Positions 1 through 64,000 of a stretch of 64,000 bases of DNA are shown one piece after another. The stretch spans positions 1 through 64,000 of IMG/VR virus record IMGVR_UViG_3300013947_000028. One strand, given 5' to 3'. Source of the stretch: a virus. Its lineage: Duplodnaviria > Caudoviricetes. The notes under the pieces were generated by a model. The model was not told where the DNA came from and ran no database searches. It worked only from the letters and a program-made list of their open reading frames with translations. The position numbers were made by a program, and so were the translations under genes. Position 1 is the first letter of the stretch, and every line of letters starts with the position of its first letter.

Positions 1-2424
1 TTTAAGTGCCCAAAGAAGGGGCTTCTTTTCCTCAAGGTCTTTATTTTTAACTCCTGCTTGGTCAAAGAATGAATGCACATATTCTAAGTTATTGCGATCT
101 ACTAAACCATTTGCATCATAAATAGAATGATCACCTAATAAAACATGAGTTTCATAATTCTTTTGAATGCTATTTAAAAATGAAGAAATAGTATTAGTTT
201 TATTTAAAGCTTTTACTGCTCCTGTACTAGTGATCATAGCATAAGGCGTAAAAATGAGATAAAAACTTCGATATAGTTCTCTCTTTAAATCTCTAGCTTG
301 TTCAGTATCTTCATTTATTTTGTCAACCAACCCCTCTGCCCATGCATATTTTTTAACTAGATCATTTAACCTATTTTCAAAAGCTTGAGGAGTAAAAGCT
401 CCTGATAATTCTTGTGCTAATACATAATAAGCATATGAAGCATTAAGTTTAGTTTTAAAACCTAAATCATCATAAACAAAAGTTTTATTACCATATTGAT
501 CCATTTTAACTAAATCAATAGAATTCAATAATCTTTTAATTCTGACAGATAATGTATTTCTAGGATTTAAAGTTTTATACTTAATTAAATTGAGGCCACT
601 TCTATCTTCTGCTAATCCTTCTTCTTCGTCTTCTTGTTTTTTGTCAGTTACTAGGCTATTCAAAGCTTCTTTACTGGCAGTATTTTCAGCAAGTGATAAT
701 CTAATTCCTTCATTAAAAGTTAAATGTTCATTAGCAGCTACTTGCAAAGCTTTATAAAGATCAGGTTGTTGAATAAAAGGTTCATAAGCATCTTTCAATA
801 TTAAAAGTTGCTCCCTAGCCTTTTGTAATTGTGTCTTCTCTGACCACCCCGCACGTTCTGCTTTTTCCATAAAAGTTTGGGAATATGCTGAGAATCCATC
901 ATATTTTCCCATAAATATTCCTTTAGCTGTTTCATTTAGTGCATTCTCATCACTGCTTTCTAATGCATTAGATACTACATTATAAACAGTTTGCATCTCA
1001 GTATTTATATTATTAAATATAGCTTCTATAAGAGACATCGGTATTTCATTACCTTGTTCATCTTTAGCATTTACAGTAATATTATTTAATGCCCACAAAC
1101 GCTGAAGATGAACAAGGTAACGCTGAGCTTGATCATCATTTCTTGTGAGTCCATAATAAATATTTAAAAAATCATTATATTCATCTGCAGTGATTTCTCC
1201 ATTGTTGTATTCTTGTAATTTTACTTCTAAATTTTCTGAAGTATACACTCTTCGGTAATCTTCTAGTGTAGCAGTAAGCATATCAGAAAAACGATTGGAA
1301 AGCCAATTGATTCTGGCATTTCTTAATTGCATATTAGGGAAGACTTTAGATAGGAGAGATAAAGCCATGTTTTTATAGGGCTGTAATCTTTCTTCTTCAC
1401 CTAAAGGTCTGACTGCCTGTCTACTTTCATTAACTTCTTTATTTAATTCTTTTCTTTCAGAAGCTCTTTTTTTAGCAGCAGCTTCCTTCTTCTCATCAGC
1501 AGTTTTATCTGTAGTTTCTCCTAAATTATCTACTTTAAGACCATATAGAAGAGTATTTTTACCTGTTTCTTTAGATACAGTAGTAGACATATATTGGTTT
1601 ACAGTAATTGTAGTATGAATACCCAAAGTCTTTTCTAAGATAGACTGTAAATCTTTAGCTAATTGTAAGGGTAAAGCAGAAGTTTGTCCTAATCCTAAAG
1701 AGGGTAACATTTGAACCTTATGATATTTTCTTTTTCCTTCTTCTAATTTATTATCTGCTTCTAATAATTCCTTAATCTCATTTGCTATTGCTTGATTAGC
1801 TATTTTAAATGCTTTTTTATCAGCATTAGTAAATAACGATTCTGCTGTAGAAATAAATTTACCTTTACTATCTTGGGCATTTTTCTTCATTATAAAACCT
1901 TTAGCATTAGGAATAATTTCCCCATTACTATCAGTTCTAAATTTAGCTGAGTTAGGGTTATTTAAGTCACTACCTATATTTAAAGTGGGTCCCCCTTCAA
2001 CTTTTATCATAGTATCACCAAACGCAACAGGATTTTTATGTGTAACTGTATAAGCCTGTGCATTATCTTCAAAAATTTGTATAGTGCCAGGATTATTTGC
2101 TATTGTATTAGCACGAGTTTGTGTAGGTTTTATGATAGCTAAATTTTTACCTAAAATAGAGTGGCTTTTTTGTAGTGCTAACTCTTTTACTGTTTTATCT
2201 AATTGCTTTTTTTCTTGAAGAGCCAATAAGAGTTCTTCTCCTTTTAATCTTTGTCTGTACTCATTGGGTTTTCTTAAAAACGAAGTAATTGATATATCTG
2301 CTTTTGATAAAACATATTCTGCTAATGCTTTATTATCTCCTATTGCCTTTCGCAAATCTGCAGGAAGATGACTTTTTACTTTTTCAAAATCTTTATCACT
2401 AAATGTTATGCAGGATCTTGCCAT
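1..2424 (-). CDS. N-terminal 808 aa of a giant virion protein (likely crAss virion RNA polymerase/cargo); runs off the window
   Basis: ATG at 2424 (MARSCITFSDKDFEK...). The frame was spot-checked as open near both ends (...KKPLLWALK at position 1). Absent from the ORF track, consistent with no stop in the window. Has its own TAnnTTTG promoter. Function inferred from size and position in Crassvirales. Confidence 0.55.
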   Translation of the reverse strand, partial: MARSCITFSDKDFEKVKSHLPADLRKAIGDNKALAEYVLSKADISITSFLRKPNEYRQRLKGEELLLALQEKKQLDKTVKELALQKSHSILGKNLAIIKPTQTRANTIANNPGTIQIFEDNAQAYTVTHKNPVAFGDTMIKVEGGPTLNIGSDLNNPNSAKFRTDSNGEIIPNAKGFIMKKNAQDSKGKFISTAESLFTNADKKAFKIANQAIANEIKELLEADNKLEEGKRKYHKVQMLPSLGLGQTSALPLQLAKDLQSILEKTLGIHTTITVNQYMSTTVSKETGKNTLLYGLKVDNLGETTDKTADEKKEAAAKKRASERKELNKEVNESRQAVRPLGEEERLQPYKNMALSLLSKVFPNMQLRNARINWLSNRFSDMLTATLEDYRRVYTSENLEVKLQEYNNGEITADEYNDFLNIYYGLTRNDDQAQRYLVHLQRLWALNNITVNAKDEQGNEIPMSLIEAIFNNINTEMQTVYNVVSNALESSDENALNETAKGIFMGKYDGFSAYSQTFMEKAERAGWSEKTQLQKAREQLLILKDAYEPFIQQPDLYKALQVAANEHLTFNEGIRLSLAENTASKEALNSLVTDKKQEDEEEGLAEDRSGLNLIKYKTLNPRNTLSVRIKRLLNSIDLVKMDQYGNKTFVYDDLGFKTKLNASYAYYVLAQELSGAFTPQAFENRLNDLVKKYAWAEGLVDKINEDTEQARDLKRELYRSFYLIFTPYAMITSTGAVKALNKTNTISSFLNSIQKNYETHVLLGDHSIYDANGLVDRNNLEYVHSFFDQAGVKNKDLEEKKPLLWALK

Positions 2425-2459
2425 ATAGTTAATTATTTTATTAATTGTATTATAGTATG

Positions 2460-2467
2460 CAAAGATA
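2460..2467 (-). promoter_or_regulatory. Bacteroidota sigma -7 element TATCTTTG(CA) for the giant gene
   Basis: Matches TAnnTTTG, 36 nt upstream of the ATG and just downstream of a terminator. Confidence 0.7.
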
Positions 2468-2500
2468 CAACATTATTAATTAAGGAGGACAAAGCAGATA

Positions 2501-2540
2501 AAAAAAATAAGGTCACTAAGTATTACCTTAATGACCTTAT
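2501..2540 (-). terminator. Intrinsic terminator ending the replication/metabolism arm
   Basis: ATAAGGTCA/TGACCTTAT stem followed by a U-run on the minus strand. Confidence 0.7.
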
Positions 2541-2557
2541 ATAAATTAATTTATCAA

Positions 2558-3214
2558 TCAACTAAAATCAGTATAAGTAGCAAATCTTAATCCATCCTTT
2601 GAGTGAAACTCATTATATTCATCATCTACAAATTTATTTTTAGCATAAGGCGTAAAATCTGGATGGTTATTGGAATAATAATAAGTAGGTTCGTTTGGAT
2701 GCATGATATGATATGTTCTATGAGAGCAATATTGATAATAAGGAAGATGTTTATCAAAATATTTTTCCTTAATATATTTTATTGTCTCAGAATTCATATT
2801 ATCTGGCAATTCTTCAATACTTCTAATTGCTTTTGATGAATAAAGACAATATCCTATTTCATTGTTGATAAAATCATCCCATGAATAAATATCACCATAC
2901 TCATCTTGTATAATAGCTTTGTTATCTACAATCCATTTATGAATACTTTTAAGCGATGGCTTATAATACTTGAGTTCATTAGCATCCCAAAGAAATGACC
3001 ACCCAGCACTACGTTTACCAAGATGTATTTTACGTTGTTCATCTATATTTTTTATCCCTTCAGCTAAAACATTAGAAAACTCTTTTATGTTATCCCATAC
3101 ATCATTGCCTTTTTCTAATTTTTTCAGTAAGCCTTCTAATGTATATACAGCTCCCTCTACAGCATCTATACTTCTTTTATGTATAGGAAGAATTGCATAA
3201 AAATTAGTTCCCAT
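2558..3214 (-). CDS. Conserved phage hypothetical protein (MGTNFY...HLGKRSAGWSF family)
   Basis: 218 aa ORF with a recurrent phage motif; function unknown. Confidence 0.6.
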   Translation of the reverse strand: MGTNFYAILPIHKRSIDAVEGAVYTLEGLLKKLEKGNDVWDNIKEFSNVLAEGIKNIDEQRKIHLGKRSAGWSFLWDANELKYYKPSLKSIHKWIVDNKAIIQDEYGDIYSWDDFINNEIGYCLYSSKAIRSIEELPDNMNSETIKYIKEKYFDKHLPYYQYCSHRTYHIMHPNEPTYYYSNNHPDFTPYAKNKFVDDEYNEFHSKDGLRFATYTDFS

Positions 3215-3219
3215 AATAT

Positions 3220-3432
3220 TTAATAATTTTTTGATTTAATATAGAAATACTTAAGACCATAAGCTTTATCGTTCTTTTTAGAAAGTAGACGTAACACCAA
3301 CATACGCTTACCATTAGGAAATATCTTATTACTATAAGTTATTTTGCAATAAGTTTTATTAATATCTATTGGTATAGTATATCTTTTTAGTGCTATTTTC
3401 TTTAACTTCTTTTTAGCATTTCTTAATTTCAT
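3220..3432 (-). CDS. Small basic hypothetical protein
   Basis: 70 aa ORF within the operon. Confidence 0.5.
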   Translation of the reverse strand: MKLRNAKKKLKKIALKRYTIPIDINKTYCKITYSNKIFPNGKRMLVLRLLSKKNDKAYGLKYFYIKSKNY

Positions 3433-3446
3433 TTAGATAATATAAA

Positions 3447-3863
3447 TTAATTATTGAATCTTTCAATCTTTATATTTCTTTCTTTTAAAATATTATTACA
3501 TACCCACAAAATAACATTATACACCCTGTCTATTCTGCTTTCTGTAATGTCTTTATATATAATATTACCCTCAGAATCAGAGACAATACCTGTATTTAAA
3601 GTCATGTCTATGCTATAATCAGGGATCTTTTTATTAATTGCATCACATATTCTTAATAAATCACCTAAAGTAAACCGATAATTTACTTTTAATATATCAG
3701 CAAAAAGATTACAATGATATTTTCTAGCATAAATATTATTTATCACATAACTACCATCTTTAGAATCATATATTAAAGAAGCATCATTATCGTATATATT
3801 ATGATCTAACAATTCTCTCATTTGTTCTTTAGTAAGAACTATATCTATAAAGTCATTATTCAT
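3447..3863 (-). CDS. Hypothetical protein
   Basis: 138 aa ORF overlapping the thyX stop. Confidence 0.6.
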   Translation of the reverse strand: MNNDFIDIVLTKEQMRELLDHNIYDNDASLIYDSKDGSYVINNIYARKYHCNLFADILKVNYRFTLGDLLRICDAINKKIPDYSIDMTLNTGIVSDSEGNIIYKDITESRIDRVYNVILWVCNNILKERNIKIERFNN

Positions 3864-5813
3864 GAATATATCCTCTTTTGATAAATTCTTGTTTTAGATT
3901 ATTAGCAAGTTCTCTTATTTGTGGATGGGCAGCAGTACTACATCTCAATTCAAAGAAAAGCATCCAATCATCTAAAAATGCAGTATGAATTACTTCTGTT
4001 TTAGTAGCTAGAGGTAATACATCTCTTGCTTGTTGTGGTTTAAATCTCTCTTTAATAAGTTGTAGATAGGATTCTTCTGATTGCAGTAAACTTAAGATAA
4101 AAACATCTGTAGGATTATAATCAGTAAAATATGCTTGATTACTAAATAATTGCATATTATAGTCACCTGTTTTAATATCCATATCTACAGGTTTAATAAA
4201 AGTAAGCTCATTATTAAACTTATCTTTGCTATAATTACAGTTGTGTACTATTATACCATTAGCTACATAGTTATGATAATTTTCTATTTCTAAGTCGAAT
4301 ACTTCTTCTTCATCTAATTCAGTTATAGTTATGATTCTATCTCCATGCAATGATGTTAAAGACTGATTATGGATTTTTTGATGACAAGAATGGCATACCG
4401 TCATTAAATTATCTGGAATATTATTACTATGATTTTTATCCTTATGATGTACTTCTAAATCTATAGTAGTTTTACAGATTTCACAAAATGGTTTTTTGTG
4501 TTTTTGATATTTAGAAGTATTTTCTTTTAATATTTTTTCTGTAGAACCCCCATTATGATGATAATTTCTTAATGCATTTGCTTGTTTTGCAACTCGTTCG
4601 TCCTCAAATTCATTTTTTTCTTTATTCCAAGGAATTCGCCTTATATTAAAATATCCTGTTCCTTTATTAGGAATTCCTAATTTTTTAGCCCATTTTTTTA
4701 ATGTTGATACATTAAAATTAAATTCATTCCCAATGGCTACGAAAGTTTTATTCAAAGTGATGTTTTGATTATATAACCAATCAAAGTCTTGATATAATTG
4801 TTTTCCTAATATGGGTTTTATAATATTATATTTATATAGCCATTTTCTGATTACATCTGGTTTAAATCCAAACTCCTTACAAATTTCAGAAACAGCTTTA
4901 TTAGATTTTAGATAATGATATTCCAACCAATCTTTATTTTGATATACAGGTCCATCAATTCCGTTTACATAAATTTTATCTCCTATATTCAATTCTGATA
5001 AATATTTCCAACCATCGGGAGTATATATTTGATGATCTATGGTGCATTTTAAGGAATAGCCTAATTCTGTAGTAATTTTGTATACCTTTTTAATACCATT
5101 ATTAAATATATTTTTAATTTTAGAATATTCTAAAATTCCTGTATCAGTATTTAATACCTCTATTAAAATTTTAGATAATCTATTTTTATTTTGTTTATCT
5201 TTTCAATTATTTTATTCTTTTCTTTTTCATTCTTTTCATTCATTTTCTTTTCTTTTAATCTTTTTATTTTATCTTCATAATATGCATGAGAATTTTTATA
5301 TTTTAATAAAGTATCGCCACTTACACAGTATCGTGTGCTTTCTTCACATATACTATGACACCTATGTCTATTTAATTCTCTACTTATACCAATAGAAGTT
5401 ATAAATTTAACTGTTATTCTTGGAGTATGCTCTCCTGTAAAAGAACATCTATATTTTTCCCATAAATTTTCCAACTTATTTTCAATAATAGCTCTATAGT
5501 TAGTAGTTATATACCAATTTTCATTATTATCATAAGACATTCTTACCCAAGGTTTATTATTAAGTAGAAGATAAAACAAATCAAAATCAGCTTTATTTTC
5601 TTTTGCATTAATCTTCATATAAACTGTACCATGTTCCCAAGGACTTAAATGGCCATTACTTCTTATCATAGTAAGAAATCTTTGATAAGAAGTATCTGTA
5701 ATTTTATCCTCTGATTTATAGCAAATCCTACAGGCTTTTTCTATATGTTTAAATAGTCCTATTGTAGTATTAGGCTGTTCAATAATTTCAAAAGATTGAT
5801 TTATTAATTTCAT
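3856..5813 (-). CDS. thyX: FAD-dependent thymidylate synthase with an intein; frameshifted inside the intein
   Basis: GHLSPWEH and RELNRHR-x-EESTRY in the N-extein (5813-5328); CNYS and QQARDVLP...LRC..AAHPQIRELA in the C-extein (4239-3856). Joined exteins give 289 aa. Confidence 0.9.
4240..5327 (-). mobile_element. Intein with HNH homing endonuclease in thyX
   Basis: Starts CVSGDT; block B LKCTIDHQIYT; HNH CEIC...EVHHKD.N..NN...NL...CHSCH; ends VFDLEI..YHNYVANGIIVHN followed by C. Confidence 0.9.
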
Positions 5814-5980
5814 GACTTAACTAAACTTAAAATATATCCAATTAAAAATAATACAAATACAATTATTCCAAATATATTGCTTATCATAAAAGCAATAGTC
5901 ATAATAACTCCCATCCCTAGACCCACAAGTAATACTACTAATAGGTCTAGGAATTTATATATAAAAGGTTGTTTATACAT
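5810..5980 (-). CDS. Small membrane protein (56 aa; not in ORF track)
   Basis: MYKQPFIYKFLDLLVVLLVGLGMGVIMTIAF...; two hydrophobic stretches; ATGA overlap with the thyX start. Confidence 0.55.
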   Translation of the reverse strand: MYKQPFIYKFLDLLVVLLVGLGMGVIMTIAFMISNIFGIIVFVLFLIGYILSLVKS

Positions 5981-8900
5981 CTATAGTAATTGTTTTAGTG
6001 GACGATTCTAGTATACCTCCTGACAATACTTCTTGTACTGCTGTTACTCTATATTTGTTGATTTTAGCATATTCTAATCCAATATTTAAAGCTTCTTGCA
6101 CAGAATTAGCTTTTACTGCTTTTATATCACTAACAGTTTTATCATTAGGAAAAGCAAAGCTTACATTATATATCTTTGATTCAATAAGTTTCATAATTTT
6201 ACTATTTAATATTTAGCATTTATAAGATTACCACACATTGTATTATCTGCAAATTTCCATTCTTTATCAAGAAGTTCTTCAAATGATATTTCAGAATCAA
6301 AATCATAAAATCTAAGCATAATGCTGCTATTATCTATGTTAACTGGAAAATAATGAGTGTTACCATGCTTAACAAAATTACCATGCTTTTGCAATGCATC
6401 TATAAATTCTCTAGCATTTTTAAATGGTACATATTCAGAGGCAGGTTTAACTCTATAATTATAAGGTTCTTTTTCCAAATAAGCCAGTTCTTCAAATTTA
6501 TTTACATTTATCCAAACAGAAATAAATGGATCATCGGGTTTTTGAGTTTTATGTTGAACAACTACTCCGTTAAGATATGCTGATAAAACTTCATTCATTT
6601 TATTATAAACCTCTCTTGTCATATTATTTTAAGAATTTAAAATGATTATACTTTGTTTTAATTTTAAAAATTTGATATTCTAATATAGCCCATAAAATAA
6701 TAGCTATTATCGCTAATGAGCTGAATACAATAAAAAAGGCTAAATGTAAAGGCATAAAATTAATTAGGGACAATGTTTATTATTAAACTTCTTTACTCTA
6801 CCACATTTTTCACATACCCAATATGCAGTATAAGGATTTATCTCTTTATATATATATTTATGTCTACAGAATATATTTTCTTTCATCCAATTTTTAATAA
6901 ATATAATAATATCACCTAACATATTTAATCAGATATAATTATAGAATTAGCATTTAATGTATTCATTTCACAAATTTCTTTAAATAGCTGTTGACCAGAA
7001 TGATTAAGACTACTCATAAATGGTTGATAAATAACTTGTTTATCTACTAAGATATGACAATCCTTAATAGCGGCATTAAGCTTCTTTATAATTTGAAGAG
7101 CCATAATGACATCATCTTTTGAAAGTACATATTTAATGTTCATAATTATTAACAAGTCTTATATAAATTGAATTATCCTCTATATTTTCTATATCAATGT
7201 AGTCGTTATCTGTATATTCAATATATTGAATGAAATATTCAGAAATGTTTTTATTTTTTTCAATTAATGTTTCCTCAGATTGACACATGCCAATTAGCTC
7301 ATGATCTAATTTAAAAGCTAAATAAAGTTTCTTATAATTATTGTGTATCATATTACTTTATAATTTTTAATGATTCTTCCAATATTCCTTTTCTTTTTCA
7401 TAGTTTATAGGATAAAGTATAATAAGTAATATAATCAACAACATTATTATTTTATACATTTTCAGAAATTGGAAATATGTTTGTCCATTCTTCATCTGAT
7501 CTATTCACTATATCATTATATTCATCCTTAGACATATAACCTTGATAATCCTCAGCTATATCATACAAATTCTCATTGTCCCAACAAATTACTCTATGAA
7601 GTAAAAGTTCTTCTTTTAGCAATTCAGCTAATCTATCTTCTGCAATTATCCTATATCTCATAGCATTAACTTAAATTTCAATTTCCAATTTCCATCTATA
7701 AATACTGTCACCACATTCATCACATGTACCAAGATATTCCTCCTTTGTATTTTTATTGTTTTTTACAAGTTTAATAAATGTGTCTTGTGTACAATAAGCA
7801 TGATATTCACCATCCCAAAGATAACCAACTATCCATGCTGGTAAGTTATACTGATGCTCAACTTCATACATCAATTTTTCACACACATGATTAACTAATT
7901 CAATATCTTCTTTATTTGAATCTTCAGTGTCAACTAATTCTACCCACTCAATACCATTGATTAAGTAAGAAAAGTTAATACATCCTTCTGTTATTTCAAT
8001 ATTTACTTTCATGATTATTCTTAATTTTATTTCTTACAAATTTATAAAATTTCTTTTTTGAGATATATAAATTATACTTTGTAATAGTTGTTTCAATGGT
8101 TGTGTTTGAAGTGAATGAACATACTAAATGAATCACGTGTCTTTCACTAAGACCATCAAACCTTTTAATAAATTCTTCTGGTACATTAGTATATTCTTTA
8201 AATTGTTTTATTTCATAGCTTTCTAATTTAAACGTATAAAAAGTAGCAGATTCTCCTTTAAAAAGGTAAGCTAACATTCTACCATTAATATAATCATCAA
8301 AATAATATGATGAACATAAATATGCTTCTACATATTTATGTATAAAAGAGTAATTGGTCATTCTGCTATTTCAATATTTACTTTTATTTTCTTTATTTTT
8401 AATTGCATCATCGATACAACTAAAAAGTAGTATCATGAATACTACACATGATACTACTTTTAATAATAAAATTATCATTAATACTTCACTTTCAAATCAG
8501 TCAGTCTGTCACCAAGAATTGTCATGTAGTGAACCATTGCTTCATATTGGTTATGTAATAGCTTCCATTGTACATTTCCTACTATAGACTGATTGTTTTT
8601 ATCGTTGATAAACTTCTTTAATCTTCCTACCTTTTGTTCTAGGTCTCTGTACTCTTTTAATACTTTTTCTTTCATAATGTAAGTAATTTAATCAATATAA
8701 TATTTTAATGTATACCCTTTTTCAGAAATGTTTGCTAATATTTCTTTTAATATATTAATGTGTTGCATAGTATCATTAATATCATTAGCATAGCTCTCCG
8801 TGCTTATAAGCTCAGCTATAGTATCTTGATTTCCCTGATTATATAATTTAAGATTAATAATTGATCTATTTGTATTATCTAACTCTTCTCTTAAACTAGC

Positions 8901-9841
8901 ATAAATATTTCTTAGTTTATTAGAAGTTAATTCTTCAGCATTTTCATGACCATAAGGACAAAATCCATAATCAGAAAAAGCTTGATATAAATCATTATTT
9001 CTGCTTACTTCAATTAGAGTGATTCTTTCTTCAATTCCATCTTCCTTTTTGATGGGTATATAAATATTTAAATAACTACTCATCTTTAGTTGCCTCTTTT
9101 ATTTTAAGTTGAACATCGTTTATTTTAATAGTCATATCAATACTCATATCTTTGAGTATCTTACTATCAAGACATTTGCCCATTTGTTCTACAACCAATG
9201 CAAATCCTCTCATTTGGCCTACAAATGTCCAAAAAGCTTCAGATTCTTTAAGTGTCATAATAAATTATTCTTCTGTTACTTCTATATCTTCTACTTCCCA
9301 ATCCTTATATTTAGGATCTTCTTGAGGTAAAATTATTTGATTTTTGACTGCCTCTATTAAATCTTCTTTTGAGTAATCATTACTTATGTTTCCTCTTGTG
9401 TCAAACTGTATATTATAATTAGTTATGTCTACATTTACTGTTTTACTTAAAGTAAGGGTAATTGTTACTGGGACAGTAATTGTTTTAGAGTCCTCATTCC
9501 AAGGTGCTTTTGCTTCTTCTGTACTAGAAAGTAGTGGAGTATTACCTGACATAATTATATTATTTTAATTCCACCATGAAGTTATACATATGATCATACT
9601 TAACAATATCAGTAATCTTTCTCTTACCAATACTATCTCCTACAGAAAGCATAGGACCCCCACTAGGGTCAACACTAGTATAATGTTTATCATTATTTTT
9701 AGCAGCAACTGCACTAGTTGCTAACTCATACTTTTGCTTAAGGAGATAAAGATTTTCAGTAAAAGGTTCTAACCAAGTAGTATTATTATCTCTGTTAGTT
9801 AAATAAATGTTCTTAGATTTAGCTTTGTTTTTCTTTTCCAT
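5973..9841 (-). other. Cluster of about 13 small tightly packed hypothetical genes (5973-6194, 6206-6622, 6764-6922 Zn-ribbon, 6925-7155, 7133-7351, 7452-7661, 7671-8012, 7996-8361, 8478-8675, 8688-9083, 9076-9258, 9265-9552, 9560-9841)
   Basis: Co-oriented abutting ORFs typical of phage accessory regions; no recognisable catalytic motifs. Confidence 0.6.
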
Positions 9842-9880
9842 AATATTGGTTTATTTGTTATAAAATATTTATAAATTAAA

Positions 9881-10345
9881 TTATTTGTTATTATTGTTCT
9901 TATACCAAATAAGGGTCATGATAGCATAGTTAGCAAGGTCAACTAAAGTATCTTCAATAGACTCATCTTTAACTAAATTACTATTTTTAGATAGAGATTT
10001 AATTCTATTAAATTTATCACTCATCCTTACTAATCCAGCAGTAATGCCAAATTCATTACAAGACTCTTCAAAGGAATTACCATAATCTTGATTCTTCATC
10101 TCATAAAGATGAATCATTTTATTTACAATTCCTTTAAATTGGCCTATATTAGATTCAGCAGAGGCTTCTTTAAAATAATACTCCCATTTAGTGTTTACTT
10201 TTGAAAGTTTATATTCTTTATCATTAACTCCTTTAAGGGTGTTTTCATTAATGCATAAGTACATATCACCTGATTTAAATGCTAATTCATTCTTAAGTAG
10301 CACATCATGTATGCAAAGATACATATTTCCTTCTTTAAACATCAT
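9881..10345 (-). CDS. Nucleotide-modification-associated domain protein (DUF1599-like, dNTP pyrophosphatase-like fold)
   Basis: KNQDYGNSF...VRMSDKFNR...DESIEDTLVDLANYAIM motif. Confidence 0.75.
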   Translation of the reverse strand: MMFKEGNMYLCIHDVLLKNELAFKSGDMYLCINENTLKGVNDKEYKLSKVNTKWEYYFKEASAESNIGQFKGIVNKMIHLYEMKNQDYGNSFEESCNEFGITAGLVRMSDKFNRIKSLSKNSNLVKDESIEDTLVDLANYAIMTLIWYKNNNNK

Positions 10346-10652
10346 ATTTATTATTATAATTTAATATAAAAAACTTTAAATCTTTTGTGTCTCTAGGAAC
10401 TCCGTTTACTTCTACAATAGGAAATTTAGTTCCTACTTCTCTTCTTAGTAGATCCTGATGATGGTTTGTAGTATTACTGTAATGACTTGTATTAAATATA
10501 ATAGATGTATTATACCATTGAGCTATACAAGTATTATAAGAATATAATTTTCTGCCCTCAGAGCACAAATTAAGAGAAGCTGCTGTTGATTGCTCTATAA
10601 AGGCGGTTACTACATCTTTATTTCTCATAATATTAACTTTTAATGAATCCAA
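10335..10652 (-). CDS. Conserved phage hypothetical protein (LYSYNT...YSNTT.HHQ)
   Basis: 105 aa ORF coupled to polA. Confidence 0.55.
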   Translation of the reverse strand: MDSLKVNIMRNKDVVTAFIEQSTAASLNLCSEGRKLYSYNTCIAQWYNTSIIFNTSHYSNTTNHHQDLLRREVGTKFPIVEVNGVPRDTKDLKFFILNYNNKYDV

Positions 10653-12679
10653 TATGTAGGTAACTCTCCATTAGGTAACCTAGACATATCAGCATCAAGT
10701 TTACATTTAGTACAAAATATTTTTCCTGCATTTATCATACAGTTATACATTTCTGTGGCTACTTTTTCTGCAATATCTTCAGGAGCTTCACAATTAATTT
10801 CATCATAAGGAGTAATACAAATCTTTACTTTATTAATTAAATTATTTTTAACAATCCAGTACCAAAAGTTTATTAAACTAAATCTAAGGCACATTGAACC
10901 AGTTGCTTGTATCGGATAATTAATTGATTGTTTTTCAGTAGCAGATTTCCTTTTAAAAAAATATCTTACTTGTTGTACAGTATCACAAGTAGGGCATTCT
11001 GTTTTCATTTCTCGATAATAATCCCAAAATTCTGGATTGAATCTGCTTTTAATTTTCATTAAATCCTCATAATCATAAATGTAAGCTTTATGGCCAGTTA
11101 AAGGATTTAGTAAGATATATCCTTTATCTAACCAGTCTTTTCTTCTAAATTTTTGATAAGCTTGTAATCCTTTAAAGCCATTCATATAAGAGTCATAAAT
11201 CTTTTGTGCCTCTTCTATAGGAATTCCTTTATTATTACTAATAGTATTAGCATCTCCTCCATAATTAATTGCGAACTCAATACCCTTAGCTTCCTGTCTA
11301 AGATTATGATATTTACTTTTAATATCTTTTATTGGAGTATCTCTAGGGATCTCATGGTAACTCATGTAAGCTGTTAAGGAGTGAATATCTCCTGAACCTT
11401 CTGTAAGTTCTTTAATAATAGCTTTATCATTAGCTATAGAAGCCATAAGATAAGTTTCTTGACCCGAATAATCTATACTAATCCATTTATTACCTTTTTC
11501 AGCAGTAAAACACGCTCTAGTTTCAGCATCTGCAGGAAGATTTAATAAATTTACATATTCAACATGTGCAAATTTGTCTTTTCCTCCAGAAGTAATTCTA
11601 GTCGTATCTGCTCCCATTTGATTATAATTAGTATGTATCCTATAACTTACTGGATTAATTTGTTCTATAAAATTTTGACCATAAGTAGAGGTAACTTTAA
11701 TCAACTCTTTATACTTTAAATATAGGGGAATAATAGGTGACTTATCTCTTTGAGGCTTAAGTACTTTAGCATCTAAGCTATCCTTCATCTTTTTTGTAGC
11801 TTTATCTAAAGTTTTAGTATCAATTCCTAAATCTTTAAATAAAGGTATTACTTGTTGCTGACTATTCCAATTTACTTTAACTTTAGGTGTTAAGTCAAAG
11901 CCTTCAAATAAATCACCATCCCTATTAATATAAGTATATTTTGATAGAATAGGATTATTAATTACCCAATCATTTAAAGCTTTTAAAGCCTGATTAAGAG
12001 CTGCCTCATCTTTTTTCATTTTAGCTTTCCATTTATCAATGTCAAGCCTAACTCCACAATATTCTATATATGCCAATACTAAAACAAACCTATTTTCTAT
12101 ATTTAAGGCAGTTAATAAATCCTTTTCTTTAAGTTTAACAAGTTGCTTATCTTTAATATGTTCAAGATATTTTACATCAGTAGCAGCATATACTATAATA
12201 TCATCTGAGATATATTTAGCTCCTATAATTTTACCTCTTACTGATTTATCCAACTCTATATTGCAATAATCATAACCTGCTGTTTTTAAACTAAGACTAT
12301 GTATTCCAGGAGGATACCCTAACCACATTAATTTTTCTGCTAGGTACCCATCATAAACTTTAGTGGGATAAATATTATGATGATAAAGAAATTTTAAATC
12401 AAATTTAGCATTCCAGAATAAGAATAATCTATTCTTAGATTCTAAATAATCTTTATAGTAGACAACATCTATAGTAGTACAATCAATAACAATCTGCTCA
12501 TTATAATTACCTAATTGTAATAAAAGAAGCTTCTTTGTATATACATCTAGACCTTCAGTTTCAGTATCTACTCCTATTACAGTGAGGTTTTTTAAAATAT
12601 TTAAACTTTCCTGTACTGTAATAATTTTATAATTATTACTTTCAATTAAAGATCTATTTTTAGTAACATAGTAAATCAT
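10640..12679 (-). CDS. polA: DNA polymerase family A with 3'-5' exonuclease
   Basis: Exonuclease motifs DTET, NAKFD and YAATD; motif A DYSGQE; motif B RQEAKGIEFAINYG; NYPIQ; motif C PYDE. Confidence 0.93.
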   Translation of the reverse strand: MIYYVTKNRSLIESNNYKIITVQESLNILKNLTVIGVDTETEGLDVYTKKLLLLQLGNYNEQIVIDCTTIDVVYYKDYLESKNRLFLFWNAKFDLKFLYHHNIYPTKVYDGYLAEKLMWLGYPPGIHSLSLKTAGYDYCNIELDKSVRGKIIGAKYISDDIIVYAATDVKYLEHIKDKQLVKLKEKDLLTALNIENRFVLVLAYIEYCGVRLDIDKWKAKMKKDEAALNQALKALNDWVINNPILSKYTYINRDGDLFEGFDLTPKVKVNWNSQQQVIPLFKDLGIDTKTLDKATKKMKDSLDAKVLKPQRDKSPIIPLYLKYKELIKVTSTYGQNFIEQINPVSYRIHTNYNQMGADTTRITSGGKDKFAHVEYVNLLNLPADAETRACFTAEKGNKWISIDYSGQETYLMASIANDKAIIKELTEGSGDIHSLTAYMSYHEIPRDTPIKDIKSKYHNLRQEAKGIEFAINYGGDANTISNNKGIPIEEAQKIYDSYMNGFKGLQAYQKFRRKDWLDKGYILLNPLTGHKAYIYDYEDLMKIKSRFNPEFWDYYREMKTECPTCDTVQQVRYFFKRKSATEKQSINYPIQATGSMCLRFSLINFWYWIVKNNLINKVKICITPYDEINCEAPEDIAEKVATEMYNCMINAGKIFCTKCKLDADMSRLPNGELPTYWIH

Positions 12680-13167
12680 TTTCTCTTTTTGGGATAAGCT
12701 ATCATATTATAATAATCCAAAATATATCCATAATCTCTAAAGAAATCAGTACCCAAAAGCCCATGTAAAGTAACTCCTGTATTTTCCTTTAAAGTTTTAA
12801 ATGGCTTACTCATATCCGTTACTTGTGTTTCTGTCTCAAATTTTAAGTCTTTATAATAAAGAACAAGGTGACTATAAGTTGCTTGTATTGTATCTCCTGC
12901 AGCTCCTGTAATAATACTACCTCCTTCTGTAGGAGTATGTATAATATTACAGTTACTGTCTATAATATTGCCCATAGTACCAGTATCAAGTAGAAAATTA
13001 TACTTTTTATTTCCTTGATAAAATGTTACTATAGGAAGATTAGCTAAATCAATACTAGCTTGAAAAGACATAGAATACTTTTTAGTCTTACATTCTTTAT
13101 AGATTGAATAAGCATAAAGGATTACTCCTATAAGAATAGTAGAAACACAAATATAATTTATTATCAT
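12676..13167 (-). CDS. Membrane-anchored retropepsin-like aspartyl protease
   Basis: N-terminal hydrophobic segment; FLLDTG catalytic motif; GLLGTDFF C-terminal motif. Confidence 0.75.
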   Translation of the reverse strand: MIINYICVSTILIGVILYAYSIYKECKTKKYSMSFQASIDLANLPIVTFYQGNKKYNFLLDTGTMGNIIDSNCNIIHTPTEGGSIITGAAGDTIQATYSHLVLYYKDLKFETETQVTDMSKPFKTLKENTGVTLHGLLGTDFFRDYGYILDYYNMIAYPKKRK

Positions 13168-13178
13168 ATAGTTTTAAT

Positions 13179-13210
13179 AAAAGAAAGGGAAAGATTTACT
13201 TTCCCTTTCT
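13179..13210 (-). terminator. Intrinsic terminator-like hairpin
   Basis: AGAAAGGGAAAG/CTTTCCCTTTCT perfect 12-bp stem after dut. Confidence 0.65.
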
Positions 13211-13227
13211 ATAATTTAAAATGTTAA

Positions 13228-13767
13228 TTAATCTCCTGTACTTCCAATACCACCTCTGTTAGTATCATCAAGATTTTCAACTTGTACTAGTTTTATTTTA
13301 TTACTGAACAACCACTTAATCTTTTGCCAAACAGTAGCTTTCTGACTAAGTTGAATCCTAAATTGAGCTACTCTAGTACCTGCTTTAATATTAGTACTTC
13401 TCAAAGTAAATACAGGTAGTCTCCACTCATCTTCATTACCACTATAACTATTGTCAATAACAGCCATAGCATTAGCTTGTACGATACCCCATTTTTTAGG
13501 AGTACTACTTCTAACTACCATAATTGCTTCATATCCTTTAGGAAGTTTCATAGCTACTCCCAAAGGTAATAAAGTAACAGGAAGCTCTACATTTCTTACT
13601 CTTGAAATAACACCATGTTCATTCTTCACTTCTTTAAGAGTACCGCTCTGAGGAGCAGGTAAACTAATATCTTTAGCTAAAGATAAATCAATCCAATCTC
13701 CTTTTTCAATAATCTTAGGTAATGTACAATAAGTGTTGTTACCTACTAACTTTACTTTAATTTCCAT
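13228..13767 (-). CDS. dut: Trimeric dUTPase
   Basis: DWIDL, RSS, VIDNSYSG, RVAQF and RGGIGSTG motifs. Confidence 0.92.
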   Translation of the reverse strand: MEIKVKLVGNNTYCTLPKIIEKGDWIDLSLAKDISLPAPQSGTLKEVKNEHGVISRVRNVELPVTLLPLGVAMKLPKGYEAIMVVRSSTPKKWGIVQANAMAVIDNSYSGNEDEWRLPVFTLRSTNIKAGTRVAQFRIQLSQKATVWQKIKWLFSNKIKLVQVENLDDTNRGGIGSTGD

Positions 13768-14115
13768 TATTTAAATTTTAATATTGTGTTGAACTTCTAA
13801 AATTGATACTTAACTCTTGGTCTTCTGCTATCATATAATAGCATTCATTTTCATCATAATGTTGATGAAACCAATCTTCTATTGAAATATTAGTTTCTTT
13901 AAAATCAATTATATCAACACTACAATCTTCATAGTTTAATACAACAATCTTAGTCATTTGTAAATCCTTTAATTGATGTTTTATTAGTATTTTTTTCTTC
14001 TCCTAATCCCTCTCTAACTTTGACATTAGTTGTATATCTAATATCTTGATAGATGGGTTTATTAAAAAGATAATGAGTTATATTACATATTGCTTTTCCT
14101 TTTTCAAGGTACTCT

Positions 14116-14661
14116 TTACTTTCCCTTTTGTAAATCATAAAGTATTACTGTGTTATTATTAATAGACTTCTTCACATCAATAACTCTTTGATTTGAACTA
14201 CCTCTCCAATAAAGATTTAAATCTTTTCGTTCTTCTATAAATTTACCATCAATAAGTACATCTATATAATCAAGAACTTCAGGTTCATTTTTTAGTATAT
14301 CTTCATAAAGATATCCAGTCCATAACCATACTGGTTTACCTGATGCTTTACAGATCTTTAATAGCCTATTTAAATTAGCTACATTGTCAGCTTTAAGACT
14401 ATCAGAAATATGTAAATCATCATTCATTATCCAATATAAAGGATCTCCTCCTAATATAGAGATTCCATCAATTCTTGGATTACTTACACATTCAATAATC
14501 TTATCTACAACATCTTTAAATCTAACTCCTTCATTTGGATTCCAAGTCTGAGGAGACCAACATCCTTTACAATGGTTATTACATCCTGCTAACCAGATAC
14601 TGCATCTAATTCCAGGACCGTTAACAACATCATACTGTTGATATTTTAGAATTTTCAGCAT
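14116..14661 (-). CDS. nrdG: Anaerobic RNR activating enzyme (radical SAM)
   Basis: NGPGIR, CNNHCKGC, ILGGDP, DVLIDG and RGSSNQR motifs. Confidence 0.95.
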   Translation of the reverse strand: MLKILKYQQYDVVNGPGIRCSIWLAGCNNHCKGCWSPQTWNPNEGVRFKDVVDKIIECVSNPRIDGISILGGDPLYWIMNDDLHISDSLKADNVANLNRLLKICKASGKPVWLWTGYLYEDILKNEPEVLDYIDVLIDGKFIEERKDLNLYWRGSSNQRVIDVKKSINNNTVILYDLQKGK

Positions 14662-14662
14662 A

Positions 14663-17600
14663 TTAAAAATGTTTTACACGATTGTTTATATCTGCTATTC
14701 TACCTTTTGAAATACCATTAGAAATAACCCCTAAATCTTTTATACCCAAGCTTTCGCTCTATTTTTAAAATAATTTTGAATATCTTTTTTTTGTTCATTA
14801 GACAGTGACTCAATATATTTAAAAACCTTTTCTGTATTATTTATTGATAATTCAGGGACAAAGAATTGTTCCATTAAATAGCGCATATAAGCAGCTTCTT
14901 CAATAGTATTAAAACCTTTTGAATAATAACGTTTATTATTATATCTAAATTCTACATGATATGTATTAGATTTTTTATCAAAAAAGACACCTTTAATACC
15001 AATTGTATTATTAGTTCTCATACCAGTATTAATTCTATTATCGGAAGCAGTTAAAGCTCTTAAATTACATTTTCTATTATCTAATGTGTTTCTATTAATA
15101 TGATCTATTTCAGTATTGGGATTCCCTAAAATTAATCTATGAAAATAGATAGTATGACCTGTACATAAATAAGGAGAATCTTTTTTTCTTTTATAAATAG
15201 TTCTCCATTTAACATTACCTAATTTAGGTACATCTTCTACATCTAATATAAATGTATTTAATACATTGCCTTGTTGGTCATAGGTGTCTATTTCAGCAAT
15301 ATTATTTTTAATTCTTATTTCATTTTTATCCCAAACTGTTCTTGGATTATTATCCAGTACTTTACCATATTTTTGTAATTGAACGTAGTGCTTTTTACAT
15401 AAACCTTGTGTAACTTTTTTACAAGGTTTACCACACACTTTACAAAATTTTATATCCATGTTTTAAATTATTTAAGGAATTGACTATACCTTTATCCTCT
15501 TTTCAGTAGGACACCTCTTGATAGTCGATGAGAGCTTTTATTTATTTATTTAATAAATAACTATCTCTGCTGATTATCCATTGTTACATCTTTAAGATTT
15601 TTACACTAAGGTACTTAAAGCTTTAGGAACTCCCAGCATATTCAAGGTTTGCTTTATATATTACTATATAAAGGGGCATTTATGTTTACCCACATAAGCG
15701 AAGTGTATAATATAGTTTCTTTTGATTAGTTTCACCACAATTAGGACAAGTCATTTTACCATTCTCATCTAATTGTAATTCACCCTCATATCCACAACTA
15801 TAACATACACCACAAGAAGTAGTATTTAGCTCACAGTACATCATATTATCATAAATACATTTCATGATATTTAGTACTGCTTCAGGATTTTTACGTATAT
15901 CTGGCATTTCGCAATAACTTATACACAATTTTTACTTTTTAATTTATTAACTACATACTCTTTTATAGATAAAAACTGAGATTTTTTAATTTTATTTTTA
16001 ATAATTTTTTCTTTTTTCTTTTGTTCAGAAGTATTTTGAAACTCTTTAAATAATATTTTCTCAGCAATATATCTAGCACATACAGCTTCTTCTATTGTAT
16101 ACCATCTACATAAATGTATTCTACTTTTACCAAATCGAATTTCTGCTGCCCATTGATTTCTTGATTTATCTAAATATACACCAATGTAATTAGAAGTATT
16201 ATTAGACATAAATGTCTTATTGCAAACATTTTCAAATTGTTTACAAATACGTAGATTAGACCTACAATTATTTAAAGGATTACTATCAATATGGTCAACA
16301 ACCTCATCATCTTTCGGATTTAATAATATTCTGTGAAGCCATGTTGTTGGATTTGTTTTTGTACAATTTCCTGTAACAATGTATCCTTTTGAACTTAGTC
16401 TCCATTTTTTATATTTAATTAAATCTATATCAGATTTATCTATTATAAATTCTGTAACCTTTTCATTTCTTTGATTATATACATTAAATATTGCAATATC
16501 ATTTTTAATAATATAATCATTAAAATCATTAGTTGTTCTAGGATTATTGTCTAGAGGTTTACCATATTTATGTATTTGATGCATATGTTTAGAGCATACA
16601 TCTTTATATCCTTTTAAAGTATATACTTTTGTATTTTCTCTATTACATATACTGCATGTGCCTATTTTTATTGTATGTGACATAAATTAAAATTAAAATT
16701 AGACTATATCTTCTTAGTAGCGGAATCCGCCTTTTAAGCTGTGCGCTTGGAATAGGTAATCACTTCCTATCCTACAGGGTTACACTCATCACCCTTAGTC
16801 GTTACACCTTCAAGAATTAAAAAATTCAAGCTTGGCACGGTATTATCAAAAAGACTTCACCGTTAGCTATTTATAAAAATAACACCCTTGATTAAAAGTT
16901 CACACAGTTTTAGGAAGCTGTATTACCAACCTCCTGATGAATATTCTTGAAAGGGAGCTTCAAATTCTATCTTTGAATACCCATCAATCTTATATTCTAC
17001 AGGTATATGATAACTATTAGTTATATAATCTCTATCATTAACATGTTTTTCTATAGGAAATTGTTTTAAAGCATTAGCAAATTTAGTAGTAGTATTTTCA
17101 GCAGGGGTACCATATAAAGATAATGCTAAATGATACTTTTCTTTATTTAAATTAGTTCTATCATACATATGTTTTAATATATCAAGACCTAATTGTTGTC
17201 CTTCTTTAGTGCCGTACTCTTTACCAAAATGATAAACACATTCTGCAATACCCATATAACCTATAGATGCAGAACAATAGCCATCTTTGATAACTTCTTT
17301 AATCTTAGTACCAAGGGGAACTCTACTAAATCCACCATAACACCAAAGCAAAGGAGCTACATCAACTTTAGTTTCTCCTATAGTTTGATACACTTTATTT
17401 TGTTCTGAAGAAATTAAATCAATTATATCATCTAGCTTACTTAAAAAGTCATTATAATCTTTTGATTCTAATGCTAGATAAGGTAAATTAATTGACATAA
17501 CTCCAATGTTGAGCCTACCCCAGAATTTATACTTACCATCTTTGTCTTTCCAAGGATGAAGAAAACTTCTGCAACCCCAAATATGTTCACTTAAAGTCGT

Positions 17601-19015
17601 TAATTTTAAGCAGTTCTCTTATGAACTTCTATATGTCACCATATAGTTCAGACTATATCACCTTCCTATATAGGAAGCTCGCCATTTCCATTCACTTGAA
17701 TGTACATAATAGTCGTTAGGCTTTTAATTATAAAAATCTTTTATAATATTTAGCACGGTAAGTTATCTTAATTTTTATTAATTAAGACTTTCTCCGTTTA
17801 AGCGAGTTTTCATAATAAATTACTTTATTATGCCACAGATTTGTTTATGGAGGGAAAGACATTTCCTTCTTTATATTTCTTCATAATTTTAGCTGAAATA
17901 TAATCAGGAACCATTCTTTTGCAAGTGCATTCTGCTGCCAACTTAGTTACATCATAATACTTAGTACCGGGATTAATGTTATCTTCATCTAATGTAAATA
18001 TAATCTTAGGAAATGCAGGATTAATGTTATTACCATTAGGTCCTTCCATTCCCTTAATTCTCTGCCTGAAAAGTTCTTTAATTAAAGCTACATTTTCTTC
18101 AAGATATTCTTCATCTTCATGAATATAACAAAAGATAGTAATAAAAGGACTTTGACCATTACTTGAGTGCATACTATTAAGTTGATAAAGAAGTGTTTGA
18201 ATACTATCCTTTATCTCTTTATCCAGCATCTCATTTATCATTCTTTCCTTATCTTCCTTTGATATATAAGGAAAAGAACTAAGATATGTTTTATAATGGT
18301 TTTTACTAATCCTTACAAATGGTGCTAAATGAGATGTTGTAATACTTATACCACCATATTGTAAACTACTTACACCCAATATTATTTGTGTAGCAATAGT
18401 AACTGCTGTTCTTAATGAGTGAGGTTTGTTAATTTTTTTACCATTAAGTACTGTACCATTTTGTAGCATATCCCCTAATGAAAGTAAACAACAATTACTT
18501 TCACCTTTCATTAATCTGTAATCAAGGTCATGTACATGAATTGCTCCTTTATTATGTAATTCAAGTAAATAAGGGGACATTACAGTTTCCTTATATATCT
18601 TCTTACAAGTTTCTCCTGCAATAAGATCTCTCATTACATTAAATTGAGTGGCATCCTTGTTACCATTTTCATGAGATATTTCATTAGGTATCCCTGTAGC
18701 TAATTCTACAATAGTATCATAATACTTACCATTAGTATTAGTATCTCTAATTTTAGTACGTTTAATTCTATATCGTTGATAAGAATTAGCAATAGATTGA
18801 TTAATTTGAGATAAAGACTTGATAACTAAATCTTGAATTTCCTCAACTGAAATTTTTTCTTTATCAAGAGATTGTATAGCATTACTAATAGATTGTATTA
18901 TCTTAGTATTTAATCGTTTATTATTACAATCTAAACATTTGTGGATAGCATTTTCTATTTTATAAGAATTGAAATCCTCTTTTCTACCGTCTCTTTTAAT
19001 TACATATTTAATCAT
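14663..19015 (-). CDS. nrdD: Class III anaerobic ribonucleotide reductase split into 4 exons (19015-17847, 17577-16929, 15925-15688, 14736-14663; 709 aa spliced)
   Basis: ATP cone VIKRDG. Joining the exons restores PSMGCRSFL, TPAE, SGGCISYCE and the glycyl loop RLCGYLG. Total 2130 nt, in frame. Confidence 0.93.
14737..15687 (-). mobile_element. Group I intron 3 in nrdD (glycyl-radical loop), encodes a homing endonuclease
   Basis: Exon ends in U and intron ends in G; IGS GCCC pairs with GGGU; P10 UAAAU/AUUUA; P7 CGACUA / AUAGUC. Confidence 0.9.
14740..15459 (-). CDS. HNH-AP2 homing endonuclease
   Basis: FHRLI..IDHINRNTLDNRKCNLR; C-terminal AP2-like NNTIGIKGV..F.TIEEAA..R; N-terminal CxxC..CxxH. 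Confidence 0.9.
   Translation of the reverse strand: MDIKFCKVCGKPCKKVTQGLCKKHYVQLQKYGKVLDNNPRTVWDKNEIRIKNNIAEIDTYDQQGNVLNTFILDVEDVPKLGNVKWRTIYKRKKDSPYLCTGHTIYFHRLILGNPNTEIDHINRNTLDNRKCNLRALTASDNRINTGMRTNNTIGIKGVFFDKKSNTYHVEFRYNNKRYYSKGFNTIEEAAYMRYLMEQFFVPELSINNTEKVFKYIESLSNEQKKDIQNYFKNRAKAWV
15919..16683 (-). CDS. HNH-AP2 homing endonuclease
   Basis: LHRIL..VVDHIDSNPLNNCRSNLR; NNTSNYIGV..W.AEI AP2 domain. Confidence 0.9.
   Translation of the reverse strand: MSHTIKIGTCSICNRENTKVYTLKGYKDVCSKHMHQIHKYGKPLDNNPRTTNDFNDYIIKNDIAIFNVYNQRNEKVTEFIIDKSDIDLIKYKKWRLSSKGYIVTGNCTKTNPTTWLHRILLNPKDDEVVDHIDSNPLNNCRSNLRICKQFENVCNKTFMSNNTSNYIGVYLDKSRNQWAAEIRFGKSRIHLCRWYTIEEAVCARYIAEKILFKEFQNTSEQKKKEKIIKNKIKKSQFLSIKEYVVNKLKSKNCV
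15926..16928 (-). mobile_element. Group I intron 2 in nrdD, encodes a homing endonuclease
   Basis: P1 AGGAGGU/GCUUCCU; P10 AUACA/UGUAU; P7 ACGACUA / AUAGUC; terminal G at 15926. Confidence 0.9.
17578..17846 (-). mobile_element. Group I intron 1 in nrdD (269 nt, no ORF)
   Basis: P1 CCAU/GUGG; AACGGAGAA, UACCGUGCUAA, AACGACUA and GAUAUAGUCUG core elements; splits the ATG of M-G-C. Confidence 0.9.
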
Positions 19016-19019
19016 TATA

Positions 19020-20063
19020 TTATAATTTATTAATCCATTCTTCTAAATTATTAGGTTTATCAATATTTATTCCTATAGGCACTTTAGGTTGATTTTTCAA
19101 ATAATAATTAAGTTCGTTACCTATATCTTCAGGATCTCTTAACTCTATTTGATTATTTTTACCTAAATAAATAGTTCCTTTTTTAAATGTAAAAGGGCAT
19201 TCCCATACCATAGGAGTAAGGCTATCTTTACATACTACTATATCAAGATAAGGTAATATTGTAAAGTTTTTAAAATAATCGTCTTTTAATATATTACTAA
19301 TTAAAATTCTTGTGTATAATCTATTTTGTATTTGATAATTCCATTCAATAAATGATTTATAAAAATCCCATTCATTTTTATGTGATGTTTTTAAATCAAT
19401 TGGTTGAATTGTTTTATTATCATAATTAATTAGCAGGAGGTCAAACATGCAACGATAATCAATACCATTTAAAGTAGCCTTAAACTTTAATTGATAGTAC
19501 CTCTCTATATTATCAAAGGGATTATCATCAGCAAAATATTCTTTAGTAGCAATACTATTCTTTAATACATTAACTGCATTACAGACATCATTATAAGTAG
19601 AAGTATCAATAATAGTTTTATCCTCTGCTAAATAAAGTAGTTGATAATATTGACGTCCCTTTTCTTTAATAACCTTAGCTCTTGTTTCAGGTTTCCAATT
19701 AAGTTGATATTTAAATATTTCAGTAGCATTAATAATGTCCTCATCTTTTAAATCTAAAAGGCTTTTTGCTTCATCTTTATAAAGATTATAAAGTTTTTTT
19801 ACTATTTGTATAATATTATCAGAAACTGAGGGAAATTCAGCTACAAAGAATCTGTCTTCAAATTCTTGTTGTCCTCCTGTAATAATAGCATCTACACAAC
19901 TACCAAAAGTGAGAGAGGGAGTTGATATTTTATCAAATAAATGAGGAATACCATTAAAGCCTGTTCTCTCATATTTAGCTAATGTACTGTAAGAAAGAGC
20001 TTTATCAGCCCTATATTCTTCTTCTGTAACATTCCAGCTAATATCACTTAATTTCTTTTGCAT
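19020..20063 (-). CDS. PD-(D/E)XK exonuclease (Exo VIII/DUF3799-like)
   Basis: LSYS.L, FGS.VD, D..IDLKT and Y..Q..LY motifs. Confidence 0.75.
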   Translation of the reverse strand: MQKKLSDISWNVTEEEYRADKALSYSTLAKYERTGFNGIPHLFDKISTPSLTFGSCVDAIITGGQQEFEDRFFVAEFPSVSDNIIQIVKKLYNLYKDEAKSLLDLKDEDIINATEIFKYQLNWKPETRAKVIKEKGRQYYQLLYLAEDKTIIDTSTYNDVCNAVNVLKNSIATKEYFADDNPFDNIERYYQLKFKATLNGIDYRCMFDLLLINYDNKTIQPIDLKTSHKNEWDFYKSFIEWNYQIQNRLYTRILISNILKDDYFKNFTILPYLDIVVCKDSLTPMVWECPFTFKKGTIYLGKNNQIELRDPEDIGNELNYYLKNQPKVPIGINIDKPNNLEEWINKL

Positions 20064-20583
20064 ATTCTTTAAATATATCCACTACTTGTTGTAGTTGTTT
20101 CTTTGTATATACTTCAAAATAAATAGAGTGTATTCCCTTTTCAATTAATTGTTGATCAAGATATTTTCTAAAGAGCTTCTTCTTTAAATAAAAAGTATCA
20201 TTTTCAATTCCTTTACATTCTATATAAACATTTAGCTTCTTATATTTAATAAAGAAATCAGGAGTATATTTAATACCTATAACTTTATTCTTTTTAAGAA
20301 GTAGTTTTTTACCTTTTATTGTTGTATCCTCTCCTATAGATAACCTTTTTTCTTGTTGTTTCTTAGTTTCTTGATCATAGAAAGGTATTAGAGGCTCAAA
20401 GGAAGGCCATAATTGAAAAGTTATATACTCATATTGGGGATTAAATCCCAACTGGGATAAATAACTATAACAAGTTTTTTCCAGTTGGGATTTAAATTTA
20501 ATACCATCTACTTCACATGAAGTAGCATTTTTAATCTTCTTGTTCTCCTTTTGCATTAAAGGTATCAATAATTCGTTGTACAA
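20044..20583 (-). CDS. PD-(D/E)XK endonuclease (T7 endonuclease I/DUF1064-like resolvase)
   Basis: DGIKFKSQLE, YTPDF, IECKG and KKKLF motifs. Confidence 0.75.
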   Translation of the reverse strand: MYNELLIPLMQKENKKIKNATSCEVDGIKFKSQLEKTCYSYLSQLGFNPQYEYITFQLWPSFEPLIPFYDQETKKQQEKRLSIGEDTTIKGKKLLLKKNKVIGIKYTPDFFIKYKKLNVYIECKGIENDTFYLKKKLFRKYLDQQLIEKGIHSIYFEVYTKKQLQQVVDIFKEYAKEIK

Positions 20584-21103
20584 TTTTTACTGCATATTCA
20601 GCATCTTTCTTGTTAATAAAGAAACTGTGTCTTTTAGAAGAAATAGCATCTTCTACATTCACTGTAAAAGAAGTTACAATATCCATTTGTTCAGTAGGGA
20701 ATATTCCATAAAACATTTCTTTAGGCTCTTTATTCTTATTCATTTCAAGGCTAAGTACTCTATAAAGAGTAGTCCTCAATGCTTCAGGATAAAGATTATT
20801 TAAAGTAATAAGAAATTCTTTCATTTCATTGTATTCCCAATGCATCCTTTTAGCAATTGCATTAATTGTATAAGTACAGGCCTCTCCTATATTAACACGA
20901 TTAATTAGAGGATTAGTTTTAGGAACATTTACTTTCTTAATATAGCCATATTTAAGAAGTACAGGAATCATTTGTTCAGTCACTGTACAATTAATTGAAC
21001 AGGTAATTGAATTGTTTTCATTTATCTTCTTTTCAATGCTATCAGTAAATTGTTCTCCTATTTTCACTTCTTTGCCAGTTTTTACATTAATGTATTTCTT
21101 CAT
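20531..21103 (-). CDS. Hypothetical protein
   Basis: 190 aa ORF within the operon. Confidence 0.55.
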   Translation of the reverse strand: MKKYINVKTGKEVKIGEQFTDSIEKKINENNSITCSINCTVTEQMIPVLLKYGYIKKVNVPKTNPLINRVNIGEACTYTINAIAKRMHWEYNEMKEFLITLNNLYPEALRTTLYRVLSLEMNKNKEPKEMFYGIFPTEQMDIVTSFTVNVEDAISSKRHSFFINKKDAEYAVKIVQRIIDTFNAKGEQED

Positions 21104-21758
21104 ACCAATTAATTGTTTGATTATATTTAAATTTTAATAATTTATTTATTTCATAAAAAATCTTACTAGACATAGGTTTATTAATCCTAGCATAGTAAGA
21201 TGGATGGTGTTCAGTAAGAATATAGTTAGTTTTTTTATTTATATATCTACCTAAATTCTTAGCTTCATTCCCAAAGAGGACATAAATTAAACCTGTCTCA
21301 TATTCTGATAAGTGTTTTAAAAAGGCAATCATAAACTGATACCATATCATCATATGAGAACTAGGTTTATTTATTTCTACAGTTAAAGAAGAGTTGAGCA
21401 TTAAGCAACCTTGTTTAGCCCAACTCTCTAAACTGGGATCAAAGATACAACTATCTTTTGGTACTTCCAAATCAATAGCAGCACTTTTTATAATTTGTAA
21501 AGATGATGATAACTTATTGTCATCTGTACTTGCATTATTACCAAATAATATTCCAGTAGCAACATTAGGTTGTGGATATGGGTCTTGACCTATAAAAATC
21601 ACTTTACAATCATGTAGACTACACAATCTAAAGGCTTTAAACACATGTGATTTATCTGGAGTGAAATTTGATAGTCTATCTAATTTATTTAGTACTTCAA
21701 AGAGAAGTTTTTTATCTATTACTTTTAACCAGTCTCCAAAGTACCCTTCTATAGTCAT
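21087..21758 (-). CDS. ung: Uracil-DNA glycosylase family 1
   Basis: GQDPY, WAKQG.LMLN.SLTV and HHPS motifs. Confidence 0.92.
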   Translation of the reverse strand: MTIEGYFGDWLKVIDKKLLFEVLNKLDRLSNFTPDKSHVFKAFRLCSLHDCKVIFIGQDPYPQPNVATGILFGNNASTDDNKLSSSLQIIKSAAIDLEVPKDSCIFDPSLESWAKQGCLMLNSSLTVEINKPSSHMMIWYQFMIAFLKHLSEYETGLIYVLFGNEAKNLGRYINKKTNYILTEHHPSYYARINKPMSSKIFYEINKLLKFKYNQTINWYEEIH

Positions 21759-22720
21759 AATTGTTTATTAACAATACAAGATTTTGCTATTTCCAATAAA
21801 GTATTTTGAATGCTTTCTTTCTGTATAGTAGGTACTTCAGGAATAATGATTTTATAGGGAGAATCTTCTTCTGTTCCCATTATACCTTCATAAATTACTT
21901 TAGTTACATAACTACAGTCAAACCCATCTTCTACATCTAAAGGGATAACATTATTATTATCATCATAGTTAATAATCTTCATAGGAAGATAAGCACAAGT
22001 TCTTAGCTTTCCATATTCTGAATTATGGGGCACTGCAACTACATCTGCAGGATTAACTAATACAGCAAGTCCTACACTACCAAAATAATTTTTCTTTAAC
22101 CATGTAGGAGAAGCAACATGTAATCCATTACTACACTCTACAGTACTATCACAATCACAATTACTTTTATCTAAAGTAACCATTTCACCTATTTTAATTG
22201 TGGTAGTATGGCTATAATGGTCTGTATAAACCCCTTCTTTGTTAGTGGTGTCTACATTTCTATAACCTACAAAGAACCCACATTTTGCAATTTTAAAACC
22301 ATGAACTTTAAGAAACCAAAAGAGATTATTTCTACAGTCTGTATCAGTATTTAATGACATTAATGTCCAAAAATTCTTATATGCAATAAGTTTAGGAACG
22401 TCATTACTTTGTTCTGCAACTAAAACTCTCTCAACTAATTCTTTAGGTAGAGAAAGCGATGAAATAGTGGGCCAATAAGCAGCCATACCTTTAAATGTAA
22501 GGTATTTTGACTTCTTAATTTGATGGATGTCATCAATAAGAGTTTCCCTTTCTTGAATTACTTCTTTATAAGTAGGAACCATTATTTTAATAATAGTTTC
22601 TTCTTTTTCAGCTTTTTGAAGTTGCTCCCATTCTTCATTGGTAACTTTCTTAGCTAAAATACTACCGTTAGGCAAGATCACAGTGACATGATCACCACAT
22701 TTAATTAGTTTCTTTTGCAT
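21755..22720 (-). CDS. rIIB-like protein
   Basis: CSNGLHV...VLVNPADVVAVP...KLRTCAY signature; directly follows an rIIA-like gene. Confidence 0.8.
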   Translation of the reverse strand: MQKKLIKCGDHVTVILPNGSILAKKVTNEEWEQLQKAEKEETIIKIMVPTYKEVIQERETLIDDIHQIKKSKYLTFKGMAAYWPTISSLSLPKELVERVLVAEQSNDVPKLIAYKNFWTLMSLNTDTDCRNNLFWFLKVHGFKIAKCGFFVGYRNVDTTNKEGVYTDHYSHTTTIKIGEMVTLDKSNCDCDSTVECSNGLHVASPTWLKKNYFGSVGLAVLVNPADVVAVPHNSEYGKLRTCAYLPMKIINYDDNNNVIPLDVEDGFDCSYVTKVIYEGIMGTEEDSPYKIIIPEVPTIQKESIQNTLLEIAKSCIVNKQL

Positions 22721-24927
22721 AGATTAATAATCATTGGATTAGTATGACAATTATGTAAAGTTGAGTAATTTACTCTATATTTACCTTCATTAATAGCCCT
22801 TGTAGAAATTAGTAAGGTAGTTAAATCATTATAACTATCTATACAATTTTTATAAGGAGAATAGTATTCTGTCCATATATCAAAATAGTTATTTGTTTCA
22901 TTAATTATCTTAGTAATCTCTAAATCTTTTTTAACCGTAAAAGATCTTACCATATACATATAATCACTATTATCAATTAATTTATCTGCTATAGCTTTAA
23001 TGTACTTAAATTTATCCCTTTCTTTCTTTGGTAAAGTTTTTATTAAAGTTCTAAACTTATTACAGAGGCTTTTAAAATTATAAACGTTTTTTATATCATC
23101 ATCAATAAGAGTAGCAGCTCCTATCAGTAAAGGATCTTTAGTAATATAATGTCGCTCATCAACTATACATTTAAGATGCATTTCCTTAATAGCTTTTACA
23201 GTACTACTTTTGGCTCTTATTAACATAAAGTTATGTGCCCTAGCAATCCAATACCAATATATAGGAGCTTGCAAATCTACTAAAATAATACCTTTCTTCC
23301 AAGTAGTAATGTAGTTTTTTACTTGTTGTAGGGTATTACAATAAATTCTATTTTTAGCTTCTGGGCCATAATGCTTATATATAATATATTCTTCAGGGAT
23401 TTTTTCTTTCTTTTTAGATTTAGACTGCTGTTGCTTAAATTCCAAGAATTCAGTATCTGTATCTAAATCTATTTTTATTACTTTACTGTCATAATAATTC
23501 CAAATTAAATCTTTAATTTCTTGTAGTTGAGCATCTGAAGAAATTAAGGTTTTATAATTATTAAATATTCTTTGAATGTTAGGATTTTTAAAAAAGTATT
23601 CTTTTGTAATAGCCTCAGTATAAGTATACTTAGGATATTTATAATTTAGCCACTCTCTTAAATTAGCAGTGAATTTTTTAAAGTTTTGTAAGGCTAAAAT
23701 GTATTTATAACTACAGCGTATTCTGTTTGAAGCACTAGAGATTATTTGCTTAGTATATAATTTCTCATTTACAAAAAGACCTCTATAACAGGGTACTTTA
23801 CTATATAATAATGTTTCTAACATACGATTAACATCATCACTATACATTTTACCCTTGTATGAAATTTTAGTAGCTTTAGTATAATATCCTAAAAAGGAAA
23901 TGTAAGGTTTTAAGAAATGACTAGTATTTCTTATAGGATCATAAGCAAAATTTGTGTTGTTATAAAAACAATAATCAGAAAGGTCATCATAATCGTGCCT
24001 AATTGATTTTTGAGCTAAATCCTCTAACTCTTTTCCTGCTTTGTGTATTTTATCGTTAATTATATTAATTGTTTTTGTAGTGTAGATAATTGCTTCTCTA
24101 TTAGGGGTAACTTCTAGTTCCCCTACATTAAAGGTAAAAGCAATTCCTGAATGTACTATTTTATTTAAAATTACTTTACTTTCATCATCTAACACTGACT
24201 CTTTTAAAGGATATAATACATTCCCCAACAGAAGTTTATCTACTAATACATTAGCTGCTGCAAAATTGTTTTTCCTACAAATTTTAGCTGTATTAATGAT
24301 GCATGTATCAGTAAGACCTGTTACATATACATTAGGAAAAAAGACAATAGAATCTAGGGCTTTTTCAAATTTTTGTATCTTATGAATAGATTCTATACCC
24401 ATAATACTAACTTCAACACCATTTTTTTCTGTAGTAGAAGTTTCACTGACCAAATGTGTAGTAATAGTATTACCATCTTTAGTCATAATATAAGTATATG
24501 CAGTGCCTTTATAATAGGAAATAATAGTTACACTATTAGAACAAGCTAAGGCACTGTATCTACCTATACCAAATCCACCTATAAATTCATTGCTGTCTCT
24601 TTTAGTACTACTACCAATATTACAAAAAATAGTTTTAAATCTTTCAGGACTCAAGCCAGTACCAAAATCTCTAATAGTAACTAAATACGGAAAAGTTGTT
24701 TTATCAAATTTAATAATTATAGGGGTATCAGTAGTTCCTGCTTCTATATGACTATCCCAAGCATTACTAACAATTTCTCTTATAAAAGATTGTTCAGGAT
24801 TTGAGTATAAATTAGAAGATAACAATGTAGTAATGAAATCTAGATTTTTAGGATCTATTGATGTTTTAAATTCCTTAATGTCTCCTATTACTTGGGTATT
24901 ATCTTTTTGTGAATAATTGATAATCAT
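22705..24927 (-). CDS. rIIA-like protein (N-terminal GHKL ATPase)
   Basis: LYSN..REIVSNAWDSH, RDFGTGL, STKR and IGGFGIG motifs. Confidence 0.82.
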   Translation of the reverse strand: MIINYSQKDNTQVIGDIKEFKTSIDPKNLDFITTLLSSNLYSNPEQSFIREIVSNAWDSHIEAGTTDTPIIIKFDKTTFPYLVTIRDFGTGLSPERFKTIFCNIGSSTKRDSNEFIGGFGIGRYSALACSNSVTIISYYKGTAYTYIMTKDGNTITTHLVSETSTTEKNGVEVSIMGIESIHKIQKFEKALDSIVFFPNVYVTGLTDTCIINTAKICRKNNFAAANVLVDKLLLGNVLYPLKESVLDDESKVILNKIVHSGIAFTFNVGELEVTPNREAIIYTTKTINIINDKIHKAGKELEDLAQKSIRHDYDDLSDYCFYNNTNFAYDPIRNTSHFLKPYISFLGYYTKATKISYKGKMYSDDVNRMLETLLYSKVPCYRGLFVNEKLYTKQIISSASNRIRCSYKYILALQNFKKFTANLREWLNYKYPKYTYTEAITKEYFFKNPNIQRIFNNYKTLISSDAQLQEIKDLIWNYYDSKVIKIDLDTDTEFLEFKQQQSKSKKKEKIPEEYIIYKHYGPEAKNRIYCNTLQQVKNYITTWKKGIILVDLQAPIYWYWIARAHNFMLIRAKSSTVKAIKEMHLKCIVDERHYITKDPLLIGAATLIDDDIKNVYNFKSLCNKFRTLIKTLPKKERDKFKYIKAIADKLIDNSDYMYMVRSFTVKKDLEITKIINETNNYFDIWTEYYSPYKNCIDSYNDLTTLLISTRAINEGKYRVNYSTLHNCHTNPMIINLCKRN

Positions 24928-24957
24928 AAGTTAAAGCTTTATTGTTAGTATAATATA

Positions 24958-24984
24958 AAGGGTGAGTAATAACTACTCACCCTT
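24958..24984 (-). terminator. Hairpin between the primase cluster and rIIA
   Basis: AAGGGTGAGTA/TACTCACCCTT stem. Confidence 0.55.
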
Positions 24985-24990
24985 ATAATA

Positions 24991-25239
24991 TTACTGATTA
25001 ATATAATTCACTTCTGAAGAAAGCAGAATATGCTTTTTTGATAGCACTTCTAAAAGTTTATTAAACTTATTGTCAGAAGTGGGGACTGGCTTTTTCTTCA
25101 TTTGCTTAAGTGCTTTCTTGCTAATAAGACTAAGTAAATTATCACTGCTTATTCTTGTATAGATATCTCCAAAAGTATTTTTTACTTCTTCCTGTAAATT
25201 AAGTGCTCTAATTTTATTGTAAACTTCTGTTCTATTCAT
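24991..25239 (-). CDS. Hypothetical protein
   Basis: 82 aa ORF coupled to the primase. Confidence 0.55.
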   Translation of the reverse strand: MNRTEVYNKIRALNLQEEVKNTFGDIYTRISSDNLLSLISKKALKQMKKKPVPTSDNKFNKLLEVLSKKHILLSSEVNYINQ

Positions 25240-26233
25240 TTTTTTGTAATTTAAAAAGTGGTTTAATAAAAGTAATAAATCTCTCTTTACCTAATACTTT
25301 TCTAGCATCACTAATATCCTTACCTCCCTCAAATTGAGGTAATATAATATTGGTAAAACCAGTTTTTGTAGCCAATTTAATAGAATCTTCTAAGCCAGCT
25401 TTATCATTATCATAGCATATGAATATATGTGTAAATCTCCTTTTTAATTCTTTAATCGCAGTTCTACTAATATCATAACCTTCTCCTTGAGGAGCTATAC
25501 AAGGTATTCCTGAAGTAGACCACAAACAAAGAGCATCTTTAAGAGAGGAACAAATACATATAACATTTCCTTTTTCTGGTAATTTACTCCATAATGATAT
25601 AACTGATTTATCAAATTGACTTGTCCATTTAAATCCTTCTTTATTTAAAGGTTGATAAATTTTTATTTTTAACTTATTCCCCTTATATTCAGTATAAACA
25701 TAAGCTAGTTTATCAGCTTTAAAAGTATAAGTTTTACCATGTTTATATATCATATAATGAGAAATAGGGTGAACTCCTGCATATTTTAGCCATGCTAAAG
25801 AAATACCATATTCTTTCCAGTAATTAATATCATCATCATTCCATTGTCTGACCTTACACTTAAGGTTTACATGAGATTTTTTAGCTATATGAACATCGGT
25901 AGAACTCTTATGACTTGAATATATGGTGGTATTAATAACTTGAAATTTAGGTATATCTTTATAAATCTTGTCTATACAATCTTGATAACTACAATTCCAG
26001 AGTTTACTTAATAAAGTAAATAAGTTACCCCCTTCTTTAGTAGCGAAGTCAGTATAGCAAATTTTTTCACCATTAGGAGAATATAATCCAAAAGAAGGAT
26101 TTTTATCTTGTCTTAGTGGTGATGGTATTACACATGGTACTTGATTAATATTTAAGTAAAATGAGAGAATCTCAGATTCACTCACTTTACTTAATATATT
26201 ACTCAAGCATATACTTGAGTTACATTTAAACAT
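25232..26233 (-). CDS. DNA primase (DnaG-like, Toprim)
   Basis: SPLRQDKNPSF; S.KDA; YDNDKAG (DxD); KDISD. Confidence 0.85.
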   Translation of the reverse strand: MFKCNSSICLSNILSKVSESEILSFYLNINQVPCVIPSPLRQDKNPSFGLYSPNGEKICYTDFATKEGGNLFTLLSKLWNCSYQDCIDKIYKDIPKFQVINTTIYSSHKSSTDVHIAKKSHVNLKCKVRQWNDDDINYWKEYGISLAWLKYAGVHPISHYMIYKHGKTYTFKADKLAYVYTEYKGNKLKIKIYQPLNKEGFKWTSQFDKSVISLWSKLPEKGNVICICSSLKDALCLWSTSGIPCIAPQGEGYDISRTAIKELKRRFTHIFICYDNDKAGLEDSIKLATKTGFTNIILPQFEGGKDISDARKVLGKERFITFIKPLFKLQKNE

Positions 26234-27222
26234 TATTCTTTAAACCAAGGATTATTATTAGTATTATTATCAGGAGCAGGGAAAGGATTATTTTCAGGAG
26301 TACTGAGATCTGTAGGAGTTACAGTATATTCATGAATAGGCTCGCCATCATATTCTTGATTAGCAAGTCCTCCATTAGCTTTTCTATCTGTAATATCCTT
26401 AATAATATTATTGACATTACGAGAATTAGCTCTTGCTACTACATTAGTATATACTGTTTGATAAGTACCCTTATCCGTAGTTCTTACACCATATACCATC
26501 TTCAAAGTATTCTCAGGCATCAATTTAGGTACATCTTTAATTTCTGCAAAGTTATTAGTAAAGAAAGACTTTACTTCTACAGCACATTCACAATCTTCAG
26601 GAAGTTCCTTTTTATTAATTACCCATTGATTATTTTCATAAGTAATATGCTCCTTAATGTTCAAGTAAGCCTTAATAAATTCAATCAAAGCAATTTCTCC
26701 CTGATAAGCAGGACGATAATCTGTTGTAATTCTTAGATTATTACCTGCACTAGACTTTAGTTGAGTATGGTTTTTGCATTCTTCTTGAGTAGCCCAACCA
26801 CTATAACCATATTTATCAATTACTTGTACCTTAGTCTTATCTCTATTATAACGATAAGAATCTCTAATGAAGAAAGTTGCATCTACAATACCTCCAATAG
26901 GATTTCCTTCAGTATCCAAAGGTTGTACATAGAATGTTACTCTTGCAAATTTTACTCCATTTTCATCAGTACCTGTATATTCAGGAATCTTTTCACTTGA
27001 AATACCAAGAAGGTTGTTACGTTCTTCCATAGTAGGATTAACAGCGAGTACCTTAGTGTTTGCCCAACCAATGTAATTCTTATAAATAGGTGCTTCTTCT
27101 ACTTTGTTTGCTTTAAATGCCATAAATGCGAAATTGTTAGTTTTTGAATTATTATCTGAATTGTTATTTGACTTATTTGAGTTGTTGAAAAGATTTTTGA
27201 TGTTTGAAATAAAAGTCTTCAT
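26233..27222 (-). CDS. Probable single-stranded DNA-binding protein (crAss type)
   Basis: Position next to the primase; low-complexity tail ending NNPWFKE. Confidence 0.5.
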   Translation of the reverse strand: MKTFISNIKNLFNNSNKSNNNSDNNSKTNNFAFMAFKANKVEEAPIYKNYIGWANTKVLAVNPTMEERNNLLGISSEKIPEYTGTDENGVKFARVTFYVQPLDTEGNPIGGIVDATFFIRDSYRYNRDKTKVQVIDKYGYSGWATQEECKNHTQLKSSAGNNLRITTDYRPAYQGEIALIEFIKAYLNIKEHITYENNQWVINKKELPEDCECAVEVKSFFTNNFAEIKDVPKLMPENTLKMVYGVRTTDKGTYQTVYTNVVARANSRNVNNIIKDITDRKANGGLANQEYDGEPIHEYTVTPTDLSTPENNPFPAPDNNTNNNPWFKE

Positions 27223-27468
27223 AATGTTTAAAGTTTATTAAATTATTAATGTTATTATTATTTTTTAAGAATTATTAAGAGAAATAATTTGGAACTTATC
27301 GCCGTAAAGTATATTTTATTATATTATACTATAATAATAGTAAACTTTATCTTATTAAAAGAAGTTCTTTTTAGTCTCTTTCTTTTGTTACTTTTCTTTC
27401 TCCCTTTTTCTGTAAGTGGTTTATTTTTCTTGCATAAAGGGAAAAGTGTTCTATTTTTCTAATGTTAA

Positions 27469-27933
27469 TTATTCTTCAAATGGCATATCTGAAGTAGGTT
27501 CTTTAGCTGCATCTATAGCTTGTTGTGTCATAAATTCTTCAAAAACTTCTTTTGCTTCTTCACTATTGTCTACTTTTACTTCTTGACTGCTATTTTGACT
27601 TTGGGTAGAAGCAGCTAAATTATTAATGGTTTTTTCTATTTCGGTATCATTGGGTTCTTTTGTAGGAGGAACAATAGTATCAGGATATTTTAGTACCCAT
27701 TTAGTTGAATTATTAGTAGTTACTTTTTCTAGAAGGTCTTCTGTAGAATAGCCAAATCTTTCTTTAATTGGGGCTTCCCATTTATCAATAGTCTCTTCTA
27801 GATTATCAAGTTCTTTATAAAGCTCTTCAATTTTAACTTTAAGTTTATTCTTTTTAGTTACTAGTGTGTTTACTGTTTTAGCAGTACTCTTCAATGCTAC
27901 AATCTCAAATGACTTAAATTCAGAAGTGTTCAT
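27469..27933 (-). CDS. Coiled-coil hypothetical protein with acidic DMPF tail
   Basis: 154 aa ORF. Confidence 0.55.
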   Translation of the reverse strand: MNTSEFKSFEIVALKSTAKTVNTLVTKKNKLKVKIEELYKELDNLEETIDKWEAPIKERFGYSTEDLLEKVTTNNSTKWVLKYPDTIVPPTKEPNDTEIEKTINNLAASTQSQNSSQEVKVDNSEEAKEVFEEFMTQQAIDAAKEPTSDMPFEE

Positions 27934-27954
27934 AATGTTTAAATGTTTAGTGGA

Positions 27955-28245
27955 TTAAATATAGAAAAATAGTAACTTATCTGTTTTATCTTTTAAACTA
28001 CAAATATGATATTTAGCTACAAAATGCTGTATTGCAACACTAATACATTGTTCTAAAGTTATAAAAGGATTAGTATAGCAACACTGAAGTAATTCATTAA
28101 TAAATTGTCTATTATATGCAGGTTTTACCTCCTCTATGTATTCAATTAATAATGCATTAGCAGCTGTTTTTGAAATAGCTTCTTTTTTATTTATTTTACT
28201 TAAGTAATATTTAAAAAAAGTTTCTTTATCCATTATAATAGTCAT
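27955..28245 (-). CDS. Hypothetical protein
   Basis: 96 aa ORF. Confidence 0.5.
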   Translation of the reverse strand: MTIIMDKETFFKYYLSKINKKEAISKTAANALLIEYIEEVKPAYNRQFINELLQCCYTNPFITLEQCISVAIQHFVAKYHICSLKDKTDKLLFFYI

Positions 28246-28909
28246 TCATAATTTCTGTAACTTTACCTAAATCATTAGGAATAAAGTCTTCTCCAAACAT
28301 ATCTGCAGGAGTTTTAGCAGGTATTTCTACATTACCATCCATACATCTATGTGTATAAAATCCATAAATAGGTTGTTTATTTTCATCATATTTTACTGCT
28401 GAAAATAGTAGCATAGGCACTACTTCTACAGGATTATAACTATTATCAATCAATTTACCTACAGTTGAAGGTTTATAACCTACAATAGTATTATCAGAGA
28501 CTACTTCTTCACAATGCATAATAAAGAAAATATTTAAATCTTCTCTCATATTTTCAGCAGTTTGAATAATACTTTGAAAATGAGCAGCCATATCCGTATA
28601 TTTATTAAAGCCAGTCTGTTTGGCTGTTCTAAAGTATTCTTTTCTCATTACATAAGTCATATCATCTATGATAATATTCTTTACATAATTTGCATTTTTA
28701 TCAATACCTTGAAGATAGCCAACTATTTGGTTATAATCATCAAGATTAAAGAGATTTTTATTTTCTTCATTATATAGTTTATTACTGCCTTTAAAAGGCA
28801 ATCTTTTCTTTAGTACATTAAAAATTACTGTTGTTTTAGGGTCAAGTGTTTTGATTGAAGTTGATTTACCACTACCACTTTTACCCATAATCAAACATAC
28901 ATTTGCCAT
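28226..28909 (-). CDS. AAA ATPase (AAA_24/Sak4-like)
   Basis: GKSGSGKS Walker A; IIIDD Walker B; AKTP and IPNDL motifs. Confidence 0.85.
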   Translation of the reverse strand: MANVCLIMGKSGSGKSTSIKTLDPKTTVIFNVLKKRLPFKGSNKLYNEENKNLFNLDDYNQIVGYLQGIDKNANYVKNIIIDDMTYVMRKEYFRTAKQTGFNKYTDMAAHFQSIIQTAENMREDLNIFFIMHCEEVVSDNTIVGYKPSTVGKLIDNSYNPVEVVPMLLFSAVKYDENKQPIYGFYTHRCMDGNVEIPAKTPADMFGEDFIPNDLGKVTEIMNDYYNG

Positions 28910-28962
28910 TTTACCTAAAATTTTAATTGTGTTTATAATGTTGTTTACTAATAAAAGGAGTG

Positions 28963-28970
28963 CAAAGATA
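28963..28970 (-). promoter_or_regulatory. TATCTTTG(CA) -7 promoter element
   Basis: TAnnTTTG upstream of the AAA ATPase gene. Confidence 0.65.
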
Positions 28971-28982
28971 ATTATTTATAAA

Positions 28983-31454
28983 TTATTCTTGTACTCCTTT
29001 TGAAAATATTTTAGCCACAAAAGCTATAAAAGAATGCTCTTTATTAGTTTTATTATTGTTACCCTTGTTATTTTCTCTGATTTGTTTAAGGTGCTGATAT
29101 ATTTTAGCCATTCCTGATGTATCAGTGGGTAAAGGTGCTTCTTTGAACCAATTAATAGCACCATCAAATATTAATGGGCATATACCATTACTTTGTCCGC
29201 TTCTATTTAAAACTATTTCCATAATTCTGAAATTACCTCTTAATTTAGTAATATCATCAATTTGTTTATATATAGGCTCTTTATCCTATATTTCTATACT
29301 TTATGTATTATATGTATAGTTCAGACTATCTCTTCTATAACCACTAAATATTGGTATATATAGGTTATAGCTTCGCACTCTTGGCACTTCATATTCTTCA
29401 ACACCACTTGTTAAGAACGTTTGTACTAGTCGTTGTTCCTTTATAGTATTTCTACTATACTTGGATAAGGGTTGCCATTTAACAACGATGGTTTTCCCAG
29501 ATTCACGAAGTTTTATTAGGACAGATCTTATATTTTAAAGAATCAATTATATAAGGTTTTACTATATTTATAAATGTATTAACACTGCATTTTTTTATTT
29601 TTAATATGGGCATATTGTTTTGTAAGTAGACATTTGATATTAAATTAAATCTGCCTAATAAGAAATAACTAAAATTTTCTACTTCTTTAATTGTAAAACT
29701 TTGCATAGAGAATATAAATCCATTAATTTCTCCTGTATTTTGATTAATAGTTTTACTACCATCATCCATAAAATGAAATGCTAAAGCTTCTTTGGTATAA
29801 TATTTATTTAAAAAGTCAAATGGTATTATTTTTTTATTATTCTTATAAAAGATAGCTTTAAGCTCAGTTAGTTTTTTACTACTGTTTATTCTAACTTCAC
29901 TTTGTTGCTGCTCTTTAATTAATTTATTATTAAGAATATTATTTTTAATGGAGATACATTTTATACTACAGTTAGTATGTAAGAAACAATAGTATATATA
30001 TTCTGAGTATCTTTTTTGTTTTGGTCCATGTCTAACTATAAAACGACAAGTTTTATTTTGACAATATAAAGTGCCATCACCCAATAATATTCCGCATAGT
30101 ATTGTTAATTGTCTTTTACTAAAAACATAATGAGTACCTATTTTTCTTTTTACATTTCTAAGTTCTAACATATTATTTCTTCTAAAATACTCTCTTAATG
30201 TATAAGTATTTATCTTAGTGATTTTAGAAATTTCTTTAGCAGTATACCCTTTTCTAATTAAATTGGCAATAAGTTTACTATTTTTTTCAGCTTGTTTGCC
30301 TCTATTACTAGGTAAATTATGTTTTTTTCTATAATTATATATAGTCCCAGGAGGAAATTTTAATTTTTTCTCTATTTCAACATCTAATTTACCAGTATTA
30401 TACATAGTTAATACTTTTTGTTTTATAGCTTCAGTATTTATATATTTTGCAGTCATAATTAATAGTTTAAAATTATATTGCAAATATATAAATAATTTTT
30501 AATTAACTAAATATATTTATTCTTTTTATTATAACTTTATCCTAAGTATTCAGGTAATTCCCAAAAATATGGATTAGTTAAACCTATCATTACATCCAAA
30601 TCTCTTGCAGTATACTTTGAATCTGCCAGAGCTGATGGAGTAGGTCTAATTTTATTAGCTTTAAATGCCTCTAATGAAGTACTTTCAGTGGATTGTTGTT
30701 GAACAACTACAGGAATATAATGATATCTATTTCTTAATAATACCATATATTCACTAAGCTTATTGATAGCTTCTCTTAATGAAAGTTTTAACTCTGGTTC
30801 TATTAAACTAACATGATCTATGATTATAAATACATACTCATTAGAATTATTTGGCTCATAGTAATCAAATGCATCTGTTTCTCTTACTACTCCAAAATCA
30901 TCAGTATATTTGCTCTTTTTATAATGAGTTACACCATGTGCATTGGCATAAGAGCTAACGTCTTTCCATACTGCTGTAGGATTTCTACCAGTTTTAAATT
31001 CAACAACTTCTTCATAATAATCTATTATATCGGTATATTTTTTACTATTTAATAGTTCTATTATTTTATTATCAACAGGTTTATCTTTATCAGTAGAAGA
31101 TAAATCTGTAGGACTAATTCTTATATTATCAAATAAATATAAGAGAAATGACATAAATCTAAGAGTTATATTTTCTTTTGTTTCCTCAAGATTATAATAA
31201 AATATCTTAGGTTTTATGATATTAGGATGATAAAAAGAATATAGAATAGTATTATAGATAAATATATAATTGGTAAACTGAGTTTTACTACCTTTTGTTG
31301 CAGCCGTTATCAAGTAGTATTTACCTTGTTCTATGCCAGGAAATTCTTCTTTAAACCTATTAAATGGTAAAGGAATACAATTTATCTCACCTTGAAGAAC
31401 TTTATTTCTACGTTCCTCAAGGTGATTAATTATTCTTTCTCTTAGACTATTCAT
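28983..31454 (-). CDS. dnaB: DnaB-like replicative helicase, 2 exons (31454-30539, 29257-28983; 396 aa)
   Basis: Variant Walker A TKGSKT; IIIDH, VVQQ and LADS..T.RD motifs. Splicing restores YLG-Y-DITKLRGNFRIMEIVLNRSG. Confidence 0.85.
29503..30456 (-). CDS. LAGLIDADG (two-motif) homing endonuclease with N-terminal HTH repeats
   Basis: GILLGDG and FHFMDDG. ATG 30456 is preferred because a promoter overlaps the track's TTG start. Confidence 0.88.
   Translation of the reverse strand: MTAKYINTEAIKQKVLTMYNTGKLDVEIEKKLKFPPGTIYNYRKKHNLPSNRGKQAEKNSKLIANLIRKGYTAKEISKITKINTYTLREYFRRNNMLELRNVKRKIGTHYVFSKRQLTILCGILLGDGTLYCQNKTCRFIVRHGPKQKRYSEYIYYCFLHTNCSIKCISIKNNILNNKLIKEQQQSEVRINSSKKLTELKAIFYKNNKKIIPFDFLNKYYTKEALAFHFMDDGSKTINQNTGEINGFIFSMQSFTIKEVENFSYFLLGRFNLISNVYLQNNMPILKIKKCSVNTFINIVKPYIIDSLKYKICPNKTS
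30481..30488 (-). promoter_or_regulatory. Intron-internal TATATTTG(CA) promoter for the LAGLIDADG gene
   Basis: TAnnTTTG 25 nt upstream of ATG 30456. Confidence 0.65.
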
Positions 31455-31869
31455 TAGGGAATTTATTTCTGATTAGTTTATTGATATAAGTTATTTGATG
31501 CTTAATCATTTTATTACAGAATTGAATAGTATTCATCATGATTATTGCATCTTTTATTGCTTTATCATTATTGAAATCTTTTGTAGTTGCATTATTAAGA
31601 ATAGCATTTGTTATTTTTTCTTTAATACTCTCATACATTTTCATTTCAGCTTTAGCTCTAGCTAATGTTTTACCATATTCAACATCATAATCTTGTGTAC
31701 TTTCTACGCTTCTAGCTATAGTTACTATATGTAATTTATCTATAACTTTACTTCTAAAACGCATTACTGCTGTTATATTACATACAGTGACTCCTTCAGA
31801 ATTAAAAGAGCCATAATTAATGTTTTCAATAGTTGCTACAAAACGATTGTCCTTACTAATCTTTTCCAT
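31447..31869 (-). CDS. Hypothetical protein (D.YD.E.GK.LA..KA phage family)
   Basis: 140 aa ORF. Confidence 0.55.
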   Translation of the reverse strand: MEKISKDNRFVATIENINYGSFNSEGVTVCNITAVMRFRSKVIDKLHIVTIARSVESTQDYDVEYGKTLARAKAEMKMYESIKEKITNAILNNATTKDFNNDKAIKDAIIMMNTIQFCNKMIKHQITYINKLIRNKFPNE

Positions 31870-31907
31870 TTTATCTAAAATTTTAGTTGTTGATTATTTT
31901 ATTAAGA

Positions 31908-32504
31908 TTACTTTAATTCTGCAGTCCAATTATTATTGTAGTTATCTTGTCCTGCATTTTCAATATAAGACATTAATTGGGAGTTTTCTACTAATTCTCC
32001 ATTTTTAGCTTCTTTCTTACTAATGAAGTATTTTAATAATTGCATATAAGTATAGTTGCCATTAAAGGATTCTACATATCTTTTGGTTGCATCTATTGCT
32101 TGTTCATCAGTAAATTCACCATATTGTTTTGTTACTGCTTTTAATTTATTAGTAATAACTCTTATACTGTCTCTCCAATAATAGTTAGTTCCTTCTTTCT
32201 TACCTGCAGGAAAAAGTTCCCTTAATTTGATAGCTAATAGTTCAAATCTATCTTTTTTATCTTTAATAATTATTTCGCTGTCAGCAAAAAATTCTTCAAG
32301 TAAGTCAGTACCAGCTTTATTTATCATCATAAATAAATGACCATTTAAAGGGTTATAATCCCTTATAATTAATCCTTTATTATGACAATTAGTAATAGTA
32401 GCATCTTTGATTTCTGCATCATTAGAAAGAGCTATTAAATATAATAGTTCATCTAATGTTAGGTCATATTTCTGTAGTTTGTCAGTGTCAATTACAAATC
32501 TCAT
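31908..32504 (-). CDS. Putative replication/helicase-associated protein
   Basis: 198 aa; lies between the SF2 helicase and DnaB; C-terminal W motif. Confidence 0.4.
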   Translation of the reverse strand: MRFVIDTDKLQKYDLTLDELLYLIALSNDAEIKDATITNCHNKGLIIRDYNPLNGHLFMMINKAGTDLLEEFFADSEIIIKDKKDRFELLAIKLRELFPAGKKEGTNYYWRDSIRVITNKLKAVTKQYGEFTDEQAIDATKRYVESFNGNYTYMQLLKYFISKKEAKNGELVENSQLMSYIENAGQDNYNNNWTAELK

Positions 32505-33621
32505 CTTTTAATTGTTTAATTGAAATTATTTTTACTAAATCTGTATTATAGTTTTCTAGCATTCTAACAACATTTCTTTCTTCTACAGTATTAATAAAGT
32601 AAGGAATAATTAAGATAGGAGATTTATGTCTAAGAATTCTACCATTCTTTTGTGTTTGTATCAAATTAGAACTATTTAGCATATTAAATATTCCAATTCT
32701 ACAATCTGATAATGATACTCCTTCATTAAGCATTTGGCAAGCTGTAATATGCTTAATTTTCTTAGTATTAAATAATTCAATATATTCACTTACTTGTTTA
32801 TTCTTACTATTAATACAATATTTACCTAAATTCTTAGTTTGAGCAATGGAACTACAAAAAGTCAGTGTTCTATAATTCTTTAAAACAGCTAATATTTCTT
32901 TAGTAAATGATTCTTTCTGTTCACTAAGCCATATTAATCTATCTAAAGAAGCTCTTAACATTCTATTATCCATATGTTTTTTCTTATACCAATCAATAAG
33001 ACCTGACATATCGTTATAGAATTGTAGAGGAGTTGCTACATATGAAGTTTTTTTGTATCTATTAAAAATAGTACAAGATTTTTTAGTATTATCTAATTCT
33101 AGAGGGATTAATAATACTTTAGGATCAGGTAATATATCACTATTTATAGCAGTTCTTAAAGAAACACTGTAAATATATAGATTATTAAATGTTTCTCTTA
33201 GCTCACATTTCTTAGTAATAGATACAGTAGCTGATAATCCTAATACTCTATTAAAAGAATTATCACTTTCTTGAATAGTGTCAATACACCTTTCTGAAAG
33301 ATGATGAACTTCATCGCATATACATTCTGCCCATGATTGCTTAGTTATATATTTAGGTAGAGATACATAAGTAGTAAAAGTAATATCTTTCAAAAGATGT
33401 TCACAATTCCATTTACCTATTTCCATTATCCAATTCTGTTTTAATACATTAGTAGGAACAGCAATAAGTATAGGAGTGCCTTCTTTATGGTATTTCTTTA
33501 GCCACTCAAGGGCTATTTTAGTTTTACCCATTGATGTAGGTAATTCAGCTAAAATACTGCAATTTGGTAGACTGAGAATATCTTTGGTTACTTGTTCTCT
33601 GGTTATTTCTTTTGTTTCCAT
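32488..33621 (-). CDS. Superfamily 2 helicase
   Basis: PTSMGKT, DEVH, LSAT, LNEG and QKNGRILR motifs. Confidence 0.88.
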   Translation of the reverse strand: METKEITREQVTKDILSLPNCSILAELPTSMGKTKIALEWLKKYHKEGTPILIAVPTNVLKQNWIMEIGKWNCEHLLKDITFTTYVSLPKYITKQSWAECICDEVHHLSERCIDTIQESDNSFNRVLGLSATVSITKKCELRETFNNLYIYSVSLRTAINSDILPDPKVLLIPLELDNTKKSCTIFNRYKKTSYVATPLQFYNDMSGLIDWYKKKHMDNRMLRASLDRLIWLSEQKESFTKEILAVLKNYRTLTFCSSIAQTKNLGKYCINSKNKQVSEYIELFNTKKIKHITACQMLNEGVSLSDCRIGIFNMLNSSNLIQTQKNGRILRHKSPILIIPYFINTVEERNVVRMLENYNTDLVKIISIKQLKDEICN

Positions 33622-34012
33622 TATTCTTAGGGGGTAAAGTATATATTAAATGTATTACTATATTGTGTTTATTTTCTACTTTATCAAGTTTACTTTTATG
33701 TATAAGAATATCTACTTTACGTTTCCATTTCTTATGCATTTTATCTTTAACATGATAAACTCCAAATCCTTCAATATAGATTCGTTTATTTGTACTATTA
33801 GCAGGAAACATATTCCATATATCTCTGCTAACAGCACACCATTTAATACATTCATTTTTTACATGCTTATTATTAATTCTACTACCATCTGCTGTTAAAC
33901 TATTATGTGCAGCATGATAATAAGTAAGATTTACTTTCAATGTTTGTGAATAGCAATAATTATTTATAAACAAAGAAAGTAAACTTATAATTAAGATTTT
34001 AAAATTATGCAT
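33545..34012 (-). CDS. Exported 3D-domain (double-psi barrel) cell-wall lytic protein
   Basis: Signal peptide; T.Y, TADG, AVSRD, V.D.M and VDIL motifs. Confidence 0.7.
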   Translation of the reverse strand: MHNFKILIISLLSLFINNYCYSQTLKVNLTYYHAAHNSLTADGSRINNKHVKNECIKWCAVSRDIWNMFPANSTNKRIYIEGFGVYHVKDKMHKKWKRKVDILIHKSKLDKVENKHNIVIHLIYTLPPKNNGNKRNNQRTSNQRYSQSTKLQYFS

Positions 34013-37000
34013 ATTGTTTACTTATTTTTTCATAGGCTGTTACTATGTTTTTATATCCTAATTTTAATAGTACATTACACAGTATAGTATCTGCTTTTAT
34101 GTGAGCCGATACTCTATTTAAACTTGTAGAAAGTGTAGATAATTCATTTACTACTTGTTCTCTGTATTTTCTGTTGAGTGTATCCATGATATCAAAGCTA
34201 TTAAATTTGCTACTATTGTTCCAGTTATTACTATTAAAACTGTAGATATTGGTGCTATATAGTCTGCATCAAAGCACATGAAGAGTGCTATAGAGGAACC
34301 TAGAAATAAGATTATAGCTATTAGTTTGTAAGTTAAATTTCTAACCATAAGAAATTATTATATTTAATAATTAGTTTATTGATTAATTTACTAAAAATAC
34401 CTGTATAGTAGTAATCTATGTGTGCAGAATTTTTAGTAATTATTCTCAAGATACATACCCATCCTATACAGATGTTTATGTAAGGAAGAAGTAAGATAAA
34501 TAAGAAAGGTATTAGATTAAATATGTGTAAATTAAACACTTTCTTATTGTCTTTTAAATAAAGATGTTCTGCAATATATAATGCTATTAAATACATTATT
34601 AAAGCAAATATATATGTATAAATCATTTTATTCTATTTATAGAGTCAATTTTATTTATAACTATATTATCTTTGATAAAGTATGCTGATTTGTTTATAAT
34701 GCTTACTTTAAAAGTATCGGCTTTAATATAAACAGTATCATGATAATTATTTCTAATTACAGTATACTGATGTCGTTTACTACAACTAGAAATAATTATA
34801 CATAATACTAAAAGGTAAGAACAATGTTTATTAATAATCACAGTTAACTGTTGTCTTATCCTCTTCATTAATATAATGTTCAATTTCTTTTGTTAATTCC
34901 TCATTAGTAAGAACATTTCTATCATAAAGAATGAAAAGACTATTTATTATCTCTGAATTTGTCATTTTCTTTGGTCTTTGAAGATTTTTTCTTCTTAGTT
35001 TTTTGATAATTTATTGTCTTATCATCATAGATAGACAAATCATTTATATCTAATTTCATGTTTTCTTATTACTTTGATGTTTACAGGAATTAATTGTGTT
35101 GTAATAGCTATAAATGAAAAGGTGTCAAGCTTTTCAGGATGATTTTTTATATTATGATAATATTGATTTTGTACTTCTGAAAACGTTCTACCTAAAACTT
35201 TAGCTACATATTTAATACCTACATTTATGTTACTAGATAAACTAGCTAATACTGCACAGAGAAATCTTACTTCTACTTCAGTCCAAAAAGCATTTTTACG
35301 TTCTTCAGGATAATTATAAAAGGAAATAGAAGAAAGTACGTCTTTTAATTTAAGTATCTCTTCCTGAGAGAACCTTTCTTCTAACAAATTTAAAGTAACT
35401 TGTCTTCTCCATACACAAGGACACTTTTTTTCAGCTATTTCTCTATAAAGAGTATTAAATTCTTTTAGGAGAATTAAATCTTTAAGATTAATATTGTATT
35501 CTTTTGATATATTGTTGAGGCTAATTGTAATCATAATTGGTAAGTTTAATGTTAATTGTTAGTTGTTTTACTGAGAGTATAAATTTCAGCGTGATGTGGT
35601 TTTATTGTAAACCATACTGCGTGACCTTTTAATAGATGATAGAAAGCTATTTTATAGCAATTTAAAGGAGTTCTAGTACATATCATAAACCAATTCGGCT
35701 TAGATAGTCTATAAAAGGTGATTTTATATTTTTTTCTTTTATTTTGTATACCAAACATAGTCGTTTATTTAAATATTACTACAATATCGTAAGTAATGTT
35801 TTAATAAAACAAATACCCCTATTCTCACGAACCAGGGTATTTTATAGAATACGTTAAACAATGAATTGTTTAGAACAAATCCAATGTTTCCCAAGAGCTG
35901 TTTTCTTTGTAGAGAGTATATTTATCGTTAGAATTTAGTCCTACTTTTAGGTTATTTTTTTCTCTAACGATGTCTCTGCTATCCATATTTTGGCATGATT
36001 TGCCAAGGTGGCAAAAAGTTAAGTCGCCCTCATTATCAAATACAAGGGAATTGAATTTTTCCCCTGTTGCTTTATTTTCAAAAGGAGCAAATTTAGGAGT
36101 ACCAAATTCCTTTGCAAATGCCATAAGAGACCAAGACTTTACAATTTTTACATTATTGTTAGCAGAAGTTGCCATAATTTTTTACTCATTTCAGAGCCGC
36201 TGCTTGAATTAAAGTACCAAGCTACCTAACTACAGAAATTAATAGGAATACCAGATAGTAGTTATTTCTGGTATTCCTTTGAAAATTAATTTATTTAGTG
36301 GAGTAGAGTTTTATTATCCTCTCCAATCATCATATCCCATATTATCATAATAGATTTCTTCTTGGGATCGAGCGTAATAGAGATACTGACCAATAAAGTC
36401 AGCAACTTCTTGAAAGTCTTCTGTATTACCTTTAAATTGGTAGGGTGTAAGACTTTCAATATACACTACTGCTCTTAGCATCTTCTCTGTAGGTTTACGA
36501 GAAGAAGTTCTTGCTTTACTAATTTTCCAATCAGGTCTATTAGCAAGCATTTTGAAGTTAAGGGCATCGTTAAAAGTAGAGAATTTTGCGAGAAAATGTC
36601 CTTCTGTATCAAGGACTCTGTATAATTTTTCCATTGTTGTATTATTTGAAATTAATAAAAATAAGCAGTTTTATATCATGCTTAGGATAGGATAATTACT
36701 CAACCACAAATTCGGCTTTTATTATCTCTTTAACTGGAATAACGTTCCAATGATTAAACATATAATTCCAGAAATACAAGTTACCTTCATCTACGAAGGT
36801 ATCCTCATATCTATCACCTTCATTAAAGTTGATGAATACTTTTATTGAAGGCAATGTTAATGTTAATTCTACATCATTAGCGATGCAGAAATCAATTATT
36901 GTATCCAATGTTTCTTCTTTCATTGTTTTAAATGTTTTAAGCAGAGAGCAATATCGCTCCCTGCTTTGATGAATACTAATTTAATTTGATAGATTCCCAA

Positions 37001-38260
37001 CTTACTCTTTTACCATTTATGATAACAGTTGGGATATCTAGAATAAGATATTCAATATCTTCTTCTTTAAGAGATACCTCATACTCTTTATTATATGCTG
37101 CTATAATGTTTTTAAGCAACATACAACTTATTTGTATTTCTATTAGTATGTATAAATTGTGAAACCCTCATACATGGAAAGTTCAGATTCTTTGATATAT
37201 GTAATTTTACCAAATACTTTAGTATAATATCTCTTTTTGACAATAATCGTCTTAGAGATTTCTACTATTGTTTGACTATTATGGTTTCGTGCTAAATCAT
37301 TACGATGAGCACGAACAGAGGATTCATAGCCTTCTGAGCTACAAATCCTCTGTGAATTAAATCTTTTTCTCATGTTCTTCTTCTATTACTGAAGTAAAAC
37401 ATAGTATTGCAGCAAATAATGCTGCCGAGCTTATTATAATAGCAATTCCGCTACTATAACAGTCATTTGCTACTATAGCAACAACCACTAAGATTATTGC
37501 TATAGCAGCATACAAGAATGTTCCAACAACTTTCAACATATTTATTTATTGTTAAGAGTTACTGCTACTGGACAGCTCTCGCTGTTGAGAGCTGAAAGAG
37601 AATCCACATAATTGAGAATCTCTTCATTAGACACTTCCTCTACTGTAGAGAGGAAAACTTTATCACATAATTTCTGATATTTATCAGACTTCTGTGAATA
37701 AAATGTAGCTGCTTGTTTATAGGCAGCAGCTTCTGCCTTGTAGTTATTTGCCCTATTATTTACAACCAAGGCAAAAATGGTTGTGATTATAGTAGCTAAT
37801 ATCGCTACTGTAGTAATGATATTTTTCATTTCTTTTTTGTTTTTATATCCCACAATGTCGTGGGATAAGTTGTTAATTAATTAAAATACCTTCTTTATTC
37901 TGTTGCCAAGGAAAGAGGTGAAAACTCCGAGCTGATTCAGTTTAGACCATACTTAGCACGGATTTTATCCTCTTTAAGTACGTCCTCATAATATGTTTTG
38001 AGTACGTAATCTACATACTCTTTAGCATTATAAGGAAGCCATTTGAGGATATCATCAGCATCGTGCCAAATGGCACCACTATTTACCATGTTAGTGGCAA
38101 CATTGGCAAGATGCTTAGTAGTATTACCTCCTAACTGTGACAATATATCGCCACAGCTATCCCAGCCTTTTGAGCTGAAGACAATACTACTAAGCACCTT
38201 ATATGCGGATTTAAAATCCGCATAAGTATGGCCATTTATTAAATATATGTACATGGTCAT
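34005..38260 (-). other. Early-gene cluster of small hypothetical and membrane proteins (34005-34187, 34151-34348, 34333-34626, 34623-34883, 35040-35534, 35552-35758, 35870-36175, 36314-36634, 36696-36923, 37143-37373, 37357-37539, 37542-37853, 37937-38260)
   Basis: Small co-oriented ORFs separated by hairpin-bearing spacers. Confidence 0.6.
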
Positions 38261-38413
38261 AAATTAATAAGACCTCTTTTAGATTATTAATGAGTGAGGT
38301 AACTCGCATACGTTTGATGCATATAGCTATCTTATTATTTCGCTATTACAACATACTGTTTATTCCCCTTTTTATTTTAAAGTGAGGAGGGTGAATAAGT
38401 TTATCCTCACTAA

Positions 38414-38440
38414 AAACCCTACCCAATAAGGGTAGGGTTT
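38414..38440 (-). terminator. Strong hairpin after the first early gene
   Basis: AAACCCTACCC/GGGTAGGGTTT 11-bp stem. Confidence 0.6.
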
Positions 38441-38447
38441 GGTTCAC

Positions 38448-38792
38448 CTATTTTTGCAGAAAGGCCCGTAGAGCCTCCGCAAAACCATTTGCAAGAGGTG
38501 TTCCGCTTGCGGACACCTTTGCAAATAGGATTGGGTGATTGTCATCATTGTGCTCAAGCACAATGTCAGACTTACTGAAGGTCAGTAAGTCTTGTTGCGA
38601 CCACTTATTGCGCTTTTTATGCGCAATAGCGGCCAAGGTGCTGGACAACATTACACGGTTGTCCGTAAACCCCTCGATTGTAATTTCCTCGTCCAGGACG
38701 AGGAAATGGTATGCCAAAGAGGGATCTTTGGCATACCTCCCTTTCATTTCTTCGATGGTGAAATGAAAGTCTTTGATGTCTGAGATACGCAT
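38448..38792 (-). CDS. First gene of the leftward arm; hypothetical and GC-rich
   Basis: Likely start MRISDIKDF at 38792; visibly GC-richer than the rest of the window. Confidence 0.5.
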   Translation of the reverse strand: MRISDIKDFHFTIEEMKGRYAKDPSLAYHFLVLDEEITIEGFTDNRVMLSSTLAAIAHKKRNKWSQQDLLTFSKSDIVLEHNDDNHPILFAKVSASGTPLANGFAEALRAFLQK

Positions 38793-39152
38793 ACGGTTAT
38801 TCAGCAGGGCTAATACAGGCTTGCAACGCGCAAGCCAGGGGGGCATAGCCCCACCCTGCGCATGCAGGGCAGGGTATTGGTGGATTATACCTCCCTCATA
38901 TAAATATCAAAAACTTCAAAAATTTTTTAGAAAAAAAAATTTAGAAAAAATCCCCCTAAAAAGCTGTCCTCTTTTTTGCCCTCATTTCTTTTTATATAAG
39001 GGTGGCTAGTAAAAAAATAGGACAGCTGTTATTATTTAGGATGTAATTAAAAGGGAATAAAGTTATACATTAAAATGAGTTGCTAAAAGATAAGAAACAA
39101 TTTAGTAGGAAAGTGACTGATTATTAGAGAGTTGTAACAATTTGATATTGTG

Positions 39153-39218
39153 TATTACACAACTAATTGTTGTGATATACTCAACTAATTATGGAGATAT
39201 ACACAACTTATAGTTACT
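39153..39218 (+). repeat. Three 22-bp-period iteron-like repeats (core TACWCAACT)
   Basis: Cores start at 39156, 39178 and 39200; directly upstream of the RepL-like gene. Confidence 0.7.
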
Positions 39219-39278
39219 ATTTTTGTTATTATTATCTTAATGTTGTAATTAGAACTTACATTATTAGTCACTTTTTTG

Positions 39279-39286
39279 TATATTTG
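39279..39286 (+). promoter_or_regulatory. TATATTTG(CA) promoter element
   Basis: TAnnTTTG 27 nt before ATG 39313. Confidence 0.65.
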
Positions 39287-39312
39287 CAGAAGTAATTTAA
39301 AATTAAAATAAT

Positions 39313-39747
39313 ATGATTAAAACAGTAACAAACAAAGAATATTCACTGGTACATAATGATACTGGAGAAATAGTAGAATTTAAACAAGTAAAGAAAGTAA
39401 AGCAAGAGGAATTTATGCTTTTGTTTTTAGCTGCTGCAGAACTACTCAATCAATTAGATGGTACCTCTATCAAAATACTTATTTTTTGTTGGAAATATTC
39501 TACCTTTAATAATAATGTAGAAAAAGAGGGAAACTTAATTTATAATAATGTGTATTTTAAAGACAAATTAAGAGAGAGCGGTTTGACTTATTCCGATAAT
39601 ACTATTAATATTTATATAGGGAGACTTTGTAAAAAGAATTTATTGATAAAAAAAGGAAGAGGTGTATACATGTTAAATCCTGAATATTTCTTTAAAGGAA
39701 CGCTTAATGATAGGAGTAAATTAAGAATGACTTTAGAAACAGAATAA
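39313..39747 (+). CDS. RepL-like plasmid-type replication initiator (winged HTH)
   Basis: DTGEI N-terminus; L.KK.GRGVYMLNPEYFFKG signature. Confidence 0.75.
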   Translation: MIKTVTNKEYSLVHNDTGEIVEFKQVKKVKQEEFMLLFLAAAELLNQLDGTSIKILIFCWKYSTFNNNVEKEGNLIYNNVYFKDKLRESGLTYSDNTINIYIGRLCKKNLLIKKGRGVYMLNPEYFFKGTLNDRSKLRMTLETE

Positions 39748-39775
39748 TATTATTTATTCTATTTAAAATAATGTT

Positions 39776-39783
39776 TAATTTTG
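39776..39783 (+). promoter_or_regulatory. TAATTTTG(CA) promoter element
   Basis: Supports a true start at 39804 for the next gene. Confidence 0.6.
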
Positions 39784-39803
39784 CATTTAATTATATAAAA
39801 TAT

Positions 39804-40364
39804 ATGATAGGAACACATGATAGCTTTACTTATTTAAAAGCTAAAAATAAAATATATGAGTTGTTTTCTTTTTTATGGAGAACACAAACAAAGACAATAA
39901 AAGAACAACAAGATTTAGGAGTTAAATATCTTGATATTAGAGTTTATAGAACTAAAGATGGATATTGGGAATTATGCCACGGTTTAGTAAACTTTAATAA
40001 AAGATTTAAGATGCTGTATGACATACTAGATGATTACCAAGATTTTCATATCAGATTGATATTAGAAAAAGGTAATAGTAAGGATGAAGAATGCTTTGAA
40101 AAAGAACTTTTGTTTTTACCCCCATATCTTGCTAAGATTTCTTTTGCTGCTATTAAGAAGAATTGGAGAATTATATTAAATGAAAAATTTCAGATAATGG
40201 ATTATACTTATATCCCATTCTATTCAAATCTTTCATTCTGGCAGAATATTAAAAGAATGAATTGGTTTAATACTATTAAAAAATGGGCTAAGAAACATAA
40301 TCCTATTATTACACAAAAAATGAAAGAAGATAAAAATATTGTACACTTTATTGATAGATTATAA
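39804..40364 (+). CDS. PI-PLC X-domain-like phosphodiesterase
   Basis: GTHDS, TQ..TI.EQ...GV.YLDIRV and CHG motifs. Confidence 0.8.
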   Translation: MIGTHDSFTYLKAKNKIYELFSFLWRTQTKTIKEQQDLGVKYLDIRVYRTKDGYWELCHGLVNFNKRFKMLYDILDDYQDFHIRLILEKGNSKDEECFEKELLFLPPYLAKISFAAIKKNWRIILNEKFQIMDYTYIPFYSNLSFWQNIKRMNWFNTIKKWAKKHNPIITQKMKEDKNIVHFIDRL

Positions 40365-43357
40365 TGAGTAAAACAAAAGATGATGAATTAGAGTATACCC
40401 CACAGACTACAGTATATTATACTCCACAAGAACAAACGCACAGATTAATTTCTTTAGGTAAAGGGGCTTACAAAGATATTATAACAGGTAAATTAGTTTG
40501 GAAAGAGGAGGAAATGCCTACAGCTGAGGTTGTAGGTCATAAAAAAAAGAAAACTGTTAATAAGGAGAATTCTACGATAAATATACAAACTTGGCTAGAC
40601 AATTTTAGAAGAACTAATCCAGAAGCTTATGCTGTAACAGCAAAGCTAGCACAAGAGGAACGCATAAAGAGAACACAACCAGGATTTTATGATGCTAGTT
40701 TTAAACCAACTATATCTAAAGAAGAGGAAGAAAGATTAAAGAATAACTATTTTGATGTTCAAGCATTAAATGGAGCAATGGGTTCTTCATATATCATGAA
40801 TCAAAATAGCATTACGTATAATCCTAATGTAGCTGCTCAACAATTACAGTTTGGAGCACGTTATCCTATAAATACAATTGAAAATGCTTTTGAAATGGGA
40901 TTAGGAGAAGCGGCATTTAATTATGGAATTAAGTCACTTCACGGATTAGCTAACAGGGCATTGTCTAATAATATATATGCTACAAGTAGATTATATTCTG
41001 ATGATTTTCTCACTAATTGGTATGCTACTATGGCTCGTAGATATGGCTTTTATGATAGAGCAAGGTTACCTTATCTAATCAGAAGATGGAAACCAGAAAA
41101 TTTACACGTTATAAAAGATGATAAAATGTTAATGAATGGTAGGTTTCCTCATACTAACTTTACTTATGATAGGCTAGTAACATCTCACGCAAAAGGTAAA
41201 TGGGATCAAGCAGCACAAACGTGGCTTATTAATCCTAGAGAAATAGTACCATCTAGTGAATGGGGTAGTATAGAACCATCAGACATGTTTACAGTTTATG
41301 ATGGAGAAATGGGACTGCGAGTACCTACTAAAGATATCACAATTATAACCGGTAACCCCACAACAATCAATCAAGCTAATCAAAAAGGGATTAGAGTAGT
41401 TACTAACGATGCGTTAAAAGCGGATGAAGCAACATTAGCGGCTGCTGATAAAGAAGCAGCTCAACATACAGGACCTTTTAATCTGTCTAAAACATCTTCC
41501 CGATCTGAGCAGTCTCCTACAATGTGGAGTCATGCTAATGCTGAAGTTAAAAAATTCGGCACTCCTAAAATGAAAGACATAAGATTATTAGAACAAACCA
41601 CAGGAATGAAAGCAGATGTTGTCCCTAGTTGGCAAAAATTTTTATATATATTAAGAGGCATATATCCCGATGGTAGACCAATAAAAAAACGGCCATTACA
41701 GTACTACCCATATAATAATTTATTTTACAATGCTTCATCACCAGTAGAATATATATATAAACAAAGTCATCCTGGTTTTTACGCTAAAGGGGGTCCTGTT
41801 ACAAGAAAGGGTAATTATGTGTATGCTGATTCAAATACTACAGATCCTGCTTTTATTAATTTAACCCCTATAGGTGAGGGTGTTTATAGAAATCAATTTG
41901 GAAAAATTGTTTATGATACTGAGAAGGTTACTCCACCAGAACAAGAAAAGTCAATTAATGATAATTGGCAGGCAGCTTATGCGAAAGGTATTAAAAAAGG
42001 AGGGCCACTTAAAAAATCATATAAAAACTTCTCTACTAGATTATCCAAGGCATGGGGTAATCAAGATATAAGCAAAGATGATTATGATTATCAAAAATAT
42101 TATAATGATAACCCTACTGAAGCATATAGACAATTAAGAGCCATAGAACATGGTAGCAAGGCACATTTTCCAGATGAAGGAAAGAGTGGTACTTATAAGA
42201 AACCTAGCCATCCTACTTATCCTGATTTAGGTATTAATTCTTGGTTAAATAATGATAGGGTATTTAACATGTCTACAAGACAAGCTGTACCTGAAAATAC
42301 AGATAGAATATTAGATTATATAGGTTCAGATTTAGATTATAATAATGGTTCTACAAGAGCAGTGTATGATGGTACTTATCAATTACCATCAATAACAATT
42401 ACTCCTAAAGGTAATTATACAGAACTTATACCTAATGAATTAGGTACAGGCTGGATGTACAGTGATAGGGTAGGTAGATATCAAGACTTAAATTATGACT
42501 ATATAGGAGATTATTTAAATAGTTTAAGGGCTAATAATAGAGCATTAGGGGGCAACCTATTTAAAAAAGGAGGCAGTACTACTACAACAAGAAGTTCTTG
42601 GATGCCAACTAAACAATGGCAAGATAGAATATCTAAATGGGAAGGGGCAGCCATGTATAAACCTATGCCTGATACAGGCAGAGCTAATTATTCTTTTGCT
42701 CACACTGCTAATGCTTTTTTAAGTGTTTTACCTAAAGAGGCTTTAGCTAAATTACCTAATGAAGCAATCAATGCTCTTTATAGTTATGCTTATAATGTAG
42801 GTCCTGGAAATTTTAAGAAAAGGGTTGTACCTACTTTAAATGCCTATTTAGCAGGTAAGGCCTCACCTGAACAACTAGCTAGTACTATGTGGGCTTCTAA
42901 AGATAAATCTTTAAAAGGTTTAAGAATTAGAAGAGCTTATGAAAAAGGTGCATTGTTAGCAGCTTTAAATGGTAGTGATATGATGGGCACAGCTACTTAT
43001 AATAGATATGATCCAAATTTATCTAATAACAATGATAATTACTATCATACTCAAGCAATTCCTTTTAACAGTGCAGAAAGTGAAGAGATGGAAAAAAGTG
43101 TTCCTAGCTGGAGTAAATTTGTTAACTTTCAACTTAAACAACCAGAACAAAATAAATCTACTGAAAGTACAACAGACAAACAATCAGAAACTACTAATAA
43201 TCAACAAAACACTTATTTCCCATTATTTTCTATAGGAGAAGAAAATACCCCTAAACCCGAATCCTCTGTTCCTATTTATAATACAATAGACCAAGTAAAT
43301 CAAAGATTATCTTCTTTAGGATTTACACCTTATAATAATTTAGAAATTAAAATTTAA
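40364..43357 (+). CDS. Multidomain virion/cargo protein with a GH24 lysozyme-like domain
   Basis: ISKWEG...ALYSYAYNVGPGNF...GLRIRRAYE at about 42600-42960; repeated xKGG linkers. Confidence 0.7.
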   Translation: MSKTKDDELEYTPQTTVYYTPQEQTHRLISLGKGAYKDIITGKLVWKEEEMPTAEVVGHKKKKTVNKENSTINIQTWLDNFRRTNPEAYAVTAKLAQEERIKRTQPGFYDASFKPTISKEEEERLKNNYFDVQALNGAMGSSYIMNQNSITYNPNVAAQQLQFGARYPINTIENAFEMGLGEAAFNYGIKSLHGLANRALSNNIYATSRLYSDDFLTNWYATMARRYGFYDRARLPYLIRRWKPENLHVIKDDKMLMNGRFPHTNFTYDRLVTSHAKGKWDQAAQTWLINPREIVPSSEWGSIEPSDMFTVYDGEMGLRVPTKDITIITGNPTTINQANQKGIRVVTNDALKADEATLAAADKEAAQHTGPFNLSKTSSRSEQSPTMWSHANAEVKKFGTPKMKDIRLLEQTTGMKADVVPSWQKFLYILRGIYPDGRPIKKRPLQYYPYNNLFYNASSPVEYIYKQSHPGFYAKGGPVTRKGNYVYADSNTTDPAFINLTPIGEGVYRNQFGKIVYDTEKVTPPEQEKSINDNWQAAYAKGIKKGGPLKKSYKNFSTRLSKAWGNQDISKDDYDYQKYYNDNPTEAYRQLRAIEHGSKAHFPDEGKSGTYKKPSHPTYPDLGINSWLNNDRVFNMSTRQAVPENTDRILDYIGSDLDYNNGSTRAVYDGTYQLPSITITPKGNYTELIPNELGTGWMYSDRVGRYQDLNYDYIGDYLNSLRANNRALGGNLFKKGGSTTTTRSSWMPTKQWQDRISKWEGAAMYKPMPDTGRANYSFAHTANAFLSVLPKEALAKLPNEAINALYSYAYNVGPGNFKKRVVPTLNAYLAGKASPEQLASTMWASKDKSLKGLRIRRAYEKGALLAALNGSDMMGTATYNRYDPNLSNNNDNYYHTQAIPFNSAESEEMEKSVPSWSKFVNFQLKQPEQNKSTESTTDKQSETTNNQQNTYFPLFSIGEENTPKPESSVPIYNTIDQVNQRLSSLGFTPYNNLEIKI

Positions 43358-43368
43358 ATATAAATAAT

Positions 43369-44550
43369 ATGACTTACGAAGATTATGTAAATAGTACAAT
43401 GAATGGCTATGCCCCAGTATCAGGGTATTCACCAGCTATGTTAAATGCAATGGTAGATAACCCAGGGATGCCTGCTGCTAATGTACAACCCATCTCTACA
43501 CAAGGAGTACCTGACTCTTATACTCCTTATGATCAAGCAGCAATAGCAGCTCAATATAGTCAACCTCTTTTTGATGACGCTCTTAATTCGGTATTAAATA
43601 GTACCTCTTCACTTAGTGACGCTAAACCTAGTAATAATACATATAAAATAAAAAGAGGGGACTCCCTCTCTAAGATAGCTAAGATGTATGGTACATCAGT
43701 TGAAAGTTTAGCTTTACTTAATAATATACAAGATATCAGCAGTATTAATACAGGTGATAAACTAATTTTACCTGAGGGAGCTAAATTAAAAAGTAGGTAC
43801 ATTCCTATTAAAACCACTAAGGTTACCACATCTAAAAACAATAATAATGGAAATGCGGTAGGTACTACTGCAAAATTATCATATTCAGGAAATCTGGATA
43901 AAGTAATAGTACAAGAACAAAACAAAGAATTAGCTAAGAATTTAGGAAGTGATTATAAGAATGTACGTAAAATAGATGTTTCCCGTGATAATAAAGGTAC
44001 TTATCATTATGTATATACTATGAAAAATGGAGACACTTTAAAACAAAGCTATATTCCTAAAGATACGGTTCGGGCTAATTTACCCGAAGTAACTATAATA
44101 GGAAAAGGGAAGGAAAACAAAAATACTAATGCTGTGCATTCCAATTCAAATTATACCTATAGTGCTAGTAATAAACCTACGAGAGAACAGCTTTTAGAAA
44201 GTTTAAATTCAGGAAAAATTAGCTTTGTTGATAACTATGGTAATCAAGTAACAGCGACAAGAAGTCAAGTAGAAAAATTTAAAAATTGGCTGTCTGGCCC
44301 AATGACTGGAAATCCCCCTGCTGCTATAAGAGGCTTAGTAGTTAATCTAGCTAGAATTGCAGGAGCACAAGGAAGGAATTGGTTAGACTCTTTTAGAAAG
44401 TGGTTTGGTCCTGCTGTAGAACGTATGGTAAAAGGACACAATAACCCCACCTCAAGAAATGGTCGTTTTGTAGCAGCACCTAAAAACGGAGCAAAACGCC
44501 CAGCTAGCCATGCTAAAGCTGTCACAAGAAATGTACTTTTAAATCCTTAA
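43369..44550 (+). CDS. LysM-domain protein
   Basis: YKIKRGDSLSKIAKMYGTSVESLALLNNI...I.TGDKLILP. Confidence 0.85.
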   Translation: MTYEDYVNSTMNGYAPVSGYSPAMLNAMVDNPGMPAANVQPISTQGVPDSYTPYDQAAIAAQYSQPLFDDALNSVLNSTSSLSDAKPSNNTYKIKRGDSLSKIAKMYGTSVESLALLNNIQDISSINTGDKLILPEGAKLKSRYIPIKTTKVTTSKNNNNGNAVGTTAKLSYSGNLDKVIVQEQNKELAKNLGSDYKNVRKIDVSRDNKGTYHYVYTMKNGDTLKQSYIPKDTVRANLPEVTIIGKGKENKNTNAVHSNSNYTYSASNKPTREQLLESLNSGKISFVDNYGNQVTATRSQVEKFKNWLSGPMTGNPPAAIRGLVVNLARIAGAQGRNWLDSFRKWFGPAVERMVKGHNNPTSRNGRFVAAPKNGAKRPASHAKAVTRNVLLNP

Positions 44551-44573
44551 AATGTTATTTTTTGCTCTAATTA

Positions 44574-44605
44574 TTTGGATATAAATAAATAATTAATTAT
44601 CTTTG
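44574..44605 (+). promoter_or_regulatory. Full Bacteroidota promoter (TTTG-N20-TATCTTTG) for the tRNA cluster
   Basis: -33 TTTG at 44574-44577 and -7 at 44598-44605. Confidence 0.8.
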
Positions 44606-44718
44606 CACTGTTCTTAGTTCTTAAGAAGAGATTTTAATTGTTAAACAGTTATTGGGGCAGTTTATATTATCTTGAAGGTTCTAGATATAAACTTCTATAT
44701 AAGAATAAACCTTCATTT

Positions 44719-44790
44719 TGGGATATAGTATAATGGTTATTACACTTGATTTTGGTCCAAGTAATCTAAGTTCAATTCTTAGTGTCCCAA
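44719..44790 (+). tRNA. tRNA-Gln(UUG)
   Basis: Acceptor TGGGATA/TGTCCCA; anticodon loop TT TTG GT; T-loop TTCAATT; one mismatch in the anticodon stem. Confidence 0.85.
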
Positions 44791-44799
44791 CAAAACTAT

Positions 44800-44873
<74 letters not shown>

Positions 44874-44939
44874 CTAATAAATAGTAATTCCTCTAGGTGG
44901 AATATACTAGAGTACGCATACTGAAAGGTGTGCTTATTA

Positions 44940-45013
44940 GGGCCTTTAACTCAGATGGTTAGAGTAGTGCACTCATAATGCAAAGGTCGCAGGTTCAATC
45001 CCTGCAAGGCCCA
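44940..45013 (+). tRNA. tRNA with CAU anticodon, probably Ile2 (lysidine) rather than Met
   Basis: Acceptor GGGCCTT/AAGGCCC; loop CT CAT AA; lacks the initiator GGG/CCC anticodon stem. Confidence 0.85.
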
Positions 45014-45015
45014 CT

Positions 45016-45261
45016 ATGTTTTTATCTAAACTTATAAAGAATAATACAGGAGTTAGTTCAAAGAACTTCTTTTTAGTAATAGTAACTATTATAGGCTGTA
45101 TATTACTTATTATACCTGCAATTATACTAATTGTTGAAGTATTTTATAACCATACTATTGCTACTAATTTAGATGGTATGGCAGCTTATATTGCAGCAGT
45201 AGCAGCAATATTTACATCAGCTGGTATTACTAAAGCATGGTCAGAAAGATATGAAAAATGA
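45016..45261 (+). CDS. Two-TM membrane protein (holin-like)
   Basis: SSKNF followed by two hydrophobic helices. Confidence 0.55.
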   Translation: MFLSKLIKNNTGVSSKNFFLVIVTIIGCILLIIPAIILIVEVFYNHTIATNLDGMAAYIAAVAAIFTSAGITKAWSERYEK

Positions 45262-45289
45262 ACCAAATATATTATAAAAAGGATTCATT

Positions 45290-45594
45290 ATGAAAATACA
45301 ATATAATGTTTCTACAGATAACATACACATTCAAGATAGTTATAAGGTAACTAAAGAAAATGATATGATGAGACTACTTACTAAGATTAAGGTTAGTTAT
45401 TTTGATTCTTCATATTTTTTCTATAACATGTCTTATAACACACTTTTAAATGAATGGAAAGCACATAATTTTTATATGATTTGCATTTATTTAGAAGCCA
45501 TACAAAAGATGTTGATTTAAATAAGAACCCTTGGTATATTAGAGTTGCTTATTGGGTACTAAGTAAATTTTACTTTAAACAATGGTTTAAGTAA
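45290..45594 (+). CDS. Hypothetical protein with an apparent 1-nt deletion in a T5 run (45469-45473)
   Basis: EWKAHNF continues in the -1 frame as LYDLHLFRSHTKDVDLNKNPWY to the stop at 45594. Confidence 0.5.
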
Positions 45595-45635
45595 ATAATA
45601 AGGCTTCATGGTGGAATGGTAGACACGAAGGACTT

Positions 45636-46308
45636 TGAGAAAATTTAAATATTTTTATTATGTATGAAAATTGTAAAATATATGGTCCATATACATCTAA
45701 AAAAGATGGAAGATTGAGATGTATCATTGTTCACCCTAACGGACATAAACAAACCATATCATATCCTAAATATATAATAGAAAAATATTTAAATAGATAT
45801 TTAGAAAAGAATGAGACTATTGACCATATAGATGGGAATTTTCTTAATAATAATTTATCAAATTTGAGAATTATTGATAGAAAACAACATTGCGTAGAGG
45901 ATGTACTTAGAAATAAAAATATTATTGTTTCTTGTCAAATGTGTGGTAAAACTTTTGAAATTAAAGGGAGTTTGATTCATAATAGAAATAGAACAGACAG
46001 ACATCAATCTGGATATTTTTGTTCTAGGCAATGTTCTGGAAGATATGGAAAATATATTCAACTTGGTTATTTAAACCACATTACTGTTGACAAAGTACCT
46101 GTTTCTAAATATAAGGTAAAGAGTGCTTTGAAAGAAATTTCAAATGTAGAAGTAGGCTAATTCGGTGAATGTTTCAGCCTTATAAATGAAAAGAACGCCG
46201 AGCTAAATTCACTTTGTGATAAATGTGTAGAGACTATATACCTACCTCCTAAGTTAGAAATAATATGGAGAAGACATAGTCCAAGTATTCTTAGTCAAAG
46301 AATATATG
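45636..46308 (+). mobile_element. Group I (IC3-like) intron in the anticodon U^AA with an HNH ORF
   Basis: IGS GAGU pairs with ACUU; P2 UUUGAAA-GAAA-UUUCAAA; P3 GUAGG/CCUAC; GUAGAGACUA and AAGACAUAGUCC; terminal G. Confidence 0.88.
45660..46160 (+). CDS. HNH homing endonuclease with a C-terminal Zn finger
   Basis: L.R.L...ETIDHIDGNFLNNNLSNLRI; CQMCGK...FCSRQC. Confidence 0.88.
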   Translation: MYENCKIYGPYTSKKDGRLRCIIVHPNGHKQTISYPKYIIEKYLNRYLEKNETIDHIDGNFLNNNLSNLRIIDRKQHCVEDVLRNKNIIVSCQMCGKTFEIKGSLIHNRNRTDRHQSGYFCSRQCSGRYGKYIQLGYLNHITVDKVPVSKYKVKSALKEISNVEVG

Positions 46309-46377
46309 AAAATCCTTTGGGCAGAAATGCCCGTGCGAGTTCGAGTCTCGCTGTAGCTACTTAAAATTTATATAGTA

Positions 46378-47234
46378 ATGGCAATTAACAAGAAACAAGA
46401 ACAACAATGGCAAGCAGAAAGTGATGCAAGAACTCTTGCTACTTATCAGGAGATTCTTGCTGATAAAGCAAGAATGGGAAGAGCTATTAAAGAGGCTAAT
46501 AAACAAGCAACTAATCTTACAAAAAGAGCTTCTCTTATGAAGAAGGCTGCCACTAATAAAAGAAAATAACATGATTAAGGTATTGCATGCAGATACAGCT
46601 AAATTATTAGCTGAAGCTATGAATAAAAAGAATATTACAAAAAATCAGATAATTAATATCATTAAGATGGAAGATCAGTTTGTAGTATTCTATGAAATAT
46701 AGAATAGTATGAGTGAGAAAGTTATATTAAAAAAACCTACATATACTAAAGCAGAATATAATGAAGAGCCAGTACACTACTGCACGCACTGTCTGTCATT
46801 AAGAGTTTTAAAAATTAATGACTTTGATTATTGTGATAATTGTGGTTCTACTGATATAGAACACTGCAGTATACAAGAGTGGGAAGATAAATATTTAGAT
46901 AAATACGGACATAAATATATTAAAAATGGAAAACAAACAGAAGATTGACACTAAGAAACTTAGTTATGAAGATTTGAGTAATGTATGTGCACAGCTTGAG
47001 GATAAGTGCAGAGAACTTGCACAACAAAATTTTCAATTGCAGCAATCACAGGCATTGATCCGCCTTGATTTTCTTTTCAAGGTTCTTGATAAGAAGGATT
47101 GTTTTGATGCTTCTTTTGTAGCAAACTGCACTACAGAAATTAAGAATCTTATGGTTATTAAAGAGGTACCTGAAAATACTTCTAAAAAGAAGGAAAGTGC
47201 TGTTGGAGAATTGAGTAAAAAACTTAAGGTTTAA
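46378..47234 (+). other. Small late-region genes: 46378-46569, 46571-46702 (43 aa, not in track), 46709-46948 (Zn ribbon CxxC..CxxC), 46926-47234
   Basis: Abutting ORFs. Confidence 0.55.
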
Positions 47235-47242
47235 TTAGTATT

Positions 47243-47620
47243 ATGGAAAGAAAAGTTATTAGAATACCAACTAATATTGAAGACTTCTTTAAATATTGGT
47301 TTATTTTTCTTTCTCCTTTACATAATCTTACTAACAGAGAACTTGAAGTTGCAGCTGCATTTCTTAAGATGAGATATGAATTAAGTAAGAGTATTATTAA
47401 CAATGATGAACTCTTAGAGAATACTTTAATGAGTGAAGATACTAAGAGAAAGATTAGAGAGCTTTGTAATTTATCAACTACACATTTTCAAGTAATTATG
47501 GGTAAATTGAGAAAAGCTAAAATCATTGAGAATAATAAAATTAATCCTAAGTTCATACCTAATATTAAAACAGATAAAGATAGTTTACAATTAATTATTT
47601 TATTTGATCTTAATGGATAA
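47243..47620 (+). CDS. Putative winged-HTH DNA-binding protein
   Basis: LTNRELEV...L.LS..HF..IMGKLRKAKII pattern. Confidence 0.5.
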   Translation: MERKVIRIPTNIEDFFKYWFIFLSPLHNLTNRELEVAAAFLKMRYELSKSIINNDELLENTLMSEDTKRKIRELCNLSTTHFQVIMGKLRKAKIIENNKINPKFIPNIKTDKDSLQLIILFDLNG

Positions 47621-47843
47621 AATATACAGACAAGTAGCTGATAAATTAGGTCTATCTAAAAATTTAGTAGCAGCTATCTATAAAATGTATTGTGCACTAT
47701 TAAGAGAAAAAATAAGAGAAGTTGATGTAGAAGGAGAAGAAATAAGTTTAAACCTAATTAATTTAGGTAAGATTTATTTAAACAAAACAAAAGTTAGAAG
47801 GAAGAATGAAGTTAAATATAAAGAAGATAAAACCAATGAATAA
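47613..47843 (+). CDS. IHF/HU-like small protein
   Basis: VADKLGLSK..V..IY...L.L.NLGKIY. Confidence 0.5.
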   Translation: MDKIYRQVADKLGLSKNLVAAIYKMYCALLREKIREVDVEGEEISLNLINLGKIYLNKTKVRRKNEVKYKEDKTNE

Positions 47844-48288
47844 TTGCCTTATTACCACTAAAGAGGTATATAAGGATGATATAAAGACAGGTAGTATTGT
47901 TACTAAAGCTTCAGGTACAATGAAAGAATATCAGAAAGTAGTAGCAGTAGGACCTATGGTTAGAAACATTGAGGTAGGAGATGTAGTTATGATTAATCCC
48001 TCTCGTTATGCTGTAAGAAAGTATAATGAGAAGCCTATGGAAAATTCTATTAAGAATGATATGGAATTAAATCCTGTAGTAGGCTATAGATTTAACACTA
48101 TTATGTTGGATAATGTAGAGCATTTGGTTCTTTATGATCAAGACATTTCTTATGTTATTGAAGACTATGAAGAAGTACCTGACGAAGACAATAACGCTAA
48201 GAATTTGATTGGTACACAGCCATCATCATCCATTATCCTACCTAAGGAAAAGAAGGTACATAAGAGTAATCTTATTATTCCAGAATAA
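47806..48288 (+). CDS. GroES-like co-chaperonin fold protein
   Basis: IKPMNN.LI, TGSIV and VVAVGP.VRNIEVGDVV motifs. Confidence 0.7.
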   Translation: MKLNIKKIKPMNNCLITTKEVYKDDIKTGSIVTKASGTMKEYQKVVAVGPMVRNIEVGDVVMINPSRYAVRKYNEKPMENSIKNDMELNPVVGYRFNTIMLDNVEHLVLYDQDISYVIEDYEEVPDEDNNAKNLIGTQPSSSIILPKEKKVHKSNLIIPE

Positions 48289-48309
48289 TAATTTAAAATT
48301 GTCAAATAT

Positions 48310-48335
48310 AGGGGAAAGCTTAAACTTTCCCCTTT
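48310..48335 (+). terminator. Intrinsic terminator
   Basis: AGGGGAAAG/CTTTCCCCT stem plus a short T-run. Confidence 0.6.
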
Positions 48336-48348
48336 ATGCGTTTATAAT

Positions 48349-48900
48349 ATGAAACTAGTAAAATTAGAAAATTATGAAATAAAAGTAGAAGATGAACTAC
48401 TGCTGCTTAAGCCTTTTAATGCCGTGTATAAAGCAGATAAAACATCAAACAAAAGTAAATTTTATGACTTTATAACAATATTATATTTTACCTATGATCC
48501 TAGAAGTGACTTTAATTATATAGCTAATGAAGAAGCTAGATTAAAGGAGGTCTGTGATTCTAATGGATTTAAAGTACCTAAGTTTAATAATAATGAACAA
48601 GAATGTATTAAACTCTATCAAAAACTTACAGAAACTTCTGCAAGTGTACTCTTAGAAAGAACTAGAGTAGCTGTAGATAAGTTAGGTAAATTCCTTGAAC
48701 AAATAGACCTTACTGAAGAAGATGATAAAGGAAAGCCTAAATATACAGTCAACTCAGTAGTTACTGCTATTAAGCAAGTACCGCAATTAGCTAAAGATGT
48801 AATGGAGGCAGAGAAAGCAGTAGCTAAGGAAATAGAAGAGCAAGGCAGAGCTAGAGGAGGAAATAATAAAAAGCTTTTTGAAGACGGTATAACTTTATAA
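48349..48900 (+). CDS. Conserved crAss gene upstream of TerL (possible small terminase)
   Basis: D.RSDF and C-terminal ARGG; assigned by position. Confidence 0.45.
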   Translation: MKLVKLENYEIKVEDELLLLKPFNAVYKADKTSNKSKFYDFITILYFTYDPRSDFNYIANEEARLKEVCDSNGFKVPKFNNNEQECIKLYQKLTETSASVLLERTRVAVDKLGKFLEQIDLTEEDDKGKPKYTVNSVVTAIKQVPQLAKDVMEAEKAVAKEIEEQGRARGGNNKKLFEDGITL

Positions 48901-48901
48901 T

Positions 48902-49156
48902 ATGACAATAGAAGATATCATTAAGATAAAGGGAGAGTTAGATAATAAGCACTATATAGTATATAAATCAATAACTTTAAATAAAACATTTAAAGCAATA
49001 AAAACTTACACAATTGCTATATATAAAGAAGAAGAAGGGCAAACTAAGGAGGTATTTAGTGTGCAAAAGAACTCTCAAACAAATCCTGAAATATGGAATG
49101 AATTAGAAATAGCATTAGTAAAAGAAATTTTAAATGGAAGAGACTTTAATAAATAA
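48902..49156 (+). CDS. Hypothetical protein
   Basis: 84 aa ORF overlapping the TerL start. Confidence 0.5.
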   Translation: MTIEDIIKIKGELDNKHYIVYKSITLNKTFKAIKTYTIAIYKEEEGQTKEVFSVQKNSQTNPEIWNELEIALVKEILNGRDFNK

Positions 49157-51431
49157 ATTAACAGAGGATACAATAATACCTACAAATAAATATCAAACAC
49201 CTATTACTGAGGAACTACTGAAGCCTTATCCTAAAGAAGTACAGGAACAGTTTTTAGATTTTGTAAATAATGTGCCTTATATTAAATACATGATAGGATG
49301 TACTAGACAAAGAGCCTGTGATTTACCTAAAGATAAAAAGGGGAGAATTATAGTAGATATTACTCAGCCTCATATACTTGAAGATATGGATTATTTTAGA
49401 CCTGCTGCTATTAACTTTAAAAAAACAGGCAGATATACTAATCTTAGGCCTAATCCAAACCCAAACAGTGAATACGGAAAATGGGTAAGAGAAGAAATAA
49501 GAAGGTGCTATGAAGGGTATGTAAGAAAATCTGACGGAGAATGGGTAACAGGTAATATGTATTTCTTTTTAAATTATTGTCCTATACCTATGACTAAGGT
49601 GACAGGTAATAATAGAAAAGGTGAACGTGTAGTAGATTTTCCAGAGTTTTGGGAAGGAATATATTATAGATTTCATTATATAGAACAAGCTCAGTTTGGG
49701 GGATTATTTGATGAACAAGGGGGTAATAATGGATGTGAAATATCCAGCCGCGGAAAAAGCAAGTCCTTAACTATGGCAGCTATTATGGCTAAATATTTTG
49801 TATTAGGTGAATCTAAAGATGTTTGTAAAAATGTTAAGTGTATGGCTACAGCTTATCAGAAACAATATCTTACATCAGATGGAATTTTAAATAAGTTTCA
49901 GTCATACATTGATTTTTTAGCTCAAAATACACAATGGCCATCGAAAAGATTAAAATCTAGTTTGCAGGATATGTCATGGAAAATGGGTTATTATGACCTA
50001 GATACAGGTACACAAAAAGGTACATTAAATGAAGTAATGGGAGTCTCTGCTAAAGATGATCCCTCAAAAGTGAGAGGTAAACGTTTACATTTTATCATAG
50101 TTGAAGAGTTTGGTTCTTTTAGAAATGTGCTTGAATTATATAATATTATGTTGCCCTCTATCCAAGAAGGCAATGTTTCTTTTGGTACAGCATATTTAAT
50201 TGGTACATCAGGTGACTCAGAATCAGACTTTCAAGGGGCAGCAGAGATTGTATATAATCCTAAAGGCTATAGAATGTATGCATTACCTAATGTATGGGAT
50301 AAAGAAGGGCAAGGTAAAAAGTTTTTAACTTTCTTTTTTCCTGGTTTTATTAATAGAAAATTATGCTATGATCATAATGGAAACAGTGATGTAGTTAAAG
50401 CATTGTTAGAAATACTTTCAGATAGATTTAGAATTAAATATAATTCAAGTGATATTAATTCTATTACAAAAGCAATAGCTGAAATTCCAATAACCCCACA
50501 AGAGGCAATATTAAGAACAAAGGGTAACATATTTCCTATTACAGAATTGAACAATAGATTAAATGAAATAGACAATAATCCTTCATTTTATGATCAAACT
50601 TATGTGGGAGATTTAGAGCTAAATAACAAAGGAGAGGTAGAATTTATATCTACTAATGATAAACCTATTAGGGAGTTCCCATTAAAAGATAATACAGCTA
50701 AAGGTGCAATAGAAATATTTGAAATGCCTATTAAAGTTAATGATAAAATACCCAATGAACGATATATTTTATCCCTTGATAATTATGAAAATGATCAAGC
50801 ACAATCTATGTCTTTAGGTAGTCTTTTAGTATTAGATTTGTGGACAGATAGAATAGTTGCAGAATATACAGGTAGACCAATGTTTTCAGATGATTTAAAT
50901 GAAATTGCTAGAAAAATGTGTTTATTCTATAATGGTAAAGTAATGGTAGAAAATAATAAAAAAAGTACATTTGCTTACTTTAGTAGAATGAATAGCTTAC
51001 ATTTAATGGCAGATTGTCCTGAATATCTTAAACAAAAACAAATTATTAAATACAGCACTTTTGGTAATAGTAGTAAAGGCATTACAGGGACTCCTGCTGT
51101 ATTTAACTTTGCTTATACTTTAATAAGAGATTGGCTACTAAAACCTGTTACTATAACTAAAGAAGAGGAAGGAGAAACAATAGAATACACTGTACCTAAT
51201 CTTCACTTTATTAATAACAGAGCTTTACTTAAAGAGTTAATACTTTATAACCCTGATATAAATGTGGACAGATTAAAATCACTATGTCAGTTAATGTTAT
51301 ATAGAGAAGAGAAGATGATTCTTTATCAAAATAATATAAGCAATGCCCAACATAGAGATGATTCTAAGGACTTAAGTAATGACCCCTTCTTTAAAGATAA
51401 CTATGATAATAAAGATTCAATATGGGTATAA
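49134..51431 (+). CDS. terL: Terminase large subunit
   Basis: G.MYFFLNY; SRGKSKS Walker A; VRGKR..IVEEFG Walker B; GTSG; VAEYTGRP; ENN; N.DR. Confidence 0.9.
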   Translation: MEETLINKLTEDTIIPTNKYQTPITEELLKPYPKEVQEQFLDFVNNVPYIKYMIGCTRQRACDLPKDKKGRIIVDITQPHILEDMDYFRPAAINFKKTGRYTNLRPNPNPNSEYGKWVREEIRRCYEGYVRKSDGEWVTGNMYFFLNYCPIPMTKVTGNNRKGERVVDFPEFWEGIYYRFHYIEQAQFGGLFDEQGGNNGCEISSRGKSKSLTMAAIMAKYFVLGESKDVCKNVKCMATAYQKQYLTSDGILNKFQSYIDFLAQNTQWPSKRLKSSLQDMSWKMGYYDLDTGTQKGTLNEVMGVSAKDDPSKVRGKRLHFIIVEEFGSFRNVLELYNIMLPSIQEGNVSFGTAYLIGTSGDSESDFQGAAEIVYNPKGYRMYALPNVWDKEGQGKKFLTFFFPGFINRKLCYDHNGNSDVVKALLEILSDRFRIKYNSSDINSITKAIAEIPITPQEAILRTKGNIFPITELNNRLNEIDNNPSFYDQTYVGDLELNNKGEVEFISTNDKPIREFPLKDNTAKGAIEIFEMPIKVNDKIPNERYILSLDNYENDQAQSMSLGSLLVLDLWTDRIVAEYTGRPMFSDDLNEIARKMCLFYNGKVMVENNKKSTFAYFSRMNSLHLMADCPEYLKQKQIIKYSTFGNSSKGITGTPAVFNFAYTLIRDWLLKPVTITKEEEGETIEYTVPNLHFINNRALLKELILYNPDINVDRLKSLCQLMLYREEKMILYQNNISNAQHRDDSKDLSNDPFFKDNYDNKDSIWV

Positions 51432-51451
51432 AGTAATAAAGCTTTAATTTA

Positions 51452-51483
51452 TTTGTTTATATAATTAAATTGTTATAATTTTG
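51452..51483 (+). promoter_or_regulatory. TTTG-N20-TAATTTTG promoter for the portal operon
   Basis: Both consensus boxes present. Confidence 0.75.
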
Positions 51484-51505
51484 CATCAAATAATTTAAAT
51501 TAATT

Positions 51506-53923
51506 ATGAGTGAATTTGTACAATTCCCTCCGCAACAATTGTCTTTTACTAAAAAGACTAAAGCATGGAGGAAAACTGTACTGGATTGGGCAGACACTAA
51601 ATCATTTACTCATTATTCACCTGTAAGAAAAAGTGTTCTACATAAAAAGATTAACTATGATTTAGTTAATGGAATATTACATATGAAGGATTTAGCTCAG
51701 ATTATAAATCCTGAATCATTAAAAGCTAAATATATTCCAGAAAGAATACAGCATTTTCCTATAGTTAACAGTAAATTAAATGTGTTAATAGGTGAAGAGT
51801 TAGGAAGAGTTTTTGATTATAAAGTAGTTGTTACTAACCCTAATGCAGTATCAGAAATAGAAGAGAATAAGAAACAGCAAATTCTTCAACAAATACAACA
51901 AGAGATAGAAAACCAATCACAATCACAAGAGGAATTCCAACAGAAGTTAAATAAAATGAATGAGTATTTCACTTATGATTGGCAAGATATGAGAGAGCAA
52001 AGAGCTAATTATTTACTTAATCATTATGTTAAAGAATATAATATGCCACTCATCTTTAATAAAGGATTTACTGATGGTCTTATTGTTGGAGAAGAGATTT
52101 ATAGATGTGATATTAGAGGAGGAGAGCCTATTATTGAAAGACTTAATCCTAATAAAGTGTACGTCTTCAAATCAGGATACTCTAATAGGATAGAAGATGC
52201 TGATGTTATAGTTATTGAAGATTATTTATCTCCAGGTCAAATAGTTGATAGATATTATGATAGTCTTACTGCTAAAGACAGGGATTATATTGAAAAACTT
52301 CCTTACAGTAATTCTTCAACACAAGGAGACGAAGAAGAACCTAGAAATGCATGGATTTCTTCAGATTTAGTGGGAGATGACGACCATAACTTTTTCTCTA
52401 GTATGTTGGAGTTTACTGATGGTAATACTACTGCTATTGATACTCCTTTTGATATGTATGGTAATATAAGAGTATTACAGGTATATTGGAAGTCAAGAAG
52501 GAAGATTAAAAAGGTAAAGTCATATAACCAAGAAACAGGAGAAGAAGAATTTAATTTCTATCCTGAAAACTATGTATGTGATGAAGCTAAAGGTGAGGAG
52601 GAAATAACTTTTTGGATTAACGAGGCTTGGGAAGGTACTAAGATAGGTAAGGATATTTATGTTAACATGAGACCTAGAATAGTACAATACAATAGACTTT
52701 CAAATCCTTCAAGATGTCACTTTGGAATTGTAGGTTCTATCTATAATCTTAATGAAGATAAACCATTCTCTTTAGTAGATATTATGAAGCCTTTTAATTA
52801 TTTGTATGATGCAATACATGACAAATTAATTAGGCTTATGTCAAGAGATTGGGGTATTCTTCTTCCTGTAGATTTAGCTAAAGTTCCTGACCATTGGGAT
52901 ATAGATAAATGGTTATACTTTGCTAAAGCTAATGGTATTGTTGTTACAGATAGCTTTAAGGAAGGTAATAAAGGTGCTGCTACAGGTAAGTTATCAGGTG
53001 CTCTTAATAATGCTTCTAGTGGTGCTATTAATGCTGAATTAGGTAATTCTATCCAAGCTTATATTAGCATGCTTGAATATATTAAATCAGAAATGTCTGA
53101 TGTTGTAGGTATTAATAAGCAAAGAGAAGGTCAAGTAGCTAACAGAGAAACTGTAGGAGGTGTAGAAAGAGCAACTTTACAATCTTCTTACATTACTGAA
53201 TATCTCTTTAATACACATGAGGATGTTAAAAGAAGAGCATTAGAGTGTTTCTTAGAAACAGCCAAAGCAGCTCTTAAAGGAACTAATAAAAAGTTTCAAT
53301 ATATTCTCCCTGATGGAGCATCTAAAATTATCAATATTGAAGGTGATGATTTTGCAGAAAATGATTATGGATTAGTAGTAGACAGCAGTAAAGGTACTCA
53401 AGAACTTAACCAGAAATTGGATACTCTTGCACAAGCTGCACTACAAAATCAATCTCTTAATTTCTCTACTATTATGAAACTTTATAGTAGTGCTTCTATG
53501 GCTGAGAAAGAAAGAATGATTTCTTATAATGAACAGCAATTACAAGAGCAGCAACAGCAGATGCAACAGCAACAACAACAATTACAGCAACAGCAAATAG
53601 AACAGCAAGCTCAAACTGTTCAAGCTAAGATGGAACAAGATTATAAGATTGCTCAAGAAAAGAATCAAACTTCTATTGTTGTTGCTCAAATTAATGCGCA
53701 AGCAGAAGCTCAAAGATACGCTATGATGAATCAAGATAACGATGGAGTACAAGAGCCTATTTTTAGTGAGGAGGCAAGAGCTAAACTAAATGAATCTATT
53801 AGACAATTTGATGCTAAATTACAATTAGATAAAGATAAATTAGCATTAGATAAAACAAAGGCTAATAGAGATTATGATATAAAGAAAAAACAATTACAAA
53901 AACAAAAGGCTACAGCAAAATGA
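51506..53923 (+). CDS. Portal protein
   Basis: Follows TerL; PPQQL, NYDL.NG, L.GEE, WINEAWEG and QREGQ motifs; Q-rich C-terminal coiled coil typical of crAss portals. Confidence 0.85.
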   Translation: MSEFVQFPPQQLSFTKKTKAWRKTVLDWADTKSFTHYSPVRKSVLHKKINYDLVNGILHMKDLAQIINPESLKAKYIPERIQHFPIVNSKLNVLIGEELGRVFDYKVVVTNPNAVSEIEENKKQQILQQIQQEIENQSQSQEEFQQKLNKMNEYFTYDWQDMREQRANYLLNHYVKEYNMPLIFNKGFTDGLIVGEEIYRCDIRGGEPIIERLNPNKVYVFKSGYSNRIEDADVIVIEDYLSPGQIVDRYYDSLTAKDRDYIEKLPYSNSSTQGDEEEPRNAWISSDLVGDDDHNFFSSMLEFTDGNTTAIDTPFDMYGNIRVLQVYWKSRRKIKKVKSYNQETGEEEFNFYPENYVCDEAKGEEEITFWINEAWEGTKIGKDIYVNMRPRIVQYNRLSNPSRCHFGIVGSIYNLNEDKPFSLVDIMKPFNYLYDAIHDKLIRLMSRDWGILLPVDLAKVPDHWDIDKWLYFAKANGIVVTDSFKEGNKGAATGKLSGALNNASSGAINAELGNSIQAYISMLEYIKSEMSDVVGINKQREGQVANRETVGGVERATLQSSYITEYLFNTHEDVKRRALECFLETAKAALKGTNKKFQYILPDGASKIINIEGDDFAENDYGLVVDSSKGTQELNQKLDTLAQAALQNQSLNFSTIMKLYSSASMAEKERMISYNEQQLQEQQQQMQQQQQQLQQQQIEQQAQTVQAKMEQDYKIAQEKNQTSIVVAQINAQAEAQRYAMMNQDNDGVQEPIFSEEARAKLNESIRQFDAKLQLDKDKLALDKTKANRDYDIKKKQLQKQKATAK

Positions 53924-54324
53924 AATATATAAATAAAATAGTTGTTAGTAATCAGGAACCTCCTATTAATACACTTTGGATTGAAGGTGATAGTTTAAAG
54001 TATTATAATAATGGATGGAAAGAAGTAGGAGGTTCTCAAGAAGAAATACAAAAACATACAACTCAAATAGCTACTTTACAAAAAGTAGTAGGCCAGAATT
54101 ATATTGAACTAGCTACTAAGGTAAAGACGTTAAATGATTCTTTTGAAAGTCTAAATAAAGTACAAGGACTTATGCAGGGTTCTATTAATACACTTACAAG
54201 ACAAGTACTTGATCCCAGTAAATTACAAGTAGCAGATCCTAAGAATTTAACTCTTGCTGATATTAATCTTATTATGGGAGATTTGAAAGCTAGAGGTATT
54301 ATAAATATTTCAACTAAATCTTAA
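53920..54324 (+). CDS. Fibre/structural-like hypothetical protein
   Basis: S..EP..NTLWI..LKYY.NGW motif; coiled coil. Confidence 0.45.
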   Translation: MKYINKIVVSNQEPPINTLWIEGDSLKYYNNGWKEVGGSQEEIQKHTTQIATLQKVVGQNYIELATKVKTLNDSFESLNKVQGLMQGSINTLTRQVLDPSKLQVADPKNLTLADINLIMGDLKARGIINISTKS

Positions 54325-54329
54325 CAATA

Positions 54330-55454
54330 ATGATTTTTACAGAAAATGACTATAAAAAAATTCAAAGTTGGCTAACTGCTCATTCTTTAAAAGATAGTGA
54401 TTTTGATACTATAGATTTAGCAGAACTTAGTGAAAGTAAAAATAATATTACTATTCCTATTATTAAATATAGTGATTCAGACAGTACCTACAATAACAAC
54501 AGAATAGAATATAACAGCTTAGTGCAAAACTTGGATTCTGAGTACTCTTCTCTATATTTAAGAAGAGAGCACAATTATGGTAAAGAGGAAGAACCTTTTA
54601 ATACTTATTGGGCTGATGCTAAAGGTAATGTGGTATATAAATCTTCTTTTTCTGGTAACTATCCAGCTTTTTATTCTATTACTAAAAAACCTGTAGGAGG
54701 GAATTATCAAAATCCTATTATATCGTTAACTGAGTTGACTTATAATTATATAGATGATCCTTATGGAGGTAGTATTAGAGTACAAGGTTGGGAAACAGAA
54801 AGAGCTTTTAAAAATCAAGAGTCTCCTACTTTGGATTCTTCTTATAATTATAATGGGGTTAGAGTAAATTATCAAGGAGTTACGGAAGTGGGATTAGGCA
54901 TAGCTATTCCTGGTAAAATATCTATAACTAACAATTATAACAAAAGTAATACTATTACTGGATTATATATAGGTGAAGATACCCATCATGCAAATAATAA
55001 AAGAGGAGTATTTATCGAGGGTAAGAAAGACAACGATGTTCTTAATGCACAAGGAAGTGTCAGAAAAGACATTACCGAATACTTGGGAATATTTAATATG
55101 ACTAGTAAACAAGTAGAAGATAATTACTTAACTCTTTATGAAATAGCTGCTAATAAAGAAATTAATGTAATTTCTTATCAGTGCACTAATCCAACTAAAA
55201 ATGGACAGCCGAGAAGTGTAGTAGTACATCAAACAGTAGAGGAGAATGAGGATAATACTATAACATCCTACCAACACATAGAAATGGAGGGTAAACAATG
55301 GAAACGAGAAGTTACTTTATCTAAAAGCACTAAACAAGTAGTAAATAATACTGGTTGGAAAAAAGCTCCTATTATAAAAACAACAATAGATGGTGATCAT
55401 AAGGTAGACGAATTTAATGATATAATAATAGATACTAGAATAATCGCAGAATAA
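54330..55454 (+). CDS. Putative tail/fibre structural protein
   Basis: 374 aa with beta-rich composition; C-terminal W.R..GW motif. Confidence 0.4.
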   Translation: MIFTENDYKKIQSWLTAHSLKDSDFDTIDLAELSESKNNITIPIIKYSDSDSTYNNNRIEYNSLVQNLDSEYSSLYLRREHNYGKEEEPFNTYWADAKGNVVYKSSFSGNYPAFYSITKKPVGGNYQNPIISLTELTYNYIDDPYGGSIRVQGWETERAFKNQESPTLDSSYNYNGVRVNYQGVTEVGLGIAIPGKISITNNYNKSNTITGLYIGEDTHHANNKRGVFIEGKKDNDVLNAQGSVRKDITEYLGIFNMTSKQVEDNYLTLYEIAANKEINVISYQCTNPTKNGQPRSVVVHQTVEENEDNTITSYQHIEMEGKQWKREVTLSKSTKQVVNNTGWKKAPIIKTTIDGDHKVDEFNDIIIDTRIIAE

Positions 55455-55485
55455 ATCTTAAATTAATAATTTTATAATAAATACA

Positions 55486-56508
55486 ATGGGAAATATTGTT
55501 GGAAATCAATTTGGTTTAGTTGCTTCTAAAAATCAAGAAACAGCTATTACTGATAGTAAAGCTACAGGAAATGAAGCAAAGTTTTATATAACTAAAAATA
55601 ATAGTGATAATACAGGTACAACCTGTAATGCAGCAGGAAATGCTGAAGATAGCATTGCTCTTACCATTAATGGTAATGTACTTAGAGGTATGAGCAAAAA
55701 GCAAGAAGAGACGGTAAACAAATATATAGATGTTAATCCTGCAACTGTTTATAAGTTTAAGGGCACAGTTGCTAATTATACAGCTCTTACTAAAATAACT
55801 TCAGTTAAAGCAGGTGATGTTTATAATGTAACAGATCCTACTTCTGCAGGTTATCCTAAAGAAACTAACTTTGCTGCCACTAAAGATGGTACAGGTGCTA
55901 CAAAAGATATTTGGGATTCTTTGGGTGGTATAAGCATGACTATAGCTACCGCTGATAAAGCAAATATTACTAATGATTACGTTAATAGTCACGTTAAAAG
56001 GGTTGCTATACTGGTTAGCACCAATCCTTCTGTAAGAAATACAGCAGCAGATAGTATAGAATTTTATGTAGGAACAGGATTAACAGCTACTAACTATTTA
56101 AATGGTGTCTCAATAGAACCTTCTTTAGGAGATGGGCTTGAATTAGTTGTAAGCAGCAAAAGTGACACTGTTGCTATTGATTTAAACAGCAGCAAAGTTG
56201 GAGATTATGCCGAAAGTCGTATACATAGTAAATTAAGTTCGTTTATATCAAATGGTGATGCCCTTACTGTCATAGGCACTGGTAGTGATACTAAGTTAAG
56301 TATTCTACTTGCTACTAATTATAAGGCTAATGTGGGTAGTAATGGTTATCCTGGTTGGGAAGATGCTGTGCCTGGGCTTATAGGAATACACTCTTTATCT
56401 CCTGCTGGTGTAGATGGGCAAGGTTTATATATCAGTAAATCTATACTTAGTATGTTTGTGCAAGGTCTTATAGACATTGCAATATCGAGTTATCTGAATG
56501 CAAAATAA
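55486..56508 (+). CDS. Putative fibre protein
   Basis: VYKFKGTV..Y..L...GDVYNV...WDSLGG module; T/S/G-rich. Confidence 0.5.
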   Translation: MGNIVGNQFGLVASKNQETAITDSKATGNEAKFYITKNNSDNTGTTCNAAGNAEDSIALTINGNVLRGMSKKQEETVNKYIDVNPATVYKFKGTVANYTALTKITSVKAGDVYNVTDPTSAGYPKETNFAATKDGTGATKDIWDSLGGISMTIATADKANITNDYVNSHVKRVAILVSTNPSVRNTAADSIEFYVGTGLTATNYLNGVSIEPSLGDGLELVVSSKSDTVAIDLNSSKVGDYAESRIHSKLSSFISNGDALTVIGTGSDTKLSILLATNYKANVGSNGYPGWEDAVPGLIGIHSLSPAGVDGQGLYISKSILSMFVQGLIDIAISSYLNAK

Positions 56509-56526
56509 ATCAAATAATAATTAGTA

Positions 56527-57411
56527 ATGGAAGAGAAAAAAGATATTCAAGTAAGTGTAGTAATTACTGCATATAATGTAGAGAAGTATATTAAAAAAGC
56601 AATTGATTCGGTATTAAATCAAACTTATAATAAGAATATTGAATTGATTGTAGTAGAAGATTGTTCAACAGATAATACGCTTAGCATAATTAAGGATTTA
56701 CAAAATTCTGAAACCTCACTACCAATCAATCTGATTCAACATAAAGAGAATCAAGGTGCAGGTATTTCAAGAAGAGATGGTATTAAAGCTGCTACAGGAG
56801 ATTATGTAATGCTTCTTGATGCTGATGATTGGATTAATAATGATTATATAGAACACCTTGTAGCAAGACAGCAAGAAACAGATGCTGATATTGTAGGAGG
56901 TGGAATTGCATATTATTATGAAGAAGATGACCATTATAAGGTAGAAACTTATGGTACTCATGTTAGTGAGGGATTCCAGAAGTTTAAGGACTATCAAAAT
57001 GGTAGAATAGTCTTTCTTAATAATAAGATTGTTAGACGTTCTATGTATGATAAGGTTGAGTATTGCGGCAGAAGATATGTAGAGGATACTCCTGTTATTA
57101 TGAAGCTTCTTTATTATGCAAATAAAGTAGCCTATGTTAATGAAGCAGGATATAATTATTTGCAGAGAAGTGGTTCTCTTTGTCATGAATCATCTGCATG
57201 GAAACATCAGCTATTTAGTGCATTATGCTGTGCTGAATTGATTGAATGGTTTAAGGATAAAGAAGAACCTTATAATAAAATTTTTGGCCTTACTCAATTT
57301 ATAGGCTATTTAAAGGCTATGACAAAGTTATCTGTTAGAAATGAAGATAAAGAGCAGTTCTTTACAGAATATCAACAATGTGTAAATTACTTACTAAGTA
57401 AAATTTCATAA
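56527..57411 (+). CDS. Glycosyltransferase family 2
   Basis: SVVITAYNVEKYI, VEDCSTD, LDADD, ED and Y.Y.QR.GS motifs. Confidence 0.92.
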   Translation: MEEKKDIQVSVVITAYNVEKYIKKAIDSVLNQTYNKNIELIVVEDCSTDNTLSIIKDLQNSETSLPINLIQHKENQGAGISRRDGIKAATGDYVMLLDADDWINNDYIEHLVARQQETDADIVGGGIAYYYEEDDHYKVETYGTHVSEGFQKFKDYQNGRIVFLNNKIVRRSMYDKVEYCGRRYVEDTPVIMKLLYYANKVAYVNEAGYNYLQRSGSLCHESSAWKHQLFSALCCAELIEWFKDKEEPYNKIFGLTQFIGYLKAMTKLSVRNEDKEQFFTEYQQCVNYLLSKIS

Positions 57412-57423
57412 GTAACAATTATT

Positions 57424-57470
57424 AAACTCACTTATATTATTGTATAAGTGAGTTTTTTATTATATTTTTG
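57424..57470 (+). terminator. Terminator overlapping the next TATTTTTG promoter
   Basis: AAACTCACTTATA/TATAAGTGAGTTT stem plus T-run; -7 box at 57463-57470. Confidence 0.65.
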
Positions 57471-57494
57471 CACATAATTTTAGTGATAATGAAA

Positions 57495-57758
57495 ATGAAT
57501 ATTTTTAATAAATTGTTGAACAAAAATCATTCAGTAACTTCTTTACAAGTAAGTACTTTACAAGATGTTCCTGCGGGTAAAGATTTTGAACTGACCAGTG
57601 GTTTTTTGATTAAAAATATATCTGATGATGATATACAATTAACGGTAGTTCCCTTAGATGGTAAGGAGGAAATTACTACTATTTTTTATTCAGGTTGGAA
57701 TCCTGAATTAGTTAAAAAGATTATTAATGTTCCTTCAGGAATACAAATAGGTTATTAA
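57495..57758 (+). CDS. Hypothetical small beta protein
   Basis: FLIKNI...SGWNPELV...IQIGY; start placed after the promoter. Confidence 0.5.
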   Translation: MNIFNKLLNKNHSVTSLQVSTLQDVPAGKDFELTSGFLIKNISDDDIQLTVVPLDGKEEITTIFYSGWNPELVKKIINVPSGIQIGY

Positions 57759-57760
57759 TT

Positions 57761-58897
57761 ATGGGATTAACAATAACAGGTAATAAAATAACAGGAGGAG
57801 CTAAAGCTAAAGTAGTTGACTCTCTTCCTGATAAAGGAAGTTCAAATTCTATATATTTAATTCCTAATAAAACTACAGGAGATAATAAATATGATGAGTA
57901 TATTTGGATTAAAGATACTGAACATCCTGAAGGATATTTTGAAAAAGTAGGACAAAGAGATATTGATTTAGAGCCTTATGCTACAAAAGAGTATGTGGAT
58001 GGTAATTTCTTTAAAGCATCTTTTAACAGTGACTTTGTTGACACATTAAAGCCTATACGTGATAATAATATTCTAACTATTCTTGGTGACAGTGTAAGTC
58101 TTAAAGACAACTTAGTTGTTACAGATACTGAAATTTCTTGTTATGCACCCTTAAATATAGGAAGTGCACAAATAAAATCTGTTGATAATGAGGGGATAGC
58201 AATAAATCCTAGAAATAATCCTAACGAATCTTTATTTATAAGTATAAGTAGCATAAGTACAGACCTATATCCTTCTTACTACGTTGGTAATGAGCTAGAG
58301 TTATATAATGATACAACTAAATTTACTTTTTGCAGTGATGTAGGATTTAAATACAGTGTAAATATAAGCACTTTCGGAATAAAATATAATAATGACCCAT
58401 TATGTAATTTGTCAACATACACTACAATTTATACTTACACTCATGATGGACAGTTAGGTGAAGTATACATATCATCACATGTAGATGAATTATTAGACAA
58501 TAAAGTAGACAAAGTTGAAGGAAAAGGATTAAGCAGTAATGATTTTACTGATACTCAAAAAACACAATTAGAATCATTACATGATAGTGCTAAAACCTCT
58601 ATAGATACTCCAGTTGTTTCTACTGATACCATAAAAACAACTTTTCATTCTTTAGGACATACAGCAGCAACTACTATTACTTACCCAGCAGCAACTACTA
58701 CTACAGCAGGTGTAATGAGTGCTTCTGATAAAGTAAAAGTTGATAGTATTGATATACTTGCAGGTACTATAAATCACGTAACTGATACTATTAGTTCTTC
58801 TTATTATTCTAAAACAGATGTTGATAAAAAGTTAGCTACTTTGGAAACTCAAATAAAAGATTTAACTAATAGAATTACAGCACTTGAAACTAAATAA
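57761..58897 (+). CDS. Tail/capsid fibre protein
   Basis: VVDSLP..G..NSIYL...YDEYIW; KVDKVEGKGLSSNDFT; AATTTTAGVMSASDK. Confidence 0.7.
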   Translation: MGLTITGNKITGGAKAKVVDSLPDKGSSNSIYLIPNKTTGDNKYDEYIWIKDTEHPEGYFEKVGQRDIDLEPYATKEYVDGNFFKASFNSDFVDTLKPIRDNNILTILGDSVSLKDNLVVTDTEISCYAPLNIGSAQIKSVDNEGIAINPRNNPNESLFISISSISTDLYPSYYVGNELELYNDTTKFTFCSDVGFKYSVNISTFGIKYNNDPLCNLSTYTTIYTYTHDGQLGEVYISSHVDELLDNKVDKVEGKGLSSNDFTDTQKTQLESLHDSAKTSIDTPVVSTDTIKTTFHSLGHTAATTITYPAATTTTAGVMSASDKVKVDSIDILAGTINHVTDTISSSYYSKTDVDKKLATLETQIKDLTNRITALETK

Positions 58898-58920
58898 TAT
58901 TTATTTAAACTTATAATAAC

Positions 58921-59040
58921 ATGGGAATTAAAATTAAAGGCAGACCACAACCTATTACTCCTAAAGCAGGTATTACTCATGGTAAGTATGCCCAAGGAGG
59001 TAAGTTAAAGAAGAGAGGTAAGAAATCTAAGAAATGCTAG
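58921..59040 (+). CDS. 39-aa basic peptide with a YAQGGKL motif (not in track)
   Basis: MGIKIKGRPQPITPKAGITHGKYAQGGKLKKRGKKSKKC; fills the gap before ATG 59042. Confidence 0.65.
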   Translation: MGIKIKGRPQPITPKAGITHGKYAQGGKLKKRGKKSKKC

Positions 59041-59041
59041 T

Positions 59042-59452
59042 ATGAGTAATAAAATATTATATAAAATATTTCTGATAGCTTTAAAATACATTCCTGCTAT
59101 TATTACAATATTTTATATATTGAATACTTTTCTATCCTTTATTGGTATAGATACTTTTTGGATGAGCTATTGTTCAGGAGTATCTATACTGACTTGGGTC
59201 TTCCTGTACATATCTAGTTTCGTATTCAGATATTGTATTTATCATAGATTATTTCTATATTATATAGCTTTAAATGATGCTATAACAATAACAGATTATC
59301 ATTATAAAATACCCATTTCAAATGAAGCATTGTTTATGATACACAGTGTTTTATTAGGAATATTTATTGTATTAATTGTAATTAAATATGTTACAAATCA
59401 TAAAAAGAATACTACTAAAAATAGTAGACAATATAGATTCAGGAAATTCTAA
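59042..59452 (+). CDS. Multi-TM membrane protein
   Basis: Four hydrophobic segments; F.YC.YHR motif. Confidence 0.6.
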   Translation: MSNKILYKIFLIALKYIPAIITIFYILNTFLSFIGIDTFWMSYCSGVSILTWVFLYISSFVFRYCIYHRLFLYYIALNDAITITDYHYKIPISNEALFMIHSVLLGIFIVLIVIKYVTNHKKNTTKNSRQYRFRKF

Positions 59453-59696
59453 TATGACAGCCTCAGATCAATTAAAGGTAATGAGAGCTTTACAAGAATA
59501 TACTGACAAAGAGGTTAGGCTTAGTAAATATCAAGCATGTAGATATGTAGGTTTAAGTAGGGCTTCTTTCGATAATTATGTTAGATTTGGCTCTTTACCA
59601 AAGGGCTTAAAACAACAAGGTTTTAAGGAATTATTTTGGACAAAGAAATCATTAGATGAATTCCTTAAACTTAGAGAATCTAAAAAGAAAAAGTAG
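59388..59696 (+). CDS. Excisionase/AlpA-like HTH protein
   Basis: LSKYQAC.Y.GLSRASFDNYV..G.LPKG...W. Confidence 0.7.
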   Translation: MLQIIKRILLKIVDNIDSGNSNMTASDQLKVMRALQEYTDKEVRLSKYQACRYVGLSRASFDNYVRFGSLPKGLKQQGFKELFWTKKSLDEFLKLRESKKKK

Positions 59697-59700
59697 ATTT

Positions 59701-60093
59701 ATGAAATATTTTTACATATTATTGACTTTACTTCTTTGTATTAGTTGTAAAACTAAATATCAATACATAGAAGTACCGAAAGAAACTGTTAAAGTAGAGT
59801 ATAAAGATAAACTGATTCATGATAGTATTTATAATATAGATAGTATTTACATTAAAGAAAAGGGAGATACTGTTTATCATTATCAGACTAAACTTCAGTA
59901 TAAGTATAAGTATATTAGGGATACTATTTATAATAAAGATACTATTAAAGTTACTGCAGTTAAACCTGTAGAAGTAACTAAAGAAATAGTTACCAATAAA
60001 ATTAAATTGCATCAGAAAATCTTTATATGGTTAGGAGGAGTATTTGTGTTATTTATAATATATAAATTAACAAAATACATTAAGAGAGAATGA
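59701..60093 (+). CDS. Lipoprotein with a C-terminal TM (unimolecular spanin-like)
   Basis: MKYFYILLTLLLCISC lipobox-like signal; HDSIY/RDTI beta repeats; C-terminal TM. Confidence 0.65.
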   Translation: MKYFYILLTLLLCISCKTKYQYIEVPKETVKVEYKDKLIHDSIYNIDSIYIKEKGDTVYHYQTKLQYKYKYIRDTIYNKDTIKVTAVKPVEVTKEIVTNKIKLHQKIFIWLGGVFVLFIIYKLTKYIKRE

Positions 60094-60410
60094 TTGATTT
60101 AGGTGTAATAGTTACAGCTTTAGTAGGAGTTTTAACAAGTGGTGCTACAAGCTGGATTACTTGGTTTATTACTAAAAAGAAATATAATGCAGAAGTTGAT
60201 GGAGCATTGTTAGATAATATGAAAGAATCACTTAATTTTTATAAAGAATTAAGTGAAGATAACAAAAGAAGACTGGAAGATGTCTTAGATAGAAATAAAC
60301 AATTAGAAAAAGAAGTTTCAGATTTAAGACGTCAAGTTACAGCAATGCTTAGTACAATATGTACAGATTTAACTTGTATGCACAGAATAAGTAAAAATTT
60401 AGAAGATTAA
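60090..60410 (+). CDS. Holin/antiholin-like protein (N-terminal TM plus coiled coil)
   Basis: TM helix followed by a coiled coil ending C...C. Confidence 0.5.
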   Translation: MIDLGVIVTALVGVLTSGATSWITWFITKKKYNAEVDGALLDNMKESLNFYKELSEDNKRRLEDVLDRNKQLEKEVSDLRRQVTAMLSTICTDLTCMHRISKNLED

Positions 60411-60414
60411 AGAT

Positions 60415-60906
60415 ATGGCAGAAAAAAAAAGAATTGGTACACTTAAGGGTAGACCTATTGTTGAAATAGAAGAAGGCAAAGAGTTCCTTCAAACTAAAAA
60501 TGAATTAAGATTTAATAGTAATACTGGTACTTTATCATCTAATACTGGGGATTTCACCGCTGATTCAGTGACTAATAAAATGCGTGAAATTTTTATGAAC
60601 TATATAGATTATGCAGCAGATCCTGATTCTGCATTTTGTAGTGTAATATCTGATGAAGTTATTAGTTTTATTAAAAAACACGCTATTAAATGTTGGCCAT
60701 CAGGCAGCATAGGTTATGCTACATATGGTAATATAAATAAAATAGCTCCCTATTTTGCAACTTATAGGGAAGACCTTGCCCCAGGCACTTATTATTTATG
60801 TGGATGGAATGAGGGCTGTCAACTAGCGGTTATAAAAATTATCCCAAATGATAATGGTGGCTATAAAATAGCAGGAAGGGGCAAATATTTTAATTTTTGG
60901 TTTTAA
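60415..60906 (+). CDS. Hypothetical protein
   Basis: 163 aa ORF; IGTLKGRPIVE N-terminus. Confidence 0.5.
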   Translation: MAEKKRIGTLKGRPIVEIEEGKEFLQTKNELRFNSNTGTLSSNTGDFTADSVTNKMREIFMNYIDYAADPDSAFCSVISDEVISFIKKHAIKCWPSGSIGYATYGNINKIAPYFATYREDLAPGTYYLCGWNEGCQLAVIKIIPNDNGGYKIAGRGKYFNFWF

Positions 60907-61385
60907 TGAAAATAATTGTAGATAGAAAATATAAGAAAGCAACTTATACAATAAGTAATCTTACTATAGATGGTAAATGGTTTTGTAATGTTGTAGAGGA
61001 TACCGATAGAAACTTAGATAACACTATGTCTTCCTCTCATATACAAAAAGTTAAAGATGTTAATGGTAATGGCATAAATGATGATGCTATTACAGCAATA
61101 CCTAGAGGAACATACAAAGTCACACTTAATGTAGTTTCTCCTAAATTTAATAAGAAGGATTACTATAAAAAGTTTTGTAATGGTAAGGTTCCTCGATTAC
61201 TTAATGTACCAGGTTTTGATGGTATCCTAATGCATTGTGGTTCTACAGCTAAAAGTAGTGCAGGATGTTTAATTTTAGGTTATAATAAAATTAAAGGTGG
61301 TGTAGTTGATTCACAAAAAGCTTTTGAAGCAGTGTATAAAGAATTACTAAAGGATAAAGATAATATTACAATTGAAATAAAATAA
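60906..61385 (+). CDS. DUF5675-type putative endolysin
   Basis: YTI..L, TAIP.GTY, PRLLNVPGFDGILMH.G and SAGCLILG motifs. Confidence 0.8.
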   Translation: MKIIVDRKYKKATYTISNLTIDGKWFCNVVEDTDRNLDNTMSSSHIQKVKDVNGNGINDDAITAIPRGTYKVTLNVVSPKFNKKDYYKKFCNGKVPRLLNVPGFDGILMHCGSTAKSSAGCLILGYNKIKGGVVDSQKAFEAVYKELLKDKDNITIEIK

Positions 61386-61433
61386 TAGCATTTTACTGCT
61401 ATAGTTTTTCTAGTGTTTTCATAATGTTTGGTG

Positions 61434-61479
61434 AAGGAGTAGTAACATTAGTTGCTGCTCCTTTTTGTATGTATTTTTG
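61434..61479 (+). terminator. Terminator followed by a TATTTTTG promoter box (61472-61479)
   Basis: AAGGAGTAGTAAC/GTTGCTGCTCCTT stem plus T-run. Confidence 0.65.
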
Positions 61480-61531
61480 TGATGTAAGCTTACAAATTTA
61501 TTTAATGTTTAACTTTTAAATAGATAAAGTT

Positions 61532-62440
61532 ATGTCAGAAGAAGCAACTAAAACTTATGTGTTTGGACAAGATAGTAACAGTTTATTATCTATGTTAGCC
61601 CCATTATGTCAGCAAAGAGGTGTTGACCCTAATGTACTTTTAGCAATGAAAGATAAAAATAACTTTGGTGAAGGTGGCTTTCTGTGGGTTATCTTCCTCT
61701 TCTTCCTCATGGGTTGGGGTGGTTATGGTAATGGATTTGGCTTTGGTGGTAGAACTGGTGAAGGTCTTGCTAATCAAATTAATAATGATTATGGTAGAGA
61801 CTTACTCCTTCAAGCAATTAATGGCAACGGCAATGCTATTAGCCAACTTGCCACTACTCTTAATTGTGATATTAATGCTGTACAAGGTGCTATTAATGCA
61901 GTAAATAACAATGTAAGTAATGTAGGTAATCAAGTGGGTATGACAGGTCAGCAAATTGTTAACTCTATTCAAAGTGGTAATCAGCAGATTGCTGCTCAGT
62001 TAGCACAGTGCTGCTGCAATACTCAGCAGAGTATCCTTAAAATGGGATATGATAATCAAATAGCTACTTTAAATCAGACTAATCAATTAGGAAGTAAAGT
62101 TGAAGGAGGTACATCACAAGTAACTAATGCTATTGCTAACCAGACAGCCCTTATTAATGATAAGTTCTGTCAACTTGAAATGAGAGATATGCAGGCTAAG
62201 ATTAATCAATTACAAGAGGAAAAGAGTACCTTACAGAATCATATTAGTAATGCTAATCAAACCTCTCAAATTCAAAGCTATATAGCAAGTGTAGTTAACC
62301 CTATTGCACAGGAAGTAAATGCAATTAAATGTGCTCAACCTAATACAGTAACAGTTCCTTATCAACCTTTTGTAACAGTTCCTAACTGTGCAGCTTATCA
62401 ATTAGGATTAGTTAATAACAATCAGAATCTTTGGTTTTAA
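61532..62440 (+). CDS. Membrane-associated Q/N-rich coiled-coil protein with a CCC motif
   Basis: FLWVIFLFFLMGWGG..GFGFGG followed by a heptad-like region and AQCCC. Confidence 0.7.
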   Translation: MSEEATKTYVFGQDSNSLLSMLAPLCQQRGVDPNVLLAMKDKNNFGEGGFLWVIFLFFLMGWGGYGNGFGFGGRTGEGLANQINNDYGRDLLLQAINGNGNAISQLATTLNCDINAVQGAINAVNNNVSNVGNQVGMTGQQIVNSIQSGNQQIAAQLAQCCCNTQQSILKMGYDNQIATLNQTNQLGSKVEGGTSQVTNAIANQTALINDKFCQLEMRDMQAKINQLQEEKSTLQNHISNANQTSQIQSYIASVVNPIAQEVNAIKCAQPNTVTVPYQPFVTVPNCAAYQLGLVNNNQNLWF

Positions 62441-62454
62441 GAAAGGAGGTAGTT

Positions 62455-62778
62455 ATGGCTATTAGTATAAGATATCTCAGTAATATAAATGGTATTCCCA
62501 GATTAGAATCTAATAGTGTAAATGTTAATAGCACTAATGTAACATTTGCTTTTACTAATCCAGGAGTAAGATTTAACACTGAATATAATGGGTTAATATT
62601 GCTAAAGTTTAATCAATCTATACCTACAGGAACTACTGATACATTACCTATAATGATAAATAATCAGGCAGTTACTACCTATAATAATGCAGCTTTAACA
62701 GTTGCTAATTTTAAAGGGACTGGTATATATTTAGCATACTATGATAGTAGTACTAAAGTACTGCAAATCATTGAGTAA
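62455..62778 (+). CDS. Small beta-rich hypothetical protein
   Basis: Start ATG 62455, preceded by AAAGGAGGT. Confidence 0.65.
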   Translation: MAISIRYLSNINGIPRLESNSVNVNSTNVTFAFTNPGVRFNTEYNGLILLKFNQSIPTGTTDTLPIMINNQAVTTYNNAALTVANFKGTGIYLAYYDSSTKVLQIIE

Positions 62779-62811
62779 TATACACTTTTATAATTTTAAA
62801 ACTACTAGGTT

Positions 62812-63336
62812 ATGTTTCAATCATTAAGACAAAATAGTCCTATCTATATCTTTCATAAAATAGATACTCCTTATTTAGAAGTAGGCTCAGTATACTCTAC
62901 TAGTTTACCTAAACCTAAATATGCAGTTCCTGCTACTTTTACAAATACTCAAGAAATGTGTGTAGACATAGTAGTTAAAGTTGGTAATACTTCAATTAAC
63001 TATAATAATCTTCCTGCTAATCTTGATATAGCTGACAGTACTAGTAATGGTGATAATATAGTTATAGCATCTAGTAAAGAAGCAATGAACGCTGAAATAT
63101 TAAGTTTAAAACAAAAGAGTATTGATGAATTAAATAGAAGAGAATATAATGAGAATATAGTGAAGAACTGTGATAAAATATTATCAGAATTAAATCCTGA
63201 ATTTGCAGAGAAACAAGCTCAAAAAGCTGAAATAGATTCTTTAAAACAGCAAATGCAAGAGATGTCTAAAAATATGCAAAGTCTTATTGATATGAATAGA
63301 CAATTAATGAAACAAGTACCTACTAATAAAGAATAA
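62812..63336 (+). CDS. Hypothetical protein with a C-terminal coiled coil
   Basis: 174 aa ORF. Confidence 0.65.
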   Translation: MFQSLRQNSPIYIFHKIDTPYLEVGSVYSTSLPKPKYAVPATFTNTQEMCVDIVVKVGNTSINYNNLPANLDIADSTSNGDNIVIASSKEAMNAEILSLKQKSIDELNRREYNENIVKNCDKILSELNPEFAEKQAQKAEIDSLKQQMQEMSKNMQSLIDMNRQLMKQVPTNKE

Positions 63337-63340
63337 TATT

Positions 63341-63547
63341 ATGAGACTTTGGGAATTAAGAGAAGGTATGGAATCAAGAGATTCCTATCCTAGAAAAAGA
63401 AGAGATGATGATTATGGTTACTCTACCAAAGGTAGAAGTAGATATGATGAAGATGATGAGGATTGTGATGATTATGAAGAAGGATATAAAGCTGGCTATA
63501 AGGCAGCTAAAAGAAAATACTCTCACATGACAGAAGATAGATATTAA
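63341..63547 (+). CDS. Small D/E/R/Y-rich disordered protein
   Basis: YEEGYKAGYKAA motif. Confidence 0.6.
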   Translation: MRLWELREGMESRDSYPRKRRDDDYGYSTKGRSRYDEDDEDCDDYEEGYKAGYKAAKRKYSHMTEDRY

Positions 63548-63558
63548 TTATTAACTAT

Positions 63559-63582
63559 AAGGGAGTAGTAATACTCCCTTTT
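63559..63582 (+). terminator. Terminator-like hairpin
   Basis: AAGGGAGTA-GTAA-TACTCCCTT followed by TT. Confidence 0.6.
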
Positions 63583-63597
63583 ATTATTTATAAAGAT

Positions 63598-64000
63598 ATG
63601 AGATTAGATATGTATGATAAATTACCATCAGGAATGAAAGAATACATTAGTTATTATGGTTGGCATTTTAATAAAAAAATGTGTGAGTTTGCTTGTAATA
63701 ATATGTATAAAATTGATGATACAGGACATAAAGAATATATACAACCTTATACTAAAGAACAAATTGATTCTCTTTTAAAATCGTATAATATTAATTTACA
63801 TGATTCTACTTATGATTATGTGTACATAGCTAATATGTGTAAAGCAGATTTTTATGGTTCTTCTATAACAGATGAGCATAAACTATGCTTATATATTAAA
63901 GATGTTATTGATGATAAAGATTCATATGAAGGAATGATTTTTACTAGATTTTATGCTGATTGTATAGGTAGTGGAACTCCTATTTACTGGGAAGATTTTC
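63598..64000 (+). CDS. Hypothetical helical protein (YGWHF...YIANM.KADF...DD.D..EG..F.RFYAD); runs off the window
   Basis: ATG at 63598; open to the end of the window. Confidence 0.7.
   Translation, partial: MRLDMYDKLPSGMKEYISYYGWHFNKKMCEFACNNMYKIDDTGHKEYIQPYTKEQIDSLLKSYNINLHDSTYDYVYIANMCKADFYGSSITDEHKLCLYIKDVIDDKDSYEGMIFTRFYADCIGSGTPIYWEDF

Follow-up and report, generated by a model that had tools for sequence, protein, structure and literature searches.

A run of five small co-directional genes, set between the lysis and the capsid genes of a gut phage, raises the question of what such a block contributes to the phage that carries it. The window, a stretch of 64,000 nucleotides, is the first 64 kb of the 101.7-kb genome of a Steigviridae-like crAss phage. 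The initial annotation had read its end as a self-contained five-gene operon led by a fusion-peptide-like coiled-coil protein. All five open reading frames (ORFs) exist on the plus strand (61532-64005), 3' of a terminator hairpin, a -7 box and a palindrome. We refer to them together as the cassette:

61532-62440, plus strand: g1, 302 aa, matching phrog_16490 (E 1e-52); AF2 model with pLDDT 71
62455-62778, plus strand: g2, 107 aa, phrog_31654; the ATG behind the Shine-Dalgarno sequence is taken as the start
62812-63336, plus strand: g3, 174 aa, matching phrog_28898 (E 6e-54); AF2 model with pLDDT 82.5
63341-63547, plus strand: g4, 68 aa, a D/E/R/K/Y-rich peptide
63598-64005, plus strand: g5, 135 aa, DUF7841, phrog_38431; its final 5 nt lie beyond the window

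All five genes are under purifying selection and are more than chance ORFs. Compared with two close relatives, dN/dS is 0.06-0.07 for g1, 0.09-0.12 for g2, 0.13 for g3, 0.34-0.36 for g4 and 0.13-0.24 for g5; the corresponding range for the capsid gene is 0.05-0.08. Similar gene runs had been proposed for other gut phages, and a neighborhood check bears this out, with the same order found in 113 g1-bearing loci of crAss-like and further phages and of Parabacteroides prophages. Within this sample, g1 is accompanied by g2 at 100, by g3 at 103 and by g5 at 100 loci, in unchanged order. The usual arrangement is g1-g2-g3-g4-g5 followed by a gene for a small HExxH protein, so the full cassette normally has six genes and the source genome carries a five-gene version that lacks HExxH. 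An alternative lineage has the order g5-g1-g2. The g5 gene also occurs without g1-g3 in B. fragilis phages, in Parabacteroides phages and in cr112_1, where a g5 with a charged g4-like extension and the HExxH protein occupy the same junction. Carriers of the cassette include crAss-like phages of at least two families, non-crAss contigs of 45-170 kb, C3_41T2LP, a B. uniformis phage in culture, and, from two cultured Parabacteroides strains, contigs on which integrase genes are also found. Homologues of g1 number at least 7,285 matches among 90%-identity clusters and fall into at least 861 clusters at 50% identity. That the five genes are chance ORFs or decaying remnants without function, an idea with nothing in its favor beyond the missing annotation, is refuted by the purifying selection, the thousands of homologues and the conserved order.

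The gene order in the source genome leads from the endolysin gene through the cassette to the gp31 homologue and the capsid genes. In PhiCrAss001, gp30 (endolysin) directly adjoins gp31/gp32 and the cassette is absent; the HMM profiles of g1 and g5 had no match in that genome (MH675552). Because the endolysin gene of PhiCrAss001 runs straight into gp31 and the capsid gene, we regard the cassette as a moron-like insertion. It is also missing from most relatives of PhiCrAss001, yet cr116_1, from the same subfamily, has it. The cassette is a portable accessory unit that moves among unrelated gut Bacteroidales phages and stands outside the conserved virion and lysis machinery. Flanking direct repeats were sought around it as an insertion scar and none were found. 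A near-identity DNA search of the phage collection gave no match to the source DNA, and an Rfam search gave no match either.

Morons, which we take to be a type of phage insertion exemplified by lambda bor/lom and the HK97-type insertions, were reportedly defined for the latter by Juhala et al. in 2000. Like them, the cassette is a block separating two genes that are direct neighbors in related phages, with a terminator on its 5' side and its own host-type promoter, the latter at the level of a motif. Unlike them, it comprises five to six genes instead of a single one, carries an operator-like palindrome, often with a small HTH gene beside it, and is found in virulent crAss-like phages as well as in prophages. 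A further difference is that no terminator hairpin is seen 3' of g5 in the source genome; 23 of 50 relatives have a hairpin 3' of the HExxH gene.

In the databases searched, the cassette resembles no described virion, lysis or defense system. Pfam, PHROGs, NCBIfam and PADLOC yielded nothing beyond unnamed PHROGs and DUF7841. The PADLOC defense search gave only LmuB, JetC and LeoA (E 6e-4 to 0.07), which is coiled-coil-type noise, and weak matches to Isy1, Elf4, MreC, PqiB, LeoA and JetC were rejected as such. In the PDB sequence set, searches with single sequences and with profiles of g1, g2, g3 and g5 found no virion protein; the profiles matched only generic coiled coils, HA2 and TAL-repeat-like sequences. 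The TAL-effector matches were discarded as nine sub-threshold repeat matches to a 30-residue helix-loop-helix. A literature search on DUF7841, PF25223, C3_41T2LP, crAss morons and exclusion or lysis cassettes returned nothing relevant. The genes co-occur, and none of the proteins maps to a known virion part or to a named family except DUF7841; the description of the unit as uncharacterized therefore holds on both counts.

Signals in and around the cassette suggest how it is expressed:

59042-59452, plus strand: hydrophobic membrane protein, 136 aa, four transmembrane segments by reading
59388-59696, plus strand: small HTH-like protein, 102 aa, of a family present at 48 of the 113 loci, mostly beside g1
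61433-61471, plus strand: intrinsic-terminator-like hairpin (stem 61433-61464; 14 pairs, 5 of them G-C, loop of 4) and T run
61472-61479, plus strand: Bacteroides-type -7 promoter box TATTTTTG (TAnnTTTG), 60 nt 5' of the g1 start
61483-61494, no strand: perfect 12-bp palindrome TGTAAGCTTACA, 3 nt 3' of the -7 box
62443-62449, plus strand: strong Shine-Dalgarno sequence AAGGAGG, 5 nt 5' of the g2 ATG
63559-63589, plus strand: terminator-like hairpin between g4 and g5, 9-bp stem (63559-63580) and T-rich tail

The first hairpin is predicted to insulate the cassette from the upstream endolysin gene. Six terminator-like sites lie in 58800-64000, with 1.0 expected from shuffles, and one is located no more than 220 nt 5' of g1 at 31 of 71 non-identical loci, compared with 4 of 70 at the g1/g2 junction. 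The TAnnTTTG motif is present between -120 and +30 of g1 at 44 of 71 loci, clustered at -45 to -75, where 0.10 would be expected per 150 nt. From this motif the cassette is predicted to have its own promoter. The earlier proposal of a promoter behind a terminator is thus confirmed at motif level, with TATTTTTG beginning exactly where the unit had been said to start. The palindrome TGTAAGCTTACA occurs just once in the genome of 101.7 kb, also when one mismatch is permitted, and is a probable operator covering the transcription start. The same or a related TGT-N6-ACA palindrome is found in the same place at most loci with an HTH102-type gene. The HTH gene, whose homologue is likewise absent from PhiCrAss001, sits directly 5' of g1 in many crAss-like relatives, and its product is a possible regulator of the cassette. 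The pairing of gene and palindrome is a correlation only: cr112_1 carries the HTH gene without g1-g3 and without the TGT-N6-ACA palindrome. The 136-aa hydrophobic protein, with a weak match to phrog_13405 ('membrane protein'), is paired with the HTH gene wherever it is detected; its membership of the cassette is uncertain. The hairpin at 63559-63580 is a probable attenuator, and a comparable hairpin is found in the g3-to-g5 interval at 10 of 54 loci from several lineages. With this second hairpin between g4 and g5, the unit would not be uniformly transcribed. The self-contained five-gene operon of the initial annotation is thus upheld in its ORFs and promoter motif and qualified by the internal hairpin and the usual count of six genes.

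The protein g1 has a stalk-like layout. A conserved N-terminal stretch of ~48 aa is followed by a short Trp-capped hydrophobic helix in a Gly/Asn/aromatic context, N/Q-rich heptads, a near-invariant CCC (160-162), one long helix (151-268) and a Pro/Cys/aromatic tail. Both the Gly/aromatic hydrophobic segment and the CCC motif that had been pointed out are present. The hydrophobic core, at positions 50-63, has no Lys or Arg on its flanks; its length of ~11 residues (median Kyte-Doolittle maximum over 19 residues, 1.48) is below that usual for a transmembrane segment, and true membrane spanning is therefore doubtful. No lipobox is present in g1. A short g1 analogue from phage BF486P2 has a full-length hydrophobic segment of 20 residues, counted by reading, and so lends support to membrane anchoring among proteins of this type. 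A search for longer g1 proteins with fused parts found none, which is weak evidence.

The label fusion-peptide-like is borne out only marginally. Aligning the g1 profile with influenza HA2 (residues 5-90) gives a marginal E of 0.0045-0.04 (19 bits at 0.0045), and coronavirus S2 HR1 gives 0.009-0.04. With class I fusion subunits g1 shares, in order, a Gly/aromatic peptide, amide-rich heptads, a Cys cluster and a second long helix, although the E-values are marginal and may reflect composition. Unlike these proteins, g1 has no C-terminal membrane anchor, its tail being rich in Pro, Cys, Gly and aromatic residues with no hydrophobic stretch. It also has no receptor subunit, has 48 extra residues before the hydrophobic peptide and belongs to a phage that is not enveloped. 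Searches of the AF2 model against BFVD, PDB Foldseek and VIA-wide returned one unnamed viral protein and generic coiled coils only. Spanins (Rz/Rz1; unimolecular T1 gp11) share with g1 a hydrophobic segment, coiled coils and Cys, and are often found beside holin and endolysin genes. In contrast to them, the hydrophobic helix of g1 is internal and short, fitting neither the signal-anchor of an i-spanin nor the lipobox of a u-spanin. The phiX174 H pilot protein and podovirus ejection proteins are similar to g1 in size (~300 aa), in a hydrophobic segment near the N-terminus and in a long amide-rich coiled coil. The VIA Z-score of phiX174 H, 7.6 over 126 residues, is no higher than that of dozens of unrelated coiled coils. 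Unlike these pilot and ejection proteins, the cassette moves between phages with different types of virion, and the virion of PhiCrAss001 lacks it.

Only two of the 114 ORFs in the genome have a strong Shine-Dalgarno site, and g2 is one of them. Across relatives, such a site lies 5' of g2 at 23 of 72 loci and 5' of g1, g3, g5 or the HExxH gene at 0-3 loci. An alternative start, a TTG at 62431, would give a g2 of 115 aa. This protein is the most divergent and most length-variable member of the cassette (113-197 aa elsewhere), with a median pairwise identity of 0.28 versus 0.47 for g1. The type of the g1 tail co-varies with the type, length and Cys content of g2, and the Cys contents of the two are closely correlated (rho 0.85, n=21). 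The co-variation comes down to two subtypes and therefore to few independent events. No PDB or Pfam match was found for g2, and in the ESM Atlas g2 and g5 fall into unnamed viral clusters, none with a structure. The PhiCrAss001 head fibers gp21 and gp29 (PMC10172136) are likewise small accessory proteins near lysis and capsid genes, and gp29 is similar to g2 in size. In contrast to the situation around these fibers, the PhiCrAss001 genome lacks g1 and g5 profile matches. An identity of g2 with gp29 was dropped on that indirect ground, which rests on profiles of other genes, and also because the g2 profile matched no phage protein among PDB sequences. As a further ground, the 163-aa protein at the gp29 position of the source genome has no similarity to gp29.

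For g3, the earlier assignment as a coiled coil is amended by the AF2 model, which predicts a small SH3/KOW-like beta barrel (10-86) and a helical hairpin (89-167). The best fold matches in PDB Foldseek and VIA-wide are to EF-P domain I; their Z of 6.5-7.0, across 58-60 residues, does not reach the trust level. In a check for MCE/PqiB relationship, PqiB scored 14.8 bits against a cut-off of 525 and no MCE chain was among the matches listed for the g3 model; the modeled barrel is similar to the EF-P/KOW type (Z ~7). The g4 peptide contains a short conserved helix (EAYE-GYE-GY-KAM) and has an R/G/Y-rich tail in other lineages. In the g5-g1-g2 lineage, g5 ends in a fused g4-like tail, and the g4-like stretch of cr112_1 lies N-terminal of the g5 domain; these fusion proteins support a link between g4 and g5. 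The g5 protein matches PF25223 (DUF7841) with 103.9 bits (cut-off 25.2), as do 27 of 27 aligned homologues. Of the conserved H/D residues claimed for it, the Asp are confirmed (near-invariant D84, D106 and D108) and no His is near-invariant. No signal peptide or lipobox is visible on reading in g2-g5.

We tentatively propose, with a probability of roughly 0.4, that the cassette encodes a membrane-anchored stalk-and-head assembly made in the infected cell, whose location, contacts and role we infer. In this assembly the long N/Q-rich coiled coil, tied together at the CCC cluster, would let g1 oligomerize, and the short Trp-capped helix would keep g1 on or within the cytoplasmic membrane. As the co-variation of the two suggests, g2, a fast-evolving and presumably abundantly translated, beta-rich protein, would sit on the C-terminal tail of g1; g3, with its SH3-like barrel and helical hairpin, might join the stalk. 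Behind the attenuator, g4, g5 and, where present, the HExxH protein may be lower-copy assembly or maturation factors. The strong Shine-Dalgarno site on g2 alone within the cassette may reflect stoichiometry and is counted in support of this proposal. Since g2-g5 lack an export signal, the assembly probably faces the cytoplasm. Its role could be an envelope-level accessory function, such as hindering the entry of competing phages or late envelope remodeling. Besides the short hydrophobic core of g1, the few independent events behind the co-variation and the merely correlative pairing of HTH gene and palindrome, two observations argue against the assembly: the many conserved Cys would better suit an oxidizing compartment or a virion than the cytoplasm, and the late/structural position, frequently just 3' of lysis genes, would suit a function in lysis or in the virion just as well.

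A virion add-on would use the same parts differently, with g1 as the shaft of an accessory fiber, or as a pilot/ejection protein whose hydrophobic peptide enters the host envelope on infection, g2 as a variable tip, g3 as an adaptor, and g4, g5 and HExxH as assembly chaperones and maturation protease. Penetration proteins typically have short hydrophobic peptides, and the logic of a stalk with a variable head, the co-variation of g1 tail and g2, the variability of g2 (the highest in the cassette) and the location among late/structural genes all agree with such a role. Likeness of g1 to reovirus sigma1 and phiX174 H (Z 7.4-7.7) is generic and not above background. The conserved Cys would match the disulfide-rich virion of PhiCrAss001 (PMC10172136). 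However, the same cassette, with a conserved g1 N-terminus, is found in phages of unrelated virion types, a distribution that fits poorly with docking at a specific site. The cassette is missing from PhiCrAss001 and most of its relatives, a terminator and a predicted operator-bearing promoter set it apart from the late genes, and no solved virion protein came up in the PDB profile searches. We therefore consider a virion role unlikely. A function in lysis or release, with g1 as a fusogenic, spanin-like or T4-T-like holin/antiholin membrane protein and g2-g5 as cytoplasmic timing factors, seems a little less likely again. It would account for the recurrent placement beside holin, endolysin and spanin genes (source genome, cr116_1, Dulem virus 40, a P. 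segnis prophage, L077, L113 and L061) and for the BF486P2 g5 directly 5' of a Phage_holin_4_1 gene. Spanins are membrane fusogens, and the g1 hydrophobic segment followed by coiled coils and Cys, with its marginal likeness to class I fusion subunits, is in keeping with this. Yet a lipoprotein whose C-terminal segment is hydrophobic, read as u-spanin-like (59656-60093), is already encoded in the source genome, as are a protein with a hydrophobic segment and coiled coil and an endolysin. PhiCrAss001 lyses its host without the cassette, which has no visible lipoprotein partner and is split from the lysis genes by a terminator; in the C3_41T2LP group it follows recombination genes instead.

The cassette might also be a cytoplasmic host-takeover or counter-defense module, or an effector released at lysis, in which HExxH and g5 form the active pair and g1-g3 serve for delivery or as a scaffold. 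The pairing of an extended g5 with HExxH in cr112_1, where g1-g3 are missing, and the occurrence of a regulated, portable unit restricted to one host lineage point this way, as does the PolyVal-like name given to the HExxH protein by the C3_41T2LP annotators. This label rests on the GenBank annotation only, as the protein falls below the Pfam PolyVal model at E 0.01. PADLOC, Pfam and NCBIfam lend no support, the HExxH gene is dispensable in the source genome, and there would be no explanation for the long stalk of g1 or for its conserved, membrane-like segment; we regard this explanation as improbable.

A bolder reading, which we think has only a slim chance of being correct, is an undescribed phage membrane machine. 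In it, g1 would act like a class I fusion protein: HExxH would remove the 48-residue N-terminal piece, the Trp-capped peptide would enter the host membrane, and the variable head g2 would confer target specificity, giving a portable module for entry exclusion, envelope fusion or release. If true, many of the most abundant human gut phages would share this module. In the human gut virome, crAss-like phages and further phages of Bacteroidales predominate, and most of their accessory genes are uncharacterized. The cassette is accessible to experiment in the cultured phage C3_41T2LP on B. uniformis and in two cultured Parabacteroides strains. It is very common and strongly constrained across phage families and lifestyles. 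Assigning it a role would annotate thousands of genomes and might uncover a novel mode of phage action on the Bacteroidales envelope.

The source genome, a single contig of 101,701 bp of which the window covers the first 64 kb, encodes on its + strand the large terminase, the portal, fibre-like genes, a lysis region and then five co-directional genes, g1-g5 (61532-64005). Directly beyond the window follow a 403-aa acidic protein, homologous to gp31 of the crAss phage PhiCrAss001, and a major capsid protein that is 56-58% identical to those of the Steigviridae cr112_1, cr106_1, cr116_1, IAS virus and PhiCrAssBcn1. Re-examination of the sequence recovered all five ORFs, the g1 motifs quoted in the initial annotation, and the two elements behind its proposal of a separate promoter after a terminator, a hairpin and a Bacteroides-type -7 box.

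Features of the region:
49134-51431, + strand: large terminase gene
51506-53923, + strand: portal gene
59042-61385, + strand: lysis region, upstream of g1-g5
61433-61464, + strand: terminator-like hairpin upstream of g1
61472-61479, + strand: -7 box, TAnnTTTG
61483-61494: perfect palindrome TGTAAGCTTACA, 3 nt downstream of the -7 box
63559-63580, + strand: second hairpin with T-rich tail, between g4 and g5

In the lysis region, the gene for a hydrophobic membrane protein is followed by those for a small (102-aa) HTH-like protein (59388-59696) and a lipoprotein whose C-terminal segment is hydrophobic; next come a protein combining a hydrophobic segment with a coiled coil, another of 163 aa and an endolysin of the DUF5675 L,D-carboxypeptidase type. 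On reading, the lipoprotein (145 aa, 59656-60093), encoded between the HTH gene and the hydrophobic-segment-plus-coiled-coil gene (60090-60410), has a unimolecular spanin layout with lipobox LLLCISC and C-terminal hydrophobic segment; homologues were detected in 14 of the loci gathered. The 163-aa protein (60415-60906) is encoded where PhiCrAss001 has its head fibre gp29, with the holin-like gene on one side and the endolysin on the other; it shows no detectable likeness to gp29, and family searches gave no match.

In PhiCrAss001, the endolysin gp30 directly adjoins gp31, followed by the capsid gene gp32, and profile searches of the whole genome gave no homologue of g1, g5 or the HTH gene. Most of the closest capsid relatives are likewise absent among the g1 tblastn matches listed. 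Judged by these comparisons, the cassette is an insertion rather than part of the phage backbone. Purifying selection acts on all five genes in comparisons with two relatives whose g1 is 92-94% identical; in these pairs, dN/dS of g1 (0.06-0.07) is level with that of the capsid gene and that of g4 is the highest (0.34-0.36).

For g1, a search of 90%-identity clusters gave at least 7,285 matches; at 50% identity the family divides into at least 861 clusters, almost all of about 300 aa. A phage collection, IMG/VR and genome contigs together supplied 113 loci with g1, whose ORFs we assigned with HMMs built iteratively. The similar gene runs in other gut phages mentioned in the initial annotation are borne out: g1-g5 co-occur in the same order, g2 and g5 each in 100 loci, g3 in 103 and the gene for a small HExxH protein in 83, nearly always as g1-g2-g3-g4-g5-HExxH. 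Among the backbones are crAss-like phages belonging to at least two families (Steigviridae cr116_1; Suoliviridae cr273_1 and cr52_1), contigs of 130-170 kb, the cultured B. uniformis phage C3_41T2LP with its relatives, and contigs in Parabacteroides segnis and P. leei isolate genomes that also bear integrase genes. On this distribution, the cassette is conserved and portable. Its sequences are catalogued solely as unnamed PHROGs and one DUF, and our literature search found no paper mentioning them.

Composition varies between lineages. Neither the source genome nor its two close relatives have any HExxH gene, g5 is missing from the cr116_1 group, and one lineage places g5 first, with a C-terminal D/E/R/Y-rich tail resembling g4. 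At the same endolysin-gp31 junction, cr112_1 (MT774388, locus L118, 2985-4659) carries a partial form in which g1-g3 are missing and which encodes an HExxH protein of 211 aa, a second protein of 125 aa and a third, of 216 aa, joining a charged g4-like stretch to a DUF7841 (g5) domain. Therefore g4, g5 and HExxH make up a sub-module able to exist without g1-g3, in keeping with where the internal hairpin lies. The junction is a hot spot.

In 32 loci within L009-L062, the g1 frame is broken by an in-frame stop (23 TGA, 9 TAG) and then resumes, consistent with stop-codon recoding, which is known from crAss-like and other gut phages. Bacteroides phage BF486P2 (OP172667, locus L004, 2049-6632) encodes a 156-aa g1 analogue with a g1-like helical motif, a hydrophobic segment of 20 residues (manual count) and a CCGCG...GCGCGG tail. 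Four genes further downstream comes a DUF7841 gene, and after it those for a Phage_holin_4_1 holin, an M15 endolysin and a spanin-like protein; the arrangement is possibly a reduced cassette beside lysis genes.

The palindrome TGTAAGCTTACA is the sole copy in the genome, one mismatch permitted. Of 71 non-identical loci, 31 have a terminator-like hairpin in the 220 nt before g1, and 44 a TAnnTTTG box near g1 (0.10 expected per 150 nt), clustered 45-75 nt before the start codon. Hairpins also follow the HExxH gene (23/50 loci) and are rare at the g1-g2 (4/70) and g2-g3 (4/65) junctions. In the source genome, g5 probably needs read-through because the second hairpin separates it from g4 and leaves no space for a promoter after it. 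Most loci carrying the 102-aa HTH-type gene have, after the box, a TGT-N6-ACA palindrome whose centre is lineage-specific; several other lineages have other inverted repeats and, directly upstream of g1, a different small HTH-like gene, which we read as resembling DnaA domain IV. The pairing of regulator and operator is a correlation only, since cr112_1 has the HTH gene with neither cassette nor palindrome. From sequence, the anatomy is that of a regulated moron.

Strong Shine-Dalgarno sites precede only two of the 114 ORFs genome-wide, g2 (AAGGAGG before the ATG at 62455) and the gp31 homologue; the g2 site recurs in about one third of the cassettes of other phages. Outside the window (genome 64073-64127; L003, 3073-3127), the gp31 homologue has its own -7 box, TAATTTTG, and after it the 12-nt arms of a perfect inverted repeat, TGCACTAAAATT / AATTTTAGTGCA, spaced 24 nt apart. 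The repeat flanks the strong Shine-Dalgarno site and start codon, and may control translation or transcription of the gp31-homologue and capsid genes.

The conserved g1 N-terminus comprises a KTYVF-type strand and a helix-loop-helix weakly mimicking a TAL repeat, followed by a Gly/Asn-rich stretch, a Trp-capped hydrophobic helix and Gly/aromatic repeats. After these come two helix-turn-helix units of the AIxGNxxAIxxLA type, a near-invariant CCC, a single helix of about 118 residues and a Pro/Cys/aromatic tail. The hydrophobic core (median 11 residues; Kyte-Doolittle 19-residue maximum, median 1.48) has no flanking Lys/Arg, and the helix, instead of crossing the membrane in the standard way, may serve as an interfacial or re-entrant anchor. 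Marginal profile matches, colinear with influenza HA2 residues 5-90 (fusion peptide and first helices; E 0.0045-0.04) and to coronavirus S2 HR1 (E 0.009-0.04), may be a composition effect; this likeness is probably behind the GenBank labels 'spike protein' and 'glycoprotein'. Fold searches with g1 returned nothing beyond generic coiled coils.

The most divergent member is g2 (median pairwise identity 0.28 vs 0.47 for g1; 113-197 aa), with two types that each track a g1 tail type. Short, Cys-poor g2 pairs with an aromatic tail ending ...FWG, and long, Cys-bearing g2 with the tail PCPxPAY...NPNCC...GCGC. Cys counts of tail and g2 co-vary (Spearman 0.85, 21 non-redundant cassettes, few independent events), which suggests that the two are in direct contact. 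g3 is a small SH3/KOW-like barrel with a helical hairpin (pLDDT 82.5; best fold Z about 7), g4 a charged peptide with a short conserved helix and, in other lineages, an R/G/Y-rich tail, and g5 a DUF7841 protein with a conserved acidic motif. We read no signal peptide or lipobox in g2-g5.

We favour, at a probability of roughly 0.4, a reading in which g1 would be a membrane-anchored stalk carrying a variable head. The bulk of g1 would probably face the cytoplasm, because its partners lack export signals and g2 apparently contacts its tail. The portability of the cassette across unrelated virion types with the g1 N-terminus still conserved, its insulation from late transcription behind an operator-bearing promoter, its absence from PhiCrAss001 and the lack of a match between the g1, g2, g3 and g5 profiles and any solved virion protein argue for a host-directed function rather than for a virion part docking on a specific capsid or tail. 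The same evidence makes a virion add-on, either fibre or pilot protein, unlikely, although stalk-and-head logic, conserved Cys and the late-region location speak for it.

The repeated proximity of holin, endolysin and spanin genes suggests a lysis accessory, but the lysis gene set of this genome is apparently complete already and a terminator separates it from the cassette; we regard this role as improbable. The partial form in cr112_1 suggests that g5 and HExxH are the core of a module for cytoplasmic takeover or of an effector that is released, a reading to which we give little credence. Defining features of spanins, class I fusion proteins, crassvirus virion proteins, PADLOC systems and MCE proteins were sought, and none was clearly found. 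For a host-directed, membrane-anchored stalk with a variable head, our guess at the biological role is entry exclusion or envelope remodelling.
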